Assembly (NCBI RefSeq): GCF_018350175.1 | Contig: NC_058368.1 | Coordinates: 40,240,001-40,304,000 of the forward strand | Reading direction: 5' to 3' | Origin: Felis catus | Lineage: Eukaryota | Length of the DNA: 64,000 nt | Part shown: positions 1-64,000 of the stretch, one piece after another | How the letters are laid out: each line of letters opens with the position of its first letter | Numbering within the stretch: position 1 is the stretch's first letter | Made by a program: the position numbers and the translations under genes | Notes under the pieces: model-generated | Database searches by the model: none | Told to the model about the DNA's origin: nothing | Seen by the model: only the letters and a program-made list of their open reading frames with translations

Positions 1-105
1 GGCTCTCTGCTGTCAGCACAGAGCCTGCTTTGGGTCCTCTGTCCCCACTCCTGCTCGTTCTCTCTCTTTCTCTGAAAACAAATAAACAAACTTAAAAAAA
101 AAAAA
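1..105 (+). mobile_element. CanSINE, 3' part (runs off window start)
   Basis: GGCTCTCTGCTGTCAGCACAGAGCCTGCTT body, CT tract, A-rich tail. Confidence 0.9.
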
Positions 106-1329
106 GAAAATGTAGTTATCTAGGTAAGATGGAATTAAGTCTAAGCATCCAGTCTCCCCTTTTCCACAACCCCGTATTATTATAGATTATTTACTCAAAA
201 CCATGGCATAAACATGAGAAATTAGCAGAGGATTACACAATGCTTAAATTAAAAAAAATTAATGATATGGAAAAAGTTTTATAATAAATTGTTAAATGGT
301 AAAAGACTATTACAAAAAAAATAAAAGACTATTAGAAAACTATGTGTACATTTTAATTCTTCTCCCCTCTGTCACCCATATTTTGAAGGATATTTACTCA
401 ACTATCAAAAATAGTTATACTTGGGTGGGAGTAAATTTTACTTTCTCCATATCTTTTTGTTCCTGCCATATTAAGCATGGGTTACTATTTTAATGAAAAA
501 ATTTCAGTAAATACTTAAGCTTTTGCTAATTGACACTTTCTGAAAGGTATTTTCCCCTTTGATGACCCATATCATGCACACACTTTCCTACATTTTTGAG
601 AATAGATCAGTTACTACTTCTTAAATTGCACTATTTACAACCATAATCTAATGAAGCATTTTATTTGGGGTCAGAGACTGGGACACATTGCTAAGCCTTG
701 GGACTGACTCAAGAAAACTGGTAAATTTAGCTACTTAGTATTAGGAGCTTGAGACAGCTCCATTCTCACTCATTAGGAACTTGGAGTGATTACTTGCATT
801 CTAAAGAAACCAAATGTCTTTGAATATTTTATAAATAAGACAAGCCACATAATATGCTATTTTGAATGTTCTAGTGTTTTGATACTGCATAATGTGATGC
901 AGCCTGACATTACAGAGATCAGCTTCTTTTTTGTTTGATGCTGTTCTTAAAATGTTTTATTACAAATCATTATGCAACATGTGCATTTATCTTCATATTA
1001 CAGTGACAATATATTTGTAAATCACGGAATTACTGCATTATATTTGCATTTATTTCCTTTGGTAAAACAATAGTTATATATTTTATTCTTATAATTTATA
1101 CAACCTTATTCATGCACACACTAAAAAAAACAGCAACAAAACCCTAAACTTTTTGTAATCACACAGCTATAAACACACCAAGAAAAAGATGTGATAATTA
1201 AATGCTTTTGAGTATACAATGAAGATGCTACTGAGAGAAAATAGTTCATTTTAGAATTTCCATTAATTTTAGGCTTACTGAAATCTAAGTGGCAGCCAAG
1301 GGAAAAATACTTATTTAGACACTGAGTTG

Positions 1330-1440
1330 AGTAGTTTATTTAACAAATACTAAGTGCCTACTATGTGTTATGCCCCACTATAAACTCCAGGAGTACAATA
1401 CTAAAGAATAAATAATTTTTCTCATGGACATTGCAATTTC
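1330..1440 (-). mobile_element. L2 (LINE-2) 3' fragment
   Basis: TTATTTAACAAATACT..GTGCCTACTATGTG..., typical of an L2 3' end read in reverse; appears to continue at ~6340. Confidence 0.65.
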
Positions 1441-2119
1441 TGTTCATTTAATTTTTTCCCCTTAAATAGAGTTTACATTTTAGAGCAGATTTAAGTTATC
1501 ATCAAAAATAGAGGAGAAGGTGCCCAGGTATCACATATACACACCCACCTATGCATAACTTTCCTCATTATCAATATTTCTACCAGAATGGAACATTTTT
1601 ACAATCTATAAACTTACATTGACACATCATATCACCCGAAGTCCATGTTTAAGGCTCGCTTTAGATGTTGTACATTCTGTTGTTTGAATAAATTCTACTG
1701 GTTTATCATATGTACCCATCTTTGCAGTATACAGAGCAGTTTTACTGCCCTGAAAATACGATGCTCCTATTTATCCCTTCCTTCCCCCAATCCCTGTCAT
1801 TGCTTTAGCTGGGCATTCCAATAGAATGTTGAAGTGTTGAAAGAGGATATGCTTGGCTTGTATCTGATCTCAGTGGGAAAGCTTCCAGTTTCTGACCATT
1901 AAGTATGATGTGAGCAGGAGGGTTTTGTATATGTTTTTTATCAAACTGAGAAAATTCTCCTTTATTCCCAGTTGCTGAGAGTTTTTGTCACAAATGCGTG
2001 TTGTATTTCAACAAGTGCTTTTCCTGCATCTTGTTTTGTTTTACTTATTTTGTGGTTATAATATATAATTACAATGTATGTATTATATATTACAATATAC
2101 ATTAGCAACTAATCCAAGT

Positions 2120-2616
2120 TTTGGTGGTTAATTTTGTGTTAATTGGATGGGCTAAGGGATACCCATTAATGGATAAAACATTATTTTGGGGTGTGTCTGT
2201 GAGTGTTTCTAGAAGAGATTAGCGTTTTAATCATTAGACTGAGTCCAGAAGATCCACCCTTACATGTGCATGGATATCAACCCATTGATTGAGGGCCTGA
2301 ATAAAACAAAAAAAGTAAGGGAGGGTGAATTCTTGTGCTATCTTCTTGAGCTCTGATGCTTATCTACTCCTGCCCTCTGACTTTAGAGCTCCTGGCTTTT
2401 GGGCCTTCAGATTTGGAACTTATATTAGCAGCCCCCCTTTCTGAGGCCTTCAGCCTTGGACTTGGACTTACACTAGTATGGGACCTATGGTTCTCACGTT
2501 TTCATATTTGGACTAAATTAAACCTCTGACTTTCCAGGTTCTCCAGATTTCAGATAGCAGATTTTGAGACTTTTCAGTCTCCATAGCTTCATGAGCCAAT
2601 TCCTATAATAAATCTC

Positions 2617-2659
<43 letters not shown>

Positions 2660-2727
2660 ATCTACCTGTGTTATCTACCTTCTACATACTTTTGGTTCTG
2701 TTTCTCTGGATAACCCTGACTAATACA
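2120..2727 (+). mobile_element. MLT2-like (ERVL) solo LTR
   Basis: Characteristic start (T)TTGGTGGTTAATTTTGTGT and end GGTTCTGTTTCTCTGGATAACCCTGACTAATACA; 5-bp TSD CAAGT at 2115-2119 and 2728-2732. Confidence 0.85.
2617..2660. repeat. (ATCT)n tetranucleotide microsatellite
   Basis: About 10 perfect ATCT units inside the MLT2 LTR. Confidence 0.95.
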
Positions 2728-3142
2728 CAAGTCCACATTCAAATGACACTATACCACTGCACAGGTAATGTGAGTACCTTATAATACAAAACAATCCTAA
2801 TTTTTCTCTCCCATTCTGTGTATCATTGCTGTCATTTATTTCACTTCATATATAAGCAAACACACACACATATATATTCTTATACATAACAATAAATAAG
2901 AAAATTCATTGCTGCTGCTATATTTTGAACAAATCATTATCTGTTAGATCAATTAATAAAAAAGATAAGTTTTTATTTTATCTTCACTTATTCCTTTTCC
3001 AATGTTCTTCCCTCCTTTGTGAGTATATGAGTTTCTGATCTATATCTTTCTCTTCTCTAAAGAACTTCTTTTAATGTTTTATATAAGGCAGGTCTACAGG
3101 CAATAAACTCCATCAGTTTTTGTTAGTTAAAAACGTCCTTTT

Positions 3143-3341
3143 TGGGTGCCTGGGTGGCTCAGTCAGTTAAGCGTCCCACTCTGGATTTCAGTTTGGATCA
3201 CAATCTCCTGGTTCGTGGGTTCGAGCCCCACATGGGGCTCTGTTCTGACACCATGGAGCCTGCTTGGGATTCTCTCTCTCCCCTTTTCTCTCTTTGCTTC
3301 TCCCCTCTCTTGCACTCTCTGTCTCAAAAAAAAAATAAAAA
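3143..3341 (+). mobile_element. CanSINE
   Basis: GGGTGCCTGGGTGGCTCAGTCAGTTAAGCG head, GTTCGAGCCC, CT tract, A tail. Confidence 0.93.
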
Positions 3342-3485
3342 GGCTTTATTTTTCCTTAACTTTTGAAGATAATTTTTCAGTGTACACAATTCTCTGTTGT
3401 TGTTTTGTCTCTAGACACTTTAAATATTTTACTCTACTCCCTTCTTGCTCACATGAATTGTGCAGAAAACTCATATGTAATTCTT

Positions 3486-3756
3486 GGGCACCTGGGTGGC
3501 TCAGTCTTTAAACATCTGACTTTGGCTCAAGTCATGATCTCATGGTTCATGAGTTTGAATCCCACATCGGTGAACTGGAGCCCTGGTTCGGGTGAACCTC
3601 ACTTTTCTTTCTTGCTCCCCCCACCCTCTCTTCCCCTCCTGGTACTCTCTCTCTCTGCACCTCACTGACTTGTATCCTCTCTTTCTCTCAAAAAGACAGA
3701 AACAAACAAAAAACACCCCCCCAAAAAAAACAAAAAAAACCCCAAAAAATCTCCCC
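3486..3756 (+). mobile_element. CanSINE (older variant body)
   Basis: GGGCACCTGGGTGGCTCAG head; TSD AAAACTCATATGTAATT at 3466-3482 and ~3758-3774. Confidence 0.9.
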
Positions 3757-4216
3757 TAAAACTCATATGTAATTATCTTCACTCCTCTGTAGGCAGGGTG
3801 TTTTTCTTCCCCTGGCTTCTTTCTTTCAAAATATATATATTTTAAATGAAAATGGTATGCCTAGGTGTGATTTTTAGATACTTATTTTGCTTGGTGTTTT
3901 ATGAGCTTGCTGGATCTGTGGGTTTTTGTCTGTTATTAATTTGGGAAAATTTTCAGTCATTACTGTTTCAAGTATTCTTTTTTTTTTTTTTTTTTGTTCT
4001 CCTCCTGGTATTCCTATACGTGTATGCTACACATTTGTACTTGTCCCATAGTTCTTGGCTATTCTGTTTATTCATCTATTTTAGTATTTTTCTTTAATTT
4101 GCTTTTCAGTTTTAGAAATTTCTATTGTGATGTCCTCAAGCTCAGCAATTCTACTAATTCTACTAATAAGCCTATCAAAAGCATTATTTCTGCTACAATG
4201 TTCTTGATCTATAGCA

Positions 4217-4413
4217 TTTTTTAAAGTTTATTTATTTTGAGAAAGATCATGCGACAGAGAGCAGGGGAGGGGCAGAGAGAGGGACAGAATCCCAAGCAGG
4301 CTCCACACTGTCAGCGAGAAGCTGGACTGGAGGGCTAGAGCTTACCAACTGTGAGATCATGATCTGAGCAGAGATCAAGAGTCAGACACTCGGCTAAGCC
4401 ATCCAGACACCCC
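4217..4413 (-). mobile_element. CanSINE
   Basis: TTTATTTATT tail, GA tract, GAGATCATGATCTGAGC core, degenerate head. Confidence 0.88.
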
Positions 4414-6339
4414 AGATCCTATAGAACTTCTTTCTGCTTCTTTCTTGGTTTTTCTGCTCCCATTGCCCATCTCTTCTTACATGCCCTCTACCTTACGCGT
4501 TACAGCTATTCACATATTTATATAATCACAGTTGTTATACATTCCTGGCTTGAAAATTCCAGCATCTCTGCCATATCTGAGTTTGCTTTTGATGCTTTCT
4601 CTGTCTCTTCAAACTGTGTTGTTTTGCCTTTCAACATGTCTTGTATTTTTTTTTTTTCCTAGACTCAGACATGAGATACTGGGTGAAATGAACTACCACC
4701 CCCCCTCCCCCCACCAGCAAAGCCAAATAGTGCACCTTCAGATTCCAGCTGCTCCCTGTTTGCCCTCCTGGGAAATCCCACACTCCTCCCAACCAGATTA
4801 CGCCCCAGGTACAGTTTGTGAGCATCCCTGATGGTGTTCAAAAGAGAACATTTCCTGATTTAAGGGCTTACATGAAAGGGTCAGCTCCTCCATGGAATGG
4901 CGCTGGCAATTAGGCTGGGTCGGTAAGAGAGAACAAAGCCATGAGGTTTTTCTTCAAGGGACAAGATCTGAGGAACAGGCAGAGTGATGGTCTTTTGAGT
5001 TCAATTCTAGAGAACTCGGAGTTGGTGGGGAATAACTGGCCTCAGGACGTGCAATGAAATGGTGTGTTTGGGTTTTTGAGGCTTCGGACCTTGGCAGATG
5101 TGGGACCGGGACCCCAAGTTTCCGCTTCGGAAGCCTATGTCCTTTCACTGACTCGGTCCTTAGTTCTTTAGGAAGGCCATAAACTTGTGTGGGCGCTTTT
5201 TCACTGCCCCCATTCTGGCCTCAGACTACAGCTCCCACGCCCAGCCTTTAGGCCACAGCTCATTCCCACACTCGTGGTGGCAAGCACTCTGAGGCCAGGT
5301 GCCACAGTGTGACTCCGAAAGGGACAGGGACAGGCATCTACAAGGATTGAGGTTTGCCTGATAGGTGTCAGGAGCCAGAAGCCTCGCGGCTGACTTCGGG
5401 ACGAAGCTACTAAAGCAGCCAAAATTCCACACGACCTTACCGGCCCCCGTAGATCTCTCAACATCTCGCGAGATCTGTTTCTGCTGGGTGGTTAACTGAG
5501 ACGGCAGAGTTCCTGGCGTGGACGCAGTGCTTTCTGCTTCACCTCCGTCTCAGTGCTGTTCCAGCTGCTCTGCGGGGACCTACCAGCCTTACCAATAGGT
5601 GAGGAGTAGAGGGAGGAGGAGAATTCTATTGTCCTGTGGTTACAGTTTAGTCTTTTAGTGTGCTTTTATCTTTGGATTATTAACTTCACCTGTGCTCCGT
5701 GTTTAATCCCCTTAAACGGGACAAGAAGCCGGGAGTGGGCTGGAGATGACTAGTTTCCTTCTTCCATGTGGAATGCTAGAAGGGTCTGGGGTTGCATATT
5801 TCCTTTCCTGCAGTGAATTAAACTCTGATAAAACCTGGGAAATTAGACTAATTAAACAAAATGCTCTGGCATATTTTAAAATGTTTTATTTTTCCTCTAC
5901 CTCTGCCAGAAGTAAGAGAGTTTTTGTTGTTGTTTGTTTTTTTCAGCTTTCAGATTCACTGTAAGAATCAGGTTGAGCTTTTGGAGGTAAAAAAACAAAC
6001 AATGTGGAGTCCCCTTTATTAGTGGGTACTTCTGGAATTTTTGACTGTCAGAGTTATCCACACTGATCCTCCAGTAATTATCAAAGTTTAATTTTCCGTA
6101 CCTGGGGATGTTGCTGTTCATGGGCTTCTGATCTGGTAAATTGTGATTGTTTGTAATTTGCCTGTTGGTCTCTCCAATTTTGGGGATACTGGTTTTGCCT
6201 GTAATCTCATTTCTCCTATGGATCTAAGAAAAATTGATTTTCCACTGTGTTTAGTTTTTTTTATTGCTGTTTAAAATAAGAGTACCAGTTCCAAGCTTCT
6301 TACATTCCAGACTGCAGACCAAAAGTGTGGAGACTGCAT

Positions 6340-7560
6340 TTCAATAGAGGAAGACAAATAATAAACAGGCAAACAAAATAAGCATATACTGTGTCAGATG
6401 GTATGTGCTGTGGAGAAAATAAATCAGGATAAGGTAAATACACAGTTCTGTTATGGGACAGAACAGTTTCCTATCTCAGGTTCAGCTGCTCGCTGCTGGA
6501 AAATCTTGCTACTCAAGAGACTGGTGATGGTGAGAAAAGAAAGGTTGCTTTATTCAAGAAGCTGGCAACCTGGGATGATGGTGGACTAAAATCTCCAAGA
6601 CCATTTTTTACCATCCAGGTGAAGCTGGAGGGTTTTAAAGAGGAAGGCATGGGAAAAGGAAGGGGGTATGTGCTAGAGAAGCAGGATCCTGGGCAGTTAG
6701 TCATATGTCGACATGACCGTGAACAGACTTGCTGGCATCCTTGGTAACTGTTTTCAAATGTAGTTAGGCCTTATTTTCTGGGAAAGTGCAGTTCTTTACT
6801 CCTCAAGGCTGATGGTCTGCAAATTTCAAGGAAAGTATGTTACTTCTGCTGCAAAAACCAAAGGGTTAAGGTCAACAAGCAAGGAGTGCATAAGCTTGAA
6901 GCACCTTAACACTTAAGATGGGTTGGGGTGCTGTTAACGGTTCTACTGATAGGGACAAATTGCTCTTTTATATTGGATAGTCAGGAAAGGCCTTGCTGAA
7001 AATGTGGCATTTGAGCAGAAGGAGAGATCCTGGTGGCTATCTGGGGGAAAGAACAGGTGCAAAGACTCTCAAGTGTCAAATGTTCTTGGTGGTCCAGAAC
7101 AAGAAAGGTTGTGTGTCTGGGCAGAGAGAATGAGAGAGAAGTAGGAGATAAGTCACAGGTAATGCCTGGTGAACCCTTGTAGGCCACTGTAAGGTCATTT
7201 GTTTTGATCTGTGTGAGATGGGGACGCTAACAGTCTTGCACTGAAGACTGAGGTAGTCTGATTTAAGTTTTAAAAGTTTATTTTAGCTGTTATGCTGCAC
7301 ATAGACTGTAAAGGGACAGATTTGAAAACAAAGATTAGGGAGCTAATCCAGTATTCAGGCTTCCCTGTGTCATTTATCAGGTTGGTAGTGGTTAGGTGGT
7401 AATTTCAGGTTTTAGAATCTGGATATATTTTGAAGATAAGAGTCAATAAAATTTTGTTTTTGAATTTGTGATATGAGAGAAATAGAGGAAGTAACAACAC
7501 CCCAATTTTTGACCCAGACCAAAATGAAACAGCCGTTTACTGTAATTATGGAAGCAAGTA
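6340..7560 (-). mobile_element. L2 fragments (interrupted by LTR 6449-6939)
   Basis: L2-like AGACAAATAATAAAC..., GTCAGGAAAGGCCTTGCTGAAAATGTGGCATTTGAGCAG, AGAATCTGGATATATTTTGAAG. Confidence 0.7.
6449..6939 (-). mobile_element. ERV1-like solo LTR (carnivore type)
   Basis: Starts TGTTA and ends TAAC(G); 4-bp TSD GTTC at 6445-6448 and 6940-6943; TTTATT (AATAAA on minus) at ~6549; splits the L2. Confidence 0.7.
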
Positions 7561-9150
7561 TCTGAACTGGACAGAATATGAAGTATGGCCTAATGGTAGA
7601 TTGAACTTCAATATGAACACATCACATATAATCCATGTGATGTTTGCAAATATAAATTGGTAACACAACTGAATCAAAATTAATATTCAGAAGAGAGTTA
7701 CCAGCACTGGATAAAGAATGGACCAAAGATTTTATAAGCATTTTGGTAGAGGATGATTTCTGGGAACTTCAATATTACCTTGCAATGCAATTTCTTATTC
7801 TATATGTGTTCTCAAGGACAGAAGATCAAACAGCTACTAGGAAATTCTAGGCAGCAAATAAAAGGAGAAGAAAAATACTTAAACTCTAAATAGAAGAAAA
7901 AAATATAAAAATGTAGTATTACATATCAGAAATAAAAAAACCAGAGGCTTAGTTGACCCACAAAACATCCACTATCATCAGGCACATGTTTGAATGCTTT
8001 TCTATTGAGAGGAGGTACCCATGGAAGAGGCTGAAGGGATCCTGTAATTACCAAATGTTTGTCGCTTCAAATTTTTCTTTGCTATGGGGTCAGGAATGTT
8101 TGTTGTAATTTAATAAAGTTGATAGGAGAAGATTGGGGGAGGAAAACAAGCCACAGTCATTAACCTATAGCATTTTTCACATTTAAATATATATTTGAAA
8201 GGTGTTTAGTATTGTTTATGCAAAAGCATCTATAATGGGATTTATTAGAGAATAATTATGTATGTTGTTCTTAAACAGTGTCTAAATTAAATATTCTGTG
8301 ATTTGTATTGTCAAAGAATACTCATTCTGAATTCTTACATAATTGCATTAAGTAGCACTTATCTTTATTTATTTTATTCTCTTTGTTTTAGCATATTGGT
8401 TTTTGGTCTGTATTGTTTTGGTTAAAAGGGAGCTGAATAATAAGCCATCCTGTCTGTCCTTTTAAAAATTAAATACTATTAAACTTTAATGAAGTTTTAA
8501 AAATTAAACAAAGCATTAAGAATATATTTTTAAAAGAGAAGAGTATATGTGATATTCTATAATCAATGAGAAAAAATATTTTCCTCTGATCAACTAAGGA
8601 ACAGGCAGTTGAGAATATTTGCTCAAAACATTTTATGTGATTTATTCTATTAAAGTATTATTTAAATGATTTTTATTACTTATTTTACAGAGTAGTTTCT
8701 ACATCTTTTTGTTAGTAAATTGATAGTTGCATATGGTATCTGTAATCATATTCTGTTCATATGTAAAAATTTATGAGTGATTGTAATATAAAGTATTAGG
8801 TATAAAAGTTAGGCTATGAAACAACAGACTAAAAATGAAGTATAGTCATCACATAAGTTTTTACTCATGCATTACATTTTAGAGGTCAAGTACATACTTT
8901 TATTTATAGTGATGCTTGGCCATTGTTAATAAAATTGCTACCATGTGTATGATTTTGTAGACTGTTGAGGCAGCTGTGGAATGTTCCTCTAGCTATAACT
9001 TAAACCAGTTTCACAAATTCTCTAAACTTCACTTGACTCATCCATAGACTAGCACTACATCTCCACCTTCTTTTATCCTTTCCCAAGATTTCCAACTCTA
9101 TTAATGAGGAAATTCTACAGCAAGAAGTAGGAATATATACATAAATTGGG

Positions 9151-9156
9151 TGTGTG

Positions 9157-9196
<40 letters not shown>

Positions 9197-9262
9197 TACA
9201 TACACACACACACACATGTGTGTGTGTGTATGTATGTGTGTGTGTGTGTGTGTGTGTATATG
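9151..9262. repeat. Compound (TA)n/(CA)n/(TG)n microsatellite forming an inverted repeat
   Basis: Read directly from the sequence. Confidence 0.95.
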
Positions 9263-9541
9263 TATATTTTTAAGTAGCTTTGACCAAAAAATATATATAA
9301 ACACATAATATTACATAACGGACATTCATAAGATAGGATAAGTACCTACAGATTTATTTAATTTATTTAATTTCATATCCCAATTTACATCATTAAGGAT
9401 CCAAATTCTTTCTTACTTTACATATATTATCCTCAGGGTATAAATTTTATTATTGACTGTCTCTCCTTATAATGGCTATCACAGTCTGTGGCAGTACAAG
9501 AAAATGAAACAATGTCCACCATATTTATATGTGTGTGTTTA

Positions 9542-9544
<3 letters not shown>

Positions 9545-9581
<37 letters not shown>
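9545..9581. repeat. (TG)n microsatellite
   Basis: About 18 TG units. Confidence 0.95.
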
Positions 9582-9582
<1 letters not shown>

Positions 9583-9614
9583 GGGAAGTGCCTTTTATTA
9601 TGTGTTTCTTTTTT

Positions 9615-10115
9615 TCCAGCCTTCTTGAGGTATACTTACTATATACAAGAAACTTGCACATATTTAATGTGTACATTTTGGTGACTTTGAGCATATGCAT
9701 ACACCTGTAACACCATCACCACAGTCAAGGTAGAAAACATTCATCACCTTCAAAAGAATTCTTGTGTCTTCTTGTTCCTCCTCCCTCGCTGCTGCTGCTG
9801 TTGTTGTAGTTGTTATTGTTGTTCTTCTGCTTCTCCTTCTTTTGGTGATAAGAAACTTAGCATGGAATCTATCCTCTTAAATAGTTAAGTGAACAATACC
9901 ATATTGTTAACTATAGGTACTGTGTTGTACAGATCTCTAGAACTTGTATACCTGCAACTTTATACCAGTGAAATAAGTCAGTCACAGGAGGACAATTACT
10001 TCATGATTCCATTTTTATGAAGTATCTAAATTAGTCAAATGCCCGGTAGCAGAGAATAGAATGATGGTTGTAGGGGATGGGGGTGTGGAAATGGGGAAAG
10101 TTTGTCCAGTGGGTA
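9615..10115. mobile_element. Old L1M 3'-end fragments (minus 9615-9965, plus 9968-10115)
   Basis: L1 3'UTR-like TTGAGGTATA...ACCATCACCACAGTCAAG...AGATCTCTAGAACTT, then AGTGAAATAAGTCAGTCACAG on the opposite strand. Confidence 0.7.
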
Positions 10116-10384
10116 TTATGTATTTTTCTTTTTATTACTAAATAACATTTAAGTCACTCAGCAAATTTCCCTTCACGTCTCACAAGCTACAACTCTAACA
10201 ATTGCAACTGTTTCTTGGCAACGGTAATTGAGCAAGGCTGATATTTTTCTGGTTTGTACCAATGTGTGGCTTTTCCACTTATTAGATTTTGAAACAATTT
10301 TGGATTACTTGCCAAACAGCCGCTGACTCAAGCCTATCTAGTACTTCAACAGCCCTATTCTCAGAAGCTTCTGACAGGCAATTC

Positions 10385-10815
10385 TTTTTTTTTTCCAATT
10401 TATTTTTTTAAATTTTATTATTTATTTTTTTTTTTAAATTTACATCCAAATTAGTTAGCATATAGTGCAACAATGATTTAAGGAGTAGATTCTTTAGTGC
10501 CCCTTACCCATTTATTCCATCCCCCTACCACAACCCCTCCTGTAACCCTCAGTTTGTTCTCCATATTTATGAGTCTCTTCTGTTTTGTTTCCCCTCCCTG
10601 TTTTTATATTATTTTTGTTTCCCTTCCCTTATGTTCGTCTGTTTTGTCTCTTAAAGTCCTCATATGAGTGAAGTCATATTATTTTTGTCTTTCTCTGACT
10701 GACTACTTTCACTTAGCATAATCCCCTCCAGTTCCATCCTTGTAGTTGCAAATGGCAAGATTTCATTCTTTTTGATTGCTGACTAATACTCCACTGTATA
10801 TATGTAGCACATTCT
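10385..10815 (-). mobile_element. 5'-truncated carnivore L1 3' end
   Basis: Poly(T) tail, then TTTACATCCAAATTAGTTAGCATATAG ... ATTTCACTTAGCATAAT ... GCAAATGGCAAGATTTCATTC. Confidence 0.9.
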
Positions 10816-12994
10816 TTGGACCTCCAGCCATCAGCCCCTTGCAGCGGAGTGGGGCATCCAGAATTCCACTCCTGTGTTGAAGCAGCTATCCATTCTGATT
10901 AGGGATGCCTTTGTAATACCAGTTGCTACATACCTTAGAGGAGGACTAGGGAGGATTAGGATCACTATGCTTCTTGTGTAGAACCCATGGATATAGGAAG
11001 TCAGTGGGTTCCCTGATAAAATCAGTTTCATTGAAAAAGTAGAAAAGGAAATGTATGGTTACTAAGCCATCTACAGTATCTGCTGCAATACTTGGTAATA
11101 TAGAGGTCTTTATTATGTGTGATAGCACTAAGAATGGTCTTTTATGTGTGACCTTCCCCAAGGAATTCTTACATGCTTTATAAATCCTGAGTATTTTTTA
11201 CTTACAAGTTTAGCTAGCGGCAACAGTAGAAAGCTGCCCTGTTCCTTCCAAGTCACTGCTTATTATTCAATAACTGTTCTGGCCATTGTCCTCAATATAT
11301 AGATACATTTCCTTATCCATACACCCCTAAACCCCAACCCCTGACACAGATAAGACCAGTCTTAAGGTCCAGTTGTACTTTATTCAGAAGTTAAAGAATA
11401 CAAAATTGAATGCAATGCAGGGATTTTTAAGAAGAGAAACATAAAGTTAGATATGTCTCTTAGAATCCATCAGCTGCACAAGATTTTCTATTGACTTTTT
11501 TTTTCCCTTAGACTCTTGACTGCTTTTTAGTTATAGGAGTCAGTGTCTTTTTACCTGAATGAGACTTCTTAATCACCTCCTTCCTACTTAGAGTCCAGCC
11601 TCTCATCTTTCCTTTAAGGTGAGGGAGAAAAAAAAAAAAAGAACCTCCTATTCCTTGCATAATTCTATGAAACATACTTCAACATCATAACAATCTTCCT
11701 GGAAGGAGGACATTTTGCCCAGAGGAAAACAATTTGAGACATTAATATATGGAGCAATTTGGTATTATTTCAAATCCTTATTTTCATTAAATGAGTCTTA
11801 TTTCTCATTTATATCATCAAAGGCCCATTTAAGCTATTCCCATACTCCCACTTCTCCCAGAAGATGACCTTCCCCCCAGTGAACTTTGCCTATAACTAAT
11901 AAAACTTAGGAATTACATTTCTCTTAATTCTAGCCATCCATTATCAGATATTGGGGACAAGTCTCAGAAGACCCTCTGTAACAAGTTCCTTATAAAATGC
12001 ATCTAGAATTAGTCTTTTCAGTAGAATATAGTATATATTTAGCCTGAAAGATAGCTAAACTGAAGAAGCCTTAAAGCAATATTGAATATGATTGAATATA
12101 TAAACAGTTTTGCTTACCCTAGACACCAGAAAATGAATTGCAATAGATAGGAATATCTTTCTATTTCCAAAATCTTTTCAGAAATAGACTTGGAAGTGCC
12201 CCTCGCTCCCCCAACACATACATTCAGGACTGAATGAAAATAACAAGGGAGTTTGTTGAGAATGACTCTATAAACATGAACATGTGAATGCTGAGTACAT
12301 ACGTTTGAAATAGTAAAACTTTCTGATATCCTCTGATTTCTCTTGTTCCTCTTCCTTTCAATGGAACATAAGGTGTTCCATGGTCACTATTTAGGAAAGG
12401 ATATGTTAGCCTACAGCAATTTCTTATAACTTGATTTTTAAATGACTAGTTCTTGAGAAAGTAGGAAGAACCCAGGACATAAACAGTAGGCTTTTGGAGA
12501 GCTACAGGGAGAAGCAGAGAGAGTGCAGTGCTCTTTTACACTGGGGAAAATAATGCCCAAATTAAAGCTGGGAGGAGAGGGACATATAAGTGGTAGTGGT
12601 TAGATGGAAGCAATTTTCTTTGAAAAAGTCTTTGTTTTCCTGTCCCATAATTCAAGTCCAATAGAGATAAAAATATATTAGAAAGTTTATACAATCTAAT
12701 AGCAAGAAAGTATATTATTTTGCTTTTCAGGTAGATCTAGGGGAAGGAGGAGGAGCTGGGGAACCCTAGAAAAAATGGATGGCTATGTGAAGAACCTAAG
12801 TAGATGATCTTACGCAACCTCATAGAGTTTCATGGATAGAAGCATAAGAATGATTTCCTTTAGTGGGACTTTGAGCATTGAAATGAGGGATGATTCAGTG
12901 TCAGCCCATATGCACTGACAACTAAGAACATGACAAGATGATGAATGTATTGGTAAATACCATCATGGACAGATGATGATGAGAACCAGATGGC

Positions 12995-13450
12995 ACTCTT
13001 TCAGTAGCAAGTAACAAACAACCCAGCCGACAATGACTTAAACAATAAGGACATAACAAGAACCCAGGAGGTCTGATTAATTTAGCAGCAAAATGATGTC
13101 ATTAAGTCCCTGGGTTTTTCATATTCTTTTCAGTCAACCTCAGGTGTTGGCTTTAGTTCTGTCTTTTCCTCAAGGATCACTGGACAGCTATTGTAAACCT
13201 TGGCATCATATTTACTAAACTGCCTCCAAATAAATAAAATAAGGGCACTCTTCTTGACAATCTACTTTTATTTATAAGAGAGAAACTTGCTTAGGATACT
13301 TAATGCAGTCTTTCCATTTGTATTTTAGAGGACCTGGCTATACCTAGCTGAAATACAGGCAAAATTTTGTGAATTCTGTTGGCAAAAATATGAGCTGAAG
13401 GGGATTTGGGGGAAGAGGACAGAATATGTGTCTGGCAGGTAAAATGTCAG
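12995..13450. mobile_element. MLT1-like (MaLR) LTR remnant
   Basis: ACTCTTTCAGTAGCAAGTAACAAACAACCCAG...TGACTTAAACAATAAGG, typical of MLT1J/K-type sequence. Confidence 0.55.
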
Positions 13451-13895
13451 CTATATTCACCATTCTATACTTCTATACCATAACTATGGAGAACACAACA
13501 CCCATGACCCTAAGAAAAGGAGAGGGATTTGTTCATTGACTTTATTCTTCAATGTCGGCAGAATTATTTAAATACAAAAAGAAACAAGCCAAAAAGTTAC
13601 AATGAGTTGTGTGAAAATATGGTTATATATTTTACACAATTTAATGTAAAGAGACTCATAATAAATATAACTAAGAATGTAGAAATATGTGAAATTATGT
13701 ATATCATGTATATTTTTGAGAGGGACAAATGTATTAGGTTTGTTAGTTCCTATGGTTAAGTAAGAAAAATTGTTGGTAAGTGACCCAAGATTTTTTTTTT
13801 CTTTCCTGGACAATGGGATAACAGGGATTGAGACTGTTAGAGGTAGTGGGGCTCCACCAGCTGCCCCAGTGTCTTTCTCTGTAGTGTGGTTATAG

Positions 13896-14080
13896 TATGG
13901 TTGCCAGATAAAACACAGGTTGCTCAGTTAAATTTCAATTTCAGGAAAAACAACAAACACTATTTTAGTAAAAGTATGCCCCTAATATTGCACAATGCAT
14001 AATTAAATAATTGTTGTTAATCTGAAATTCACATTTAACTGGGCTTCCTTTGTTTTTATGTGCTAAATCTTGCAACCCTA
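13896..14080. mobile_element. MER53 non-autonomous hAT-type DNA transposon (palindromic MITE)
   Basis: TIRs TA(T)GGTTGCCAGAT...ATCTTGCAACCCTA; internal inverted arms CAGTTAAATTTCAATTTCAG / CTGAAATTCACATTTAACTG. Confidence 0.88.
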
Positions 14081-14859
14081 CCTTAACCAGAGCAGTTGGA
14101 ATATCTCAGAACACCCAAGTCTCCAAGGGCTCCTGGGTACCTGGATTTCCTAGAGATTACTTTCTATCAGCAGGCATTTTAAATTCAACAATTTGGCCTT
14201 CAGGTAGTTGCAATGCAGGTAGTAACTACACCACTTTCCACACGTGCCCTAAAAAAGGCAAAACTTTAGGGGTGAAGACTCCTTCCAAAGAACTATGTCC
14301 AGGAGAGCACCCTAGTGCTTACATGTGCTCTGTGAGATCATGGGAGAGGCAAGCATCTGTGCCTTTTCTTCCATTGCTAACCAAGCCTTATATGACTTTC
14401 CTTGCCTCCCTGATCCCAGTCCTCCAAGATTAGTGTCATCTCTTACTCTTATGAAACTATATTCCACTTTTGAGCTAAGAGACAGGTGAGATGTATGTCT
14501 GCTCTTTTCGCATAGACACAGGCTCATCCTTTATTTCTTCATAACACATACAAAAAGACTAATTCCCAGGGCAGTGCTTCACATATAGTAAACACTTAAT
14601 TTTTTACCGAGTGAATGAATCAATTAATTTTACTTTACGATTTGGCATAACTCAAAGGAAACAGTTTGTGAAAAATAAGGCTTGATATTTCTTGACTGCT
14701 TTTAGAAGTCATAGACTGAACAAACCCATATATAACTCTTATTACACACTTCTTTACAATGATTAAGAATAACTTTATGGAGCTGAAACCTGGCTGAGTC
14801 CACTTATATTCACTGATCAAAATTAACACCACCCTTGATGGAAAAAATGTAAACTGGGT

Positions 14860-15350
14860 GCAACCTAGTATGTTACAATAAGAGCACTATGTTATTTCTG
14901 TGATATTCCTGCCAAAATGCATGAAATGAATCTAGGATCTAGTCACGAGAAAATATCAAACTCGAGTTGAGGAACATTCTACTACTCTTGTAATCTTCAA
15001 AATTCTCAGGAACTATGCTGAACTAAATGACACTAATGAAAATCATAACTGAAAGCAATGCTTGATCTTGAATTGGCTCATTTCACTCTCGGGGCATTTG
15101 ATGGAATTTGAATCCAAGGGTTCGATAGTAGTACTATCTTAGTACTAACTTCTTGATCTTGATGGTTGTGCATTCGATGTATAGGAGAGTGTCCTGATCT
15201 GTTGAAGTAGAGTGCTAATTTTATTAATTGGTAATCAGCATGTCTGAAAGTTACTGCACAAATCATCATGAAGATATAAGATATGTCTGCAGTCTACCCT
15301 CAATAACAGTTTTTCTACTACTTTTGTAACTTTTCAACTGAAATTATTAA
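14860..15350 (+). mobile_element. Ancient L1M (L1MC/L1ME-like) 3' end
   Basis: TTTCTGTGATATTCCTGCCAAAATGCAT ... GTTGAGGAACATTCTA ... ACTTCTTGATCTTGATGGTTGT. Confidence 0.6.
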
Positions 15351-16613
15351 CAAAAAAAACAACAATAAAAAGTAGGAGTTTAACAGCCAACAGTCCAGGC
15401 CAGCAACCTGTTCTGCTGAAGGCCTTTTGGTCTCTGACATTATTTTCTAATGAAAGACCAGTGGTAGAACTATCTACAATAGGCCTGCCAGGGAGGTTGA
15501 GAAAGTAGAGCACTTTGGCAAAGAGCCAAAAATGGCATACATTTTGTGAATCCCATGAAGAAATTTCTTTTTTTTTTTTGCAGGGTAACTCAGGAACCAG
15601 ATTTGAGGGTGACTTCCTTCCCCTAGCCAGAGTTCGAAGGTCTCCTGAAAGACGTACTCACTGTGTCGAAAAAAGAGACCTAAAAATTACTAAAGCCTAT
15701 TGAACATATTATAAAAATAACATTTATGTGGTTTGTTATGCAAAGACAATGTAATGCAGCTGCTTCTGGGGAGGGGAATTGGCTGGTTAAGGACTAGGAA
15801 AGAGATTTTTACTGTGCATCCATGAATTGTGTACTATGTGCATGTTTCCTGTTCACAAAAATAAGAAGTTACCTAACAATGGTCATTTTTAATATATCTG
15901 TGCTGGGATAGGGGATCACTATCTCTTTGTGGTTGGTAGAGAGAATGGATTCTATGTATGGGAATATGTGGTGAGAAAAGAAACAAATGATCACATTTCT
16001 TCTCAGACAACTTTGGTTTTTTGAGGTCATGGATACTTAAATCCTTGGTATGCTCTCTTCAGTCCATTTTCTATAAGCCTTAGGACAGATCCCCAAATTC
16101 TGATACTCTGCTGTCTTTTAGTTTTAACTTTGTGTGTAGAGTGTTTTTTATTTTAGGAAGTAACTATTAGTATTTTGTTTTTTTATGTTAATTTTTTTAT
16201 ATAACTATGAGAATTTTAGAGAAATCCTGATTAACTGTACATCAAAGGCTTTTAGCCAAATACTATTATACATCAAAATTCATAGACAAACTATTTGAAT
16301 TGCAGACCAAATGGAATTAACCATAAGTTTTAGGGTTGGAGTGATAAAAATTTTTTAATGATTTTGCAAAGAACAACGTCAGAAATATAGAATGTAATTG
16401 TAGAATGTTAATGAACATAAGTAGATTGAACAATAGAGATGAAATAATTTACAGTGAAATTCTTTTAAATCATGTTCCAAATCCATTACAAAATTCTTAA
16501 ATACCTGAAAAACACTCTATGAATGAGTAGTAAATATTCTGTTATTGACTCAGATATGTAAAAATCACTTGACAACCCTCTGGTCTTTTTAATCACACTC
16601 AGATTCTCCTAAA

Positions 16614-16838
16614 ATTTTTTTTTAATGTTTATTTTTGAGAGAGAGAGTGCGAGAGAGAGAAAGAGAGAGCGAGCGCAAAAACTGGGGAGGGGCAGAGAGA
16701 GAGGGAGACCCAGAATCCAATGCAGGCTCCAGTCTCTGAGCTGTCAGCACACAGCCAACATGGTGCTCGAACCCGTGAACTGTGAGATCATGACCTGAGC
16801 CAAAGTCAGACGCTTAACCAACTGAACCACCCAGGTGT
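16614..16838 (-). mobile_element. CanSINE
   Basis: TTTAATGTTTATT tail, GA tract, head ending CCACCCAGGTG. Confidence 0.93.
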
Positions 16839-17994
16839 CGAGATTCCTTTAAATATAAGAAATATAGCAGTATGCTTCCTGTTATTCTAGGAATCAAGGT
16901 TCAAAGAATGTAGTCCCAGCACTGTCACTTAATTAACTGTATTAATGAGAGGGTATTAATAACAGGGCAGCCTAACTTACAGGGTGTAGTGAGCATAAAA
17001 ATAGATTTCACATATACTTTTGCAACTGTGTTTTGAAAATCATGTTCTATGAATATATATAATAAGAAATATAACACTGTGTGGAGGAATTTATGGAAAT
17101 TACAACAAATATCTGAAAAAAAATCAATTTTCAATTCTCAGAATATTTTCTAGTTTTATTAGCATGTACATATGCATGTATTGAGAATGTCTCACTTATT
17201 TTTTTAATTTAAATTTTCAATTCTGATAAATCATATAAAAAGTCTTAATGAATGTGACTGATTTTCTTTTTTATTGTGAAAATTGTTGATTAATTTATAA
17301 ATTGCTGCAAGTTTTGTTTTCACTGCATTTTGTGTCCTGGGGAAAAATACATAACATAAGATGCATCATCTTAACCATTTTTCAGCATACAATTTAGTAG
17401 TGCTATGTACATGGATATTATTGTGAAACTGATTTCCAGAACTTTTATCCTGCAAAACTGAAACTATCTGCCCTTTAAGCAACAGCTCCCATTCCCCCCA
17501 TCATCCAGCCCTTAGTAATCACCATTCGACTTTTTGTTTCTATGAATTTGATTACTTTAGTGATCTCACATAAGAGGAATCATGCATTATTTGTCTTTTT
17601 GTGACTTATTTCACTTAGCATAATGCCTTCAATATGCATGTAGGTTGAAGCATATGACAGGATTTCCTTTCTTTTAAGGCTAAATAATATTCCACTGTAT
17701 GTATATATCCCATTTTGTTTGTACATTTATTCATTGATGGGCATTTGGGTTGCTTGATTATTATGGATAGTTCCACTGTGAACATGAGTGTGTAAATATC
17801 GCTTTGAGACCCTGCTTTCAGTACGTACTCAGAAGTAGGATTACTGCATCATATGGTGCTTTTATTTTTATTGTTTTGAGGGAACACCATACTGTTTTCC
17901 ATAGTGGTTGTGCTATTTGCAGTTGTACCAACAGTATATAAGGATTCCACATTTTTTAGATTCTTGCCAACATTTGTTATTTTATTTATTTAAA

Positions 17995-18194
17995 CTTTTT
18001 TTTTTTTAATGTTGAGAGGGAGACAGAGTGTGAGTGGGGGAGGGGCAGAGAGAGAGGGAGACACAGAATCCAAAGCAGGCTCCAGGTCCAAGCTGTCAGT
18101 ACAGAGCCCGACACGGGGCTTGAACTCACCAAACGTGAGATCATGACCTGAGCCCAAGTTGGTTGCTTAACCGACTGAGCCATCCAGGTGCCCC
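17995..18194 (-). mobile_element. CanSINE
   Basis: Full body ending CCATCCAGGTGCCCC. Confidence 0.93.
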
Positions 18195-18401
18195 TATTTG
18201 TTTTTTTGATAATAGCCATTCTAATGGGTGTGAGGTGATACTGTATTGTAATTTTCATTTGCATTTGTCTGATGATTAGTGATGTTAAGCATCTTTTAAT
18301 ATGCTGTTGATCATTTGTGTATCTTCTTGGAGAAATGTCTAAATCCTTTGCCTGTTGTGTAATGAGCTATTTGTGTTTTCGTTGTTGAGCATTTAAAAAA
18401 A

Positions 18402-18595
18402 ATTTTTTTTAATGTTTTTTATTTATTTTTGAGAGAGAGACAGCATGAGCAGGGGACGGGCCGAGAGAGAGGGAGACACAAAATATGAATTAAGCTCCAG
18501 GCTCTGAGCTGTCAGCACAGAACCTGACGTGGAGCTCAAACTCATGAACCATGAGATCATGAACTGAGTGTAAGTTGGACGCTTAACTGAGTCAC
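18402..18595 (-). mobile_element. CanSINE, slightly 5'-truncated
   Basis: TSD TTGTTGAGC at 18382-18390 and 18596-18604. Confidence 0.9.
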
Positions 18596-19596
18596 TTGTT
18601 GAGCTTTAGGAATTCTTCATAGTATAGATATAAACCCTTTATCAGATGTATCATTTGCAAATATTTTCTTTCTTTCTATAGATGACTTTTTCACTCTGGT
18701 TTTTGTCCCCCCCCCCCCCCCCCAAGAAACAGAGGTTTTTAAGTTGTATGTAGTCCTAATCATAGGACTATTTTTGCTTTTGTTGCCTTTGCTTTGGGTG
18801 TCATATCCAAGAAATCATTTCAAATCTGATGTTAGGAAGTTTCCCCCTCTGATTTCTTCTAGAAATTTTGTAGTTTTAGGTGTTACATATAGGTCTTTAA
18901 TCCATTTTGAGTTAATTTTTGTATAGGCTGTACAGTAAGGATCCAACATCATTCTTTTACATGTGGCTATCCTGTTTTTCTAAGTAAGTTTGTTGAAGAT
19001 AATGTCTTTTCCCTGTTCAGTGGTCTTGACACCCTTGAAGATCATTTGATCATATATTAGAAGGTTTACATCTGTGCTCTCTGTTATACTCCATTGGTCT
19101 GTATACCTATATTTATGTCAGTACTACATTGTTTAAATTACTATACTTTGTAATTTGTTTTGAAATCAGGAGGTATGAAGGCTCCAGGTTTGTTTTTCTT
19201 TCTCAAAATTGTTTCAGTTCTTTGGGAATCCCATGAAATTCTACATGAATTTTAGGGTGATTTTTAAACAAAAATTGCCTCTGGGACTTTGGTAGGGATT
19301 GTGTTGAATGTTTAGATTGCTTTAAGGTATTGAAGAGTTAATAAAAGATCTTTCAATTCATGAACATGGGATATCTTTCCATTTATTTTTCTCTTTGATT
19401 TCTTCTAGCAATATTTTTTTGTACTTTTCAGTGTACAAGTAAGTCTTCTTTGGTTAGGTTTATAACTGTTTTATTTTTATCACGAATTGTTTTCTTAATT
19501 TCCATTTTGGTTATTTATTGTTAGTGTATAGAAATATAACTTATTGTTTTGTGTTGATTTTGTACACGATAACTTTACTGAATTTGTTTATTCTAG

Positions 19597-19598
<2 letters not shown>

Positions 19599-19628
<30 letters not shown>
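19599..19628. repeat. (GT)n microsatellite
   Basis: About 15 units. Confidence 0.95.
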
Positions 19629-19629
<1 letters not shown>

Positions 19630-21726
19630 TTTAGGGTTTTCTATATATAAAATGTTATCTGCAGAGATAATTTTAGTTTTTCCTTTCCACTTGGAAAGGC
19701 ATTTGGGTGCCTTTCATTTCTGGTTCTTGCTTAATTGTTCTGTATCTGATTAAACAATACTGCATTGAATATGTTGAGAGTGGGATGCTTGTCTTGTTCC
19801 TGACGTTAAAGGAAGTTTTCAGTCTTTTACCACTGAGTATGATGTTAACTATGGGCTTTTCATGTCTGACCTTTATTATGATGAAATAGTTTCCTTATAT
19901 TCCTTGTTTGTTGAGTGTTTTATTTTTTATCATGAAAGGGTGTTGAATGTTGTCAAATGCTTTTTCTGCATTCATTGAGATAATCATATGCTTTCATCCT
20001 TCATTCTACTAATGTATTATATTACATTGAATATTTATGTATATTCAGACATCCTCACATTTTAGATATAAATCCTTTTTGGTCATGGTGTATAATCCTT
20101 TTTTATATGCTGCTGAATTCAGTTTGCTAATATCTTGTTGAGGATTTTTACATCAATATTTATCAAGTGTATTGGTCTGTAAATTTTCTTGTGGTATCTT
20201 TGTCTGGTTTTGGTGTCAGAGTAGTGCTGGCATCATAGAATGAATGTAAAAGCATTTCATCCTCTTCAATTTTTGGAAGAGCTTGAAAATGGCGGGTGTT
20301 AATTTGTCTTCAAATGTTTGGTAGAATTCTCCAGTGAAACCATCTCTAGTACTGGGCTTCTTTGCTGTGAGGTTTTTGATTATTGATTCATTCTGCTATT
20401 TGGTTCTTACTCTGTTAAGATTTTCTATTTCTTCATGATTCCATTTTGGTTAGTTGTGTGTTTCTAGGAATTTATCCATTTCTTCTGGGTTGTCCAGTTT
20501 GTTTGCAGGCAGTTGTTCATAGTATTCTGTTTTAATCCTTTGTATTTCTGTTCAGTGGATCTGTTCTCTTTTATTTCTGAATTTAGTTATTTAAGTATCT
20601 TTGTTTTCCTTAATTTAGAGCTTGTCAGTTTTGTTGATCTTTTAAAAAATCCAACTTACAGTTTCATTAATGTTTTCCTATTCTATTTCCTGTTTTATTT
20701 ATCTCTGCTCTAATCTTTATTATTTGGGTTCTAATAGATTTGGGTTTAGTTGCCTTTTTTTTTCCTTTTTCTGATTTTTTTGCAGGCAAATTTAGTTGTT
20801 GGCTTGAGATCTTTTATTTTTATTAAATTTGCACATAGCTAGAAGCTTTCTTCTTGTGCTGCATGTAGTTCATAAGTTTTGGCATATTGTGTTTTTATTT
20901 TCATTTATTTCAAGGTACTTTCTACTTGTGACTTTTTAACCCATTTAAGAATGTGTTGTTATGTTTCCATATATTTGTGGGTTTTACTGTTTTCTTTCTG
21001 TTGATTTCTAGAATCCTTCCAGTGTGGTAACATGATAATTTGTTATCATGATTGATTCAATTGATCTGTATTGTTGAAGCCCTCTATTTCTTTTTCTCTA
21101 GTTGTTGTTTTCATTGTTGAAAGTGAGGTATTGAAGTCTCCTGCTATTCTGCTGCTTTTTATTTAATTATGCCAAAGTTTGCTTCTTATATTAAGGGCTC
21201 TGATATTTGGTATATAAATACTTACAATTGTTATATTTTCTTTTGAATTGACACTTTAATGATGATGTAATTTTCTATCTCTTGTAAGGTTTGACTTAGA
21301 ATCTAGGTTGTCTGATACTCATATGGTGACTCCTGCCCTCTTTGGTTTACCATTTGTATGGAATATCTTTTTTCCATCATTTCACTTTCAGCCTTTTATG
21401 TGTTTTTCTATCTAAAGTGAGTTTCTTATAGATGGCATGTAGTTGGGTTTTTTTTAAATCCATTTAGCCAATGTATATGTTTTGACTGGAGAGTTTAATC
21501 CATTTACATTTAACCTATGTAATGATAGAAGACTTACTATTGCCAATTGGTTAATTGGTTTCTATATGTTTTGTAGCTTCTTTGTCGTACATTTTCTCTT
21601 ACTGCCTTTTTTTTTATAGTTTTTGTAGTGACATGCTTTGGTTCCATTTCATTTTCCTTTATTCAGTAGATACTTTTAGATACTTTCTTTGTGGTTACCA
21701 TTGAATTTGCATTATATATATATATA

Positions 21727-21934
21727 TTTTTTTTTTTTTCTTTTTTTACTATTTATTTTTGAGAGAGAGAGGCAGAGACAGAGCATGGGTGGAGGAGGGG
21801 TAGAGAGAGATGGAGAAACAGAATCTGAAGCAGGCTCCCGGCTCTGAGCTGTCAGCACAGAGCCCCATGCAGGGTTCAAACTCATGACCTGAGCCAAAAT
21901 CTGATGCTTAACCAACTGAGCCACCCAGGTGCCC
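21727..21934 (-). mobile_element. CanSINE
   Basis: Poly(T), GA tract, head GAGCCACCCAGGTGCCC. Confidence 0.93.
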
Positions 21935-23061
21935 TAACATAAAATATCTTAAAGTTACTGCATTGTATTTTAAGCTGTTAAGAGCTTAACTGCAGCCACC
22001 TATAAATCCCTACTCTTTTACAGTTTCATCCCTTACATTTTTTTTATTGATGTCACAGCTTTCATCTTTATATATTGTAAAATCATTAACACAAATTTTT
22101 ATTTTTTAGTGCTTTTGTAACTTAAATTATATTCAAAGTTAAAAGCAAACAATATTATAATAAATAGAGGTTACTAATTTTTGTCTTGTTTTTACCTTTA
22201 ATGGAGAAATTTATATTTTTAATGGCTTCATGCTTTTATCTATTGTTTTATCATTTCAACCTGAAGGACTTCTGTTAGCATTTGTTGTAAAATAGGTATG
22301 ATGGTAATGAACTTTTTTAGTTTTTGTTTATCGGGGATTTTAATTTTTCCTTTCTGCGTATAGTATTTTCTTTGATAGTTTTTTTTTTCCCCTCTCTATT
22401 TTGAATATATCACCCTTCCTTTTGGCCTGAAAGGTTTCTATTGAGAAATCTACCAATAACTTATAAAAGTTCTATTATATATGATAAGTTGCTTTTCTCT
22501 TGCTACCTTCAAGATTCTTTGTCTTTGACTTTTGGCAGATTGGTCATAATGAGTTTTATGTAGATATCTTTGAGTTAAGTCTAGTTGGATTACATTAAGC
22601 ATCTTGAATTTTTACATTCACTCCTTTCCACGTTTGAGAACCTTTTAAGCATTACTTTTTTTTCTTTTTTTTCAATATATGAAATTTATTGTCAAAATGG
22701 TTTCCATACAACACCCAGTGCTCATCCCAAAAGGTGCCCTCCTCAGTACCCATCACCCACCCTCCCCTCCCTCCCACCCCCCATCAACCCTCAGTTTGTT
22801 CTTAGTTTTTTTTTTCTATTTTTTTCTATTTTTTTTATTATATATGAAATTTATTGACAAATTGGTTTCCATACAACACCCAGTGCTCATCCCAAAAGGT
22901 GCCCTCCTCAATACCCAACACCCACCCTCTCCTCCCTCCCACCCCCCATCAACCCTCAGTTTGTTCTCAGTTTTTAACAGTCTCTTATGCTTTGGCTCTC
23001 TCCCACTCTAACCTCTTTTTTTTTTTTCCTTCCCCTCCCCCATGGGTTCCTGCTAAGTTTC

Positions 23062-26000
23062 TCAGGATCCACATAAGAGTGAAACCATATGGTATCTGTC
23101 TTTCTCTGTATGGCTTATTTCACTTAGCATCACACTCTCCAGTTCCATCCACGTTGCTACAAAAGGCCATATTCCATTTTTTCTCATTGCCACGTAATAT
23201 TCCATTGTGTATATAAACCACAATTTCTTTATCCATTCATCAGTTGATGGACATTTAGGCTCTTTCCATAATTTGGCTATTGTTGAGAGTGCTGCTATGA
23301 ACATTGGGGTACAAGTGGCCCTATGCATCAGTACTCCTGTATCCCTTGGGTAAATTCCTAGCAGTGCTATTGCTGGGTCATAGGGTAGGTCTATTTTTAA
23401 TTTTCTGAGGAAACTCCACACTGCTTTCCAGAGCGGCTGCACCAATTTGCATTCCCACCAACAGTGCAAGAGGGTTCCCGTTTCTCCACATCCTCTCCAG
23501 CATCTATAGTCTCCTGATTTGTTCATTTTGGCCACTCTGACTGGCGTGAGGTGATACCTGAGTGTGGTTTTGATTTGTATTTCCCTGATAAGGAGCGACG
23601 CTGAACATCTTTTCATGTGCCTGTTGGCCATCCGGATGTCTTCTTTAGAGAAGTGTCTATTCATGTTTTCTGCCCATTTCTTCACTGGGTTATTTGTTTT
23701 TCGGGTGTGGAGTTTGGTGAGCTCTTTATAGATTTTGGATACTAGCCCTTTGTCCGATATGTCATTTGCAAATATCTTTTCCCATTCTGTTGGTTGCCTT
23801 TTAGTTTTGTTGGTTGTTTCCTTTGCTGTGCAGAAGCTTTTTATCTTCATAAGGTCCCAGTAATTCACTTTTGCTTTTAATTCCCTTTCCTTTGGGGATG
23901 TGTCAAGTAAGAGATTGCTACGGCTGAGGTCAGAGAGGTCTTTTCCTGCTTTCTCCTCTAAGGTTTTGATGGTTTCCTGTCTCACATTTAGGTCCTTTAT
24001 CCATTTTGAGTTTATTTTTGTGAATGGTGTGAGAAAGTGGTCTAGTTTCAATCTTCTGCATGTTGCTGTCCAGTTCTCCCAGCACCATTTGTTAAAGAGG
24101 CTGTCTTTTTTCCATTGGATGTTCTTTCCTGCTTTGTCAAAGATGAGTTGGCCATACGTTTGTGGGTCTAGTTCTGGGGTTTCTATTCTATTCCATTGGT
24201 CTATGTGTCTGTTTTTGTGCCAATACCATGCTGTCTTGATGATGACAGCTTTGTAGTAGAGGCTAAAGTCTGGGATTGTGATACCTCCTGCTTTGGTCTT
24301 CTTCAAAATTACTTTGGCTATTTGGGGCCTTTTGTGGTTCCATATGAATTTTAGGATTGCTTGTTCTAGTTTTGAGAAGAATGCTGGTGCAATTTTGATT
24401 GGGATTGCATTGAATGTGTAGATAGCTTTGGGTAGTATTGACATTTTGACAATATTTATTTTTCCAATCCATGAGCAGGGAATGTCTTTCCATTTCTTTA
24501 TATCTTCTTCAATTACCCTCATAAGCTTTCTATAGTTTTCAGCATACAGATCTTTTACATCTGTGGTTAGATTTATTCCTAGGTATTTTATGCTTCTTGG
24601 TTCAATTGTGAATGGGATCAGTTTCTTTATTTGTCTTTCTGTTCCTTCATTGTTAGTGTATAAGAATGCAACTGGGGCGCCTGGGTGGCGCAGTCGGCTA
24701 AGCATCCGACTTCAGCTAGGTCACGATCTCGCGGTCGGTGAGTTCGAGCCCCGCGTCGGGCTCTGGGCTGATGGCTCAGAGCCTGGAGCCTGTTTCCGAT
24801 TCTGTGTCTCCCTCTCTCTCTGCCCCTCCCCCGTTCATGCTCTGTCTCTCTCTGTCCCAAAAATAAATAAATGTTGAAAAAAAAAATTAAAAAAAAAAAA
24901 AGAATGCAACTGATTTCTGTACATTGATTTTGTATCCTGCAACTTTGCTGAATTCATGTATCAGTTCTAGCAGACTTCTGGTGGAGTCTATCGGATTTTC
25001 CATGTATAGTATCATGTCATCTGCAAAAAGTGAAAGCTTGACTTCATCTTTGCCAATTTTGATGCCTTTGATTTCCTTTTGTTGTCTGATTGCTGATGCT
25101 AGAACTTCCAACACTATGTTAAACAACAGCGGTGAGAGTGGGCATCCCTGTGTTGTTCCTGATCTCAGGGAAAAAGCTCTCAGTTTTTCCCCATTGAGGA
25201 TGATGTTAGCTGTGGGCTTTTCATAAATGGCTTTTATGATGTTTAAGTATGCTCCTTCTATCCCGACTTTCTCAAGGGTTTTTATTAAGAAAGGTTGCTG
25301 AATTTTGTCAAAGGCCTTTCTGCATCGATTGACAGGATCATATGGTTCTTATCTTTTCTTTTATTAATATGATGTATCACGTTGATTGATTTGCGAATGT
25401 TGAACCAGTCCTGCATCCCTGGAATGAATCCCACTTGATCATGGTGAATAATTCTTTTTATATGCTGTTGAATTCGATTTGCTAGTATCTTATTGAGAAT
25501 TTTTGCATCCATATTCATCAGGGATATTGGCCTGTAGTTCTCTTTTTTTACTGGGTCTCTGTCTGGTTTGGGAATCAAAGTAATACTGGCTTCATAGAAT
25601 GAGTCTGGAAGTTGTCCTTCCCTTTCTATTTTTTGGAATAGCTTGAGAAGGATAGGTATTATCTCTGCTTTAAACGTCTGGTAGAACTCCCCTGGGAAGC
25701 CATCTGGTCCTGGACTCTTATTTGTTGGGAGATTTTTGATAACCGATTCAATTTCTTCGCTGGTTATGGGTCTGTTCAAGCTTGCTATTTCATCCTGATT
25801 GAGTTTTAGAAGAGTGTGGGTGTTTAGGAAGTTGTCCATTTGTTGGCATATAATTTTTCATAGTATTCCCTGATAATTGTTTGTATCTCTGAGGGATTGG
25901 TTGTAATAATTCCATTTTCATTCATGATTTTATCTATTTGGGTCCTCTCCCTTTTCTTTTTGAGAAGCCTGGCTAGAGGTTTGTCAATTTTGTTTATTTT

Positions 26001-27101
26001 TTCAAAAAACCAACTCTTGGTTTCGTTGATCTGCTCTACAGTTTTTTTAGATTCTATATTGTTTATTTCTGCTCTGATCTTTATTATTTCTCTTCTTCTG
26101 CTGGGTTTAGGCTGCCTTTGCTGTTCTGCTTCTAGTTCCTTTAGGTGTGCTGTTAGATTTTCTATTTGGGATTTTTCTGGTTTCTTAAGATAGGCCTGGA
26201 TTGCAATGTATTTTCCTCTCAGGACTGCCTTCGCTGCGTCCCAAAGCGTTTGGATTGTTGTATTTTCATTTTCGTTTGTTTCCATGTAGTTTTTAATTTC
26301 TTCTCTAATTGCCTGGTTGACCCACTCATTCTTTAGTAGGGTGTTCTTTAACCTCCATACTTTTGGAGGCTTTCGAGACTTTTTCCTGTGGTTGATTTCA
26401 AGCCTCATAGCATTGTGGTCTGAAAGTATGCATGGTATAATTTCAATTCTTGTATACTTATGAAGGGCTGTTTTGTGACCCAGTATATGATCTATCTTGG
26501 AGAATGTTCCATGTGCACTCGAGAAGAAAGTATATTCTTTTGCTTTGGGATGCAGAGTTCTAAATATATCTGTCATGTCCATCTGATCCAATGTCTCATT
26601 CAGGGCCCTTGTTTCTTTATTGACCGTGTGCCTAGATTATCTATCCATTTCTGTAAGTGAAGTGTTAAAGTCCCCTGCAATTACCACATTCTTATCAATA
26701 AGGTTGCTTACGTTTATGAGTAATTGTTTTATATATTTGGGGGCTCCCGTATTCGGCGCATAGACATTTATAACTGGTAGCTCTTCCTGATGGAGAGACC
26801 CTGTAATTATTATACAATGCCCTTCTTCATCTCTTGTTACAGCCTTTTATTGAAAGTCTAGTTTGTCTGATATAAGTATGGCTACTCCAGCTTTCTTTTG
26901 GCTTCCAGTAGCATGATAAATAGTTCTCCATCCCCTCACTCTCAATCTAAATGTGTCCTCAGGTCTAAAATGAGTCTCTTGTAGACAGCAAATAGATGGG
27001 TCTTGTTTTTTTATCCATTCTGATACCCTATGTCTTTTGGTTGGCACATTTAATCCATTTACATTCAGTGTTATTACAGAAAGATATGAGTTTAGAGTCA
27101 T
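23062..27101 (-). pseudogene. Disrupted L1 ORF2
   Basis: ORF2 fragments in the track (23062-24705, 24887-25126, 25285-25839, 25824-26591, 26847-27155). SINE insertion at 24674, 1-bp deletion ~25317, ~19-bp deletion ~25841, nonsense change ~26847. Confidence 0.93.
24674..24899 (+). mobile_element. Young SINEC_Fc-type SINE inserted in L1 ORF2
   Basis: GGGGCGCCTGGGTGGCGCAGTCGG head, B-box GTTCGAGCCC, (CT)n, poly(A); TSD AAGAATGCAACT at 24662-24673 and 24900-24911. Confidence 0.97.
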
Positions 27102-27151
27102 TGTGATGTCTGTATGTTTTATGCTTGTAGCGATGTCTCTGGTACTTTGTC

Positions 27152-28041
27152 TCACAGGATTCCCCTTAGGATCTCTTGTAGGGCTGGTTTAATGGTGAGG
27201 AATTCCTTCAGTTTTTGTTTGTTTGGGAAGACCTTTATCTCTCCTTCTATTCTAAATGACAGACTTGCTGGATAAAGGATTCTCGGCTGCATATTTTTTC
27301 TGTTCATCACATTGAAGGTCTCCTGGCATTCCTTTCTGGCCTGCCAAGTTTCAAAAGAGAGATTGGTCACAAGTCTTATAGGTCTCCCTTTATATGTTAG
27401 GGCACGTTTATCCCTTGCTGCTTTCAGAATTTTCTCTTTTATCCTTGTATTTTGCCAGTTTCACTATGATATGTCGTGCAGAAGATCGATTCAAGTTACG
27501 TCTGAAGGGAGTTCTCTGTGCCTGTTGGATTTCAATGTCTTTTTCCTTCTCCAGTTCAGGGAAGTTCTCAGCTATTATTTCTTCAAGTACCCCTTCAGCA
27601 CCTTTCCCTCTCTCTTCCTCCTCTGGGATACCAATTATGCGTATATTATTTCTTTTTAGTGTATCACTTAGTTCTCTAATTTTCCCCTCATACTCCTGGA
27701 TTTTTTTATCTTTTTCTCAGCTTCCTCTTTTTTGTAATTTTATCTTCTAGTTCACCTATTCTCTCCTCTGCCTCTTCAATCCGAGCCATAGACGTTTCCA
27801 TTTTATTTTGCATCTCGTTTAAAGCGGTTTTCAGCTCCTCCTGACTGTTCCTTAGTCCCTTGATCTCTGTAGCAAGAGATTCTCTGCTGTCCTGTATACT
27901 GTTTTCAAGCCCAGCGATTAATTTTATGACTATTATTCTAAATTCACTTTCTGTGATATTATTTAAATCCTTTTTGATCAGCTCATTAGCTGTTGTTATT
28001 TCCTGGAGATTCTTCTGAGGGGAATTCTTCCGCTTGGTCAT
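27152..28041 (-). pseudogene. Frameshifted L1 ORF1
   Basis: ORF1 N-terminus (MTKRKNSPQ...) in 27706-28080 and C-terminus in 27152-27370; indels near 27440 and 27710-27735 relative to the intact copy. Confidence 0.9.
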
Positions 28042-28961
28042 TTTGGATAGTCCCTGGCGTGGTGAGGACCTGCAGGGCACTTCCCCTGTGCTGTGGTGTA
28101 TAACTGGAGTTGGTGGGCGGGGCCGCAGTCATACCTGATGTCTCCCCCCAGCCCACCGCTGGGACCACAGTCCGACTGGTGTGTGCCTTCTCTTCCCCTC
28201 TCCTAGGGCCGGGATTCACTGTGGGGTGGTGTGGCCCGTCTGGGCTACTTGCACACTGCCAGGCTTGTGGAGCTGGGGATCTGGCATATTAGCTGGGGTG
28301 GGTAGGCAAGGTGCACGGGGGCAGGAGGGGCAGGCTTATCTCGCTTCTTCTTAGGTGATCCACATCAGGAGGGGCCCTGTGGCAGCGGGAGGGAGTCAGA
28401 CCCGCTGCCGGAGGGGTGGCTCCGCAGAAGCACAGTGTTGGGTGTTTGCGCTGAGCAAGCAAGTTCCCTGGCAGGAACTGGTTCTCTTTGGGATTTTGGC
28501 TGGGGGATGGGCGAGGGAGATGGCCCCGGGAGTGCCTTTGTTCCCCTCCAAACTGAGCTCTGTTGTCCCAGGGCTCAGCAACTCTCCCTCCCTTTGTCCT
28601 CCAGCCTTCCTGCTTTCAGAGACATAGCTGTTAACTTATGACCTCCCAGATGCTAAGTCCCGCTTGCTGTGGGAACACGGAACACACTCCGTCCAGCCCC
28701 TCTGCTTTTGCAAGCCAGACTTGGGGGCTCTGCTTGGCTGGCAGGCCGCTCCTCCGCCCCTGGCTCCCTCCCGCCAGTCCGTGGAGCGCGCACCACCTGT
28801 CCTCCCTTCCTATCGTCTTCCGTTTGCCTCTCGTCTGCTCTTGGCTTGGCTTCGGAGACTTAGTTCTGCTAATCCTCTGGCGGTTTTCTGGGTTATTTAG
28901 GCAGGTGTAGGTGGAATCTAAGTGATCAGCAGGACGCGCGGTGAGCCCAGCGTCCTCCTAT

Positions 28962-28972
28962 GCCGCCATATT
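28962..28972 (-). promoter_or_regulatory. YY1-binding motif at L1 5' terminus
   Basis: GCCGCCATATT on + matches the YY1 consensus GCCGCCATNTT, at the position expected for mammalian L1 5' ends. Confidence 0.7.
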
Positions 28973-30495
28973 CCTCCAATCAAGCATTATTTTTCAAATA
29001 AGCTGTCTGCCCCTTTTGCCACTGTCCTTCTTCAATGACTCCTATAATGCATGTTATAATTCCTAACATCATAATGTAATTATTAGTCAAGCTGCTATAA
29101 AGGTCCATGGGGAGACTTTTGAGTGGAAATAATTTTTGTAGTTAATTTGGGTAAATGCTAAGAAGTGTGATTGGTGAATCCTAGTGTGAGTATATATTTA
29201 CTTTTATGAGAAACTATCACCGTGTCTTCCAAAGCAGGTGCGCCATTTTCCCGATACCAAGTAATGTGGTTACTTGTTGCTCTGCATCATTGCCAGTATT
29301 TGGTGCTGTCAGTGTTCTGGATTGGTCACTTTAGTAGATATATAATAGCATTTAATTTTCGTCAGTTTGCATTTCCCTGATGACCTATGTTGTGGGGCAC
29401 ATTTTCATATTCCTATTGGCCATTTTTGTATCTTCTTTGATGAAGTAAATGTCTGTTAAGGTCTTTGGCCTATTTTTAAATTGTGTTGTTTATGTTTTAT
29501 TGCTGAGTTTTAAGAATTCCTTGTGTATTTTGAGTAACAGTCCTTTATCATTTATGTTGTTTTGCAAATTCTTAAAGTCTGTGGTTTTTTAAAATATCTC
29601 TTGACAGTGTCTTTTGCTGAGTTCAAGTTTTTTATTTTAATTTTATTTAGTAAACTGTATCTTAGCGATTCTTTCTGTCCTGAATTGTTCCTTTGGTGTT
29701 GTATCTAAAATATCATCATCAAACCCATGGTTATGTTGATTTTTCCTGTGTTATCTTTTAACAGCTCTTTGGTTTTTTGTTTGTATGTAGATGTGAAGTT
29801 TTTAAAAGACTACCTATTTATTGAAAAGACCATCTTTTTTTTTTCTTTTCTATTTTATTGCCTTTCTCTTTTATCAATCTGCAAACAAAGACAGTTTTTC
29901 TTTCTTCTCAATCTGTATATCTTTAATATGTCATAGGTTTAGCTAGGAATTCAGCTACAGTGTTGAAAAGGAGTGGTGAAAGGGGATAACCTTGTTCCTG
30001 ATCTTGGTGGGAAAGCCTTGAGTTTCTTACCATTAACTGTGACATGACCTAAGTTTTTTGTATGTGTTCTGTATTAAGTTGAGTGAGTTCTCTATTCCTA
30101 GTTTTCTTAGAGTTTTGAACATGAATGGATATTATATTTTGTCAAGGCCTTTTCCTGCTTCTGATGGTATGATTATCTGTTATTTCTTCATTAGCCCTTT
30201 GCTATGATAGTTTATTTTACAATGTTGAGCCAGGCTTACATACTTTGGATAAATCCCACTTGATTGTGCTGTGTCCCTTTTATACATGGTTGGATTTGAT
30301 TTGTTAATATTCTGTTGAAAATTTTGTATCTATATTCATGAGAGATATTGGTCTATAGTTTTTGTGTAGCATGTTTTTCTGGTTTTAGTAATAGGGAATG
30401 CTGCCCTCACAGAATGAGTTAGGTATTTTCCCTTGGCTTCCATCTCTGAAAGCGATTATAGAGGATTAGTATAATTTCCTTAAAATTTTTACTGA

Positions 30496-30650
30496 GGGGT
30501 GTCTGGGTGGCTCAGTGGATTAAGCGGCCAACTTCAACCGGTTTGTGAATTTGAGCCCTGCATCAGTGCAGAGCTTGCCTCATATCTTCTGTCTCCCTCT
30601 CTCTCTGCCCCTCACCTGCTCTTGCTTTCTCTCTCAAAAATAAATAAACA
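30496..30650 (+). mobile_element. CanSINE with internal deletions
   Basis: GGGGTGTCTGGGTGGCTCAG head, CT tract, AAAAATAAATAAAC tail. Confidence 0.85.
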
Positions 30651-30864
30651 CTAATTTCTTTTTTTGATCTCACCATTAAAACTAGCTGTTTTCTATTTGG
30701 AAGCTTATTAGTTACTTATTCAATGTCTTTAATATATATAATCCTATTGCAATGTATTTATTCCTGTGTGAGTTTTTGCCAGTTGTGTCTTTTCAGAGAA
30801 TTGTTGCAGTTGATGTAGATTACTAAATATGTAGACATAGAATTGTTCATAGTATTTTTTAAAC

Positions 30865-31063
30865 TTTTTTTAACATTTTATTTTTTGAGAGACAGAGCAT
30901 GAGCAGGGGAGGGGCAGAAAGAGAGGGATACACAGAATCCAAAGCAGGCTCCACGCTCCGAGCTATCAGTACAGAGCCTGACTGAGGGCTTGAACCCATG
31001 AATGCGAGATCATGACCTGAGCCAAAGTTGGATGCTCAACTGACTGAGCCACCCAGGCACCCC
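30865..31063 (-). mobile_element. CanSINE
   Basis: TSD TGTTCATAGTATT at 30844-30856 and 31064-31076. Confidence 0.93.
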
Positions 31064-33021
31064 TGTTCATAGTATTCTTTATTATCCTTTTAATTTCCCT
31101 GAGATCTATAGTGATGTCCTCTCTTTCAAATCTAATATTAGTAATTTGTGTGCTCACTTATTTTTCTTAGTTAGTCTGGCCAGAGCCTTAGCAATTTTAT
31201 TGGTCTTTCAAAGAACTATCTTTTGGTTTTAGTGATTTTCTCCATTGATTTCCTGTCTTCAGTTTTATTGATTTTACTGTTTTCTTAAGTATTCCTTTAT
31301 ATGATTCCTTTAATATGATGAATTTTAAAATATATTTTTAATACTTGAACTTTCTTACATTCCTTGAATTTTGAAGTATGTTTGGTATTTTAATAATTCT
31401 GTTGATAATATTTTTTCCTTTAGATGTTTATATCTACAATCATAATGGAAATTGATTTAAAATTTTTATATGCCAAATCTTTGCTAGGTTTTGGTATTCT
31501 TTGTAATGATAGAATTTCCAGAGGTAAATCATGAAAACCCACTTTATCTTGTTTAAGCATAATATGCTTTATTAAAGAACATTAAGTAGCAAACTTTATT
31601 ATGTGAAACCATCGTAACGTGGCTTGGAGGTAGTTAGAATAGTATATAATTCACTAAGATTCATGTTTGTCAGATAGTATGAGATTAAACCACAAGAATT
31701 CAGTGTGAGGTGTGCCAACTCAGTGGTGTCTCTAGAAATCCTGTGGCTAGAAAGTAAGTAGAAGAAGGAAGGAAGTCAAGTACAGGAATGATAGAGGAAA
31801 AACATGTTTGGTCCATGATGAATATGAAACAGTTAAACCTTCCACTGATTACTTACTTGCTGAATTTACAAAAGAAGGAGAAAGTAAAATAAAGTTTTCA
31901 TCTTGTTCTAACAGTTTATTTTTATTTTATTGTTGCTAGTATATGCAGCTGAAGTTAATCAGAATTATTGCAGACTTCATACCAAAACCTGGCTATTTTA
32001 TCTTTTCCCAATTGCAAATTTTAAATTGATACATCTTAGACCCTGGAAGAATTTCTACATTTTCAAGAACAGCTGAGTAGAAACAGTTATAAATCTTCCT
32101 ATTTACTAAAATAGCAATCCAGATAGGATAATGTATCCCTTTGGGAATCAAGGATATTAATAATCAAAATTATGAATGGTGCAGCTATAGGGATATTTAT
32201 CATCTACCCATTAATTTTCCTGGTTTGACCTATGCAGCAACCTGATCTGTATTGGAAAATTGACAATAGATTAATAAAGGATATTAATTGGACAGTGATT
32301 GTAATTATAACTGCTTTTCCAGATAATAGTCTCTTTTCTTGGATACTGTGATAAACCTCTGACATTGGGAAGGAGTCATGTGCCTGCAAACTTGTTTCTT
32401 TTTTACTTTTTTAAAAGTTGTTTATTCTGGCAAGTGTAGATTATCAAGAATTAAGCCTTTACATTCCTGCTTTGAGGATAGATGATACTCCATATTTGTG
32501 CCATAATATAGTCTCAAATGACATTGACAGTTCATCATCATCCTGGGACACTTCACTAATAACTTCTTAGTAGACTCTGGAAAAACCAGGAGATCAGGGA
32601 GCAGCAGCAAGTTCAAGTTTGCCAGCTGAAAGGTAAGACCTGTGTCTGAGTAGAAAATAAATCCAGGAAATGTTAAACTTCTGTACCTCATTTAAATTCC
32701 TGGGAATTCAAGTATCTAAGGGAATTGAGAATATTTATTCAAAGTGAAGAATATAATGCCTGGTTTTTCTCTCTGTGTTTTCGTCAGGCTCCTGGCTAAC
32801 CCCCAGGTGGTGTAAAGCAGTAATGGTTAATAAGGGAGCTATTTATAAATTTCTGGGAGGCATGGGAAAAAAAATGGAGGCATCTCAGAGTAGCAGAGAG
32901 AGGGATTTATTATCCCTCTACATCAGAAAGGATGAAAGGAAAAAATAGTTGTACAAATCCAGAGATAGTAGCTGTACCTGCAGAAGATGTTAGCTTGATA
33001 GAAACTTTGTGGTATTATATT

Positions 33022-33236
33022 GGGGTGGCTGGGTGGTTCAGTCAGTTAAGCATCTGACTTTGGTTCAGGTTATGATCTCATGGCTCGTGAGTTCGAGCCC
33101 CATGTTGGGCTCTGTACTGACAGCTCAGAGCCTTGAGCTGTCTTTAGATTCTGTGTCTACCTCTCTCTCTCTGCCCTTCCCCAGCACTCACACTCTGTCT
33201 CTCCTTCAAAAATAAACATTAAAAAAAAAAAAAAAA
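33022..33236 (+). mobile_element. CanSINE (within a probable MLT1 remnant, ~32780-33465)
   Basis: Head GGGGTGGCTGGGTGGTTCAG, GTTCGAGCCC, CT tract, poly(A). Confidence 0.92.
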
Positions 33237-33956
33237 GAAACTATGTTATCTTGTATGGATGTAGCCTTCCTGAAGCAAACAACATTAAGTATGCAATGAA
33301 AGACATACTATAACTTAAATCTCTTGCTCTCCATCTCTTGGGCTATTTATTAATTTAACCAAACCAGAGAACAGTGAAACCCATTGATTTAGTCCAGAAT
33401 GTTTGGCATCCTGTTGATGTGTGAATAGAGATGGATTAGGAGGTATTAACAGATAATATCCAGTAATAGGAGGCAAACATATTGGTAGCTCTCTATGGAG
33501 TTTTGAGGCAAAGTAGATGGTGTCAACTCTCTAGCTCTTGTCCATTTTCTATTTTCTGGATATTAAATAATTAGCAATGGGAACCTTGGGAATCATGGTT
33601 TAGCTGACATTGTGAATTAAGTACTGTCTGGCAAAGCTAGCTATCAGCTGAGCTTATTCAGTGGTATTTCATCATCAAATGCAAGTAGTTTGTATTAACA
33701 GATCCAAGATAAAAACAAGACTGTTGCAAGCCACGCTGTCCCAGCCTACCTGTTTATACTATCAAGCTCTGTATCAGCCACTGTGTTTAACCTCAGTGGT
33801 GCTCCCGTGTGATGCTTACATAAAATGATGGCATTTCTTCTTAGTATCTAGGCTTGTTTGGGGAGTAAATAATCATGACTGGTAATTATTGTCTCTCACA
33901 GAATAGTATAAATCCTTTGGACCAGTGAAGAATATATGACACTATCTCTAATTGCC

Positions 33957-33964
33957 TGTGTGCA

Positions 33965-34008
<44 letters not shown>

Positions 34009-34025
34009 CGTGCGCGTGTGTGTGC
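33957..34025. repeat. (TG)n/(TGCG)n microsatellite
   Basis: Alternating purine-pyrimidine tract of about 65 bp. Confidence 0.95.
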
Positions 34026-34578
34026 ATGTATTTGCTTATACGTGGGTGTATTTAGTTAACCAAAACTAGAAGTGTGGGTTAAGTTTTGCAAGAATATATT
34101 TAATAACTCACTTAAAAGTTCTGTCTGTAATCTCCATGACTCTGACCTCAGTTTGTTTGGAGGTGTTCATAATCAAGTGAGAAAAATGTTCATCAAAGAA
34201 TATAATTAGAAGCCTATTGATAAAGTGGCTGAAATTGCTTCCTGACCATTTGAAACAACTGTTGCCAAGAGGGAAGTGGGAAAAGAGAGAGAGGAAGAAA
34301 GGCTAAAGCGATTGTCATGCTTTTTAAAAGAGAAATAGTGTGGTTGCTAAACAGTGGTGGCAGGAAAGAGAATAGTTAGAACCTGGAGGAATATCTAGTA
34401 CAATAAGATGCTCATTGAAATTTTATTAGAGACCAAGCCTGCAATAATTCCAAAATCTCAGAAAGGAAATTTTGGGAAGTACTTCTACGTAAAGAGCTTT
34501 AACTGGAACATAGAGGTAATATAAGACGAAGTCAGAATTATCAGCTTATAATAGTGTAAAATGTTTACACAACTTAGA

Positions 34579-34781
34579 TTTTTAAGTTTATTTATTTATT
34601 TTGAGGAGACAGAGCGAGTGGAGGCAGAGTAGAGAGAGAGAGGGAGAAAGAAAATCCCAAGCCGACTCCACACCATCATAGTGGAGCCTGATGCAGGGCT
34701 CGAACTCACGAAAACGTGAGATGTGACCTGACCTTACACCAAGAATTGGATGCTTAACCAACTGAGCCACCCAGGCACCCC
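34579..34781 (-). mobile_element. CanSINE
   Basis: TSD TACACAACTTAGA at 34566-34578 and 34782-34794. Confidence 0.93.
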
Positions 34782-35026
34782 TACACAACTTAGAATTATA
34801 ACATTTACCTCTGTTTCTGACTTCACATGAATTACAATTTAAAAAATTTTAATTATTTTTTTCTTTCGCTATACTTATATAGGGTGCTGGGTATGTTTAA
34901 ACTTAGTCTGGAATTTTCCAAATATTATAAACTAAGAAAAAAATAGGTAGCTTTTAGAGACATTGTGTTTGAAGCTGGATATCATAGAGAATGGCTTTGG
35001 ATTGCCTATTTTTAGAGAAGGAAATA

Positions 35027-35070
35027 TTGTGTGTGTGTGTGTGTGTGTGTCTGTGTGTGTATGTGTGTGT
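35027..35070. repeat. Imperfect (TG)n microsatellite
   Basis: Read directly. Confidence 0.9.
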
Positions 35071-35132
35071 AATACATGAAACAGAATCTAACAAGATGGA
35101 GATATTTTAATTGCATCTAGATAAAAAATTGC

Positions 35133-35335
35133 AGGGCCACCTGGGTGGCTTAGGCAGTGGAGCATCTGACTCTTGATTTTGGCTCGGGTCATGATCTCAC
35201 AGTTGGATTTGTGGGATGGAGCCCACATCAGGCTCCACTCTGACAACACAGAGCCTGCTTGGGATTCTCTCTCTCCCCCTCTCTGCTTCTTCCCCACATG
35301 CACACATTCTCTCTCAAAATAAATAATAAATGTAA
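35133..35335 (+). mobile_element. CanSINE
   Basis: TSD AAAAATTGCA flanking; head GGGCCACCTGGGTGGC. Confidence 0.9.
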
Positions 35336-35755
35336 AAAAATTGCATACGTATTGGAATGTGTACTTGTAAGAGGAAACTTTTCCCTCCTTTTTGTACTCT
35401 GTTCTTGTATCAGTAATAACATCATTAGAGCTACAATTTTAGCATTCCATGAAGTCATATTGAGATTATCAGATTACCATGCCTCAAGTGCCACCAATTT
35501 GCCTTTACTAAAGGATGAACTGTGATTCAATCTAGTTAGTTTCCACTTCTGAGAATTTTAATATGGAGTGGAGTATCATAGACTGCATATACTTTGGAGC
35601 TAAATGGATCAAATGATGATAACCTAGAAGAGATTCTCCATAAGCTTTTGCAGCTGTTCTTTAAGTTTTAATTTTATATTTCCTTTGATTTGGTGAGCTG
35701 CCAAGTGAAGTATTCTTTTAATAAATTTCTTTAAGTTTTCCAGAGTCAGTTTCTA

Positions 35756-36279
35756 TTTTTTTATTGAGGTATAATTGAAATACCACATATTATTTTCAGC
35801 CTTACAACATTATTCATCATTTGTATACATTACAAAATGATTGCAACAAATCTGGTTAACATCCATCACTATACATAGTTACAAAGCTTTTTTCATGTGA
35901 TGAGAATTTTTAAGATCTATTGTCTTAGCAACTTTCAAATACACAATACGGTATTATCAACTGTAGTCACCATGCTGTTCATTACATCTCCAAAACTTAT
36001 TTATTTTATAACTGGAAGATTGTACCTTTTGACTCTCTTCACCGTTTGGCCCATCCCTAATTCCCACCTCTCCCTCTGGCAAACCCATTTTGTTCTCTTT
36101 ATGTGTGGGCTGCTTTTGTTTTTGTTTTTGGTTGTTGTTTAAGATTCCACATATAAATGAGATCATATGGTATTTATCTTTCCCTGTTAGACTAACTTTA
36201 TTCAGCATAATGCCTTGAAGGCCCATTCATGTTGTCACTGATAGCAGGATTTCCTCATTTTTATGGCAGAATAATATTC

Positions 36280-36325
<46 letters not shown>

Positions 36326-36665
36326 CCTATTTTCTTTATTCATCCATTGAGGGACATTTAAGTTATTTCTATACCTTGACTATTGTAAATAACATTGCAG
36401 TGAATATAGGGGTTCATATGTATGTTTGAATTAGTGTTTCTGTTTTTTTTTGGATAAGTACCCAGTAGTAGAATTGCTAGAGCATATAGTAGTAGCTTTG
36501 TTTTTATTTTTCGGAGGGATGTGCATTGTGTGTTACATAGTGGCTGCACCAGTTTTACATTCCAACCAACAGTGCACAGGGTTCCCTTGTCTTCACAGCT
36601 TTGTCAACACTGGTTTTTCTTGTCTATTTTTTTAATGTCCATTCTTACAGTTATGAAGTGATATT
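35756..36665 (-). mobile_element. 5'-truncated older L1 (L1MA/L1_Carn-like) 3' end with internal (TG)n at 36284-36322
   Basis: TTTATTGAGGTATAATTGA...AGATTCCACATATAAATGAGATCATATGG...CATTCCAACCAACAGTGCACAGGGTTCCC. Confidence 0.88.
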
Positions 36666-36684
36666 ATAGCTTTACGTTGTTTTA

Positions 36685-36853
36685 TTTTTTTTTAAGATTT
36701 TATTTTTAAATAATTTCTACATGCAACATGGGGCTCAAACTTACAACCCCAGGATCAAGAGTCACATGCTCAAAAACAAACAAACAAACAAACAAACAAA
36801 CAAACAAACATAAAGCAGTTGCATGCTCTACCAACTGAGCCAGCCAGGTGCCC
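36685..36853 (-). mobile_element. Short CanSINE variant carrying an internal (CAAA)n insertion
   Basis: Head GAGCCAGCCAGGTGCCCC; TSD TATAGCTTTACGTT at ~36666-36679 and ~36855-36868. Confidence 0.85.
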
Positions 36854-38604
36854 CTATAGCTTTACGTTATTTATAATTAAAGATTCCAAACTAATACTGA
36901 CCTTTCGTACCACATAAGGTAGGAATTGTGTTCACCCCCAAAAAAGAGATCTTATTAGAGTGGCTTAAATGCAGAACAGTTGTTAATCTTATCCAAAACA
37001 ATGCTGGTGATAGTCTCTTTAAGGCTAGTGTGGTAGTTCTACAGTTATCAGGGAACCGTTTTTTTTTTTCTGGGTCCCCAGCAGTAGAATCAGATCTGAA
37101 TTTCTCCTAATGTATGAGATAGCTGCCAGAACTTCACACATGACTTCTATTTTAAGAAGAAAGAATAAAAGGAAAAAGAAAAAAAAATGAGGCACCTTTC
37201 TACAAAGTCACCTTCCTAGTATATTTCCTAGTATGTCAATTGTTCAGAACTTGGTCAGCAGGCCACTTTCAGCTGCAAAGGGAGCTGGGAAATGTGGCCT
37301 TTAAGTGGCCAATGATATGCTTACCTAAAAACCCAAGATTCTGTTACTAAGAAGTATGTGGAGAAAAGCAGTTTTTCTGCTCCTTCATGAACAACCTTTC
37401 TAATTTGTTGTGTATCTTTTTGCTAAAACTAAAATGTTTGCTGTTTTAAAAACTCTTACTGCATACTTGAGATATTATTTCTTAAGCATCCAATCTTACT
37501 TACACTTTGGTTGCTGTATTAATAACATGTGTGGAAGTCCAAAGGAAGCCATACCAAAAAGAAAAAAAAAAGAAAGAAAGAAAAGGAAAAGCTTCAATTG
37601 ATAATTTCTTACTTGAAATATGTTTTGTGAGAAAGAACAGCCCAACATGTAATCATTGTTTTGGAACTTAGGAATGATTATTGATTGCTCTGTTGGGTAT
37701 GATTTTTGGAGAAAAAGAAACACATTTATCTCATTCTCATTTATATTACATAAAAAGCTGTTAGTGTTTGTATTTTACTATTTACTATTTCATTATTTTC
37801 CCATATTAGTGTCTTTATTTTATATATAATATGTTCACCTTAAAATAACACATTTTTAGTAGAAGATTAAAAACTTACTATTAGTTCCCTAAGAATGGAA
37901 GGGAAGACTTTACATTGTTTATTTCTGTACTCTCTTACTCCTAGCTGGTAAAGCATGTAGGCGGCAGTAATCGGTGGTCGGTGTGAGAAGTGTATTACTG
38001 TACAGATAGAATCCTCATGTAATTGGAAAATTAAGAACGACTCTTCTGCATAGTTTATCCTACAAGCTCATTCAGTGGATGCAGTGATTTTGATTCGCCA
38101 TTCTGGGGCCAGCTCCTCCATCTAGTGCACACCCTCATGCCTTGATCTACCGGTTGTGGTCTGTCTAAAAACATGTTCTCATTTGACTTCTTTTTTTTTC
38201 CTCTTGGATTTTTTAACCTCTTTGCTACTGCTTTCACCCATCTGCGTTGCCAGTCTCTTTTACTTCCGTGTGACTCCATGAGTGGGTTTACTAAAGGCTG
38301 TGAGGGAAGAGAGGATAAAGAAGCTGATATTCTGATTTAGCACACAAATGGATTATTTAAAAATCAGATTTTCACATTTCACAAGGCAAGGATTATCAAA
38401 TTCTACTCTACTTCTTACATGCTATTATTATACGCTTACATTAGTGACATTATAAGTGATTCCAGGTTATAAATGGTGCTATATGCATTAAGTAGGAGAT
38501 GAGGACAAAAAACAAAAACAAAAACAAAAAACGAAAGGAAAAAAACCTCCATTTATTCTAGGGTGTGTGTTCATGTGCATAATGTTAGGCATATATTTTT
38601 CTGT

Positions 38605-38690
38605 TTAAGCGTCCATTTAGGTTGTCATCTCACAGTTGTGGGATTGAGCCCTGTGGCCAGGTTCTGCTCTGAGCATGGAGCCTGCTTGGG

Positions 38691-38756
<66 letters not shown>

Positions 38757-38814
38757 CCTTCTCTGCTCATCTCTCTTTCTCTCTCTCAAAATAGATAGTC
38801 TTCAAAAGAAAAAA
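38605..38814 (+). mobile_element. CanSINE lacking a recognisable 5' head, with expanded (CT)n at 38694-38752
   Basis: CATCTCACAGTTGTGGGATTGAGCCC...GGAGCCTGCTTGGGATTCTCTC. Confidence 0.85.
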
Positions 38815-38924
38815 GTGAAGAATTTTGAACTGAGTTAAATCAGTATGTAGGTGATGACAGACTTCATAGAAATATTAATGAATGCAGTTTTAGTATTTCA
38901 TTGATTTATCAATTTTTAAAAAAT

Positions 38925-39137
38925 ATTTTAAAAATGTTTTTATTTATTTTTGAGACAGAGAGAGACAGAGCATGAGCAGGGGGAGGGGCAGAGAGAGAGG
39001 GAGACACAGAATCTGAAGCAGGATCCAGGTCTGAGCTGTCAGCACAGAGCCCGATGTGGGGCTCGACCTCACAGACTGTGAGATCATGACCTGAACTGAA
39101 GTCGGACGCTTAACCGACTGAGCCACCCAGGCGCCCC
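38925..39137 (-). mobile_element. CanSINE
   Basis: TSD ATTTATCAATTTTT on both sides; head CCACCCAGGCGCCCC. Confidence 0.94.
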
Positions 39138-39292
39138 GTATTTATCAATTTTTTGTAACAGACTAAAAATGATAGACATTTGAAGCCTGAATACTGTGCA
39201 TATATTTTCCTGTTCTAGTAATACATAAATTGCACTCAAATTAGAGCTTAGGTCCCTATGGAAAACATCCCAACAAGTTCCTGATTTAAATA

Positions 39293-39494
39293 TATTTTTT
39301 TAAATGTTTATTTATCTTTGAGAGAGCAAGACAGAGCACAAGCGGGGGAGGGGCAGAGAGAGACAGAACCTGAAGCAGCTCTAGGCTCTGAGCTGTTAGC
39401 ACAGAGCCCGATGTGGGGCTCGACCTCACAGACTGTGAGATCATGACCTGAGCTGAAGTCAGACACTTAACCGACTGAGCCACCCAGGTGCCCC
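39293..39494 (-). mobile_element. CanSINE
   Basis: TSD CCTGATTTAAATAT at ~39280 and ~39495. Confidence 0.94.
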
Positions 39495-41850
39495 CCTGAT
39501 TTAAATATTTTAGAGGGAGAGTTCATTTCTTTATCTGTTAGTAGTTCATGCTTTTAAATTGTGAAATTGAGATTTCATTTTCAAATTGTGGCATTCAAAT
39601 TTCACAATAATCAGCTGGTCCAGAAAGTTTATCCCCCTAATTTTTAAGGCAGGGCCACCATGTAGTAATTTTTTTTTGTCTCCAAGTTTTTATATAATAT
39701 ATGGTCCTTTGTAGAATATATTTAAAAGAAACTGAAAGTTTGTATTTTCCATATAGTGATTAAATTGTATAATTGCAACTTTGAGAGACTCACTGTAATG
39801 TATACCTGAATCTCATCTAACACTGTATTTTAACTATACTGGAGTTAAAATAAAGTGAAATAAATAAAAACAAAATAAAATGAAGGGGAAGAGGGGAGTA
39901 CTTCGGGGGCCTTTCTGGTGGCATTTTTCCTCATGATTGAGTTTTCATACTTATAATCAAACTATGAAATGAATATTAATTAAACAGGCTATGTCTGAAA
40001 GTTAAAAAAACTAATTAAGTAAATAAAATATTTATTTTATTCATTCAAAATATGCCTGTATGTTTCTATGGGAATTTCAGAGATTCAATTAGATTAACTC
40101 AGACTTTGTAGGAAGAGAATTTGTTGCTGAGGCTCAATAAAGGTTATCTAAGCCTGTAAATTTACTTTGAAAATCATACAGCAAATAGTCTATTTAGTCA
40201 GCCATAAAACATCACTCAGCCTAGTGTTGAGCTTTAAGAATAATAAAGAGCTCAACATCCCAAATTTATTCACATATCTTATATGAGTGATTAACTTTAA
40301 CTTCACAATTATATTTCAAGAATATATGTTTATACTTTTGTGAAAGGTGTGTTTCTTTTTCCCAACGAGCATTTTGTTGTGACCCAAATAATCTCATCTC
40401 TATAAAATATGTGCTTTATCATATATAAATTTTGAAAAGTGTATTCATAGGATTATATGGGGTCTTAACCGGAACTTTTTAATTAAAGATGATGAGGCAT
40501 CATGTTGAATGAGGAGGTGGTGTGCATAATCCATGCCAGTTCTAAAAAAATTCATAACAGGCTCTTTTTCTTTTAATTCTTACTTTGAGACATTTTCTGA
40601 GTTTTAAAATTTCCCAGCTTCCTTTAATGTTGAGACAATCTAATATAAATCAGAGACATTTTATTGAGAAATAATGGGCATGGCATTTTTGTGTAAGTGC
40701 ATTAGTTTCCATGGAAACATATAGCAAATATTCTTTATGCTATTTCTTTTAACAGAATGAGTTACAAATTATTTTTAAAGTTACTTTGTGTGACTTAGAT
40801 ATTATATTACTAATAGAAATATACCCTTGGACTTCATAATAGACAGCTGTGGCCTGCAAGTACAGGAAATAATAAAATCCTTTCTTATAAACAATCTCTC
40901 AAACTTACAAACATGACTTCAGTTTTAGATTTTTCTTTTTTTCTTGAGCTTTGCAGTAAGAAAAATAATTTTTAACAAGGAAATTCTACTCTGTTTTGTG
41001 GCTAACTCTTTAAGGCTGGCTAAGAACAGATTCAGTAGAGTGAGAAATCACCTCATGACTCTTGAACCTTCATAAGCTAAATAAAATTGTTTGTGGTGAT
41101 CCCTTGAAAACTTTATCTGAGACTCAATACTAGTTGAAGTGGAAAAATCATGGCTCAAAATTCTATAATGCTGTAAAGAAGAAATTGGGTCATATTGGCC
41201 AGGGTTAGTGAGGGCATGATTGAAAAGCTGAACAGGAGCGTGGTTTGACTCTGGTGAGATCTCACTAAGCTGTTAGGTCAAAGTTGTGCTGACAGGGAGC
41301 GTACATGAGAACCAGACAAGACTTTAGCATTATACTGTGGATTTCCCAAAGAATTTTTCTTAGACCAACCAATTAGATAGATGAAATCTAGGTGCATGTA
41401 AATATTGCATAAGTATTTGATATATAATATTTAATGGTAATCTGAATTAATTTGACAAATTATATGCCTCTCTAGATTTCTCATTCATATGGGGAAATTA
41501 CTGAGAGATCAAGGAAATAAACTGTATACAAATATATCCAGTTGTATGACATGTCATGTGTATATTTAAGTGTGTGAGTTGGAATGTGGGAAAACCATGT
41601 AGAAGAAGATGTTAGAGATTATTCTTCACTGGACAGTCAAAATATATAAATTGGATGCTGAGGTGTAAAGCCTTACTTTTGGCTATAAAAAGAGCAAAAA
41701 TACCATTTTTGTTTGTTGTGTTTTCTATGTATATTACATTATTTTTTCACCAGACTGCTAGATATTTGGTGAAAAAAGTGTCAAATACATTTTTATTTCT
41801 TTTTAAATAGACTTTATTGGTTGTGTATACATTCACCCACACAAATGTGC

Positions 41851-41852
41851 AT

Positions 41853-41907
<55 letters not shown>

Positions 41908-42087
41908 TTTTGAAGAGAGGGAGTGTGCGTGGGAGTGGGGGAGGAGCAGAGGGGAGAGAGAGAATCCTAAGCAGTCTCCATGCTGTCAGCACAGAGCCTG
42001 ATGCTGGGCTTAATCCCAGAAACCGTGAGATCATGACCTGGGCCGAAATCGAGGGTCACACGCTTAACTGAGCCACCCAGGTGCCCC
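41851..42087 (-). mobile_element. CanSINE with tail expanded to (TTTA)n
   Basis: About 14 ATTT units at 41851-41910; TSD ACAAATGTG; inserted in an old L1 3' end (41800-42570). Confidence 0.93.
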
Positions 42088-42897
42088 AATACAAATGTGT
42101 TTAGTTTGATAAATCTTGATATTTTCTCATTAATGAAACCACCAGCACGATCAACATAGTCAACATTACCTTCCCCCTGAAGGTTCCTTTGTAACTCTTT
42201 GCAGTTAGTCTTTCTACCTTTAGTCCTGGCCAAGCACTAGTCTGTTTCTGTTATTTTTAGCTTTTATTGTTCCAGTTTTTATCTACTTCAAGCTAATTTT
42301 TGTTTACAGTGAAGTATTGAGGATTATTTAAAAATTCTGTACAGCATTATTTTTTAAAAAGACTATGCTTTCTCCAGTAACTTTCCTTAGCACATTTGTA
42401 AAAATTAGTTGCCTATAGATGTGTGTCTGTTTCTGGACTCTGTTTGTTTTAGTTGATCTCTGTGATTACCTTCGTATTAATTCTATACCATTTTGATTAC
42501 TGTAGCTTTTCTTCACTCAAACTTGAAATCAAGTAATTTAAGTTTTTCAGCCTTACTCTATATTTTCAAAAGTCAAATAAGCTTTAAAAAAGTGGGCTAT
42601 AAAAATTATATCTTTTTTCTTAATGGAGGACTTCATAGAACTTTTAATATATTAACGTGATTTTTAAATCTCTAAGAAGAAACTTTAATAAAAGGCACTT
42701 TCAAAATTATTCTACAGAATTATATTTTCCTTTTTCACACACGTATGATATACTGCAAGCTTATATTTTCTACAAATACACTTTGGAAGGTTTTCATTTG
42801 AGGGGTAGGGGCATACAAAGTGACATAATATAAACAGTACATTTGATTCCAGCCATTAGTGTAATATTCCTGTAAGATTAAAAACACATGGACTCTT

Positions 42898-43122
42898 GGG
42901 GTGCCTGGGTGGTTTAGTTGGTTAAGTGTCTGTCTACTCTTGATTTCCTCTCACGTCATGATCTCACAGTGAGTGGGATCTTGAGCTGTGTGTTGGGGTC
43001 AGTGCTGACAGAGCTGACAGCACGGAGCCCTGTTTGGGATTCTGTCTGTCCATCTCTCTCTCTCTCTGCCTCTTCCCTGTTTTCGCTCTCTTTCTGTCTC
43101 TCAAAATAAATAGCCATTAAAA
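42898..43122 (+). mobile_element. CanSINE
   Basis: GGGGTGCCTGGGTGG head, CT tract, AAAATAAATA tail. Confidence 0.9.
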
Positions 43123-43639
43123 ACACAAAGAACACACTGACTCTAAGTAAGTGCAATGCAATACAGACTGGTGGGGTAATGTCATTTGTATATTTAACAT
43201 ATGCAAAAGGAAAGAAAAAAGTTTGAAGGAACAAAGTAAAAATTTAAATATTGCAGTAGATTTCCTTATAGTAAGCCTCCAAAGCAAACATGAACTGAGA
43301 AGCATCTGTTCCTACATGAAGATATAAACTGTCTTGAACTTACTATGACACAATATGTTTGATAGGATACTTTATATGGATGACTGAAGGGTTATTTATA
43401 ATTTTAAGTATATGGGAATGTGCTTCCATATATTGATTTTAACATCTATAGGCATAAAATGCAAGTCATCTGTAATGCCTTGCCAATCTCTTTAGTAAGT
43501 GGAGGTCTGGTGCTCTGAAGACTTGGTCACAAAGTTAAGGAGAACAGAGGGCAAAAGCTGTCTCTCAGTAATAAGAGTGAAGCAAAGTGGCACTGAGGGC
43601 CCTGTCTTGGTTTAAAATAATTTCAGAAATTAAGAGGCA

Positions 43640-45295
43640 GTCCAACACAAGGTTACTAAGATATTCTCTTGTGTTTTCTATAAAGTACTATATTTTAGAT
43701 ATTACATTTAGGTCTAGAATTAACTTAGATTGCATATATTGCATATATTATAAGATATAGGTTAAGTTTATTTCTTTGCATATGTATGCTCACTTGTTGA
43801 AAGAAGTGTTTTTTCACCATCAAAATGCCTTTGTACCTTTGTACAAAATCAATTAGCCATGTGTATTTAGGCCTGTTTTTAGGTTCTTTTTGGCTGTTTA
43901 CTTGATCTATGTAACTATCCTTTCATCATAACCATACTGTCTTAATAATTATAGTTTTAAAATACATTTTAAAATTGGGCATTATGAAACATTGACTGTA
44001 TTTTTCTTTTTCAGAATTGTTTTGGCTATTCTAAGTCCTTTATATTTTCCCTTACATTTTAGGTTAACTTGTAAATTTCTACAAGCATTTCTTCTGATAG
44101 TTCAGTTGATATTAATTGAGGAAGAATTGAGACTTTGCCAATAATGAATTTTCCAACTCATGAATACAGTATACTGCTCAATGTTTTTAGGTCTTGTTGA
44201 CACAACGTATTGTTGATGTTGAGTGGGAAAGGTGAGTGTGGATGCCATTGTCTTGTTTCTAATTTTGGGAAAGGGGAAATGTGTCTTTCACCATAAAATA
44301 TAGTCACTGTGATATTTTCATTGTTGTACTTTATCAAGTTGAGGATAATTTTTTAGAATTATTTACAGAAAAATTTAAATACAAAATAAGTAAACTGATA
44401 AATTGGATATTGCCAAAATTTAAAACTGCAGCTTTCTAAAAGAAAATAAAAATTTAACAGTACAGGTAAAAATATTTTTGCAAAGTAAATAATATTTGTG
44501 AAGGAGTACTCAGAATGTATAAAAAAATCCCATAATTCAACAGTGAGAAAACATTCTAATAAAATTGAGATAAAATTTTAAACAAATGAAGATATATGAA
44601 GACAAATACATAATACAATGCTCAGTAATAGTCATTAGAGAAATGCAGATAAAACTGCATTGATATATCACCGAAAACAACTGGAATGATTAGTATTAAA
44701 AAAGTACAGTATCCAATGAGTATGAAATTGTGGAGTAACTATAATTCTCATGCATTACTGACAGTTTAAAATGGAATGAACAATCGCTTTGTAAAGTTGA
44801 AGTTTCTAATATAGTTATACATATGATGTAGTCTTTCTACTTCTATGTATTATCTGAGATAAATGAAAGCCTATGTTGATACAAAATCTTGCATATGAAT
44901 GTGGATAGCAGTATTATTCATAATTGCCAAAAATTGAAACAAATATCTGTCAACAAATTAATGGATAACCTAATTATAGTGTATGTAATTAATGAAATAT
45001 TGTTTAGTATTAAAAAATGACATGGATTAATATCAAGAGCATTGTGCTGAGTGATTTTATTTATATGATATTTTGGAAAAGACAAAATTATAAGACCAAA
45101 AAAATCAATGCTTGCTTATAGTTGGGAATGAGAAGAGAGAATTCACTAAAAATTGGCAAGAGGGAATTGTTCTATGTCTTGATTGTGGTGTTGGTTACAT
45201 GATTGTATGTGTTTGTTAAAAATTTGTAAATTCTACCAAAAAGGGTGAATTTTATGATATGCAAGTTTAATCTCAATAAACCTTAGTTTTCAAAA
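43640..45295. mobile_element. Ancient L1M fragments, minus (43640-44345) abutting plus (44350-45295)
   Basis: Antisense ORF2 remnants, then sense ORF2 end/3'UTR (TAGTCATTAGAGAAATGCAGATAAAAC, CTTGATTGTGGTGTTGGTTACATG, CTCAATAAA). Confidence 0.7.
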
Positions 45296-45835
45296 AAAGT
45301 GAAACAGATTTTAAAGTCCAGTAGCTAAGATCATTTTTTTGCTTGACATAATTTTTGAGCACACCATTCTCAAAATACCATGTTCAGTTCTGCCATGCAT
45401 TGTGATATGATCTGGGGCAACAGTGGTAAATCAATTAGAGAAAAATGCTTGCTCCTATGGAACCACATTCCAGTGAGGAAAAGACTAATACTAAACATAT
45501 ATACTAGTTAAATATACAGTATTTAACATGGTGGTAAATACTATAAAAATAAAAAAGAAAAAGATGATGTCAGGAAAGCAGATAAGTAGGAAGAAACCAT
45601 GTGGCCATTGGGAAATAAAAAAATTACAGATAGAGGAAGTAGTATATACAAAGGTGTTGAATCCTAGCAGATTCCACACCAACATGGAGGTGATTGGTAG
45701 TGGAGTAGAACAAGATATTTTGTATATGTATTTATACATATTTTCATACTTTCATAGAATAATTAATATAAGTATGATTCAGATAGATGAAAGATAAATG
45801 GTAATGATATGTTGTATGTGCATCTTCTTTAAAAA

Positions 45836-45855
45836 ATTTTTGTTTAATGTTTATT

Positions 45856-45894
<39 letters not shown>

Positions 45895-46056
45895 ATGTGA
45901 GCAGGGAAGGGGCAGAGAGAGAGGGAGACACAGAAACCAAAGCAGGCTCCAGGCTCTGAGCTGTCAGCACAGAGCCGGATGTGAAGCTGGAACTCATGAA
46001 CCGTGAGATCATGACCTAAGTTGATGCTTAACCTACTGAGCCACCCAGGTGCTCCT
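45836..46056 (-). mobile_element. CanSINE
   Basis: Long (GA)n, head GAGCCACCCAGGTGCTCC. Confidence 0.93.
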
Positions 46057-46857
46057 ATGCATCTTTTTTTCAAGACTCCCAGTTCTTGCATCTTAGATCC
46101 CATTGTACATTCTCTTAACCTCATGATAACAACCCAGAATAGTTTCAATATTTTTTCATGTTGGCAAATAATGATTTCGAAAAATAGAATCATAGACTAT
46201 AAGCTTTTCCCTATGTTTTATTTTTCATTTAAAAAAATTATATTTTGATATACCTCTAAAATCCAGCCTTTGGTATAATGCCCCATGCACTCAGTGAAGA
46301 GTCTTAGGAGTCAATTGGTGGAAAGATGCTGATTTACACTGTGACTGGGTGTCTGGGGCATCCTAATCTGGTACACAAGCCCACACATGGCTAGTAAGAG
46401 ACATTTAGTTAACAGTTGGTTTCTCCTTTGTCCCGTTTATGTCAGCCTTATTTGCCACCACTTCACCAGAGAGTAGAACAGTGGTTGGTCTTTTCTTTCC
46501 TGTGAGGACCACAGTCTACTTTAAAATTTAGTTTATTTGTGTATATTGTATTTTTAGCTGATTTTTTTAAAAAAAATCTATGATTTTGTAGCTTATTCAG
46601 TTTGTTTTAATTCTTAGGGTGGGAATGGAAATTCCTTCAAACTTCTAACCAGAGGTCAGAGTTTGCCTTCTTTGACTTTTTTACCTCCATTTCTCTTAGT
46701 CGTAGTCTAGCTCTTCTAATCATCAACAACCACAACTCTTATAAATTCTTTATTTCAACCAACATTTCTCTAACCATGATCCTTCTCCTTACAAATTAAT
46801 TGCTCTAAGCAATCCCACTCCAATAATTATTTCAGTTCATAAGGAACTTCAGTTTCT

Positions 46858-47704
46858 TGCAGTGAGATCATAGAAAATATGTACATTGGCCTCTGCCTCC
46901 TGGTACAGAGCTCTTAAAACTCATGCGGTTTGCTAACTGATAAGAGCATGAGGAGCATCTTTTATTCTAGTGAGGCAATTTTTGGTGGGCTTCTGGTGGG
47001 GGCTGGTCACTGGAAAGACCAAGCCATGATTAGAAGTTCAGAGTTATTGGCTCCCCCCACCCCACTTCTCCAGCATGAGGAAAAGGGCTGGAAACGGAGT
47101 TAGTCATGCCTACTCTGAAGAAGCATTCATAAAAATCCCAATAGTATGGGTTCTGAAAGCTTCTGGGTGGGGAAACAGATTTACACCAAGAGGATGATAC
47201 ACCCTGACTCTAGAGGCACAGCAGCTCCTGAGCTTGGGACCTTCCCAGGTCTTGCCTTATGTATTTCTTCATCTGGCTGTTCATCTGTACCCTCTATTGT
47301 ATCCTTTAATAAACTGGTAAATAAAAGTAAGTTTTCCCTTGAGTTCTGTGAGCTGCTCTAGCAAATTAATTGAACCTGAGGAGCAGGTTGTGGGAACCTC
47401 CAATCAGCAGCCAGGCAGACAGAAGATGTGGGTAACATGGGGACTTACTACTTGCAACTGGAATCTGAAGTGGGGGCGCGCAGGGAGGAGTAGTCTCGTG
47501 GGACTAAGCTCCTAACCTGTGGGATCTGACACTATCTCCAGGTAGGTAATATCAGAATTGAGTTAAATTGTGCTCAGCTGGTGCCTCAGAGAATTCCTAG
47601 GTGGGAGAAAAATCTTCATACATTTGGTGACAGAAGTAGCAGATGTGAAGTGTTCTATGTGAAAGAAGAGACAATGGGGGAAAGACTGGAATTTTTTCCT
47701 AACA
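46858..47704 (+). mobile_element. MER21-like solo LTR
   Basis: TG...CA ends; GGGGCTGGTCACTGGAAAGACCAAGCCATGATTAG, AATAAACTGGTAAA, CTGAGTTCTGTGAGCTGCTCTAGCAAATTAATTGAACC, TCAGAATTGAGTTAAATTG. Confidence 0.85.
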
Positions 47705-47990
47705 TATTTGCCTCTGTCACTTTTTAAATTTCTGATCTCTTTCATGTTCTCACTTTTATCCTACTCTGGTTAGATTTCATGGTTTGCCATTCTTCTCATT
47801 TTATTGCATCACCATCAACTCAAATTCTTTCTCTCGCTTCATTTAATTGAATTTCATAATGATAGTCAAATGATATGAATTGCTGTAGAAAAGTAGCAAA
47901 TACCATGACTGCGATTAACTACAAATCTCAATTGTGGATTTAAAATTACCTTTTTTTTTTTATAAGTACCATTCTGAGCCATGTCATCAT

Positions 47991-48204
47991 TTTTTAAAGT
48001 TTATTTATTTATTTTGAGAGAGTGAGTGCAAGTGGGGGAGGGCCATAGAGAGAGGGGGAGAGAGAGAGAGAGAGAGAATCACAGGCACCCTCTGTACTGG
48101 CAGCATGGAGCCTATGTGGGGCCCAAATTCAAGGACCTTGAGATCATGAATGGAGCCAAAACCAAGAGTCAGACACTTAACCGACTGAGGCACCCAGGCA
48201 CCCC
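47991..48204 (-). mobile_element. CanSINE
   Basis: TTTATTTATT tail, GA tract, head CACCCAGGCACCCC. Confidence 0.92.
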
Positions 48205-48255
48205 TAAAATTACTCTTAATTATTCAGTTTCCAACACCCTTCTAGCTGATGACTT

Positions 48256-48689
48256 TTTTTTCATATTAAATACTTTATTATTATAATTATAATTATTATT
48301 TTAGTTTTAAGTGTAGAAATTAGTGATTCATCACTACATACAACACATAGTGCTCATCAGAACAAGTGCCCTCCTTAATCTACATCACTTATTTAACCCA
48401 TCCCCCCCACCAACCTCCCCTCTGATAACCCATGGTGTTTGTTCCCTATAGTTCTGTTTCTTGGTTTGCCTCTCTCTCTCTTTTTTTTCTTTCCCCTATA
48501 TTCTTCTGTTTTGTTTCTTAAATTCCACATATGAGTGAAAACCTATGGTATTTGTGTTTCTGTGTTTATTTCACTTAGCCTAATACTTTCTAGCTACATC
48601 CCTGTCATTGCAAATGGCAAGATTTAATTTTTTCTTATGGCTGAGTAATATTCCATTGTATATATATACACCACATCTTTATCCATTCA
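48256..48689 (-). mobile_element. 5'-truncated carnivore L1 3' end
   Basis: L1 3'UTR antisense; TSD TAGCTGATGACTT at 48243-48255 and 48690-48702. Confidence 0.9.
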
Positions 48690-48719
48690 TAGCTGATGAC
48701 TTCTAAGTTACCAACTCCA

Positions 48720-49720
48720 GTTATAATTTATGTCCTTACTTTTCATCAGCTTTCTGCTAACTTCCAAAGTATTAACGCATTTTATTTCTCTTTGATTCTG
48801 GGATTCTCTTGGTTGTTGAAAATCTTTTGATATTCATATAATGGTGTTTTTTCCCCCCTTCTCAGTTGTTTCTGTTGACTACTCTCAATATCAGTGAGCC
48901 TTTAAATGATACCACTCATTGGGTAAGTCCTGGATTCTCTTCTCAATCTAACAATTTTTCTCTATGTTATCTCTTCCAATAGCCTGGCTATACATGCCAT
49001 TCATGGCAGTGATTTCTAAATTTAAATCTTCCTGATCTCTCAACTGAAATACAAAATCATGCATATAACAAGATAAGTTTGAGAACTTAATCTGGATACC
49101 TAATAGGCTTGTCAAGCTTAAAATGTCCTTAAAATGCCCTTGATACCTAACCCTTGTGCAGATTCTTCCCTTTTCCCCCTTCTATATAAATGATTTATGC
49201 TTCATACAGTTAATTGTATTCAGAGCCAGATTCTTTCCATCTCCATTCCAATGGAGTCTTTCCATCTCCATTCATTCTATTTAATCTGCCCTCAAATTTT
49301 ATGGGCTCTAACTTCAAAGTGTATCCTGAATCCATTTAGCTTCTCATTTTTTTCTTTGCTAGTACCAGAATGCAACTCACCATCTGCTGATATCTAGACT
49401 ATTCTGAAAATATCCTGCGTGATCTCCCTGCCTCCTTGCTGCTCTTTGTATCCACTCTCAGCATAGTGGAAAGAGTGACCATTTTAAAGAACAATTCAGA
49501 ACACATCCTCTACTTCCTTAAAGGATTCCTGTTAAAATCAGTTCAAAGGCAAAATACATATTTGGGTCCCACAAATATCCCTGTTTAACATTTCCATTGC
49601 TTACTTTGTTCATAACATATTGGTCTCTTTTATGTTCCTCAAAAATGCAAAACTTATTTCTGTCTCTATTTCTTACTCCAGAACCCACAAGAGATGGAGC
49701 CCTGCTTATTATTAGATGTT
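48720..49720 (+). mobile_element. L2 fragments
   Basis: Pyrimidine-rich L2-like blocks (ATCTAGACTATT, GATCTCCCTGCCTCC, AGAGTGACCATTTTAAA). Confidence 0.6.
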
Positions 49721-50691
49721 ACCTCCTGGTAGAGCCCTGGGCATTTCTGCAGGATATTTTAACATAAACTTATCTTTTATGATAATACTCTTAATATTCT
49801 GTAATCAGCTTTTGTAATAATCAATAATTTGTATATACAAGAAAAATTTCATACTGCAGTAAGAATCCTCTTATGCAAATTAATTATTCTAAAGTTTCTG
49901 TCTCATTATTTGTTTACACTAAAAGTCTTAATGTTGGAGGACTTGTTTGGAAAATCTGATCGAAAATACATGGTAGTGTCATAGAAAAGTTAAAGGTAGA
50001 ATAACCTCAAGGCAATACAGAATTATTCACCAAAATGATTATAAGTGTTAGAGCTAGGTTGTTCATGCATGTGTAGCAGTTCTCCAGGGTAAGTAACAGA
50101 AGGGATTTATTTATTCAAGAATGGTTCCTATTTCCTCTGAGTATGCTTGATTGGCCAGCTGTTTATAAATATGTAGGATTGTATTACAATATCAAAGCAG
50201 AAAGTACATCTAAGACTCATGAACCAAAACAGAAACAAGAACTAGTATTAGGAACCAAGGCAGCTAATTTTTTAGGGCCTCTTCAAGGAGTTACGATCTT
50301 GCCTCTTTCTCTGCTTTTCATGGTAAACCTGTGTGTCACAGCTAACTTTTTCTCTGTAATTCTGCATGCACATGTACACATGACCTACTATGCTCACCCA
50401 CCCAATAATAATCCTCAGTTCTAGCCATCAACTGAAATCAATTCCAAATTTTTGGAGAGATCATCCAGTTGTCTCAATCTGGGCCAGGTTTCTAAGCTTG
50501 GAGTTCTTGCTTTGGCCCAGGAACTGTTAAATAGAACAGTCATGGCTCTAAAAGCTTATGAGGCTTTCACAGACTGGTTGCTATGGACAAGGTAACAGCA
50601 AGAAGTCTCTATTTGGGTGGCAGAAATAATGGTTTTAATTTTACTTTGATGAGAGATTTAAATTAACAAGTGTGTTATGCAAATAGGTAAT

Positions 50692-50724
<33 letters not shown>

Positions 50725-51011
50725 TTTCTTGCTAGCTTTGTTCCTTTTCTTTTTAGCTCTTTTTTTTTTTTTTTTCTTCTTTTTTTTTTTTTTAATATGA
50801 AATTTATTGACAAATTAGTTTCCATACAACACCCAGTGCTCATCCCAGAAGGTGCCCTCCTCAATACCCATCACCCACCCTCTCCTCCCTCCCACCCCCC
50901 ATCAACCCTCAGTTTGTTCTCAGGTTTTAAGAGTCTCTTATACTTTGGCTCTCTCCCACTCTAACCTGTTTTTTTTTTCCTTCCCCTCCCCCATGGGTTC
51001 CTGTTAAATTC

Positions 51012-54000
51012 TCAGGGTCCACATAAGAGTGAAACCATATGGTATCTGTCTTTCTCTGTATGGCTTATTTCACTTAGCATCACACTCTCCAGTTCCATCC
51101 ACGTTGCTACAAAAGGCCATATTTCATTTTTTCTCATTGCCACGTAATATTCCATTGTGTATATAAACCACAATTTCTTTATCCATTCATCAGTTGATGG
51201 ACATTTAGGCTCTTTCCATAATTTGGCTATTGTTGAGAGTGCTGCTATGAACATTGGGGTACAAGTGGCCCTATGCATCAGTACTCCTGTATCCCTTGGA
51301 TAAATTCCTAGCAGTGCTATTGCTGGGTCATAGGGTAGGTCTATTTTTAATTTTCTGAGGAACCTCCACACTGCTTTCCAGAGCGGCTGCACCAATTTGC
51401 ATTCCCACCAACAGTGCAAGAGGGTTCCCGTTTCTCCACATCCTCTCCAGCATCTAGAGTCTCCTGATTTGTTCATTTTGGCCACTCTGACTGGCGTGAG
51501 GTGATACCTGAGTGTGGTTTTGATTTGTATTTCCCTGATAAAGAGCGACGCTGAACATCTTTTCATGTGCCTGTTGGCCATCCGGATGTCTTCTTTAGAG
51601 AAGTGTCTATTCATGTTTTCTGCCCATTTCTTCACTGGGTTATTTGTTTTTCGGGTGTGGAGTTTGGTGAGCTCTTTATAGATTTTGGATACTAGCCCTT
51701 TGTCCGATATGTCATTTGCGAATATCTTTTCCCATTCCGTTGGTTGCCTTTTAGTTTTGTTGGTTGTTTCCTTTGCTGTGCAGAAGCTTTTTATCTTCAT
51801 AAGGTCCCAGTAATTCACTTTTGCTTTTAATTCCCTTGCCTTTGGGGATGTGTTGAGTAAGAGATTGCTACGGCTGAGGTCAGAGAGGTCTTTTCCTGCT
51901 TTCTCCTCTAAGGTTTTGATGGTTTCCTGTCTCACATTTAGGTCCTTTATCCATTTTGAGTTTATTTTTGTGAATGGTGTGAGAAAGTGGTCTAGTTTCA
52001 ACCTTCTGCATGTTGCTGTCCAGTTCTCCCAGCACCATTTGTTAAAGAGGCTGTCTTTCTTCCATTGGATGTTCTTTCCTGCTTTGTCAAAGATGAGTTG
52101 GCCATACGTTTGTGGGTCTAGTTCTGGGGTTTCTATTCTATTCCATTGGTCTATGTGTCTGTTTCTGTGCCAATACCATGCTGTCTTGATGATGACAGCT
52201 TTGTAGTAGAGGCTAAAGTCTGGGATTGTGATGCCTCCTGCTTTGGTCTTCTTCTTCAAAATTCCTTTGGCTATTCGGGGCCTTTTGTGGTTCCATATGA
52301 ATTTTAGGATTGTTTGTTCTAGTTTCGAGAAGAATGCTGGTGCAATTTTGATTGGGATTGCATTGAATGTGTAGATAGCTTTGGGTAGTATTGACATTTT
52401 GACAATATTTATTTTTCCAATCCATGAGCAGGGAATGTCTTTCCATTTCTTTAAATCTTCTTCAATTTCCTTCATAAGCTTTCTATAGTTTTCAGCATAC
52501 AGATCTTTTACATCTTTGGTTAGATTTATTCCTAGGTATTTTATGCTTCTTGGTGCAATTGTGAATGGGATCAGTTTCTTTATTTGTCTTTCTGTTGCTT
52601 CATTGTTAGTGTATAAGAATGCAACTGATTTCTGTACATTGATTTTGTATCCTGCAACTTTGCTGAATTCCTGTATCAGTTCTAGTAGACTTTTGGTGGA
52701 GTCTATCGGATTTTCCATGTATAATATCATGTCATCTGCAAAAAGCGAAAGCTTGACTTCGTCTTTGCCAATTTTGATGCCTTTGATTTCCTTTTGTTGT
52801 CTGATTGCTGATGCTAGAACTTCCAGCACTATGTTAAACAGCAGCGGTGAGAGTGGGCATCCTTGTCGTGTTCCTGATCTCAGGGAAAAAGCTCTCAGTT
52901 TTTCCCCGTTGAGGATGATGTTAGCTGTGGGCTTTTCATAGATGGCTTTTATGATCTTTAAGTATGTTCCTTCTATCCCGACTTTCTCAAGGGTTTTTAT
53001 TAAGAAAGGGTGCTGGATTTTGTCAAAGGCCTTTTCTGCATCGATTGACAGGATCATATGGTTCTTCTCTTTTTTTTTGTTAATGTGATGTATCACGTTG
53101 ATTGATTTGCGAATGTTGAACCAGCCCTGCATCCCAGGAATGAATCCCACTTGATCATGGTGAATAATTCTTTTTATATGCCGTTGAATTCGATTTGCTA
53201 GTATCTTATTGAGAATTTTTGCATCCATATTCATCAGGGATATTGGCCTGTAGTTCTCTTTTTTTACTGGGTCTCTGTCAGGTTTAGGAATCAAAGTAAT
53301 ACTGGCTTCATAGAATGAGTCTGGAAGTTTTCCTTCCCTTTCTATTTCTTGGAATAGCTTGAGAAGGATAGGTATTATCTCTGCTTTAAACGTCTGGTAG
53401 AACTCCCCTGGGAAGCCATCTGGTCCTGGACTCTTATTTGTTGGGAGATTTTTGATAACCGATTCAATTTCTTCACTGGTTATGGGTCTGTTCAAGCTTT
53501 CTATTTCCTCCTGATTGAGTTTTGGAAGAGTGTGGGTGTTCAGGAATTTGTCCATTTCTTCCAGGTTGTCCAATTTGTTGGCATATAATTTTTCATAGTA
53601 TTCCCTGATAATTGTTTGTATCTCTGAGGGATTGGTTGTAATCATTCCATTTTCATTCATGATTTTATCTATTTGGGTCATCTCCCTTTTCTTTTTGAGA
53701 AGCCTGGCTAGAGGTTTGTCAATTTTGTTTATTTTTTCAAAAAACCAACTCTTGGTTTCGTTGATCTGCTCTACAGTTTTTTTAGATTCTATATTGTTTA
53801 TTTCTGCTCTGATCTTTATTATTTCTCTTCTTCTGCTGGGTTTAGGCTGCCTTTGCTGTTCTGCTTCTAGTTCCTTTAGGTGTGCTGTTAGATTTTGTAT
53901 TTGGGATTTTTCTTGTTTCTTGAGATAGGCCTGGATTGCAATGTATTTTCCTCTCAGGACTGCCTTCGCTGCGTCCCAAAGCGTTTGGATTGTTGTATTT

Positions 54001-54836
54001 TCATTTTCGTTTGTTTCCATATATTTTTTAATTTCTTCTCTAATTGCCTGGTTGACCCACTCATTCGTTAGTAGGGTGTTCTTTAACCTCCATGCCTTTG
54101 GAGGTTTTCCAGACTTTTTCCTGTGGTTGATTTCAAGCTTCATAGCATTGTGGTCTGAAAGTATGCATGGTATAATTTCAATTCTTGTAAACTTATGAAG
54201 GGCTGTTTTGTGACCCAGTATGTGATCTATCTTGGAGAATGTTCCATGTGCACTCGAGAAGAAAGTATATTCTGTTGCTTTGGGATGCAGCGTTCTAAAT
54301 ATATCTGTCAAGTCCATCTGATCCAATGTCTCATTCAGGGCCCTTGTTTCTTTATTGACCGTGTGTCTAGATGATCTGTCCATTTCTGTAAGTGGGGTGT
54401 TAAAGTCCCCTGCAATTACCACATTCTTATCAATAAGATTGCTTATGTTTATGAGTAATTGTTTTATATATTTGGGGGCTCCGGTATTCGGCGCATAGAC
54501 ATTTACAATTGTTAGCTCTTCCTGATGGATAGACCCTGTAACTATTATATAATGTCCTTCTTCATCTCTTGTTACAGCCTTTAATTTAAAGTCTAGTTTG
54601 TCTGATATAAGTATGGCTACTCCAGCTTTCTTTTGGCTTCCAGTCGCATGATAAATAGTTCTCCATCCCCTCACTCTCAATCTAAAGGTGTCCTCAGGTC
54701 TAAAATGAGTCTCTTGTAGACAGCAAATAGATGGGTCTTGTTTTTTTATCCATTCTGATACCCTATGTCTTTTGGTTGGTGCATTTAATCCATTTACATT
54801 CAGTGTTATTATAGAAAGATACGGGTTGAGAGTCAT
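51012..54836 (-). CDS. ORF2: LINE-1 ORF2p (endonuclease / reverse transcriptase / C-terminal cysteine-rich domain), 1274 aa from first ATG
   Basis: Uninterrupted ORF. APE endonuclease motifs (NVNGLN, CLQETH, GDFN, SDH), RT motifs ([12 protein letters not shown]), C-terminal CWRGC...HCWWEC. ATG of MTLNPY at 54836; the ORF track start at 54890 is a GTG. Confidence 0.97.
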
Positions 54837-54886
54837 TGTGATGTCTGTATGTTTTATGCTTGTAGTGATGTCTCTGGGACTTTGTC

Positions 54887-55780
54887 TCACAGGGTCCCCC
54901 TTAGGATCTCTTGTAGGGCTGGTTTAGTGGTGACAAATTCCTTCAGTTTTTGTTTGTTTGGGAAAACCTTTATCTCTCCTTCTATTCTAAATGACAGACT
55001 TGCTGGGTAAAGGATTCTCGGCTGCATATTTTTTCTGTCTAGCACCCTGAAAATCTCGTGCCAATTCTTTCTGGCCTGCCAAGTTTCAAAAGAGAGATCA
55101 GTCACGAGTCTTATAGGTCTCCCTTTATATGTGAGGGCACGTTTACCCCTTGCTGCTTTCAGAATTTTCTCTTTATCCTTGTATTTTGCCAGTTTCACTA
55201 TGATATGTCGTGCTGAAGATCGATTCAAGTTACGTCTGAAGGGAGTTCTCTGTGCCTCTTGGATTTCAATGCCTTTTTCCTTCCCCAGTTCAGGGAAGTT
55301 CTCAGCTATGATTTCTTCAAGTACCCCTTCAGCACCTTTCCCTCTCTCTTCCTCCTCTGGGATACCAATTATGCGTATATTATTTCTTTTTAGTGTATCA
55401 CTTAGTTCTCTAATTTTCCCCTCATACTCCTGGATTTTTTTATCTCTCTTTTTCTCAGCTTCCTCTTTTTCCATAACTTTATCCTCTAGTTCACCTATTC
55501 TCTCCTCTGCCTCTTCAAGCCGAGCTGTGGTGGTTTCCATTTTGTTATGCATTTCGTTTAAAGCGTTTTTCAGCTCCTCGTGACTGTTCCTTAGTCCCTT
55601 GATCTCTGTAGCAAGAGATTCTCTGCTGTCCTGTATACTGTTTTCAAGCCCAGCGATTAATTTTATGACTATTATTCTAAATTCACTTTCTGTTAAATTA
55701 TTTAAATCCTTTTTGATCAGTTCATTAGCTGTTGTTATTTCCTGGAGATTCTTCTGAGGGGAATTCTTCCGCTTGGTCAT
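54887..55780 (-). CDS. ORF1: LINE-1 ORF1p (RNA-binding chaperone; coiled coil-RRM-CTD), 297 aa
   Basis: ATG of MTKRKN at 55780. Heptad-rich coiled coil, [14 protein letters not shown] start, ARK/YPASLS CTD motifs; stop at 54887. Confidence 0.95.
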
Positions 55781-56597
55781 TTTGGATAGTCCCTGGCGTG
55801 GTGAGGACCTGCAGGGCACTTCCCCTGTGTTGTGGTGTATAACTGGAGTTGGTGGGCGGGGCCGCAGTCAGACCTGATGTCTGCCCCCAGCCCACCGCTG
55901 GGGCCACAGTCAGACTGGTGTGTGCCTTCTCTTCCCCTCTCCTAGGGGCGGGATTCACTGTGGGGTGGTGTGGCCCGTCTGGGCTACTTGCACACTGCCA
56001 GGCTTGTGATGCTGGGGATCTGGCGTATTAGCTGGGGTGGGTAGGCAAGGTGCACGGGGGTAGGAGGGGCAGGCTTAGATCGCTTCTCCTTAGGTGATCC
56101 TCTTCAGGAGGGGCCCTGTGGCAGCGGGAGGGAGTCAGATCCGCTGCCGGAGGTTTGGCTCCGCAGAAGCACAGAGTTGGGTGTTTGCGCGGAGCGAGCA
56201 AGTTCCCTGGCAGGAACTGGTTCTCTTTGGGATTTTGGCTGGGGGATGGGCGGGGGAGATGGCGCTGGCGAGCGCCTTTGTTCCCCACCAAGCTGAGCTC
56301 TGTCGTCAGGGGGCTCAGCAGCTCTCCCTCCCTTTGTCCTCCAGCCTTCCCGCTTTCTGAGCAGAGCTGTTAACTTATGACCTCCCAGACGCTAAGTCGC
56401 GCTTGTTGTGGGAACACAGTCCGTTAGGCCCCTCCGCTTTTGCCAGCCAGACTCGGGGGCTCTGCTTGGCCGGCGAGCCGCCCCTCCGCCCCGGCTCCCT
56501 CCCGCCAGTCCGTGGAGCGCGCACCGCCTCGCAGCCCTTCCTACCCTCTTCCGTGGGCCTCTCGTCTGCGTTTGGCTCCGGCGACTCCGTTCTGCTC
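55781..56597 (-). promoter_or_regulatory. L1 5'UTR internal Pol II promoter (CpG-rich), lacking its extreme 5' end
   Basis: GC/CpG-rich and homologous to 28042-28870 of the other L1; established L1 architecture. Confidence 0.85.
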
Positions 56598-56952
56598 GCA
56601 AATAGGTAATTAAAATAACTTTATTTTCAATTCCCTACAACACCCCTCACATTTAAATCTAGGTATAAACCAAGTTATTTTCTGACATTATTAATTTTAT
56701 GCTATTATAAGTTTTTGTTTTTACAATTATTTTTAAATTTTTCATTAGATCTCTTAACTCTATTTTAATGTTACTTCTTTTCTAAACCCATGGGAAAAGC
56801 TAGAATATAATTTATGTTACTGTAACATAGAGACTCAAATATGCTATGATTCAAAATACATAGAAGTTAAGTGTCTCTCACAGTATGTTCTAGAGGTAGG
56901 TAGGTGTCCCAGAGCAGGAATGCAGCTCTTATCCATACAATGATCAGGGCTT

Positions 56953-57164
56953 TGGAGTACCTGGGTGGCTCAGTCAGTTGAGCGCCTGACTCTTGGCTTT
57001 AGCTCAAGTCATGATCTCGCAGTTTGTGGGTTCGAGCCCACGTCAGGCACTGAGCTGGCAGCATGCAGTCTGCTTGGGATTCTCTCTCTCCCCTCTCTCT
57101 CTGCCCCTTTCCTACTCACACTGTCTCTGTCTCTCTCAAAATAAATAAATAAACTTTAAAAAAA
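56953..57164 (+). mobile_element. CanSINE (within a probable MLT1 remnant)
   Basis: TSD ATCAGGGCTT at ~56943 and ~57167. Confidence 0.92.
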
Positions 57165-57741
57165 TTATCAGGGCTTGGATTTCATCTATAGAATTTTCTT
57201 TAATTCCTGTTGTCATGACCCACATTGGCATATTTGATGGCTAGTTTACCAGCCACAGTCATATCCAGTCCTCCAAAAAGGATAAAAGAAGAGTACAGGA
57301 AACAAGCCAGTTATTTGAATAATGTAAAATATGGGCATTTAAACATTTTTATCGCACCTTATTGGGCAAGAGTTCACAAAACCTCAGAATAAAATTTACT
57401 CCAAAGAACATGTAAAATATGGACACTTCATGAGCTGCTGTGTGCCTAGATTATTTTTAAGAGGAATTGAGAAGACCGAATATTAAGGTGGGCTTTGTCT
57501 TCTCTGCTGTTGCAGTTGTTTTATACAACAGTCCTTTCCTTGCACTCCTGATTGATTCATCTTTTGGTTAACTGTACTTTATTTTTAACTAATTTTTTTC
57601 TGGAAGATCAATAAAATGTCATTTTAACTTTCTATATGTAGGTGGTAACTTGTTGTAGGTATCTATAGAAACCAAATTTTTTTTTCTTTTAAGACTCTGT
57701 CATCCTGAGAATATTAATTCCAGATTTGTTTCTGTTACTTT

Positions 57742-57990
57742 TTTATTTTATTTTTATTTTTTTTTTATTAAAAAAATTTTTTTTCAACGTTTTTTATTTA
57801 TTTTTGGGACAGAGAGAGACAGAGCATGAACGGGGGAGGGGCAGAGAGAGAGGGAGACACAGAATCAGAAACAGGCTCCAGGCTCTGAGCCATCAGCCCA
57901 GAGCCTGACGCGGGGCTCGAACTCACAGACCGCGAGATCGTGACCTGGCTGAAGTCGAACGCTTAACCGACTGCGCCACCCAGGCGCCCC
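57742..57990 (-). mobile_element. Young SINEC_Fc-type SINE
   Basis: CpGs intact; TSD TCTGTTACTTT at 57731-57741 and 57991-58001. Confidence 0.96.
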
Positions 57991-58719
57991 TCTGTTACTT
58001 TTTTAATAATCGTGTTATTCTGCTGGCTGTTTTATGTTATTTTTCTTCATGATTGAAATGTAAAAACATTGTAGATCTACATATAGTTATAGATCTTCAA
58101 TAATTTTTTTCTGAAGTAAAAAAGAATAAGGTGTAATGAGACCAATAGGCTCAGATCTAGATGAGATCTGAGAGTGTTTACTGTCCTGTGATATTCAGGG
58201 AAAAAAGTTTCAAAAAGAAAATGGTACCATAGTTGATATGATATTAAGGACTCTGAAGTCCACATGGTCTGAGAACTAGTGCAGGGAGAGAAGAATGACT
58301 TTAAAGATTTTAGTACCTTGTCACATGGTAATAAAGGGGGTGGGCATTGAAACTTGGGGTGCAAAGAATATTATCGGAGGCAGCTGGTAGGTACATTTAT
58401 TTCTTTTTTTTTATAATAAGCTTGTGACAAATGTGACATGTGTTCAGTTTGGCTTGGTGGCAAGAAACTTGTTTTTGTATTGGTAATTAAAAGGATCTGA
58501 ATATATTTTGTGGGTAAGAGAGGTTCACAAATGATAGTACTGCAAGTGGTTTTAAGCATTCCGTGAGACCCTAACCTTGTTAGAGAACAGGGATCCATAC
58601 CTGTCGCCATTATTTATTCCTTACAGTGAAGAACTAGCCAGGTACATAGTAGATACATAATAAACATTTGTTGAATAAATGAGTAGTTGAGTGAGACAAA
58701 TAGAATTACTTAATTTCTT

Positions 58720-59672
58720 GTATTCTTTGGATAAATTCCTAGTAGTTCAATTGCTGGGTCCTAGGGTAATTCTATTTTTAATTTTTTGAGGAACCTCTAG
58801 ACTGTTTTCCAGAGTGGCTGCACCAGTTTGCATTCTCACAAACAGTGCAAGTGGATTCCCCTTTCTCCACATCCTCGCCAACATCTGTTGTTTCCGGATT
58901 TGTTAATTTTAGCCACTCTGACTGATGTGAGGTGGTATCTCATTGTGGTTTTGATTTATATTTCCCTAATGATGAGTGATGTTGAGCATCTTTTCATAGG
59001 TCTGTTTGCCATCTGGATGTCTTCTTTGGAAAAGTGTCTATTCATGTCTTCTGCCCACTTCGTCAATGGATTTTTTTGTTTTTTGAGTGTTGAGTTTGAT
59101 AGATTCTCTATAGATTTTAGATACTAACCCTTTGTCTGAGAAGTCATTTGCATATATCAGACTGCTGATTTGAAGGGGAACATGCACCCCAATGTTTATA
59201 GCAGCACTATCAACAATAGCCAAATTGTGGAAAGAGCCCAAATGTCCATCAACTGATGACCGGATTAAAAAGATGGAATACAATTCAGCTATGAAAAAGA
59301 ATGAAATCTTACCATTTGCAACAACCTGGATGGAACTGGAGGGTATTATGCTAACTGAAATCAGTCAGTCAGAGAAAGATATCACATGATTTCACTCATA
59401 TGTGGAATTTGAGAAACTTAACAAATGATCATAGGGGAAGACTAAAAAAAATAAGATAAAGCCAGAGAGGGAGGCAAACCATAAGAGACTCTTAGATACA
59501 GAGAACAAACTGAGGGTCGATGGGGAAGATGGGTGATGGGCATTGAGGAGGGCACTTGTCGGAAGAGCACTGGGTGTTGTATGTAAGTGATGAATCACTG
59601 GAATCTACTCCTGAAGCCAAGACTACACTGTATGTTAACTAACTTGAGAATAAAAAAAAAAAATTAAAAAAA
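58720..59672. mobile_element. 5'-truncated, 5'-inverted (twin-primed) carnivore L1
   Basis: 58720-59157 is L1 ORF2 3' region in minus orientation. 59158-59672 is the adjoining L1 sequence in plus orientation ([20 protein letters not shown]...), ending in poly(A). Confidence 0.9.
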
Positions 59673-59916
59673 TATTTAATTTCCTTGAATAATAAGTGTG
59701 ATAAACATTGCACTGAGTAATTTATCAAAGATTACCTCATTTTGTATAATATATGCAAGGGATGTTTTAACCACTGTCTCTAGCTGAAAAGACATAGGAG
59801 GAAGTTTATGTAATTTTAAGATCGAATAGTAAACTGTATATTAAAGATACTATTCTTTAAAGAAAAAAGATACTGTTCTTTAATTCAGTTCAAACATTTG
59901 AAAACCCTAGTGTTTT

Positions 59917-60140
59917 ATTTTTTTTATTTTTTTTTCAACGTTTTTTTATTTATTTTTGGGACAGAGAGAGACAGAGCATGAACAGGGGAGGGGCAGAGAG
60001 AGAGGGAGACACAGAATCGGAAACAGGCTCCAGGCTCCGAGCCATCAGCCCAGAGCCTGACGCGGGGCTCGAACTCACGGACCGCGAGATCGTGACCTGG
60101 CTGATGTCGGACGCTTAACCGACTGCGCCACCCAGGCGCC
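59917..60140 (-). mobile_element. Young SINEC_Fc-type SINE
   Basis: CpGs intact; TSD CCCTAGTGTTTT at ~59905 and ~60141. Confidence 0.96.
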
Positions 60141-60291
60141 CCCCTAGTGTTTTATTATAGTAATAGTTGTTTTGTTGTTTATTTTAATCTCTGCATTTTT
60201 GTCTCCTTCACTTCCAGAACTTCAACCACACATCCAGTGCTTGAACTGACTATACAACATCCCTTCCAAGTGTTTATCTATCCTAAGAAAT

Positions 60292-60525
60292 CCGTGAAGC
60301 ATAGTGGGTTAGGCTGTGGACGCTAGCCTCAGATAGAGGTTGGTTTGAATCCTAGCTCTGTATCTCACTAGCTGTGTGCTAGCTTTGACTTTCCAAAGGC
60401 TCAGATTTTTTATAAATTGGACAAAACAGTAGCACCTACCTGATTAGACTGTTTTGAAGATAAAAATCATACAAAGTGCCTCTCATTACTATGTCATAGC
60501 AAGCACTCAATAATTTTAAATGTTA
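60292..60525 (+). mobile_element. MIR
   Basis: GCATAGTGG...GGTTTGAATCCTAGCTCTG...CACTAGCTGTGTG...TAGCACCTACC...AAGCACTCAATAA. Confidence 0.8.
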
Positions 60526-60929
60526 TCAGTTGGTACTGTCCTTTGAGGAAGTGTGTTTTTTGCTGGAGCATCTACTGTGAACAGGGAGTGCATTATACTG
60601 AAACAAACTCTACTTCATGTTTTTCCTTTTCACTTTACCAGTAACTCTAAAGTCTCTTCTATACATATGTCCTCTGAAAGTGTGATGAAATGAATTTCTT
60701 CAGTCATAATCCTCTCCAAGTTACATACTTTTTAATGTGATTATCATTCTAGAGTAAAAAGAAAACGTACGGGAATACAAAATAACTGACCCATTCCTTT
60801 CAATGACCTGATACCAGGATTTCTCCCAGTGCCACAAATGTAATTCATTCTTAAAAGTTCTATTCTGTTCTTTAACTTGCAGGTATTCATTTTTTGGCTC
60901 CACTCCCTAGCCACCTGATGTCATTTCCA

Positions 60930-61125
60930 AATGTTGTGTTACTCTGTATTCTGCAAAACACCTATCACTATTTGAATTCAACTTACTTATTTGCTTGCCT
61001 GTTTCATTTTAATTATTCCCCACTAAAATTTAAATTTCATCAAACAGGCTATTCTGTCTTCCCTATCACTCTATATCACTTGTGCCGAGAATGGTACCTG
61101 GCACACATTTGTCATGGTGGTTAAA
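60930..61125 (+). mobile_element. L2 3' fragment
   Basis: CCCCACTAAAATTTAAATTTCAT...GAATGGTACCTGGCACA. Confidence 0.55.
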
Positions 61126-64000
61126 TCTTTGTAACTCTTTAAAAAGATTTAACAACAGTTTTTTTTTTTCTTCAGCTCTCATCCTTATATATGTCTGTTT
61201 CTTTCTTAGAGTAGGAATTCCATAAACAAATGAAATTTACTTGCTAAAAGGAAAACATGATCATCCGATTCTTTCCCCTAAGTATTATATAACTGAACTT
61301 ACATTCAAAGTTTACATAAGCAATTTTTGATACACATAACATATAGGCAAGGGATGGATAGGGAGAAACTGAATATTCAAGGAAGAATTGAGAATATTAA
61401 TAGGATATCATCCAAAAAATGTAGGAGGCTAGAATGGTAAACACAGGTGATAGGATTAGCCTTAGGAAGACATGGAGCCACCTCTTTTTCTGAGACAGAG
61501 AATAACTGGAGAAAAGGTAAAATTTAAAACCAGTGATTTAACAAAGGAGAGAGAGTCTTTTCCTGTTAAACTTCTAAGAAATATATGTGTTTTTTTTACA
61601 CTTCCCTATTGGATTGTGAACCTTTTAGGACAATAAGTTCAAATGGTAACAACACAAACCACAACAGAAACTCCAATAATAACAACTATATATACATATA
61701 TACTAGCCAATATTTACTATTCGTAATTGGTAGTGATATAGGCCATTTTACAACAACCTGGGTTTAGAATTATCCAGGTTAATTATTCCATAGATTCCTG
61801 TTTTGCTTGTTTACCATGAGGAACTGTGCCACTTTTTACTCAGTACACCTTAAGGTAAATGATTTAATGAAAGCGGGAAAGTAGTTTCTTCAGTTCTTAT
61901 TTCACTGTTCTGAGCATATCAATATTGTGCTTTCTGCTATAATTATTGTCATCATATTTTCAGCTTCTCTGTGTAATTAGATGTTATTGGAATGCTTATA
62001 GATTCGAATTTAACAATAGAACTTTCTGTAACTGGTGCTAATGACTCACAACCTCAGGTAATTTTATTTTATTTTTTCCCTATTGAAACTTTCAGTTGCT
62101 TCTGAACTGATTTCAATGTGAATAATGCCAGGGAAAAATGAATGCCTTATTTCTTTTTCGCTATTCAGTTTATTACCTTTAGAGTCTTTTGAAAAAAGTC
62201 AATAAAATTTCTATGAAGATTCAAAGATAATTTACAGAAAATATAATGGCGCCTTTTACATTAAAAAAAACAAAAACAAAAAAAAACCACTTTTCAAGAA
62301 CTGTTACCCTTAACACTGAAGTGCTGGTAGTTTCTGAAAGGCAGCAGAAGCCCTATCCACAGGGCGTACTTCTTCATGTCTGTCATCGTTCCTAAACTGC
62401 CATCATATTCAGGCTGTCACCTCCATTTCTAATGGCTCATTGATTTCGGAAGTCATAGCCATTTCTTTTTCCTATTACTGTCAAGACAGTTGTGTAGGAT
62501 AATAAAAATTAGGTAGCCTTACAAGGAATATCTGAATTTACATACGTGACTCATTTTCTCAGAAGACTGATATTGAACTGTGGGTAAAAGAATTAGGAAT
62601 GTAAATACATGTGATTCATGTTATTGGGTCATATTTTAAGAAATGGGCATCTTTTATTATTTTTCTGAATTGCCGAATGATTAATCATCATATCTTTTTT
62701 TTGAGATCCTTCTTGTTTTACTACTGTAGATTGTTGTGGCCTTGATATTCTATAATACTTAATACTTGAATTTCTCTTCAAACTATAGATTGAGCACTGA
62801 AGTATTTTTATTTAAAATTTTATTTATGATATTTCGTTTATTTGTTTATTATTTAATTTCAAATCATAGAATTTAAGATTAGAAATCAGCATGCCAGAGT
62901 TTGCCACAGACCTAAATTCACTTTTAATACTTCACCATGAGAAATCATTAGAAATATCTGGGGCACAGTGGTCGCACAGCAGGGAAATAATGTATACTCA
63001 CTTATATCACCTAGCATTGCAACAGATAATCTTTCATAATCTTTTATCTTGTTATGAAGTAATATTTATTATACAGACACCTGCTTTTTAAAATAGAATT
63101 CGATCACAGGCAGAGAGTTTGAATCTATAGCCTTCCCATATCCTGTGTTGAATCTCCTCAAAGTAGATTAGCAGTACCTAGCCATATATTTGCATAATAG
63201 CTTTTCCTTTCCCTTTTTGTTATTCCAATTGATTGCTTGAGAACACTACCTCTATTCCATTATTCCCCTGATAAAAACCAGCTGCCTGTTATGTAAAATT
63301 CATTTAATTTGCTGCTTTAAAGAACACTGTCCAAACTATTACCTTTGGTTTTCATCCTAAAATATCAAAAGAGACAAGGTCTCTTACAAGATTCTATCAG
63401 GGATTTCTTCCTTTTCTTTATTATTGGTGTTTGAAGGAGGAACTATACATGATAAGAGAAGAGAAATCATTAAAATCTTTGTGATTTATAATATCTGATA
63501 GCTTAAAGATATAAATCACTGCTTGATTCTCTTGGTGTTAGGGTCAACATATACCAATGAAATCTTCTAAAATTCAGCTGGTCAAAAAATTTATTTTCTT
63601 TACCTTTATTCCTCAATACTCCTAAAGTATGGTTTAATAGGAAAAATAAGAGAACTGCATACCATCCCTGAGATACAATTGATGCACCTCATCATTTTCC
63701 AGTATTGTAGTCAGTCATTGTAGGTATTAAACCGTTAATGCAGTATGTGTTTGTTCATTATCTGTAAAAGTCTACTTTACAGTGAGGCATACAAAAAAGG
63801 TTAAGCTCTGCTCACTTACTCAAAGAGTTTGTTAAGAGTCTTAAGAAAAGTAAGACAGAGATAAAATACACTATTAGACTGATGGTGCTTAGGTAATAAG
63901 AGAGAAGGATATGGTCAAGGAGAAATAGCAGAAGAGAGGTTATTTAGTTAAGCATACATGTGAAAATTTCATGAAAGTGATATGTATTAGAGTCCCTAGG

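What the first reader, a model, noticed from the sequence alone, without database searches (positions are those of the whole stretch)
4693..5585. Captured promoter/first-exon-like GC-rich segment inside an ancient L1
Seen: ~880 bp of GC- and CpG-enriched, non-repeat-looking DNA in an AT-rich region, flanked by a short direct repeat CTACCA (4693-4698, 5580-5585), with no poly(A). It contains the palindrome ATCTCGCGAGAT (5463-5474; BANP/ZBTB33-type CGCG motif), GACTACAGCTCCCA (5224-5237; ZNF143/THAP11-type ACTACA motif), ETS-like TTCCG/CGGAAG (~5120-5133) and a minus-strand donor CCG|GTAAGG at 5441/5440. From recall, the flanks on both sides are contiguous L1M sequence. Inference: a fragment of another gene's CpG-island promoter/exon 1/intron 1 was pasted here by repair-mediated capture or an unspliced RNA copy, and might act as an ectopic promoter.
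Basis: partly seen in the sequence, partly recalled or inferred. Interest (0 to 1): 0.7.

Follow-up and report, generated by a model that had tools for sequence, protein, structure and literature searches.

The report
Stray promoter-like fragment inside old L1
An 880-base stretch carrying two textbook gene-promoter motifs sits inside a long-dead jumping gene in a cat-like genome; it is probably a piece of another gene's promoter pasted in during DNA repair, a known kind of accident, but its source gene and any activity remain unfound.

Summary
The segment is real: 881 nt, 54% GC, CpG o/e 0.44 (0.85 in the last 200 nt) against 0.09-0.23 in the flanks. Two motifs beat chance: the CGCG/BANP element (0 of 3000 shuffles) and the ZNF143/THAP11 site (1 of 3000). 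The ETS word and the splice donor are at background, so 'exon 1/intron 1' is unsupported. The 6-nt repeat is expected by chance in 14-68% of trials; a 12-nt repeat near both ends is rarer and unexplained. The left flank is L1 ORF1; L1 identity of the right flank rests on recall. There is no poly(A), poly(A) signal, LTR ends or terminal inverted repeat, and no likeness to the window's young L1 5'UTRs. No parent locus was found; the one protein hit, P0001, is a chimeric gene model of this same locus. Best reading: an ectopic copy of a housekeeping-type promoter edge, pasted by break repair, more likely from DNA than from unspliced RNA, and probably silent. Known kind of event; parent and activity untested.

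The parts
3868..4224 (-). Degenerate L1 ORF1 of the host element (left flank)
   Evidence: tblastn of the window's young L1 ORF1, residues 70-188, 32.5% identity, E 1e-10; Pfam Transposase_22 on 3874-4026, E 1.9e-4, 22.1 bits against a cut-off of 22.4
4224..4415 (+). Older carnivore-type tRNA SINE inserted in the L1 ORF1
   Evidence: 65-70% identity to many SINE copies in the window; CpG o/e 0.24; family name from recall
4416..4692 (-). Probable 5' part of L1 ORF1 up to the left junction
   Evidence: 277 nt (92 codons) lie between the SINE and the junction, against 69 unaligned N-terminal residues of the young ORF1, so the junction falls near the expected ORF1 start; inference
4693..4698 (+). 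CTACCA, left copy of the 6-nt repeat; chance-level, not shown to be a target-site duplication
4699..5579 (.). GC- and CpG-enriched segment, single copy in the window
   Evidence: GC 0.539, CpG o/e 0.437; only a self hit at E<0.1 in the window; passes Gardiner-Garden but not Takai-Jones thresholds
4743..4754 (+).
   Evidence: 131 of 4000 shuffles give a 12-mer repeat anywhere, 1 of 4000 between the first and last 60 nt
5224..5237 (+). ZNF143/THAP11-type site GACTACAGCTCCCA (matches ACTAYRnnnCCCR)
   Evidence: 1 of 3000 shuffles for the strict pattern, 20 of 3000 for the loose one; motif definition from the abstract listing of PMC5006282
5380..5579 (.). CpG-dense core
   Evidence: 14 CpG in 200 nt, o/e 0.85, with little TpG/CpA excess
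5433..5443 (-). Donor-like CCG|GTAAGG; 7 of 9 consensus positions, at background frequency
5463..5474 (.). Perfect palindromic CGCG/BANP element ATCTCGCGAGAT
   Evidence: 0 of 3000 shuffles, none elsewhere in the window; PMC6192621 passages
5559..5570 (+). Right copy of the 12-nt direct repeat
5580..5585 (+). CTACCA, right copy of the 6-nt repeat
5586..6330 (-). Right flank, probable 5'UTR of the same old L1 (L1MC-type by recall only); carries a plus-strand donor-like TAG|GTGAGG at 5598/5599
   Evidence: GC 0.385, CpG o/e 0.147; donor score; position upstream of ORF1 fits; identity not tested against any sequence

Best explanation
The segment is an ectopic copy of the edge of a housekeeping-type CpG-island promoter from another locus. 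It was pasted into an already dead L1, near its 5'UTR/ORF1 boundary, during repair of a germline DNA break (templated insertion by end joining or template switching), more likely from a DNA template than from an unspliced RNA. It entered long after the L1 did and is probably methylated and slowly decaying, with no function. Shown: composition, the two motifs, the L1 ORF1 on the left, the missing retrotransposition and transposon hallmarks. Inferred: the parent, the repair route, the age and the silence.
For: Perfect CGCG element and ZNF143/THAP11 site, 0 and 1 of 3000 shuffles. The CGCG element is rare and promoter-enriched: 413 copies in the human motif set (PMC6192621 section 22). CpG o/e is 0.44 overall and 0.85 in the core. 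The L1 host shows 0.09-0.23 and three neighbouring old SINEs 0.16-0.24, while three young SINEs show 0.78-0.80 and two young L1 5'UTRs 0.43-0.55, so the segment is younger than its host or protected from methylation. The left junction falls near the expected ORF1 start. No poly(A), poly(A) signal, TG...CA ends or terminal inverted repeat. Start sites lie 20-70 nt from a CGCG element on either strand (PMC6192621 passages), i.e. 5394-5444 or 5493-5543; an RNA starting there could not hold the whole 881 nt. P0001 implies a CpG at 5278-5279 where the window has TpG, one weak sign of ongoing deamination.
Against: No parent sequence was found in any search, though none of these holds a mammalian genome. 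Flank contiguity and the empty site are untested. The boundaries are uncertain, with a 6-nt and a 12-nt candidate repeat. Classic break-repair patches lack target duplications (PMC5110952). 881 nt is longer than the 73-414 nt experimental insertions in that review. A perfect CGCG palindrome with both CpGs intact fits poorly with long methylation. CpG islands can have several start clusters, which weakens the DNA-over-RNA argument.
Confidence: 0.55

Rival explanations
1. Unspliced RNA (promoter-spanning pre-mRNA or upstream antisense transcript) of another gene was reverse-transcribed by L1 machinery and inserted, with the 6-nt or 12-nt repeat as target duplication.
For: Templated insertions are enriched for transcribed sequence and fall with reverse-transcriptase inhibitors (PMC5110952). 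A direct repeat of 5 nt or more flanks the segment. The 12-nt repeat is rare near both ends (1 of 4000 shuffles, 1 of 614 window controls) and of L1-like length.
Against: No poly(A) tract or signal on either strand. Neither repeat is A-rich like an L1 endonuclease site. The donor is at background, there is no GC or AT skew to mark a sense strand, and the CGCG element lies inside the segment rather than upstream of it.
Confidence: 0.15
2. The segment is part of a repeat not otherwise present in the window: a variant L1 5'UTR, an LTR/ERV leader fragment or another carnivore element, and the motifs are that element's own promoter sites.
For: It sits where an L1 5'UTR meets ORF1. Its overall CpG o/e (0.44) equals that of the window's young L1 5'UTRs (0.43, 0.55). 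No repeat library could be searched.
Against: No similarity to the two young L1 5'UTRs or anything else in the window. No LTR ends, poly(A) signal or terminal inverted repeats. No Pfam match for 3 of 3 insert ORFs tested. An integral part of so old an L1 should be as CpG-depleted as its flanks.
Confidence: 0.15
3. The segment is a functioning promoter of this locus: an old insert or native sequence kept unmethylated, possibly part of a larger block that came with a MAGE-B-like sequence nearby.
For: The CpG core and the CGCG palindrome are intact in a CpG-poor region. One unmethylated TCTCGCGAGA suffices for two-way reporter transcription (PMC6192621). Gene model P0001 chains two exons of this locus to a MAGE domain closest to MAGE-B1. 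By recall only, some words of the insert resemble MAGE 5' regions.
Against: It fails Takai-Jones island thresholds. The MAGE domain is not in the window. P0001 is a single-member, unnamed model that reads through an L1 flank. Type I MAGE promoters mostly lack CpG islands and MAGEB genes are listed on X (PMC3484994 passages), while unchecked scan notes place this window near PCDH9. No expression data were examined.
Confidence: 0.15

Closest known systems
Class 2 templated sequence insertions (Onozawa and Aplan 2016, PMC5110952; parts 1-3 of 4 read)
   Same: Non-repeat sequence placed into an unrelated site with no poly(A) or poly(A) signal; intronic and intergenic templates are reported.
   Different: Class 2 events lack target duplications, while here short direct repeats of uncertain meaning flank the segment. 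The distant donor that defines the class was not found. The segment is longer than the 73-414 nt experimental cases, and polymorphism was not shown.
Class 1 templated sequence insertions (L1 ORF2-mediated; same review)
   Same: A flanking duplication of 5 nt or more is formally present.
   Different: No poly(A), no poly(A) signal and no TTTT/A target site.
CGCG-element (BANP) CpG-island promoters (PMC6192621, passages and section 22; PMC11472053, passages)
   Same: Perfect TCTCGCGAGA, TATA-less, CpG-rich core, with a ZNF143/THAP11-type site 240 nt away.
   Different: Only the edge of an island, embedded in an L1 remnant with no gene found in the window; methylation state, which decides BANP binding, is unknown.

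Membership tests
Class 1 templated insertion (L1-mediated) | Poly(A) tract with an upstream AATAAA | tested here: not met
   No A8 run and no AATAAA/ATTAAA on either strand of 4699-5579
Class 1 templated insertion (L1-mediated) | Target-site duplication of 5 nt or more | tested here: inconclusive
   6-mer at chance level; 12-mer rare but inside the GC-rich segment; empty site unknown
Class 1 templated insertion (L1-mediated) | Insertion at TTTT/A | tested here: not met
   Neither candidate repeat is A- or T-rich (sequence)
Class 2 templated insertion (break repair) | Donor sequence at a distant locus | not testable with these tools
   No genome held; indirect searches negative
Class 2 templated insertion (break repair) | No poly(A) or poly(A) signal | tested here: met
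Class 2 templated insertion (break repair) | No target duplication; microhomology, microdeletion or added bases at the junctions | tested here: inconclusive
   Needs the donor and the empty site; two candidate repeats
Class 2 templated insertion (break repair) | Presence/absence polymorphism | tested here: inconclusive
   14 of 14 listed genome-sized runs hold all words, but the list is ranked by holding and the query had no flanks
CGCG/BANP CpG-island promoter | TCTCGCGAGA element | tested here: met
   Perfect copy at 5464-5473, 0 of 3000 shuffles
CGCG/BANP CpG-island promoter | CpG-island composition | tested here: inconclusive
   Gardiner-Garden windows pass (4996-5631); no Takai-Jones window passes; best 500-nt o/e 0.60
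CGCG/BANP CpG-island promoter | Unmethylated, open chromatin, start sites within 20-70 nt | not testable with these tools
   No chromatin or read data examined
Solo LTR / DNA transposon | TG...CA ends with a poly(A) signal, or terminal inverted repeats | tested here: not met
Young feliform L1 5'UTR | Similarity to the 5'UTRs of the window's two young L1s | tested here: not met
   Only a self hit at E<0.1 with word size 7
Ancient L1M 5'UTR or other library repeat | Match to a Dfam/Repbase consensus | not testable with these tools
   No repeat library; motif scans for relatives of the right flank gave 0 hits

The most novel reading that the evidence does not exclude
The pasted fragment brought a self-sufficient BANP plus ZNF143 module that keeps itself unmethylated and works as an orphan promoter in a gene-poor region. 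It would start transcripts at about 5493-5543 on the plus strand that splice from a donor supplied by the L1 flank (5598/5599), or run on the minus strand into the dead ORF1. That would be a lineage-specific promoter born by copying a promoter alone, without its gene, and a natural test of whether these motifs protect a transplanted island edge from methylation over evolutionary time.
Probability: 0.12. Interest if true: 0.6.

Novelty: new member of a known kind. Interest (0 to 1): 0.3.

Why it matters
If the fragment is silent, it is an ordinary repair scar whose only value is as a phylogenetic marker. If it is unmethylated and transcribed, it would be a natural promoter transplant: a parent-and-copy pair in one genome that tests whether BANP and ZNF143 sites alone can keep an ectopic CpG island open and create a new transcription unit.

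Tried and rejected
Own-genome search: no genome is held. No reads or contigs were laid on the locus, so junctions, an empty allele, diverged parent contigs and expression are all unexamined. Rfam: 0 matches in the window. Insert against plasmids by blastn: no match. CGCG-plus-donor motif: 0 hits in viral contigs; 3 hits in metagenomes, all one AT-rich repeat with no similarity to the insert. Right-flank motif: 0 hits in viral, metagenome and prokaryote collections. ORF1 fragment in viral contigs: 1 locus from 46 candidates, GC-rich phage-like DNA, judged chance. Protein searches with 3 of the insert's reading-frame segments: 0 of 44 candidates, 0 of 1, 1 of 130 (P0001). The representative search gave 4 hits: P0001 and three repetitive proteins judged compositional. 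P0001 was first taken as a possible parent and rejected, because it also matches the right flank 41 of 41 residues. ESM Atlas on a right-flank ORF: no usable hit. Scan notes: nothing near, by sequence, among relatives or by words. Paper searches for a published ectopic CpG-island promoter copy gave nothing relevant; this is three keyword searches of an open-licence library, not proof of absence. The donor and the ETS word were rejected as evidence. Strand skew gave no orientation. No supplements were opened.

Full report
Setting. The window is AT-rich (GC 0.366) and full of SINEs and L1s. Its stop-to-stop ORFs of 120 codons or more look like L1, SINE-crossing or low-complexity frames on inspection (19 ORFs; not scanned against families), and Rfam finds nothing. 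The SINE and L1 types point to a cat-like carnivore (recall). Unchecked notes from this scan place the window about 2.4 Mb from a site upstream of PCDH9, on the piece that also carries STOML3 and SMAD9. No whole genome is held.

Observation. All listed motifs are at the stated coordinates. The segment 4699-5579 has 881 nt, GC 0.539, 28 CpG and o/e 0.437. Its flanks have o/e 0.094 (3760-4200), 0.228 (4420-4692) and 0.147 (5586-6330). The enrichment is lopsided: 5 CpG in 4699-5060 (o/e 0.216) and 14 CpG in 5380-5579 (0.852). It passes Gardiner-Garden but not Takai-Jones island thresholds, and has no poly(A), poly(A) signal, TATA box or strand skew. It has no second copy in the window, including the two young L1 5'UTRs. 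All 14 genome-sized runs listed by the run search hold every sampled word. Of these, 8 are flagged as possible sources, leaving 6 rows from 3 studies. This argues against an assembly error but says nothing about fixation, since the list is ranked by holding.

Which features beat chance. I tested 8 patterns, chosen after the fact, in 3000 dinucleotide-preserving shuffles. The perfect TCTCGCGAGA appeared in 0 and RACTACAnnTCCCA in 1; neither occurs elsewhere in the window. The loose ACTAYRnnnCCCR form appeared in 20. CGGAAG (P=0.34) and the YY1-like ATGGCG (P=0.17) are background, and the full ETS word CCGGAAGT is absent. GGTAAG occurs twice, once per strand (P=0.034), and 13 times elsewhere in the window. 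Donors scoring 7/9 or better number 3 in the insert against 3.9 per kb in the window. The promoter-like character therefore rests on two motifs and the CpG core; the exon-1/intron-1 reading has no independent support.

Junctions. The 6-nt repeat is weak evidence. If the ends are known only to +-10, 20 or 30 nt, a shared 6-mer appears in 14%, 42% or 68% of 4000 random pairs, and a second 6-mer links 4713 and 5582. A perfect 12-nt repeat lies at 4743-4754 and 5559-5570. A 12-mer repeat arises anywhere in 131 of 4000 shuffles, but between the first and last 60 nt in only 1 of 4000, and in 1 of 614 real window stretches (zones set after seeing it). It does not extend into longer similarity. It may be the true duplication, a trace of two-step or template-switched insertion, or a feature of the parent; I cannot decide. 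The ends are not TG...CA and there is no terminal inverted repeat.

Host element. The window's young L1 ORF1 aligns to 4224-3868 on the minus strand (residues 70-188, 32.5%, E 1e-10). Pfam Transposase_22 matches 1 of 3 left-flank fragments, just under its cut-off (22.1 against 22.4 bits). After removing the SINE, 92 codons separate that alignment from the junction against 69 missing residues, so the segment sits near the 5'UTR/ORF1 boundary. By recall the right flank resembles an L1MC-type 5'UTR that continues almost directly into the left flank. No call could test this: a motif from the right flank found 0 relatives in three collections.

Search for a parent. None was found, but no tool held a mammalian genome and no reads were laid. 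DNA and motif searches were empty or chance. Protein searches covered 3 reading-frame segments of the insert and gave one real hit, P0001, a single-member 403-residue record. It carries a MAGE domain closest to MAGE-B1 that is not in the window. It then matches 6223-6101 in the right flank at 41 of 41 residues and, after an apparent splice, the insert from about 5336 to 5229 at 35 of 36. It is therefore a chimeric gene model of this same locus from another assembly or allele, not the parent. Its one difference implies CpG at 5278-5279 where the window has TpG, assuming the simplest codon change.

Age and state. Three old SINEs in the left flank have CpG o/e 0.16-0.24, a fourth elsewhere has 0.30, three young SINEs have 0.78-0.80 and the two young L1 5'UTRs 0.43 and 0.55. 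The segment groups with the young elements, not with its host. It either arrived long after the L1 or is protected from methylation; sequence alone cannot separate these. The single CpG/TpG difference leans weakly to methylation, and the intact CGCG palindrome leans the other way.

Mechanism. PMC6192621 (passages and section 22) reports that TCTCGCGAGA is promoter-enriched (413 copies in its motif set), that one copy drives two-way reporter transcription, that methylation abolishes this, and that start sites lie 20-70 nt away. PMC11472053 (passages) reports that full-length BANP does not detectably bind the fully methylated site. Applied here, starts would fall at 5394-5444 or 5493-5543. The minus-strand donor at 5441 would then lie at or before most starts, and no RNA from these starts could contain the whole segment. 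I therefore favour a DNA-templated repair patch (0.55) over an unspliced RNA copy (0.15), an unrecognised repeat (0.15) or a working local promoter, possibly tied to the MAGE-like sequence (0.15). MAGE context comes from passages of PMC3484994 and PMC3112145; the ZNF143/THAP11 motif papers were seen as search listings only.

Comparison with known kinds. It works like a class 2 templated sequence insertion (PMC5110952, parts 1-3 of 4), but membership is not shown because the donor and the empty site are missing. Class 1 is excluded by the lack of poly(A), poly(A) signal and TTTT/A site. Similar copy-paste scars were noted elsewhere in this genome by earlier, unchecked agents. Three keyword searches found no paper on an ectopic CpG-island promoter copy of this type, which is not proof of absence.

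Verdict. A real and unusual-looking segment, probably a pasted promoter fragment, of a known kind of event. The parent and any activity are unshown. Interest 0.3; about 0.6 if it proves to be an active, self-protecting orphan promoter (probability about 0.12).

Noticed in passing
window 4743-4754 and 5559-5570: Perfect 12-nt direct repeat just inside both ends of the segment, much rarer by chance than the 6-nt repeat; meaning unresolved.
   Followed up: partly
P0001; window 6223-6101 and about 5336-5229, minus strand: A public gene model joins a MAGE-B-like domain that is absent from the window to two exons of this locus, hinting at a MAGE-B-like copy nearby although scan notes place the window away from the X clusters; it could also be a mis-joined model.
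   Followed up: partly
window about 50680-56610, minus strand: Full-length young L1 with open ORF1 (326 codons stop to stop) and ORF2 (1303 codons), a CpG-rich 5'UTR and a 15-nt candidate target duplication.
   Followed up: partly
window about 22650-29000, minus strand: Second young L1 of the same type, 94-97% identical to the first, with interrupted frames, an inserted SINE and a 165-nt tandem duplication at its 3' end.
   Followed up: no
window 4922-4930 and 5596-5604, plus strand: Plus-strand donor-like words: GGTAAG inside the segment and TAG|GTGAGG in the right flank, 55-105 nt past the predicted plus-strand start zone.
   Followed up: partly
L002-L004: An AT-rich, apparently non-mammalian repeat (copies 92% alike) in one metagenome carries a perfect TCTCGCGAGA palindrome near a GGTAAG word; unrelated to the window.
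   Followed up: no

Follow-up and report, generated by a model that had tools for sequence, protein, structure and literature searches.

A young and very probably segregating L1 insertion of the domestic cat with two open reading frames and a clipped 5' end

Can an L1 copy of the cat genome that has kept both of its reading frames open still act as a source of new copies? This question is raised by a minus-strand L1 in a 64,000-nt stretch of Felis catus DNA (the window), which a first-pass annotation had described as a very recent feline element, potentially competent for retrotransposition and possibly insertion-polymorphic. The two copies of its target site duplication (TSD) enclose 5904 nt, and the element is composed as follows (window coordinates).

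50679-50693, no strand: TSD copy flanking the L1 3' end, identical to 56598-56612 at 15 of 15 positions
50694-50722, minus: terminal poly(A), pure A29 (T29 on the forward strand), read from the sequence
50723-50759, minus: candidate 3' transduction, 37 nt of non-L1 sequence flanked by A tracts on both sides
50760-50793, minus: internal A tract A14-GAAG-A16, read as the tail of the parent copy itself
50794-51011, minus: L1 3'UTR, 218 nt, containing the L1 AATAAA at 50803-50808
51012-54836, minus: ORF2, 1274 aa, with APE-type endonuclease, reverse transcriptase and C-terminal Cys/His motif
54837-54886, minus: inter-ORF spacer, 50 nt
54887-55780, minus: ORF1, 297 aa, with a putative coiled coil, an RRM-like domain and a C-terminal domain
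55781-56596, minus: 5'UTR, CpG-rich, its 5' end short by about 105-120 nt
56597, minus: single extra G at the 5' junction, matching neither the family nor the target site
56598-56612, no strand: TSD copy flanking the L1 5' end; empty-type contigs match exactly from 56598

The TSD, which had been called perfect, is so at all 15 positions; the 15-mer occurs just twice in the window, its match allows no extension, and a given pair of 15-mers would match by chance with a probability of about 1e-9 if equal base use is assumed. An equally good parse gives a TSD of 14 bp and one extra base following the tail. The nick site is ATTA/AA with the 15-bp TSD or AATT/AA with the 14-bp TSD, a poor match to TTTT/AA; variants of the TTTT/AA-type nick site are tabulated for L1 in PMC4859970, and in that table two human insertions have a queried additional T at the 3' side. 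Self-alignment revealed no terminal repeats, and the poly(A) end combined with a 15-bp TSD is characteristic of the LINE-1 clade, in which TSDs measure 7-20 bp. The terminal poly(A) is indeed an uninterrupted run of 29 nt, and the 5'UTR has retained CpGs as annotated, with 45 of them in 817 nt (junction G included), a GC content of 64% and an observed/expected ratio of 0.54 versus 0.20 in the rest of the window.

Both reading frames are open over 297 and 1274 aa. Pfam searches identified Exo_endo_phos (1e-23) and RVT_1 (1e-48) in ORF2p, and Transposase_22 and Tnp_22_dsRBD in ORF1p, all over the curated cut-offs. Membership of the LINE-1 clade is indicated by an ORF2 with APE endonuclease, reverse transcriptase and C-terminal Cys/His motif and by an ORF1 with the L1 RRM-like and C-terminal domains. 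The structure of human ORF2p (8uw3) aligns to the cat protein end to end (residues 4-1273) with an offset of one residue, and ORF1p is alignable to structure 2ykp. The FADD motif of the reverse transcriptase lies at residues 699-702 and the C-terminal Cys/His motif at 1129-1146 of ORF2p. In the register of the 8uw3 alignment, the expected residue was found at 17 of 17 ORF2p positions checked in the endonuclease, the reverse transcriptase and the C-terminus, in agreement with the annotated catalytic motifs; in human numbering, these positions are N14, E43, Y115, D145, N147, T192, D205, H230, D600, F605, D702, D703 and five C-terminal Cys/His residues. The copy shares two open frames and catalytic residues with full-length intact L1s. 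A search for an antisense ORF0-like frame revealed nothing beyond a frame of 33 aa.

An alignment with 20 other mammalian ORF2p contains 624 columns conserved at 90% or more, and the cat element departs from 34 of them. As 33 of these departures also occur in an older neighbouring L1 and the remaining one (T257) in most cat members, no private change falls in a conserved column. Four ORF2p residues (V111, T842, N995 and F1099) are shared with none of the named cat proteins that cover them and, together with L29 of ORF1p, amount to 5 private residues in 1571, or about 0.14% per non-synonymous site. N995 is a change of the CpG-decay type, and residue 842 is the same as in the aligned human ORF2p. 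These roughly five private residues mean that the sequence has undergone some decay or drift of its lineage or contains assembly errors. The ORF1p motifs RGKR and ARKNW were considered as damaged forms of human REKG and ARR; this was rejected, as RGKR and the ARK core are found in all covering cat members. It is rather likely that the proteins of this element would work if expressed.

The feline identity of the element and its recent origin, both stated in the annotation, are supported by its nearest cat relatives, from which ORF1p differs at 1 of 297 and ORF2p at 5 of 1168 residues. The best ORF1p cluster in UniRef (A0ABI7W6C3, 234 members) matches at 98%, and its full-length members are 96-100% identical to our protein; 40 of the 234 members were examined, eight of these are named, and all eight are from Felis catus. 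The closest ORF1p, identical at 296 of 297 residues, is a sequence (P0129) that belongs to a cluster named Felis catus and is present on 13 contigs. ORF2p has the UniRef relatives A0ABI7ZE45 and A0ABI7WDS5; it is 96.5-99.6% identical to six named cat proteins among the matches listed of a 780-member cluster, the nearest of these matches being a Felis catus protein (P0390) with 5 differences in 1168 aa (99.6%), and about 96-97% identical to four lion proteins. An exact look-up in the protein collection found no entry identical to ORF1p or ORF2p. In the 5'UTR, 2 positions in 218 nt are unlike the bulk of the family contigs. If felid genomes accumulate about 2e-9 substitutions per site and year, the insertion would be at most some hundred thousand years old, a value to be read as an upper bound because some of the changes may stem from the parent or from the assembly.

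The window holds a second long L1 on the minus strand at 22647-28994 (the element itself at about 22657-28981), an older full-length copy from the lineage of the young element that has kept its 5' end and a YY1-like core. It is flanked by a degenerate TSD, AAGCATTA, at 22647 and 28982, its ORF2 is interrupted by stops at codons 85 and 155, and it has deletions of 19 nt and 1 nt. It diverges from the young element by 5.1% up to element nt ~2577 and by 2.3% beyond that point, a contrast reached in 0 of 300 permutations; this neighbour could be a chimera, or change in ORF1 and the endonuclease could have been faster in the lineage. A shift of divergence at the SINE carried by this neighbour was rejected as the best change point lies near nt 2577 and the SINE near nt 3980. 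At 22657-22975, the neighbour ends in two tandem L1 3' ends (period 165), both carrying an A-rich tail; of these, the inner end is nearer to the young element, and the outer end differs from it at several sites. This arrangement fits a 3' transduction of the end of another L1 as well as the priming of a young cDNA within the 3'UTR of an older L1. The CpG-rich SINE at 24675-24911, presumably of the Can-SINE type, is inserted in the neighbour's ORF2 in opposite orientation with a 12-bp duplication. SINE copies at 57794-57989 and 59946-60141 are 96% alike, which suggests recent SINE activity.

Further repeats surround the element. An older L1 fragment consists of a minus-strand part at 58716-59158 (83.5% identical to the element) beside a plus-strand part at 59174-59586 (73.5%), an inversion which we take to be a twin-priming pattern. 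At 46840-47660, a stretch of about 800 nt with raised GC and an AATAAA resembles, by eye, a solo LTR left by an old endogenous retrovirus. The region 4001-6000 has a GC content of 43-49% and 37 CpG in 2 kb (observed/expected 0.35), exceeding its surroundings, and gave 0 Pfam matches in the frames scanned. Twelve of the 13 distinct blastn matches to the element outside it lie on the minus strand, a bias that would be expected within an intron of a plus-strand gene. A search for such a host gene gave 0 Pfam matches in the 25 frames scanned out of 65 stop-free ones of at least 75 aa outside the two long L1s and identified no exon; a gene with short exons is possible.

Whether the insertion segregates was addressed with contigs of public sequencing runs. 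The unique left flank (48720-50678) was present at a share of 1.00 in 20 of 24 listed runs from 10 studies; 19 of these runs are labelled organism A and one organism B. Four of the 20 flank-holding runs, from four studies (X5, X14, X16 and X19), were compared over 56380-56945. Runs X21-X24 (organisms C and D) contain almost no flank words; they were left out and are no evidence of absence. The filled 5' junction is present in X14 (organism A) and X19 (organism B), in each case in a 412-nt contig that matches 56567-56945 with 0 differences and comprises 31 nt of L1, extra G included, the TSD and the flank. X14 is flagged as a possible source of the window, in which case it is not independent; X19 is unflagged. 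That the second organism label with a whole flank also bears the filled allele would be explained if closely related Felis taxa inherited it from a common ancestor or exchanged it by introgression.

In X5 and X16 (both organism A), the sole contig spanning the right flank matches exactly from 56598, the first base of the TSD. The X5 contig has 2018 more letters ahead of this base and would extend to about 48661, which falls within an old L1 fragment (48524-48698) where a contig break is expected; with a depth of 27, this contig can hardly traverse a high-copy L1. The X16 contig has 15 more letters ahead of 56598, and 15 + 15 = 30 is the overlap (k-1) expected at a branch of empty and filled paths, so that X16 may be heterozygous. 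The lengths and break points of both contigs fit an empty allele. Insertion polymorphism, which the first-pass annotation had offered as a possibility, is supported by these data: two of four runs are filled and two are of the empty type, as inferred from contig break points. Contigs drop rare variants, and these filled and empty counts carry no zygosity.

The 5' end is where the element falls short of its family. Family sequence continues past 56596 in 27, 9, 21 and 18 contigs of the four runs, and about 105-120 nt of the family 5' terminus are missing, including an ATGGCG core that we take to be the YY1 motif. This core lies 99 nt ahead of the element's first family base both in the neighbouring L1 and in a metagenome contig (L001), where it reads CAAGATGGCGG; in each of the two, a further leader of about 8-20 nt is present as well. 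L001 came from an ORF1 scan of metagenomes that yielded three loci; it is felid-like (91%) and was used, and L002 (52%) and L003 (48%) were excluded. On the sense strand of the 817-nt 5'UTR, ATGGC, the YY1 core, is absent, as is an upstream ATG. The copy therefore has neither the family 5' terminus nor the YY1 motif of a full-length intact L1 with a complete 5'UTR. At 56597, its sense base is G, where the family (neighbour, L001 and run contigs) has T and the empty site A.

This 5' end would most plausibly have arisen by incomplete cDNA synthesis plus one untemplated G; that it was copied from an RNA starting at that very base is a somewhat weaker prospect. In the latter case, a capped transcript would have begun here, by an internal start or from a parent already without the first ~110 nt, and the copy would belong to a propagating lineage devoid of the YY1 motif. 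The L1 reverse transcriptase also appends untemplated bases when an end is truncated, and RNA polymerase II starts follow a pyrimidine-purine rule. The end of the element sits at a T|A step and carries an extra G, and an untemplated G at L1 5' ends has been taken as a copy of the cap that marks capped full-length RNA (PMC4859970). Furthermore, three contigs of X19 match through 56597, G included, and then continue into long (median 255) AT-rich letters, whose mutual agreement of 0.61 compares with 0.58 ± 0.04 expected for three unrelated flanks. They appear to derive from other loci that share this start base and its G; three ends at one base have P ≤ 0.014 if random ends occur at less than about 1 per base, a rate that was assumed. 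This shared end was found in one of the four runs, among the matches listed, and the untemplated G would be compatible with simple truncation as well, which leaves a lineage propagating from this start a tentative reading. Scans of viral and prokaryote contigs for the 5'-end pattern gave 0 and 0 matches, blanks that are uninformative as these collections are unlikely to contain cat DNA.

A second departure from the family concerns the 3' end, where the L1 AATAAA (50803-50808) is followed in order by A14-GAAG-A16, the 37 nt of non-L1 sequence, A29 and the TSD. AACAAA is a variant polyadenylation signal. In the 37-nt segment, this hexamer lies 14 nt ahead of the tail and may have served as the signal; an AATAAA also present there extends into the tail. 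The segment is absent from the tail of the neighbouring L1, has no second copy in the window and gave 0 matches in metagenome contigs. Non-L1 letters flanked by two A tracts are a described form of 3' transduction (PMC4859970), and here they lie within the TSD; the segment is a strong candidate for such an event. Transcription of a parent L1 elsewhere would have continued beyond the poly(A) signal and tail of that copy through 37 nt of adjoining 3' sequence, and the transcript would then have been polyadenylated; the ORF2p of the parent would have nicked an A/T-rich site, where the RNA was primed on its tail and reverse-copied, as inferred from L1 biology. Such a course would account for the observed product, namely a 15-bp TSD, A29, two open reading frames and a start within the family 5'UTR, about 105-120 nt from its beginning, with the extra G, in an insertion that some animals now seem to carry and others to lack.

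What remains of the promoter decides how the annotated competence is to be judged. Because the clipped family 5' end takes the YY1 motif with it, source status is less likely than had been implied, and the first-pass annotation over-stated competence, the promoter end being gone. A complete source element running from its native promoter would agree with two open frames free of private changes in conserved columns, with 817 nt of retained CpG-rich 5'UTR and with the polymorphism; in human L1, moreover, the internal region 390-526 can drive transcription starts while YY1 fixes the start site, and retrotransposition in HeLa cells persisted when the YY1 site of the full-length promoter was mutated (PMC7778262). 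It is at odds with the absence of about 105-120 nt and the YY1 motif, with the mapping of the first 100 bp of human L1 as critical to full-length transcription (PMC7778262) and with the role of YY1 as a strong activator for mouse Tf, weaker for human L1 (PMC11602158), and we consider it unlikely. The loss may cut both ways for promoter function, as human L1 copies without the YY1 motif escape methylation and one of them is an active source (PMC10879037, PMC7778262); that the cat element acts as a source in spite of its clipped, YY1-less promoter is nevertheless doubtful to us.

A copy that was dead on arrival, its reading frames looking intact and its activity lost through the promoter, methylation or a private substitution, comes close to an even chance. 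The clipped promoter and the roughly five private residues among those compared speak for it, as does the experience from human L1 that open reading frames by themselves do not demonstrate activity; it is weakened by the position of the private residues in variable columns, by the agreement of ORF2p residue 842 with the human protein and by the tendency of YY1-motif loss to reduce methylation in human cells (PMC10879037). An assembly artefact, in which a consensus L1 was placed or collapsed here and its compound tail mis-assembled, might be suspected from the homopolymer-rich 3' end and the near-consensus reading frames. It is highly improbable given the perfect TSD, the private letters of the 5'UTR and the exact 5' junction with its extra base in contigs of two runs from different studies, one of them unflagged as source; this support from run contigs covers the 5' junction, not the tract lengths of the 3' end. 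The element is very probably a young, segregating, 5'-short member of the current L1 family of the domestic cat. A bolder proposal, in our view improbable, is that cats harbour an L1 lineage with a fixed capped start about 110 nt inside the 5'UTR, without the YY1 motif, with working proteins and escaping YY1-linked methylation, of which this copy would be one of several and an active source traceable by the 37-nt tag.

In kind the element is ordinary, as young polymorphic L1s with open reading frames are expected in mammals and number in the hundreds in the dog. L1Base 2 gives 1 full-length intact L1 for an older cat assembly versus 264 for the dog, if its column heads are read correctly. Intact L1s are under-reported in draft assemblies, cat among them (PMC5203782), full-length L1 fragments are more numerous in Felis_catus_9.0 than in 8.0 (PMC7581003), and UniRef contains another cat ORF2p of 1274 aa; these observations argue that the present copy is not unique. 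No retrotransposition assay of a cat L1 and no survey of dimorphic cat L1s was found in the literature searched, which was thin on subscription papers, and the excerpts of a dog review (PMC13756887) held no passage on functional or population study of cat L1. In practice, the locus can be typed by PCR as a marker, it is a candidate with which cat L1 proteins could be put to a functional test for the first time, its 37-nt tag can lead to the parent L1, and it provides a natural experiment on whether the first ~110 nt of an L1 are dispensable.

Compared with known systems, the element is closest to the current Felis catus L1 family, with which it shares the two-ORF layout, domains, TSD and poly(A) and from which it differs by the missing first ~105-120 nt and the 37-nt 3' extension. 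Dog L1_Cf (L1_Cf-104_5 and dimorphic L1_Cf) is likewise a dimorphic carnivore L1, with a median TSD of 15 bp and parentless 3' transductions (PMC7980453, PMC13141329); about 1.8% of dimorphic dog L1s carry a mappable 3' transduction, most of them parentless (PMC13141329). Its ORF2p is 75% identical to that of the cat element, whereas its 5'UTR is different and the single named dog ORF1p aligned reaches 53%. A dog L1_Cf copy retrotransposed in HeLa cells (PMC7980453, PMC13141329). Human Chr13-delta31 and other L1HS copies lacking the YY1 motif resemble it in being polymorphic and ORF-intact with the motif gone (PMC10879037, PMC7778262); species and promoter sequence differ, and the deletion of Chr13-delta31 measures 31 nt versus about 110 nt in the cat element.

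Follow-up and report, generated by a model that had tools for sequence, protein, structure and literature searches.

Two poly(A) tails around a 37-bp tag in a young cat L1: a probable 3′ transduction from a donor site that is empty in the assembly

Why should an L1 with intact reading frames end in two poly(A) tails, separated by 37 bp that do not belong to L1, and where would these 37 bp come from? The question is raised by an element on the − strand of a 64 000-nucleotide stretch of Felis catus DNA (contig NC_058368.1), the whole of which is called here the window. On sequence comparison, the best explanation appears to be a parentless L1 3′ transduction (probability approx. 0.88), the donor being an L1 on another contig (C17) that would segregate in the population or have been lost.

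Structure of the insertion

The initial annotation had described, at 50694–50793, a double poly(A) tail enclosing a 37-bp tag and followed by a TSD, and these coordinates proved exact. In + strand letters, T29 occupies 50694–50722, the tag 50723–50759 and the first tail 50760–50793, this last piece reading T16, C, TT, C, T14 (34 nt, an A-rich tail with two G in L1 sense). The TSD, taken as the longest word with its end at 50693 and a second occurrence in the window, is 15 bp long, and its 3′ copy (50679–50693) is identical to its 5′ copy (56598–56612), which TTT precedes in L1 sense. As the TSD encloses the L1, the first tail, the tag and the second tail, both tails and the tag belong to the insertion; within the TSD, the L1 tail is thus separated from a second poly(A) by non-L1 sequence, and this is the arrangement of a 3′ transduction. 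The second tail is a pure A29, up to three A of which may derive from the source template, and it directly adjoins the 15-bp TSD, as in LINE-1 insertions made by target-primed reverse transcription (TPRT). The target site reads TTT|TAATT in L1 sense: the TT-AA core is present and the full TT|AAAA consensus is absent. Two successive insertions at this site (C1) were ruled out by the single TSD, which the 5′ end of the L1 joins directly.

The body of the element follows on the − strand, with a 3′ UTR (50794–51011) whose own AATAAA (50803–50808) lies 9 nt before the first tail, ORF2 (51012–54836, 1274 aa), ORF1 (54887–55780, 297 aa; PF02994 and PF17490) and a 5′ UTR (55781–56597) from which the first 111–115 bp of full-length relatives are missing. 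Both ORFs are open, with no stop, and the endonuclease (PF03372, PF14529) and reverse transcriptase (PF00078) domains of ORF2 are those that an L1 mobilized by TPRT should carry. The single base between the TSD and the L1 5′ end (56597) is G as against T in relatives, and is either an untemplated addition or a substitution.

Another L1 of the window, on the − strand at approximately 22657–28990, had been taken as a sibling without the tag. The tag is indeed missing from it, but its identity to the tagged element (94.3% and 97.8% in the two main blocks) does not make it a sibling; judged by its sequence, it is an older copy, full-length and with broken ORFs. Moreover, its 3′ end is itself doubled, a tail being followed by a second 126-bp L1 3′ end (five differences), another tail and a repeat that resembles a TSD but has one mismatch; either a short L1 entered the tail or a neighbouring L1 fragment was transduced. 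This older L1 also displays a duplication block of approximately 165 bp near its 3′ UTR, retrieved as a third blastn piece.

Source of the tag

The assembly that was searched comprises 2.43 Gb in 71 contigs, and all genome-wide counts given here come from pattern or BLAST searches that score the best candidates only. With up to three mismatches allowed, the tag has two matches in the whole assembly, both exact: the window copy and G000:C17:145286357–145286393 (hereafter the source). The reversed control pattern matched nowhere in the genome; within the window, the tag was found once at up to three mismatches, and none of 100 shuffles matched. Identity with the source extends over 42 of 42 bp in the same sense, two A at the start and three A at the end being assignable to either side. 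The C17 copy continues into unique DNA without poly(A), as is the case for a transduced sequence that maps elsewhere. By contrast with what a subfamily consensus tail would predict, an objection foreseen in the initial annotation, the tag is absent from the tails of all 29 close relatives, taken from the best 40 of 1853 candidate matches to the element's 3′ end; one relative carries in its flank a 15-nt purine-rich chance match. The proposed 3′ transduction structure is therefore upheld, by a tag that lies between two A tails within the TSD, is missing from these relatives' tails and recurs exactly at one distant unique site.

It had also been anticipated that the match would lie immediately downstream of another full-length L1 and run on into unique sequence. 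The second part was found, but no L1 adjoins the source: blastn of the 5.8-kb element (E 1e-3) matched nothing in the 8.8 kb upstream and the 9.5 kb downstream of it. The source copy hence has no parent in the assembly and is, in this sense, parentless. As an identifier, the tag leads to a donor locus (C17), whereas the donor element itself was seen in none of the data, and the sibling copies that the tag was expected to reveal were not found in the assembly. An old ORF2 fragment as the origin of the tag was rejected, with no blastn match and two weak tblastn matches more than 7 kb away (E 0.015 and 0.49). Upstream of the source, L002:1250–1480 resembles the 3′ part of an old LTR, presumably of the MaLR type, that ends shortly past AATAAA, and a SINE lies approximately 380 bp downstream of the source.

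The stretch common to source and insertion starts exactly behind TT (TT|AAGA). On its sequence, this junction is an L1-endonuclease-type motif, the reported consensus being TTTTT/AA (PMC13141329, available text). Because 14% of 2571 local A-run starts follow TT by chance, the TT is modest evidence for the C17 locus taken alone. The C17 site nevertheless looks like a donor locus in its empty, pre-insertion state, in which case the first bases of the tag would be the donor's own TSD.

At the source, the sole canonical AATAAA straddles the end of the tag, and none lies 10–30 nt before it; in this interval only AAGAAA is found, a hexamer variant of the poly(A) signal, which ends 23 nt ahead of where the tag ends and, in the window, occupies 50746–50751 on the − strand, 23 nt before the second tail, as a candidate weak signal. 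The interval from +20 to +40 beyond the tag end is 80% T, a content equalled in 3.5% of 3665 local windows. The poly(A) signal used at the source would thus have been non-canonical. Cleavage in human genes needs no more than an A-rich upstream stretch and a strong downstream element (PMC2876958), and some transduction ends occur without a strong poly(A) signal (PMC13009371), according to the parts of these papers that were available.

Relatives, siblings and age

Neither the tag, nor the junction of tail and tag, nor the downstream flank has a further copy in the assembly by pattern and DNA searches, and the tail-plus-tag pattern matched the window copy alone. Since a query made of positions 1400–2200 of the source was swamped by the SINE, a SINE-free 371 bp was used instead, and its only two candidates were the source and the window copy. 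Two private variants in the 3′ UTR (50848 and 50924), at which all 29 relatives differ from the window copy, were likewise followed: no second copy with both was present in the best 40 of 331 candidates, and two copies with one of the two were rejected as siblings (98.5% and 95.9% identity, no tag).

Compared at full length with nine relatives, the element displays eight private substitutions in 5803 positions (50848, 50924, 52059, 52313, 52506, 54506, 56358 and 56425). Its identity to six near-full-length relatives is 99.4–99.8%, and the nearest among the nine differ from it at 13 positions each (L055 over 5804 bp, L051 over 5323 bp). By sequence, it is a member of a very young subfamily, and for elements of this age a dimorphic donor is to be expected.

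The double tail is not peculiar to this element. Indeed, at least four of the 29 relatives have a double tail and a short tag within the TSD, with tags of 25 nt (L023/L051), 14 nt plus A-rich bases (L040/L054), 9 nt (L031) and 13 nt (L032). TSDs were checked in 11 of the 29, three of which were chosen for their double-tailed look, and L052 gave none. Of these tags, those of L023/L051 and L040/L054 were traced. The former has one other copy, at G000:C10:88929857 (L048), with no young L1 upstream (9 kb contained a single 71% match, 174 bp long and on the opposite strand); the latter has one other copy, at G000:C31:47110791 (L063:1501), with no L1 in the 3 kb upstream. Both junctions read T|TAAA. 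All three traced tags (C17, C10 and C31) consequently lead to empty endonuclease-type sites, and double-tail transductions are common rather than rare in this subfamily, where they represent a class that is already described.

Competing explanations and meaning of the empty sites

The parentless 3′ transduction would have proceeded as follows. A full-length L1 would once have inserted on the + strand of G000:C17, between 145286354 and 145286355, at a TT|AA site. RNA polymerase II would then have run past the AATAAA and the genomic A tail of this donor into the flank, L1 transcripts being known to pass their own poly(A) signal often and to be copied along with the flank (PMC13141329, PMC7980453, both as far as their available text goes). 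The read-through RNA would have been cleaved 37–40 nt into the flank and polyadenylated, probably through the weak AAGAAA or an A-rich upstream signal together with the T-rich tract, and ORF2p would have copied it into C1 by TPRT, halting approximately 113 bp before the 5′ end. The expected product, made of L1, old tail, tag, new A29 and 15-bp TSD, corresponds to the structure observed, although the process itself is borrowed from established L1 biology; the first tail would be a copy of the donor's genomic tail and the A29 the new one. The site is empty on the assembled haplotype, presumably because the donor allele segregates or was lost by drift. Against this reading, the link between the L1 body and the C17 site has no independent support, as no sibling with the tag or with both 3′ UTR variants was found; the donor appeared in none of the data, and the poly(A) signal would be a non-canonical one.

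Among the alternatives, the one that survives best, though we consider it improbable, is a chimera formed without any donor at C17. In one form of it, a polyadenylated cellular RNA that ended at the C17 tag would have been the first template, an L1 RNA taking over at its poly(A) once 37 nt had been copied; in another, an insertion begun and aborted at the C17 nick would have captured the flank, the cDNA then being resolved at C1. The lack of an L1 at the source and the microhomology of two A at the junction would both agree with such an event, and template switching and RNA ligation do generate L1 chimeras (PMC13174262, available part). However, in the chimeras presented in that part, the foreign RNA sits 5′ of the L1 and not between two tails. 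Furthermore, a switch point needs no endonuclease motif, yet all three traced junctions fall on one, and an aborted DNA intermediate would leave the second, pure A29 unexplained. Extended to all three sources, the same idea would mean that no heritable L1 ever resided at C17:145286355 or at the other two empty sites, ORF2p having nicked each site and captured its flank, by aborted insertion or template switch, before integration on another chromosome. This general version is equally hard to credit; if true, a part of the mammalian ‘parentless’ transductions would be two-site events without any parent.

Still less probable is a donor once fixed at C17 and then removed cleanly by recombination between its TSD copies, or dropped during assembly. 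Such a loss would leave an identical empty site, but precise loss is rare, and since all three traced sources are empty, segregating donors fit far better than three clean deletions.

A further alternative, to which we give very little weight, retains a transduction from C17 but gives its 3′ end another mechanism: the RNA would have extended further along the flank, with internal priming in the A-rich stretch where the tag ends, and slippage instead of poly(A) polymerase would account for the A29. The tag does end inside AAAATAAA at the source, where the canonical signal is lacking from the preceding 10–30 nt. A pure run of 29 A is nonetheless hard to obtain from a template of three A, the observed end and the T-rich downstream element have their usual spacing, and, as seen above, some described transductions end where no strong signal is present. 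Lastly, a decayed poly(A) tail or a subfamily tail, either of which the 59% A of the tag might suggest, and a copying of C17 from C1 are refuted by the unique 42-bp match, by the 29 relatives' tails and by the C17 flank, which has no poly(A) after the tag and no TSD (the longest word common to the C1 and C17 flanks being 6 nt).

The parentless 3′ transduction also has close counterparts in other mammals. In dogs, 17 of 18 (PMC7980453) and 24 of 27 (PMC13141329) transductions were parentless in the available text of two studies, with tags mapping to sites without L1, a situation explained there by dimorphic parents. Here as in dogs, a young carnivore L1 carries a tag of at least 25 bp that maps to one other site without an adjacent L1; unlike here, where one assembly of another species was read, the dog offspring L1s were shown to be dimorphic by assembly comparison. 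In human long-read data, 71% of transductions (248 of 349) are shorter than 100 bp, and one source has a modal length of 37 bp (PMC13009371, available part). The cat insertion resembles these short partnered 3′ transductions, some of whose ends lack a strong poly(A) signal, in its length below 100 bp and in the poly(A) on both sides. Most of them, however, arose somatically in tumours from sources that are known, whereas ours belongs to a reference assembly in which the source element is not seen. The U6/L1 type of chimera likewise combines non-L1 sequence and L1 in the same sense within one TSD; there, in the portion of PMC13174262 available, the foreign part is at the 5′ end, whereas here the TSD directly adjoins the L1 5′ end, and the foreign part follows a complete L1 tail on the 3′ side, with a second tail of its own. 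The literature searched, with most subscription journals outside its coverage, yielded no paper on L1 transductions in cats. All in all, the insertion is ordinary biology, well explained and of a kind already described in dogs.

Sequencing reads from 24 runs were compared with window 50600–50860: 23 runs contained a part of it, none as much as half of the 27 sampled words (best share 0.33). Four of the 24 runs were compared over 50150–50800, with 50681–50800 skipped as repeat, and each of the four gave one contig extending 81–209 letters past 50680. An empty C1 allele would explain these contigs, which provide evidence neither way as to whether C1 is filled or empty, or as to the donor.

The practical use of the tag is that of a coordinate for finding an active L1. 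G000:C17:145286355 (+ strand) would be the exact place where a germline retrotransposition-competent L1 should occur in other individuals, and C10:88929857 and C31:47110791 are two more expected donor places, derived from close relatives. Taken together, these three sites suggest that the species, like dogs, has several L1 source elements that are active and segregating.

Some minor features of the relatives are also worth recording. A TSD or tag that starts with T right after the poly(A) (T-AA…) was seen in the window (56598–56612), in L058 and in the tags of L051 and L054; this start, shifted by one base in the 5′ direction from the usual TT|AAAA position, may reflect the position of the nick or of priming. 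L051 (G000:C2, approx. 128.81 Mb; L051:2411–2463), the closest relative, lacks approximately 428 bp of its 5′ UTR, with the flanks joined exactly; GT stands at the start of the lost segment, and a pyrimidine run and CAG at its end. We take this copy to be a spliced integrated L1 (SpIRE). Finally, the 5′-truncated relative L052:5596–6798 (G000:C18, approx. 49.61 Mb) contains an inverted piece of 330 bp, a pattern that corresponds to the mechanism named twin priming in the available text of PMC13009371.
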